Assembly: GCA_000388065.2 (NCBI GenBank)
Contig: KB932204.1
DNA: 19,246 nt
Source of the DNA: Fonticula alba ATCC 38817
Lineage: Eukaryota > Protista > Nucleariida
Strand: one strand, 5' to 3'
Shown: positions 1 through 19,246 of the stretch, piece after piece
How the letters are laid out: every line of letters starts with the position of its first letter
Numbering within the stretch: the stretch's first letter is position 1
Notes under the pieces: model-generated
The model's input: only the letters and a program-made list of their open reading frames with translations
Database searches by the model: none
Told to the model about the DNA's origin: nothing
Made by a program: the position numbers and the translations under genes

Positions 1-50
1 CCCCCCCCCCCCCCCCCGTTTGTGACCTCGCCAACAACGTTGCAACACAG

Positions 51-1765
51 CCGCCTGGATCTGTACTCGCTCCAGTGGGACAACATCCGCCTGCAGGATT
101 ACAAGAGCGCGGTGGCTCCCTTCGGCGGCCCCATTGCCCTGGTCCGCGATGACACCAAGTTGGTTTCCATCAACAAGGGCACCTCCGGCCGCCGGCGGAT
201 CATGATTTATTCCTCCTCGGGGCAGCTGCTTCGTGAGATCCCCGTGCGTGAGATTCCCCCGCCCGGTGCCTTGGCTCTTCCCTCTTCCTCTGCCCCCCTC
301 TTCGCCGTCTGGTCCGATGCTTTGCCAGCCCCGGGGTGGGGCCAAATTCTAACTCCCGCTCGGGCACCTTGCCTTGCCCCCGCCGCCGCCGCGCATGCGT
401 CCCAACCGGCAGGATGACAAGCCGAAGCTCGTGTCGATTGGCTGGCTGGAGGACGAGCGCCTGGCGTGTGTCTATGAAGATGGCATCATTCGGATCTACA
501 ACATTCTCGGGGCCCAGGGCGACTTTGTGTCCTTCAACACCCTGCGGGACAAGCGCATCATCGATTGTCAAATCCTGCCGACGGTGATCGTGGTCCTCAC
601 CTCGGAGCTTGACTTCATCGTGGTGTCGTCGATGCACGCGCCACGCATGAGTGCCCTGGCCAAGACCGGTACGCCCGACACCGCCTCTGCATTCCGGGCT
701 CCTGCTGGCTCTCCTCCCTCGCCTTCCCCTTTCCGGCCGTCTGCCTTCCCACCATGCTGATGTCCCTCCCCCCCTCCACCCCTGTCTCTCTGACCCCTTC
801 TCGCCCTCTCGACAGGCCTGACTTCTCGGCCCACTTCCTGGCTGGCGTTGGATCCGCGCAAGAACTCCAACAGCTTCGAGGTTTTCTTCTCCGACGCGAA
901 TGGCATCCAGCGTCTGACGCGCTCGTCATCGGTTGCCTTCGTGCGTACCCCCTGCTGAGCCCCGCTGACTGCCGCCTCTCCATCCTGTTCTCTTTTTTTT
1001 TTCTGCTCGCTCCGTCCCCCTCTTGCCCGCCCGCTCCGTCTCTCGCTGACCCTGGTTCCATGTTGTCACAGCCGCCCAACAACACCATTTGCGCCACCCG
1101 CATGGCCATCACCGTGGATCTCAGCTACCTGGCGTTGGTGCACTCGACCAACCAGCTCCACATCTTCAACACGCAGACCGGCAAGTCCTTCGACCAGTTC
1201 CTCTACCGGTCGGAGGCGCCGACCGCCATGAGCTGGTGCTCCAATCATGTTGTCCTGCTCCACTGGCCCGGGGAGTTGCTTTGCGTGACGCCAGATGAGC
1301 AGCATTCGTGTGTGCCCAAACGCCCTTTTTTCTTTTGCCCCCTCCCCTTGGGCTTCGTTGCCCTCCTGCCTCCCCACCCTGGCCGGCTTTTCCAGTCCTA
1401 ACTCTTTTTCCCCCCCCCCCCCCCCTGCGGCTTGCAGGTTCCCCTGTCTGCCGGATGAGCATCTGGTCCTGGCGCCGGAGCCCGACAGCATGCGTGTTTT
1501 CAGCTCGACCAACTGCTCGCTCGTGCAAATGGTGCCCAAGTCGGTGGAGTCCATCTTCTCGCTGTTGGCCTCGTCCCCGGCAAGTTCGCTGTATGAGGCC
1601 TTCCGCGCATTCGAGGTGCGCACCGTTCCCGGTGCAAACTGGCCGGCCTCACCCTCCCACCCCATGGCCACCTGTCTAACCTTCGCCTCTCGTCTCCCCG
1701 GCTGGCTCTTTGCCTGCGGCACGATCGCACGATCGCACGCCCGCACAATCGCATGATCGCACGCC

Positions 1766-1802
<37 letters not shown>

Positions 1803-3517
1803 CAAATCCCCCGATGCGGATACCTACCTTCGGCGGATCAAGCACGTCCTCAAAGAGGCGGTGGATGGGTGCCTCGCTGCTGCAAGTGAGCAGTTCTGTC
1901 CCCGGTCGCAGGCGCAGCTCCTGAAGGCGGCCTCCTTCGGCAAGTGCTTCATCGACGCGGCAAGCGGCTATGATCATGGGCAGTTTGGCCGCATGTGTAA
2001 CTGGCTGCGTGTGCTGAAGGCCGTGCGCCACCACTCGGTCGGCATCCCGATGACCTACTTCCAGGTGACCTCTCGCCCGGCGGACGAGCTGATCCGAATG
2101 CTCACGCGCCGGCACATGCACCTGCTGGCGCTGCGCATTGCGCAGTTCCTCAACCACGCGGAGGCTACCATGCCGGGCCCGGCCGTCGCGGGCAAGGCCC
2201 CGGCCGCGCCGATCCGCGTGGACCAGATCCTGGTGGACTGGGCCCGGGAGAAGGTTCGCCAGTCGACCAATGACGAGGAGCTGTGCTGGCTGATCCGCGA
2301 AAAGTTCCGCTCCTGCCCGGGCGTGGCATATGCCGACGTGGCAGACATGGCCTTCCAAACCAAGCGCGAGCGTCTGGCGGAGAACCTGCTGGAATTCGAG
2401 CCGCATCCCGGCCGGCAGGTGCCGCTGCTGCTGAAGATGGGCAAGAATGAAAAGGCCCTGCAGCGGGCGATCGAGTCGGGCGACCCGGACATGAGTGCGT
2501 GTTTTCTCCCCCCGCCCCCCCGCCCCCCCCCCTCCCCCCCTTTTCCGTGCCTTTCCTGTTGCTTGGATACTCTTGCTGACAGGTGCCATGCCTCTCCTCC
2601 CGCCCTGTCCCCTGTTGGCAGTCAATGAGCTTCTCGGGGAGATGAGCGAGAACATGTCGCCGACCGAGTTCCTGGCCCTCTTCAAGAGCAATCCCGCGGC
2701 GGTGCCCCTGCTGGAGTCCTTCTGCCTGAAGTACAACCGGTCGCTGTTGCGGAGTTTCTACTACCAGTATGACCGACATGTGTCGGTGGGGTCGCTGCTG
2801 GCCCTGCAGAAGCCGGCTGGCGAGGGGGCCGAGGCGCGCATCAAGGATCTGAAGGCGGCCTTCGACCAGTTCCAGCTCGGAGGCGATAGCCCGGCGCTGC
2901 GGAGCACGGCCGATGCGCTGGCCGGCTTTACGCAGGACGAAATCAAGCTCCAGCGCTTCCAGCAGGACCTGGATCTGCTGGCCATCAAGAAGAAGCTTTC
3001 CCTCGGGGTGGACCGGCTGCCGGCCACCTTCGTGGGGCTGACCTATGCCGACACCCTGCGTGGGCTGTTCTTCCTGGATCATGCCCTGGCTGGCGCTTCG
3101 TCCGGGGCGCAGCTTGGCACTTCGGAGCGGGCATTCGACTTCTTCCGGCAGTACAAGATCCCCGACCGACAGTACTGGTGGGTGAAGTTGGATGTCTGCT
3201 GCCTGGCGAGAAATTGGCCGGAGCTCGAGCGCATGGTGGGGTCGGCCAAGAACCCGATCGGCTTCCAGGCCTTCGTGGATGGCCTGCTGGCCGGGGAGGC
3301 CCCCCCGTCGGAGGTGGCCAAGTATGTGAAGCGTCTGCCGGCGGCCGCGGACCGGGCTCGGTACTTCTCGCGGATTATGTACTGGAAGGAGGCCCATGCG
3401 GCGGCCGTCGAGGCCAAGGATCTGGCCCTGTTGGAGGAGCTGCGCGCGGCCTGTCGCGACCGGGAGGTGGTGGTCAGCTTCGATCGGTCGATCAGCCAGA
3501 TGCAGTCGCGCCGCTGA
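51..3517 (+). CDS. VPS16: Vacuolar protein sorting 16 (HOPS/CORVET core subunit), 5'-partial, 7 exons visible
   Basis: Inferred exons <51-243, 413-668, 816-940, 1072-1307, 1438-1615, 1801-2494, 2622-3517 (TGA 3515-3517). All introns are GT..AG and phase-compatible. Vps16-type motifs: RLDLYSLQW..AVAPFGGPIAL, SIGWLEDERL, NKSPDAD, VGIPMTYFQ, QVPLLLKM..AL.RAIESGDPD, YKIPDRQYWWVK, KNPIGFQAFV. The first exon lies upstream of the window (acceptor AG at 49-50). Confidence 0.95.
1768..1799 (+). repeat. (CA)16 microsatellite abutting the 3' splice site of a VPS16 intron
   Basis: Read directly. It is preceded by degenerate CACGATCG/CACGCCCG 8-mer units at ~1719-1767. Confidence 0.9.
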
Positions 3518-3822
3518 GAGGGCAGCGGGGGGGGGGGGAAAGACACCATCAAGCGAATCGGTTTGTGGCCCTCTTTTCGGCTCTCTCTCTCTCTCTCTCC
3601 TCCTTCCTCTCCCCCCATCTGCTGTCTTTCTCCCTCTCCCCCCCCCCCTCCCTCTTCTTGGGGCCGTGTATGTGTGTATGTCCATGCGTGGAGAGTATGT
3701 CTAGCGAATGGAAGCACTTTTTCTCCGTTATTTCTATTGGTACATTTGCGCTGATGGATTGCGACAAACCTTCCCCATGGGTGGAACACAGGGAGGCCAG
3801 GGCTTTGGGCAAGGCCGCACTC

Positions 3823-4296
3823 TCAATTGTTGAGCTTGTAGGTGTATCTGCCATGCGACAGCAAGGGGGTGGGCAATGTCAGGGACCGAGGGTGTGCACG
3901 TGGCTTCGGGGGAGGGGGACGCAAAACAAAGGGCCAAGGGCAAGGGACGAAGGGGGACGGCAGGGCAGATGGCCGGGCGCCCGGCAGTGGGCCGGGACAG
4001 GGCCAGGAGGCGAGTGACGTACGAGCACTTGGTGCAAGTGTAGAAGATCGTGGCACCCTCATCGGCCGAGCGAAGCTGCATCGTACGGAAGGACATCTCG
4101 TCGTGGCCGCACTTCGGGCAGATTTCGCGCACAGTGGCACCCTTGCCAAGCTCGGCGGCGGCCAGCTCGGCGGCAGCAGCCCGGCGCGATGCGTGGCCCA
4201 CGCGGTGCTTCTCAAAGAACCCGGGCCGGCTCTGGGTAATGTTGATGGCGTCCTCGAATTCTGCGCCGGGGGGAAGCATCAGAGAGGGGTCAGATC

Positions 4297-4337
<41 letters not shown>

Positions 4338-4498
4338 GACAAGAGGCGGGCCCCGGAGGGGAGGAAGATGCGCGTACCCTTGGCCGGGGTCAGGTGGAGA
4401 CAGGTCGGGCAGGAGGCGGTCTTGTCATGGGTGGGGATGGACAGGAGGGAGCCGCAGAGAGCACAGAAGGGAGGGCCGCCGGAGGACTGGTTGACCAT
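3823..4498 (-). CDS. RPA12: RNA polymerase I subunit RPA12 (ZNRD1/POLR1H), 127 aa, 3 exons
   Basis: Exons 4498-4378, 4260-4023, 3847-3823 total 384 nt. N-terminal Zn ribbon FCALCGSLL...CPTC. C-terminal TFIIS-like ribbon CPKCGHDEMSFRTMQLRSADEGATIFYTCTKC with the QLRSADEG signature. Ends YKLNN*, as in Rpa12. Confidence 0.95.
4298..4336. repeat. (AGC)13 / (GCT)13 trinucleotide repeat in RPA12 intron 1
   Basis: Read directly: 39 nt of perfect repeat. Confidence 0.95.
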
Positions 4499-4936
4499 GG
4501 TGGGAGAGAAAGAGGGGAGGGGGGCAGCACACACGAGGCGAGACTGGGGGCTCGGGGGGGGGGGGGGGGGGGAGGAGATTTGGGCGGGCGCATGCCCTCC
4601 GAGCACGGGTGCGCGCACAAAAAAGCCGCGAGAGCCACGAGCGGGCTGCCATCGGAGGGTACGTTGGCAGTGGCCGAGATGCCCGATCGCCGCCAAGTTT
4701 GCGGCGGATCAAGAATGCCCGATGACGGTGGTTATGGGGAGCACCATTCCCCCTGTGTGGAAGAGGCACCCCGCCGCCTGGCGGGACGCGCCGGTCTGGG
4801 TGGCATTGCAGGGCATTGCTCTTCCTCTTCCCTCTCCACCTCTCTCGCCCTTCGCCTCCCCTCCCCCTTGTACTCCTTTTGTATTGGGCATCTTGACCGG
4901 CTCACCTCTCGGGCCGCGGGAAAAAGACCGAAACGC
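4499..4936. promoter_or_regulatory. Probable bidirectional promoter/5' UTR region shared by RPA12 and NAA20
   Basis: The two ATGs face head-to-head, 438 nt apart. No specific promoter motif identified, so this is a positional inference only. Confidence 0.5.
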
Positions 4937-5071
4937 ATGACTACCATCCGTCCCTTCCGGGCTGAGGATCTGTTTGAGACCAACCTCATGTATGTGGCCT
5001 GACCTTGCCTTTTACTTTGTCCCCTCCGATGAATGTCCCTGATCGCGGTGAAGCTCACGCACACGCACACG

Positions 5072-5102
<31 letters not shown>

Positions 5103-5179
5103 ACACACACACACACGCACACGCACGCACACGCACACACACGCACGCGCACGCACACACACGCACGCGCACTCACACA

Positions 5180-5228
<49 letters not shown>

Positions 5229-5811
5229 ACTACCTCTTCCCCCCGCTGCAGCAACCTGGACCATCTGACGGAGAATGTGCGCTTCGTATGGTGCTGATAT
5301 TGTGTGTCCTATCCACGGCCGTTCACTGACCCTGCCCCCCTGTGCTTAGTACAATGTGTCCTTCTACTTCACATACCTGGCCTCTTGGCCGGAGCTTTTC
5401 ACGGCTGCGGTCAGCTCGGACAATACCATGATGGCTTATGGTGCGTTGGCAAGCCCATAGGGCGATGAGCACCTGCACTTGGCCGATCCCCTCGAGCATG
5501 GACGGGCGGCCGGGTCATGCCGATGACCATGCTGCCTGGTGGCCATCCACTCACTGACATGCTCCTTCCCTGAAGTTATGGGCAAGGTCGAGGGCAAGGG
5601 TACCCTGTGGCATGGCCATGTCACGGCCATCACGGTGGCGCCCATTTACCGTCGACTTGGTTTGGCTGCCAGCCTCATGCACTCGTTGGAGGAGATTTCC
5701 GAGAAATTGTGCGTCACCATTGCAAAGGGGCCGAGAGGAGGCGAGGGGAAAGGGCAGGTATTTTCTTGGCCATTTCCCTCATGGTGAAACCATGGCTCGG
5801 GACTGACTTTC

Positions 5812-5845
<34 letters not shown>

Positions 5846-6164
5846 TCAGCCACGACACCTACTTTGTGGATTTATTCGTGCGGACAACCAACGCCGTGGC
5901 TATCAACATGTATAAGAAGCTGGGGTACACCATCTATCGCCGGGTGATCGGATACTACTCGAAGTCGGACGATGCCTATGGTACGCTACTTTCCCGGGCC
6001 CAGACGCGCAGGGCCTGCTTTCTGCTTTGGTCAGTATTAACATGCTCCCCCTTCTCGCCCATGTGGAGACAGATATGCGCCGGGCGTGTGCGCGCGATCC
6101 CAAGGGCTTGTCAGTGATCCCCATGACGCGGCCGGTCTACCCGCACGAAATCAATTTCGACTAA
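4937..6164 (+). CDS. NAA20: N-terminal acetyltransferase B catalytic subunit (NatB; NAA20/Nat3), 174 aa, 6 exons
   Basis: Exons 4937-4989, 5252-5276, 5350-5440, 5576-5708, 5850-5980, 6073-6164 total 525 nt. Spliced protein reads [91 protein letters not shown], all characteristic of Naa20. Confidence 0.97.
5055..5226. repeat. Compound (CA)n/(CACG)n microsatellite (~170 nt) in NAA20 intron 1
   Basis: Read directly: near-continuous alternating purine-pyrimidine sequence. Confidence 0.95.
5814..5841 (+). repeat. (TC)14 microsatellite forming the polypyrimidine tract of NAA20 intron 4
   Basis: Read directly. Lies between a GACTGAC branch-like site (5801-5807) and the acceptor AG at 5848-5849. 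Confidence 0.85.
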
Positions 6165-6301
6165 GATCCAGGCGCCCCCTGTGCCCTGGGGAGCCCCCCA
6201 CAATGCACCGAGAGCATCTCCCCCCTCCTCGTCTGTCTTACCTGTCCCTGGCAGGGATACTTCCTCGGCTGTGACGAACGATGCAAGCTCGCATGTATGT
6301 A

Positions 6302-6305
<4 letters not shown>

Positions 6306-6342
<37 letters not shown>
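6306..6342. repeat. (TG)~18 microsatellite between the convergent NAA20 and kinase stop codons
   Basis: Read directly. Confidence 0.9.
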
Positions 6343-6348
<6 letters not shown>

Positions 6349-6438
6349 CGTGTGTGTTGTGCGGGAGGGAAGAGAGTAAATTTATTGCTTTTTATGTGTG
6401 CTTTTTTTCTAGATACGGGGCAAGAAGAGGAGAAGAGG

Positions 6439-9400
6439 TCAGCCTGGAGCAAAAGGGGCCAGCTGCGCAAGGATGTCACGAGCCGAGGGGCGTCCCTCGG
6501 GCTGCACATCCCAGCACCGTTCTATGAGGCTGGTGACTGCCTGCTCGGCGGGCTGGCCACCGAGGCTGGCTTTAAGCTCTGCCAGGCTGGGCCGCTCGCC
6601 GGCGAGGACTTGCTGGCGAATGTTCCTGCTCTTGAGCCCTGTTTGCCAATGTGCGAGAGGGGAGAGGGGGGGGGGGATAGACAGAGCAAGATCAGTTGCA
6701 TGACACGTTATGCGTATGCGTGAGGGTTAGAAAGAACAGAATCCACTGCCAGGGATGAGGGGGGATAGAAGGGAAAAGGGGAGGGGGGGGGGGACGCACC
6801 GGACCAGGGCAGCTTGCGGCAGAAGATGCACCAGAGAACCATGCCGGCGGAGAAAACGTCACTTCCCCGGAGTGCGGAGTACTCGAGGAAGCGGCGTTGC
6901 GAGGAGGCGAACAGGAGCTGCGGACCGGCAAACAATCGGTCGGAGGGGCACACGCCAGGAAGCGGTCGGGGGAAAGGGAGGATGAGCAAGGGGAAGGGAG
7001 AAGAGGGAGGAGCAGCCGACGGGGCGCGGAAGGACATTCTGAACAGGGGTGGGGGGGGGGGGGGCGCACCTCGGGCGAGGAGTACGGCACGGCCGCGGGG
7101 TTCAGGGCCGGGGCGCGGCGGGAGGCATTCGGTGGGGCATCCTGCAGGGTGGAAAGGACATTGGAGGAGGCGAAGTCGCCGATGACCGCATTCCAGCTCC
7201 CATCCTCCGATTGACGGACGAGAATGTTGGCCGGACGAATGTCCCGATGGACAATACCACGGGTATGAACGGCAGCAAGGCCAGAAGCTGGGCGGTTTTG
7301 GGGGGGGGGGCCGTCGGCGGTTGTCGGCCGGGGGAGGGCGCAGCCAGCGATCACAGGTTAGGCGCATGGGGGGGGGGGGCAAGCTCCGGGACCGGAAAAG
7401 GAGGACAGACAAGGCACGACGCACCAAAGTGCACGGCAATCCGGAGCATGGCCCGCGGCGTGAGGGGGAGATCCGACCGGAGGAGCGTGGCCAGGCACGA
7501 GTAGTAGAGCTCGGTGATGGCGGCGCGCGGCTGCTCGGAATAGGCCAGGAGCTTGAGAATGCCGAACTCCTCGCGCAATGTCCAGAGAATGGTGATCTCA
7601 TTGTGGAAGGCCGAGCGCCCAGCCGGCGAGGCGGGATCACGATAGGTTTTGATGGCCACCGAGCCCCGGGTCTGCAGCGTCTGCCGGAGCTGGGGGTTGA
7701 GGATGCGCGCGGAGGAGACCGATGCCTGAAGCCCCTCGCCGAGGGGTTCGAGCATCATGAAGTCGATTTCGGCCGACACGAGGACCGAATCCGGAGGGGA
7801 GAGATCTGGTTCGGGAGGTGGGCGAGGAGCAGGGGGGGGGNNNNNNNNNNNNNNNNNNNNNNNNNNNNNCCGGGCGAAAGGGGCCTACCGGAAAAGGTGT
7901 TGAGTGGAGTCAGGCCGAGATTGCCCTCGAGGCCGGCCTTGGACCGGGTGGGATCCTGCTGGCGTCGCCGGTAAAGCAGCAATCCCACCAGAAGCAGGCC
8001 CACCAGAAGAATGGTCACGCCGACGCCGACGCCGACGCCCACACCGATGGCTGGCGTGCGTGCACAGCAGAAGGGGACACCCCATGAGAAGGGTGCCGGA
8101 GCAGGCGCAGGATGGGGAGGGTGAGGATGGGAGCAGGCAGAGGGATGTGCAGGGGGGGGGGGGGGGGGGATTGGCCGCGGCAGCGGCTGGGACACAGGGC
8201 ATCACAGGTGGCCCACGCACTGCGGTTGGCCGGCGGCGGGGCGGCCGACGAATCATCGATGCAGTCCTCCGATGAGGGACCATCACAAAGAAGGCAGGCC
8301 CCGGCGCAGGGGGCACACTGGGCCGGGGTCGCTTCCCCGGCCGGGCTCAGGTAAAACCCATCCGGACAGGCCTCCACACAACGGTGGCCCCCGGTGGCGG
8401 CGCTCAGCAAGGCAAGCCCAGCCTGGCAACGGTCGCACTTGGGCACCTGGGTGCATGCGAAGCCACGGGGATGGTCGGCCGCCGGCTCGCAGGCCGGCGT
8501 CCCCGGGGGGGCCGCCTCGGCGGCGGCTTCATCGCACACGGCACAGCCGTCCACCATGCATGGCAGGCAAAGGGCCTGGTCGGGGGCCCCAGCGGCCCGG
8601 GGCCGATGCAGGGCCGCGTAGCCCACCGCGCAGGGGTCGGCCGTGCAGCGGGTTTGATCGGTGACCAGCCACTCATCCGCCGACGGGCAGGCGGTGCACT
8701 GGTCCGCCTGGGGACCCACGCAAGCCGAGCAGGCGGCGTCACACCCGACACAGGCGCCGGTGGCCGGCTCCAGGAAGAAGCCATCCGGGCAGATCCCCGA
8801 GCAGGCGCCCTGCCAGAGGGAATGCCCCGGGGGGCAGCCGGTGCATTGGTTGTCGGCCGGGCCGGCACAAGTCACGCAGGAGCCATGGCAAGCCTGGCAG
8901 GCATCGGCCTGTGCAAAGGACCCGGCCGGGCAGCTGGCCAAGCAGGCCCCCTGCCAGAGGAACCGGCCGGCCGGACAGACGATGCAATCCCCGGCAGCGG
9001 GGCCATCACACGCGGCGCACGATTCATGGCAGGGGCCACAGACCCCGGTGCTGACATCGGCATAGAGACCATCGGGACACCGCACAACGCAGGAGCCCGT
9101 CCCGGGGTCAAGCCAGAACCCATTGAGGCAGGCATCGCAGCCGGCGGAGCCGGAGCAAGCCGCACAGCCGGCCGGGCAGGCCGTGCACCCGGCCCCAGTG
9201 GGCCGGAACCCGGGAGCGCAGGCGGTGCAGGCGGTCGCGCTGTCAGCACACTGGGCGCACTCCAGGGCGCAAGCGGCGCAACGCCGGGCGGCAAGGTCGG
9301 CGAAGCGCCCACTGCCGCAGTCCTCGACGCAAGTGTCATCAACCGGGTCGAGGAAGCGGCCACTCGGGCAGCCGGTGCAGGCGGCGGCATTGCCGTAGCA

Positions 9401-11506
9401 CGAGGCACACGATGTGTCACACGGCTGGCAGAGGCCCGCCTCCAGATTGATGAAGTGCCCTGGGGCACAGTCGGAGGAGCAGGCAGTGACGCCGTCCTGC
9501 TGGTCGAGCACCAGCCCCGGGAGGCAAGCCTCGCAGGAGGTGGCGTCATTGCAGGTGCCGCAGCCGGCGAGGCAGGCGGCACAGCTGCCGGTGGTGGCAT
9601 CGCCAAAGCGCGAGCTCCCGCAATCCTCCACACACCCGTCGGTGCGCGGGTCGAGGAACTTGCCAGCCGGGCAGGCGGTGCAGGTGGCGGCCGTGCCGGC
9701 GCATGCGGCGCAATTCGCCGCGCAGGACTGACACACGCCGGCCGAGAGATTGGCAAAGCGGCCGGCGCCGCATTGGTCCGTGCAAAGGGCCGGCGCCGAG
9801 TGCACAAACACCAGGCCCGGGGCACATGTGTCGCAGGTGCCCGGGCCGGAGCACTTGGCGCAGGAGCCATGGCACGCGGCACAGCGCCCATTGGCATGGT
9901 CGGCGAAGTGCCCGGAGCCACAGTCATCCGTGCAGGTGACCTGCCCGGAGGACTGGTGCTCGCGGAGGACGAAGCCCGCGATGCAGGCCCGGCACACGTC
10001 GATGTCGGAGCAGGAGGCACAGCCCGTGGAGCACAGGGCGCACACCCCCTCCGACGAGCCGAGCCAGCTGACCGCCTCGGATGGGAAGGACCCGGCCGGG
10101 CAGGCGGGCTGGCAAAGGCCATCCGCGCGGAGGAGCCCCACATCGCAGGCGGTACAGGCATCGGCACCGGGGCCGGTGGCATGGACACAGCTCGGATGAG
10201 CCGGGGCACACCGGGGCCCGGTGGCCGGCGACAGGTCCGCGAAGAAGCCCACCGGGCAGAGGGCCTCACAGCGGCCCTCCCGGAGGAGGCGATCCGGGTG
10301 GCAGGCCGTGCAGTCGGCAGCCCCGGGCCCGGCGCACGCGGCACAAGAGGCGTCACAGGCCCGACAGGCCCCGGCATCGGAGAACTGCCCATTGGCACAT
10401 GGGGCCAGGCAGGGGCCGGACCCATTGGGGGCCGGGGCCCCGGCCCCCATGCAAGCCGTGCAGTTGGTGCTATCCGGGCCATCACACCTCAGGCAGGACC
10501 GGTGGCAGGGCTGGCACCGGCCGGCCTGGGGGAAGCTGCCCTCCGGGCAGGCGGACAGGCAGGTGCCCTGGAAGAGGAGGTGGTCGGCCGGGCAGGTAAT
10601 GCAATCGGCCGAGCTGGGGCCGTGGCAGGTGGCGCAGGCATCATCACAGGGCTGGCAGTCGCCCTCGTCGCCGGCATTGAGGAAGCCGTCCGGGCAGGAG
10701 GCCGGCGCGCGGCAGGCACCGGCCTCGGTGAGACGGAGCCCCGGGGCACAGGTGGCGCAGGCGGTGGAGCTGCGACAGGTGTGGCAGCCCGCGGCACAGG
10801 CATGGCACCGGTACTCCGGGCCGTTGGTGTCCATGTGCAGAAGGGGGAATTGGCCGGATGGACAGGGGGACCGGCAGGAGCCGGCCTCCCCGGCCGGCAT
10901 GAACAGATCGCCCTGCCGGCACTGCAGGCACTCGGTGGCCAGGGGGCCGGCACATTCGAGGCAGCTGGAGTGGCAGGATGCACAGGCGGGAGATCCCTCC
11001 CCCTGGGAGAAGGTCCCGGCCGGGCAGCCGCCATCCGGGGAGCAGGCGCCGGTGGCCTCCAGCGTGCGCCCAGCCGGGCAGTCGGTGCACTGGCCATCCG
11101 GCGCACAGGTGGCGCAGGTGGCCCGGCAGGGCAGGCAGATGCCAGAGCCCGGGGCGGCAGCAAAGCCCGGCGGGCAGACGCTCACGCAGTCGCTCTCGAA
11201 GAGCACATGCTCAGCGGCCGTGGCCAGGCAGGCATGGCAATTGCCGGGCCCCGGGGCAAAGCAGGAACTGCACGTGGGATCGCAATCGGTGGTGGCAAGC
11301 CGACGGGCAAGTCCCGGCAGCCGGCCAGGGCCTGCTCCGGAGGAGGCCGCCATGGCCGTGGCGCTGGGCGACGGCGCGCCCGAGGGGGGGCCGCCCAGGG
11401 AGGCGGTGGCCCCGAGAACCATGTGCAAGAGCAGCAGGGCTGTGGCCAAGAGCCGGGCCAGTGACGGGGGAGGGCCCGCCACCGGGTGAGGTCTTACCGC
11501 AGCCAT
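6439..11506 (-). CDS. Single-pass receptor-like protein kinase (TKL/TK-like) with signal peptide and ~19-20 furin-like (FU) Cys-rich repeats, ~1454 aa, 6 coding exons
   Basis: Exons 11506-8221, 8050-7889, 7805-7425, 7287-7070, 6917-6800, 6638-6439 total 4365 nt, all GT..AG and phase-compatible (the intron 7888-7806 contains the N gap). Features in order: hydrophobic signal peptide LARLLATALLLLHMVLGATA; repeats of CxxxCxxC..C..C..CPxG(F/Y); TM helix IGVGVGVGVGVTILLVGLLLVGLLLY followed by RRR; kinase motifs LGEG..A.V, VAIK, FHNEITIL, HRDIRPAN, GDFA, YSSPE, SDVFSAG, CWDVQPEGRPS. Confidence 0.9.
7841..7869. other. Assembly gap (29 N) inside a kinase intron
   Basis: N run. The flanking donor (7888) and acceptor (7806) are phase-compatible, so no coding sequence need be missing. 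Confidence 0.9.
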
Positions 11507-11780
11507 GGTGGGAGCTGGAAGGAGAAAAGGAAGGGAAGGAAAAAAAACACCACACATGGGGGGGGGGGTAGGGGAAAGTGTGTGGGAGGGATCGGCAAGT
11601 CTCAGTAGAGGGGGACTATCCGAGCATGCATGTTGGCAAGAAAGTAGCACAGAGAGGGGACACGGGGGGGGGGGAGGGGGGGAGGGGGCAGAGAAGGGAG
11701 AAGGGCGTGAGGGCAGGAGACGGGTGTCCTCGGGGGGGCCTGTCGCCCCCGGTAGTCTGGGGTGCCTGCCCAAGAGGGCC

Positions 11781-11907
11781 GGGGGGGGGGGGGGGGGGGG
11801 GGAGGGGGGGGCCTTTCCCGGGGGGGGGGGGGGGGGGGGGGGACGACGCGGGATCGGGGGGCCCCCCCCGCCCCATAAAAAAAAAACCCCCCCCCCCCCC
11901 CCCCCCC
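11781..11907. repeat. Cluster of long homopolymers (G22, G23, A10, C21)
   Basis: Read directly. Other long runs are C33 at 12606-12638 and C44 at 18744-18787. Exact lengths may be assembly artefacts. Confidence 0.75.
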
Positions 11908-12602
11908 GGCTGCACGATCGCGCCCAGCGTGGACCGGCCGGCGAACACGGGCCGGCAGCCGGCGGCTCCCCTCGATGCCTGGGAGAGAGGACGTCTAAAT
12001 GGGGCCCGCCCCCCCCCCCCGGGGGAGTGTGTGGCCAGGTCTGCGGCCATTTTACGCGAAGAGGACGCAGATGGTCAAAACCACCGGCTAGAATCCACCC
12101 AGGGACCGGGTCAAGCCGCCAGGCCCCGGGCGGAGGTCGGGCTGGAGCGCATTGGCTCCATTAGGCCGCCGAAACGGGGGCGGGGCGCGTTCGGCGGGGA
12201 AGCCCCTCCGTTGTACGCCCCGCCTGCGCCCGGGATGCGAGGCGGCTCCCCGGCCCCCCCCCCCCCCCCCCTGGCTAGCTCGCCAGCCTTCTTTTTTCCC
12301 GCAGCCGACGCCGCGCTTCCCGGCAAGGTGCGATCCCCGGAGCCCGGTGTGTGTAAATATGAACGTGTGTGTGGTGTGTGCGCGTCCATGCCCGTGTGCA
12401 GCTGGCCCGCTGCCGCCGCCGCCGCCGCCGCTGGGGCCGGGGGGGCGTGGGGGGGGGCCACACCCGGCCCCGCGTCGGAGCCCATTAAGCAACTCATCTC
12501 CCTTCGTAGGCGGCCCCCAGGGGGGGCAGACATGCCGGTTGCACATTCTCCAGAACACGCGCGCCCCGGACGCCGGTGTTGTCTCGGTTCCACCGACGCC
12601 TC

Positions 12603-12640
<38 letters not shown>

Positions 12641-12756
12641 GCCGCCAGCGTGTGCCACCAACGCCCCGGGGGTGAGGGCTCAGACGCGCCCACGCACGTC
12701 TCTCGCCCTCTCTCGGCCGACGTGCGTTGGGATTTGCCCCGCTTGCGAGGGAAGCC

Positions 12757-12762
12757 AAAAAA
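12757..12762 (-). terminator. RNA polymerase III terminator (T6) of tRNA-Lys
   Basis: TTTTTT on the minus strand, 4 nt after the discriminator base. Confidence 0.8.
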
Positions 12763-12766
12763 GAGA

Positions 12767-12839
12767 AGCCCACTGTGGGGCTCGAACCCACGACCCTGGG
12801 ATTAAGAGTCCCATGCTCTACCAACTGAGCTAAACAGGC
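12767..12839 (-). tRNA. tRNA-Lys(CUU): tRNA-Lys, anticodon CUU, 73 nt, no intron
   Basis: Minus strand reads GCCTGTT TA GCTC AGTTGGTA GAGC A TGGGA CTCTTAA TCCCA GGGTC GTGGG TTCGAGC CCCAC AGTGGGC T. The cloverleaf is complete, with intact A and B boxes. Anticodon CTT is at 12806-12804. Confidence 0.97.
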
Positions 12840-13172
12840 ATTCGGAGGCGACCAGGTCGAAGTTGAATATATTCCTGGCGTTTTGGCCCCGGTCTTTGCA
12901 GGCACAGCGGCGGTTGCACGTCCACTACGATGGGCCAGCCACACACACACGCACACCGGGCACCGGGCGGATTCATCGGCCTGCACGGCTCCCTCCCGTT
13001 CCACCCCTCACCTGACGTCACCTGCCTCCGTTGCTCCAGCCCCTTCTCGCCTCTTTTTTTTCCACCCCCCCCCCTCTCCCGTTTGCTCCTCTCCCTCTCT
13101 CGGCACCTTTCCTCCCGCCCTCCCCCCCCTCCCCCCACGCTCCCCCCATCGCCTTCCTCCTCTTGTCCCCAC

Positions 13173-15962
13173 ATGCCGCACGACGGTCAAGCGCCGGAGG
13201 GGAGGAAGCGCACACGCGCTCCTGGCCCCGATGCCGATCCCTCTCACGCCCACCGGCCCAAACGCCGGCTCGACCAGACGGCCCACATTGAGGGCCTTCT
13301 CCGGCGCTGGGTCGCCGGCAGCTACCCCGGCCTGGGGGAGAGGGCCGCGCGCTTGGCGGCTGGCCCTGGTGCCAGCTCGCGGCGCGATGTATGGCCGCCG
13401 CTCGCCGAGCTGGCCGAGAAGTGGCGCGCCTCGACCGAGGCGGCCGACCTCCCCTCGGGCCCGGCGGCCGACGACCGGCAGAAGCGCCTGCTGGAGCTGG
13501 CTTTGCGCCGGCTTCTAAATGAAGCTGTGGTCCGTCGGCCTGCTGCCCCTCGATGCCGGCATGTTGTTTGTTTGTTTTTTTTGCCCTTTCCAGCAGACGC
13601 CCTCGCCCGCCGCTCCCCCCCCCCCCCCTTCACCCCCGGCCTGGCTCCCCCAAGACTGACTTAACATCGCCGACGAGCCAGCGCGCCAGCCCCGGCGCCC
13701 CGTTCCTGGCTACCGCCTACCTGGATGTGGCCTTGCTGATTGCCGAGTCCGGCCGCGCGGCCTACGACCTGCCCCTGGCCCTGGCAGCCGAACTGATGGC
13801 CATGCTCAGCCTATCGGCCGCCGAGAGGACCTTCGGCTGGCTCGAAGCCCGGCAGGATGCCTTCGACTTTCGCCAGAAGAACATCAAGGTGCGAGGGGCT
13901 CCCCTTGAGCCGGCCTCACGGCCGGCTGCATGTGCCGCTCGGCCACCGGCGGGCATGCCTCCTTCGCCGCCCGGCTGCCCACTCACACATGCATTCAACA
14001 CACGGCCATCCCCCCTCCCCCTTGCTTCGCGCGCTCCTCGGTCGGGGGCCGCCCACCGTAGCCCGAGCCGACCATCCTCATTCTCCTGCGCATGATCAAT
14101 GATCTGATTCGGCGGCCCGCTGGGCCGGACTTCTCCGTGCGCATTCGCCTGCTGGCATCGCGCTTCTTGCCGCTGCACGAGCGCTCCGGCACCAACCACC
14201 ATGGGGCCTACTTCCGGGGCGACACCCCGGTCCCCGGGCCGGCGGAGCGTCCCGAGCGCCCGACCCCCTCCTACAAGGGCCCGGCCGAGTGGGACCCTGT
14301 GGGGGGTCCGAATGAGGGCGGCCGCGGCTCGGTCGCCGGCCGTGGGTCCGGCTCCAGCCCGGCCGCCCCCTTTGTCAGCGCCGACCAGGCGTTTGCGGCC
14401 TTCTGCTCGGTGCAAGCCGCCTTTTCCCAGTCGCTGCGGCAACTCACGGCATCTGGCATCCTCAGTGAGCTCATGGTGCGCTGGGCCGTTTCTCCACACG
14501 AACACGCGGCCTCGGGCCGGCGCCTCCCCCACCGGGCCTCACTCCCTTACTGATCGGTCCTCTTTGTGTGGCAGAATATCCGCACGATCCTCGGCTTCTT
14601 CCACTACCAAACCACCACCAATGACGAGAGCGCAATCCGGCGCCCGGCACGGGTGCACAGCGTGGCGGACTTCATCACCGCCGCCCGACGCCTGATCTCC
14701 GAGGACCCGTCGCGCGACGGCCAGATGCCCGGCAGCCCCGACCCCGAGCCTCGGGCCAGTCGACTTGCCAGCGAGGCCGAACGCGCGTCCGGCATCCTCC
14801 CCAGCTGGCATCTGGCCCCGCGGTTCATCCTCCTGCCGCATTTGTTCCCCCTGCAGGCTAGCAATGCGGACTTCCGTTTGCAGTTCTTCATCCAGGCCCT
14901 GGTGTTCCTGGACTCCGTGCTGGCGCTGTGCCCTGCCGCCCGGTCGGCCGGCCCCGAGGCCGAAGGCACCTCCGCCGACGGCCCGGCCCCGGTCAAGGCC
15001 CCCTCGCACATCAACCGGGCCATGGTCGTCCGGCTGAGTCTGACATCCGAGCATGCGGACCTGGCCGCGGAGCTAACCAGCCGCATTCACGCCATCCTCG
15101 AGACCGATGAGGGGCCGGCCATGCCGAACCTCGGGACCCTGCTCGAGCACCTGACATTCAACGAGCAACACTGGGTATGCAATCACACCCCTTCGGCTCG
15201 CTCCAGCGGGCGGGCCGGCGGGTGGGTTTCCTTTCCCCCTTTCCTCTTGGCCTTTCTGTGCCCCCCTCTGACCGACCCCCCCCCCCCCCGCCGCCCCCGC
15301 CGCGGGGCTCGGCCACTCCGACACATCAGATCCAATGGAAAAACAACAATTGCCCGCCGGTGGAGCTGCCTGCCACTCCGGCGGTGGCCTTCGCCCTGGG
15401 CCAGGAGGTCCTCCGGCAGCCGGTCCCCCCTCCGGGGACCACGCGCGACGCCGGCGACCTGGAAGCCGAGCTGGCCGAAACCGACCCCACCTACCGGCTC
15501 AACGCCCGGGCCGTGGACCTGGGCTCGGAGCATTTGAACACCCTCTGGGGAACAACGCGCGACCCGTTGGCTGCCCTGAGGGACACCTCCTTCCATGTGC
15601 CTGGGCTGGAGGACCTGCTAAATGAGCAGAATGCCGATGCTCGGACCATTGTCCAGACGGAATTGTCCACCTGGCGCACCATGCGCCAGCTTCTGCAATC
15701 GCGCCAGGCCATGGTCAACAACTACTGGCGCGACCTGTGGTCCTATGAGGGCCGGCGCAGCAAGCAGATCTTGGCCCAGCTAAAGAAGGACGATGTTCCG
15801 CCCGGGGACCAGACGCAATTTGAAGCGGCCCTCGGTCGGGCTGCCAACCGGGCCGTGTGCCCGTCGTACGCGGTGCCGATTGGCGGGGCATTCTTCCCGA
15901 ATTTGCAAACACCGCGCCGGGCCCAGCGCGATCCGGTCACCACCCCGGCCCCCGATGCATGA
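13173..15962 (+). CDS. THOC1: THO complex subunit 1 (THOC1/Hpr1), ~745 aa, 5 exons
   Basis: Exons 13173-13529, 13655-13888, 14062-14475, 14575-15174, 15330-15962. Thoc1-type motifs: LELALRRLL, LPLALAAELM..L....ERTFGWLE, LLRMINDLIRR, RIRLLASRFLPLHERSG.N, LQASNADFRLQFFIQALVFLD, EQHWIQWKNNNCP, YRLNARAVDLGSEHLNTLW. The 3' end is less certain. Confidence 0.88.
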
Positions 15963-16153
15963 TCGTCGCCCTGCGGACGAGCAACAGCCCCGGCACATGC
16001 ACAGGGCACATGCCAACCAAAAAAAAGCAGACAAAATACATGTGAAAGCACCCGCCCCACCCCCCATCATCCTCGGCCGGTGTGTCGCCTGGCTCCGTTA
16101 CTCATGCGAGGGAGGAAGGAAACTGGCGAGAAGGAAATGCAGTGCGATCCGTC

Positions 16154-16253
16154 AGGGAGAGGGAGAGGAAAAGTGAGAGGGAGAGGAAAGGGGAGAGGAA
16201 AAGGGAGAGGGAGGGGAAAAGGGAGAGGAAAAGGGAGAGGGAGAGGGGAGGAG
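16154..16253. repeat. 100-nt polypurine tract built from GGGAGA/GGAAAA units
   Basis: Read directly: only one pyrimidine (T at 16174) in 100 nt. Lies between the convergent THOC1 and sirtuin stops. Confidence 0.85.
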
Positions 16254-16441
16254 CACACATGTGAAGGTGTATTTTCTTTTGGGGCCACCCCCCATGCTTC
16301 GCTGCAACAAGGGGTACATGGAGAGCAGGACACAAGGACGGGCATATCGGCAACAGGAGAGAGGGAGCGCGGGAGGCCATTTTGGCCGGCTTCTCCGGTC
16401 CTCTGCTCCCTCGCTCCTCTTGCCAGAAGGGGGGGGGGCCA

Positions 16442-18405
16442 TCAGGTCGACCCAGGGGGGGCGGCGGTGGCCGTGGCGGGGGGGCTCGGCTCGGCTCTCC
16501 CGGCCGGGGCATCGCCAGTGGTGCGTATCGACGACCGGCTGCTGGCGGTCGAGTGGCCGAGGGACACCTGGCACAAGGCACGAGCGACCGTTGACAACGA
16601 TGCGCCCAGCGGGTCGCCTGCTGTGGGGGCCGCCTCCGGACTCCCGCTCTCCAGCGGGGTGGGAGCATCCTGGTCAGGGGACACAGCACTGGCAGCGGCC
16701 GCGGCTGCAGCTGCGACAGGGGCCGCCGCCGGGGCCGGGCCCGGGTGGAAGTTTTGGAAGTGAGCATCGGCCAAAGCCTCGATCCCGAGAGCCCGGGCCA
16801 GAGCCCGAGTGGCCTCATCGCAGGTCATGCCCAGCAGCACATCGCGCCCGTTGTCGAAGCAGAATCGCGGCGCCGAGGCGGCCATCCAATCGGTCAGGAG
16901 GTCGGTGCGAGCGCACTGGTCACACCGGTCGCACCGGCGATCGTCCGCTCGGCAGGCGCCATGCTCCACATGGAAATGCCGCCCGGCCAGGGTGGCGGCA
17001 TCGGCGTCGACGATCACCCGCGGCACGTGCCCCGGGATGCAGGATGCCAAAGAGGAAAAGGGGGCCACCTGCAGGCGGGAGCCCAGGATGATGACCAGGT
17101 CGGTTTGGGGGAGATCCGCCGTGGCACATTGCAAGAAGGTCAGAGGCAGTGCCTGGCCGAAGAGCACGATCGGCGGCTGGACAACCGATCCGCATCCGGG
17201 ACAATGGAGCAGGGCCCCCGTGAGAAGTTGCTCTGGGGGGGGGGGGGGGGGCGGGTCAGTTTAAGAGAGGGGCCATCGGCGTTGGGCGAGGAGGGAGGGG
17301 AGGGGATCCGGGCGACCGGCGTGTCGCACGCACTATGCATTTGCTCCGGGGGCACGACAAAATTGCAGGCCGTATTTTTGCACACGGTCGGCGAGTGGAG
17401 GCTGCCGTGCGCCTCGATGAGGTTGAAATCTGAAGAGGAGGAGGGGGAAGCGTCGGTGCCGGTGGCAGGCGCCGGCGTCAGGCCCACTTGGCGTTCGAGG
17501 CCATCGATGTTTTGGGTATAATTCCGAAGCAAGCGCCCTGAATCGGCCAGCGCGCGGATGAAGCAATGTGCGAAGGTGGGCTGATGGCGCGGGCGGGAGT
17601 CAACATGGGCGTTTCGGCCGAGCCGCCAGAGGGCCGAAGTAGCAGGCGGGGGGGGGGAGGGGGGGGGGACATGGGGCAGAACACCGAGACGCACCTTGAC
17701 ACTCTCGGACAGGATGGCCCCTGCCAAGGTGTAGAGAGCCTCGGGTGCCTTGCGGAAGAAGGAGGCATCAAAGACACGCTCAGGCTGGGAGACACCGCGG
17801 GCAGTCAACTGGGCGTAGAGGCCGGTCTGTGCGGACCGGAAGTCCGGCACGCCAGCCGCCGTGCTGAGTCCGGCTCCGGAGAGAACAAGGATGCGCCGGC
17901 CTTGTGGGTAGGGAGGGGGAGCGAGGGGGGGGGAGGGGGAGAGGCAGTCACGGACAGGGGTCAGGCATGGTCTGCCAAGCGGCCAGGGCGCCTCCTGTGG
18001 AAGGGGAAGAGGGGGCCAAGAGAGAGAGGGAGGGAGGGAGGGAGAGAGAGAGAGGAGGGCAAGGGGATCGGGCGCACAGTCGTTGTCCAGGATGAAACGC
18101 GCTACATCCTCCACTGAGCGGACATTGGGCGAGGGCTGCCGCGGTGACTGGCACCGGTCGGTCGTGGGCGAGGAGCTGGCAAGGCCCGCGCCGGCATTCA
18201 AGGGCCCGCCACAGCGAACACACCCGACGGAGGAGCCGCCATGGCCGGGCAGCGGGGCCGCCGGCTTGAGCTCGGCCATGGAAGCTGCGCGAAAGGGATC
18301 AACATCCGCGATGTCCACCGCAAAGTCAACGTCCGCCAGGTCCGGAGTCAGATGTGACCCGATCGACGAGGCAATCGCAGCCAGGCTGTTGTAGAACCAA
18401 TCCAT
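16442..18405 (-). CDS. NAD+-dependent deacetylase, Sir2 family class Ib (SIRT2/Hst2-like), ~523 aa, 4 coding exons visible
   Basis: Exons 18405-18078, 17900-17695, 17580-17334, 17232-16442 total 1572 nt. Motifs: CRRILVLSGAGLSTAAGVPDFRS..GLY, PTFAHCFI, LLRNYTQNIDGLE, IEAHGS (catalytic His), Zn ligands CKNTAC...CPGC, PPIVLFGQ.LP, QVAPFSSL. The start ATG is uncertain because an acceptor-like site and an N gap lie upstream. Confidence 0.92.
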
Positions 18406-18474
18406 GCTGGCGCGGTTGGCCACTCCCACGGGCCGGAGGCTGCTGGGAGGAGGAGCGAACAGCAGTAAGAGGGG

Positions 18475-18714
18475 NNNNNNNNNNNNNNNNNNNNNNNNNN
18501 NNNNNNNNNNNNNNNNNNNNNNNNNNNNNNNNNNNNNNNNNNNNNNNNNNNNNNNNNNNNNNNNNNNNNNNNNNNNNNNNNNNNNNNNNNNNNNNNNNNN
18601 NNNNNNNNNNNNNNNNNNNNNNNNNNNNNNNNNNNNNNNNNNNNNNNNNNNNNNNNNNNNNNNNNNNNNNNNNNNNNNNNNNNNNNNNNNNNNNNNNNNN
18701 NNNNNNNNNNNNNN
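18475..18714. other. Assembly gap (240 N)
   Basis: N run upstream of the sirtuin. Confidence 0.95.
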
Positions 18715-18742
18715 TCGCCTCCGACTCACGCGCCGGTTCTCC

Positions 18743-18787
<45 letters not shown>

Positions 18788-19052
18788 TGTCCGCCCCATT
18801 TGCCCGCCCCCCCCGCTGGCCCCCCCCCCCCCCCCTGTCCGCCCGCCCCCGGGGGGAGGAGGCGGGGATCGGCGGCACACGCTACTTCCCCATCCGGGCC
18901 GGGCGGGCCCTGGCGCCTGTTCCACCCCGGCCGGGGCGGAGCAGATGGTGCGACAAACAGCCCGGAGAAGGGCCTCTGCTAACACCGCCACCACCAAATA
19001 AAGCCGCGGCCGGGCGATATTCATATGGGCAAAAAAACAAGCAGGACAGAAA

Positions 19053-19058
19053 TATAAA
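19053..19058 (+). promoter_or_regulatory. TATA-like element in a locally AT-rich patch, possibly a promoter between the sirtuin and the next gene
   Basis: TATAAA within a relatively A-rich stretch (~18995-19080) in otherwise very GC-rich DNA. It is followed by ATGATG at 19116 and a donor-like CAG|GTACGC at ~19217. Confidence 0.25.
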
Positions 19059-19246
19059 GCCCGCCGCTCAAAACGAGACCAGGCGTGCGAGACCACCCTC
19101 CGGCGCTCCCCTGGCATGATGGTCCGCGTTGCCCTCCCCGGGCGGGCTGGCGTTTGCCGCCAGCCCGCCCGGGGGAGTGTCCTGTGTATTGTCCGAGTGC
19201 GTGCGGGGCCCGCCAGGTACGCCTATGTGTGTGTGTCCGTGTGTGT

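Follow-up and report, generated by a model that had tools for sequence, protein, structure and literature searches.

Some RTKs of holozoans (choanoflagellates, filastereans and animals) bear furin-like (FU) repeats. Entamoeba histolytica harbors a large multigene family of transmembrane kinases (TMKs), which act in phagocytosis and growth responses of this non-aggregative amoeba (PMC2211552, PMC2880585). PATMK, a member with a role in phagocytosis, has a signal peptide and 25 CXXC repeats, together with a TM helix and a kinase (PMC2211552). Here, we describe an FU receptor kinase gene found in a window of 19,246 nucleotides (the whole stretch analyzed) of the slime-mold-like amoeba Fonticula alba ATCC 38817, contig KB932204.1. 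Its product is read, with a probability of about 80%, as a type-I single-pass receptor protein kinase. On its own the gene is ordinary, being annotated as a receptor-like kinase, and it is the family-level picture that is useful; a full-text literature search found no paper describing a Fonticula receptor-kinase family.

Gene model and exon structure

The gene lies on the minus strand (11506-6439), as do all features given below, and comprises six exons with a CDS of 4,365 nt encoding 1,454 aa. It is already annotated in NCBI: the hand-built model equals the public protein P0001, 'serine/threonine protein kinase [Fonticula alba]', with all exons matching and the six exon translations forming exact, in-order substrings. 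The 100% identity to this NCBI protein also bears out the early guess at the organism. The gene is real, spliced, and transcribed, as all five introns, each GT..AG and four of them with GTGCG[TC] donors, are excised at the predicted sites in the cDNA contigs of runs X1 and X2, both from 2012.

Exon 1 (11506-8221, 3,286 nt) begins with the ATG at 11506, ends in phase 1, and corresponds to aa 1-1095 of P0001, covering a signal-like N-terminus (aa 1-37, judged by eye), a Pro/Ser/Ala linker of low complexity, and an array of ~20 furin-like repeats (aa ~76-1085). Next comes intron 1 (8051-8220, 170 nt, GTGCGT..CAG), which contains a poly-C/G run (8151-8169) and is removed at the joint 8050|8221 in contigs of both runs. 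Exon 2 (7889-8050, 162 nt) encodes the TM helix (residues 1097-1122, ~7971-8048), where hydrophobicity reaches its maximum, the basic stop-transfer sequence YRRRQQ, and a juxtamembrane segment of ~45 aa. Intron 2 (7806-7888, 83 nt as assembled, GTAGGC..CAG) encloses an entire assembly gap (7841-7869).

The kinase is encoded by the remaining exons. Exon 3 (7425-7805) carries the N-lobe, with the G-loop LGEGLQASV, the VAIK Lys1202, the alpha-C Glu1219, and the hinge (PK_Tyr_Ser-Thr profile positions 3-108), and exon 4 (7070-7287) the catalytic loop HRDIRPAN, the triplet DFA, and a long activation segment with a terminal SPE (Pkinase profile positions 110-152). Subdomain IX, with DVFSAGMVLW, is found in exon 5 (6800-6917; Pkinase profile positions 176-198), and subdomains X-XI, with Arg1438 and the stop TGA at 6441-6439, in exon 6 (6439-6638; profile positions 229-258). 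Between them lie intron 3 (7288-7424, 137 nt; cDNA joint 7287|7425), intron 4 (6918-7069, 152 nt; joint 6917|7070), which also contains a poly-C/G run (7046-7064), and intron 5 (6639-6799, 161 nt; joint 6637/6638|6799/6800). The UTRs extend at minimum over 11507-11555 on the 5' side, as given by a cDNA contig at 11381-11555, and over 6362-6438 on the 3' side, where cDNA contigs terminate at 6362/6364. An additional in-frame ATG is present upstream at 11557, immediately past the cDNA-supported 5' end.

Ectodomain and kinase domain

The ectodomain is rod-like, built from ~20 disulfide-rich furin-like repeats, and has no separate globular head. There are 154 Cys among its 1,096 residues, 56 CxxC motifs, and 20 repeat signatures spaced ~50 aa apart. 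Outside Fonticula, the best sequence matches to the ectodomain are PCSK5 proteins, whose Cys-rich region aligns at E ~1e-128 with 28-29% identity and a query coverage of 82-98%. When the FU repeats were modeled with AF2 (pLDDT 86), the best PDB matches were R-spondin Fu1-Fu2 (probability 1.0, TMt 0.60-0.79, 23-29% identity), followed by EGFR/ErbB ectodomains. These sequence and structure matches show that the repeats adopt the FU fold and are related to FU arrays already known. The Pfam profiles Furin-like_2 (25.2 bits, cut-off 28) and GF_recep_IV (25.5 bits, cut-off 29.5) score just under their gathering thresholds in the query, and paralogues exceed them at the same aligned positions (P0101, Furin-like_2 52.4; P0085, GF_recep_IV 39.8).

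The repeat fold and Cys spacing are the same as in the FU arrays of PCSK5, R-spondin, EGFR, and the insulin receptor. In contrast to these, the Fonticula protein has no protease, thrombospondin, or L domains, and the array makes up the whole ectodomain and is connected to a kinase. Recep_L_domain gives no match at E ≤ 0.1, the repeats starting at ~aa 76 after the low-complexity linker, and the EGFR/insulin-receptor arrangement of L domains flanking a Cys-rich region is therefore not present, in agreement with the preliminary description. The hallmark of Giardia VSPs is a C-terminal TM helix followed by a short invariant CRGKA tail. Pfam VSP does match the Fonticula protein (98-106 bits, 105.6 at best; cut-off 31.4), in short repeat-level stretches only (the best pairs aa 805-853 with profile positions 91-137 of 397), because CxxC repeats are common to both. 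VSP identity is rejected: the TM leads here to YRRRQQ and a 330-aa kinase region, and CRGKA is absent.

The kinase domain (residues 1167-1448) matches PK_Tyr_Ser-Thr with 87.3 bits (cut-off 23.1) over profile positions 3-258 of 258 and Pkinase with 85.2 bits (cut-off 31.7), likewise along the full profile, its exon pieces being colinear with the profile, and it ends the protein without a C-terminal tail. The ePK catalytic residues are complete (K1202, E1219, D1292, N1297, and D1314), the DFG Gly being replaced by Ala. Judged from its sequence, the domain is TK/TKL-like. Its leading solved relatives are RIPK1 (1.6e-16), BRAF (~1e-12), RIPK3, and TNNI3K, with EGFR at 4e-13. These may place it near the TKL receptor-like kinases (plant RLK/Pelle-IRAK; RIPK, RAF), from which it differs in an identity of only ~25% and in the absence of LRR, death, and RBD modules. 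In structure comparison, the kinase model (pLDDT 89) matches IRK, FGFR3, FAK, RET, and BRAF at ~1e-17 to 1e-16, tyrosine kinases (IRK, FGFR3, RET) and RAF scoring alike.

The overall receptor-kinase plan is shared with holozoan RTKs, and the fold matches the IRK, FGFR, and RET kinases at TM 0.72-0.76; unlike these, however, the Fonticula protein lacks tyrosine-kinase motifs and a pTyr docking tail, and its sequence relatives are TKL first. Tyrosine kinases were recognized by HRDLAARN or HRDLRAAN in the catalytic loop together with a P-[IV]-[KR]-W-x-A-P-E P+1 loop, whereas the query has HRDIRPAN and AAVPYSSPE, with no P-x-x-W. Because these hallmarks are missing, the initial label 'RTK-like' applies to the receptor architecture and not to the kinase. 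The remaining layout put forward at that stage, with a signal-like N-terminus, ~20 FU repeats mostly in one 3.3-kb exon, a TM helix, and a TK/TKL-like kinase, was confirmed.

A Fonticula family of ~100 loci and its divergent member

The gene is not a singular receptor; it is one divergent copy in a family of ~100 loci, delimited by the kinase profile A1. The genome-wide paralogue count that had been proposed gave 145 exon-level matches, corresponding to ~95-105 loci of one clade, an exon-level estimate that takes in weak matches possibly belonging to other kinases. Many loci are clustered (contigs C10, C5, C9, and C8), whereas the query gene is solitary on contig C4. About 50 public proteins follow the same plan, with 30-114 CxxC motifs and a TM ~45 aa before a C-terminal kinase; among the 50 presumed Fonticula family proteins, 13 are confirmed by name and the others are assigned by score, architecture, and composition. 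Several carry the NCBI name 'TKL protein kinase'.

The query belongs to this family both by its kinase, which scores 95-172 bits against paralogue kinases and ≤65 bits against others, and by the shared plan of Cys-rich region, TM, and C-terminal kinase. In a FastTree phylogeny, the 50 presumed Fonticula rows fall on one side of a branch with support 96, and the query, on this side but outside a crown of 40, has the longest inner-family branch (1.22 vs a median of 0.33). Across family members, 39-41 Cys of the stalk are kept in aligned segments; the query has no head domain, and its pre-kinase Cys content is 13.4%, compared with 6.6-10.7% in members of 2,000-3,400 aa. It is thus solitary and fast-evolving within a family that is specific to the lineage and counts ~100 loci, all on the same plan. 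The kinase clade comprises Fonticula and some environmental sequences.

By architecture, the closest analogue is the Entamoeba TMK family (e.g., PATMK/TMK96), a parallel drawn early on that the published description of PATMK bears out (PMC2211552). Both form large multigene families and are type-I proteins of amoeboid phagotrophs, with a signal peptide (signal-like in Fonticula), a CXXC-rich ectodomain (25 in PATMK vs 56 in Fonticula), a TM, and a cytoplasmic kinase of ambiguous Ser/Thr-vs-Tyr type. Entamoeba belongs to Amoebozoa, however, and Fonticula to Holomycota, another supergroup. Among the 20 named rows of the best 150 profile matches, there is no Entamoeba, and the sole Archamoebae match, Mastigamoeba P0193, scores just 95 bits and does not show the Cys-rich/TM plan. 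Given the different supergroups and this isolated match, the common architecture is probably convergent.

By consensus, the catalytic loop of the family reads H[CR]DLKP[AG]N and the P+1 loop has T/S; HCD replaces HRD in half of the family, and DLG replaces DFG in most. Of 51 members, the query alone combines three departures, K to R in the catalytic loop, T/S to A in the P+1 loop, and DFG to DFA, at positions where the consensus residue is found in 47 (catalytic-loop Lys), 49 (P+1 Thr/Ser), and 48 (DFG Gly). Since these are functional kinase positions (K to R lies at catalytic-loop +2), activity or specificity may differ from the rest of the family.

One possible though rather unlikely consequence is an impaired or regulatory, pseudokinase-like copy with an intact fold and weakened catalysis, which would assist active members of the family as scaffold or co-receptor. 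The singular combination of changes and the long branch would fit, and the family contains at least one clear pseudokinase, P0192, with HCH instead of HxD. On the other hand, the query retains all five core catalytic residues, the K to R and G to A changes are conservative, the gene yields correctly spliced transcripts, and the kinase model is confident.

Src-type tyrosine kinases have HRDLRAAN in the catalytic loop, with Arg where the query HRDIRPAN has Arg. Loss of the Lys-Thr pair might accordingly have shifted specificity toward tyrosine or to dual specificity, yielding a convergent true RTK, and the loss of the P+1 Thr/Ser, a mark of Ser/Thr kinases, and the insulin receptor, FGFR3, RET, and FAK kinases among the best structural matches lend this some plausibility. 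PATMK specificity is likewise unpredictable from sequence (PMC2211552). Such a shift is nonetheless quite improbable, as the P-x-x-W signature, the AAR/RAA triplet, and a C-terminal docking tail are all absent, TKL Ser/Thr kinases are the best sequence relatives, RAF structures match about as well as tyrosine kinases, and other family members keep K and T/S of the Ser/Thr type.

Proposed function and significance

As a type-I receptor protein kinase, the protein would display its FU array on the cell surface, where the array may bind a ligand or surface directly, or may space and oligomerize the receptor. Ligand- or contact-driven clustering would then gather the kinase domains, allowing them to trans-phosphorylate the long activation segment and to pass the signal on to Ser/Thr (possibly dual-specificity) substrates in the cytoplasm. 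Family size, clustering, and ectodomain diversity would be consistent with the sensing of the environment, of prey, or of cell contacts, a role like that proposed for Entamoeba TMKs.

A role dedicated to kin recognition or aggregation signaling in the sorocarp-forming life cycle is very unlikely. Fonticula alba is aggregative, and a big, diversified surface-receptor family could in principle serve self/partner recognition, but nothing singles out the query copy among ~100 paralogues, the TMKs work in an amoeba that does not aggregate, and related receptor kinases are present in uncultured eukaryotes of unknown lifestyle.

Almost certainly wrong is the idea that ectodomain and kinase are separate genes, or that the gap separating the TM exon from the kinase exons, whose true length may differ from the assembled one, conceals a frameshift or missing exon: provided they are not chimeric assemblies, two cDNA contigs (3,164 and 3,516 nt) refute it by extending from the 3' UTR across every kinase exon and the TM exon to reach exon 1, with the joint 7889|7805 in both runs, exon 2 at exactly 162 nt, and zero letters inserted between exons 2 and 3, while splice phase 1 agrees across intron 2, the public protein of 1,454 aa matches the model exactly, and paralogues have the same continuous architecture. 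Ectodomain, TM, and kinase are thus connected on a single mRNA, as the preliminary description had supposed.

In a comparative study, no receptor-kinase architectures were found in fungi (PMC6733946); Fonticula alba, whose lineage is sister to fungi, has a private receptor-kinase clade of ~100 loci. It is conceivable, although we hold it to be rather improbable as a whole, that nucleariids independently built and massively expanded an RTK-like system from FU stalks and a private TK/TKL-like clade, in which the query, with its Lys-Thr pair swapped, may be tyrosine- or dual-specific or a regulatory pseudo-receptor, the family possibly underlying prey sensing or collective/aggregative behavior. 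The three-change copy is a natural test case for linking kinase sequence to specificity or activity. Beside holozoan RTKs and Entamoeba TMKs, the family represents a third case, that of a phagotrophic/aggregative protist expanding Cys-repeat receptor kinases, and its members are concrete candidates for the sensing of bacteria and other cells by Fonticula.

Gene model and transcript

The receptor-kinase gene lies on the minus strand (11506-6439) in a region whose G+C content of 65-73% leaves long ORFs open on both strands; when these are compared, Cys-repeat coding is confined to the minus-strand frame. Reading of the minus strand gives six exons, E1 (11506-8221), E2 (8050-7889), E3 (7805-7425), E4 (7287-7070), E5 (6917-6800), and E6 (6638-6439), separated by five introns of 83-170 nt, all of which are GT..AG and four of which carry the donor GTGCG[TC]. 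Splice phases agree throughout, and the CDS of 4,365 nt encodes 1,454 aa. The exons were searched singly, and exon 1 retrieved, with 100% identity, a public protein of 1,454 aa, P0001, which carries the name 'serine/threonine protein kinase [Fonticula alba]'. Given that the six exon translations are exact substrings of P0001, in order and with only split codons between them, the six-exon model is the public annotation, and the organism is Fonticula alba, in line with the conjecture of the preliminary description; whole-protein analyses were performed on P0001. An in-frame ATG is present on the minus strand at 11557-11559, which places it 17 codons ahead of the annotated start, and cDNA reaches 11555. 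Translation may therefore begin at either the annotated ATG at 11506 or the upstream one at 11557.

One intron contains an assembly gap, an N-run at 7841-7869 located between the donor G/GTAGGC (intron start 7888) and the acceptor CCAG/ (exon 3 start 7805), with phase 1 on both sides and a GAT codon rebuilt across it. Two 2012 sequence runs, X1 and X2, which are listed as 'guessed' RNA, yielded contigs of 3,164 nt and 3,516 nt that extend from the 3' UTR (6362 and 6364) to 10230 and 10580 within exon 1, respectively. All five introns are excised at exactly the predicted sites in these contigs, including the joint of 7805 to 7889, and exon 2 is exactly 162 nt; additional contigs extend the coverage of exon 1 to 11555. 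Five precise GT..AG excisions on the coding strand show X1 and X2 to be cDNA-derived, and because the joint of 7805 to 7889 is exact, the gap falls within an intron and conceals no coding sequence. The ectodomain, transmembrane (TM) helix, and kinase therefore share a single spliced mRNA and are not separate genes, the outcome that would have refuted the preliminary description.

Several other joints were rejected. That of 7066 to 8151 is an artefact rather than splicing, as two other RNA runs (X12 and X13) gave only poly-G reads on homopolymer runs; the poly-C/G runs at 7046-7064 (intron 4) and 8151-8169 (intron 1) draw poly-G reads from unrelated RNA-seq, generating false joints. The joints 8705 to 10084, 9179 to 11009, and 10950 to 11009 in exon 1 have sides of just 20-23 nt and were dismissed as introns, as they most probably arise where one repeat or paralogue matches another.

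In the flanks, a (CA/TG)n microsatellite (~6290-6330) immediately follows the 3' end of the gene, and a plus-strand ORF at 14566-15534 matches THO complex subunit 1 (efThoc1, 34.3 bits, Pfam). The remaining long flanking ORFs in the window have no Pfam match. A second assembly gap of 240 N (18475-18714) lies outside the gene.

The ectodomain and the kinase domain

The ectodomain (aa 1-1096) opens with a hydrophobic stretch, LARLLATALLLLHMVLGATA, which, together with a linker rich in Pro, Ser, and Ala, precedes the repeats. It has 154 Cys, 56 CxxC motifs, four N-glycosylation sequons, and 20 signatures of the form C-x2-C-x3-C-x2-C... that recur every ~50 aa, and is followed by a TM helix (aa 1097-1122) and YRRRQQ. 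Outside Fonticula, it is best matched by the Cys-rich regions of PCSK5 (E ~1e-128), with 28-29% identity and 82-98% query coverage. In addition, aa 540-760 were modelled with AlphaFold from 19 aligned family segments (pLDDT 86); the top PDB matches of this model are R-spondin Fu1-Fu2 (probability 1.0, TMt up to 0.79), followed by EGFR/ErbB ectodomains. On the basis of the PCSK5 matches and this model, the repeats are classed as furin-like (FU). The Pfam families GF_recep_IV and Furin-like_2 score slightly below their cut-offs on the ectodomain, and VSP reaches 105.6 bits, a value composed of repeat-level stretches. Membership of the Giardia-type VSPs was rejected since the CRGKA tail is absent, and that of the EGFR/insulin-receptor family since the Pfam search of the ectodomain found no L domain. 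The preliminary description of tandem FU repeats, a TM helix, and a kinase, with no L domain, holds.

The kinase domain (aa 1167-1448) leaves six residues before the stop and thus has no tail. By sequence, its solved relatives are RIPK1 (1.6e-16), BRAF, RIPK3, and TNNI3K, all of the TKL group, as well as EGFR (4e-13) and Src (1.7e-10). The structural relatives of its model (pLDDT 89) are the insulin receptor, FGFR3, FAK, RET, and BRAF/CRAF (~1e-17 to 1e-16, TM 0.7-0.8), and a feature search of the ESM Atlas returned generic kinase clusters only. The core catalytic residues form a complete set. The motifs HRDIRPAN and AAVPYSSPE are not of the tyrosine-kinase kind, on which grounds membership of the tyrosine-kinase group was rejected. 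These relatives and motifs bear out a TK/TKL-like label for the kinase, whereas 'RTK-like' is apt for the architecture and not for the kinase motifs.

A receptor-kinase family in Fonticula

The closest kinase domains are those of Fonticula paralogues, at 95-172 bits versus 65 or less for others in a local phmmer search. A word-index search with the kinase region found only the protein itself and weak bacterial Ser/Thr kinases, missing even the paralogues, and is uninformative on relatives. A profile of nine Fonticula paralogue kinase domains (A1) gave at least 145 exon-level matches in the F. alba genome, and those covering the catalytic core resolve to ~95-105 loci genome-wide, at least 65 of which exceed 170 bits. 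Many family members cluster on contigs C10 (261-613 kb), C5 (82-400 kb), C9 (55-97 kb and 983-1066 kb), and C8 (1790-1834 kb), and some of the kinases end giant open frames of 9,000-14,000 aa. The gene studied here (C4, 1321611-1326678) is solitary, ~110 kb from the nearest family match.

When 1.84 billion representative proteins were searched with A1, ~50 contained a single domain scoring 240 bits or more; 13 of these are from F. alba by name and the remainder were assigned to it via score, architecture, and composition. Every one of the 50 contains 30-114 CxxC motifs, with a TM helix ~45 aa ahead of a C-terminal kinase, and Pfam detects solely kinase and FU/VSP-type domains in them. About 17, including the studied protein, consist of stalk throughout (at least 12% Cys), and longer members bear unassigned head regions. 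Across the family, 39-41 Cys are kept in aligned stalk segments.

An environmental clade forms the tier below, at 170-205 bits; among its proteins are some of 1,783-2,154 aa that combine 60 CxxC motifs with a TM helix and a kinase and are encoded on a eukaryote-like contig of 15 kb. The nearest non-Fonticula kinase (~193 bits) is that of L001, an uncultured eukaryote-like contig (JGI metagenome 3300028775) whose gene at 8001-13352 encodes a 1,783-aa FU-rich receptor with TM helix and kinase. Below ~135 bits, the named matches are kinases of Pandoravirus, Acanthaster, and Mastigamoeba. The Pandoravirus proteins P0240 and P0221 (P. dulcis, celtis, and quercus), which rank with the better matches outside Fonticula, are Ser/Thr kinases of ~1,700 aa with ~118-124 bits to the family profile and a TM-like segment before the kinase. 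In a FastTree phylogeny of 75 kinase domains, the 50 presumed Fonticula rows fall on one side of a branch with support 96; the studied kinase, with a branch of 1.22 versus a median of 0.33, lies outside a crown of 40.

Divergence of the studied copy and its meaning

The lysine of the catalytic loop and the threonine of the P+1 loop are a pair that marks Ser/Thr kinases. The studied gene is the sole family member to combine three departures from the family consensus: Arg at +2 after the catalytic Asp, a position occupied by Lys in 47/51 Fonticula and 10/10 environmental members; Ala in the P+1 loop, where 49/51 family members have Thr/Ser; and DFA for the DFG motif, whose Gly is present in 48/51. 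Loss of the Lys-Thr pair with retention of the catalytic residues fits a kinase that may have weakened activity or altered specificity. Elsewhere in the family, HCD replaces HRD in 26/51 members (P0001 position 1291) and DLG replaces DFG in 39/51 (position 1315), and the paralogue P0192, with HCH in the former motif, resembles a pseudokinase.

Judged by architecture, the closest analogue is the Entamoeba TMK family. One of its members, PATMK, has a role in phagocytosis and combines a signal peptide and 25 CXXC repeats with a TM helix and a kinase whose specificity could not be predicted (PMC2211552); another TMK subfamily has also been described (PMC2880585). A study of 72 genomes reported fungi to be without receptor-kinase architectures and found numerous Ser/Thr kinases in F. 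alba (PMC6733946). No description of the Fonticula receptor-kinase family was found in the literature searched.

Overall, the observation behind the preliminary description is confirmed and its interpretation is supported in part. The gene encodes an expressed, already annotated receptor kinase with an FU stalk and no head. The proposal that it is a receptor for kin recognition or aggregation finds no ground for choosing this copy among ~100 paralogues. What merits follow-up is the family-scale expansion of these receptor kinases in the sister lineage of fungi, together with the triple motif change of the studied copy.
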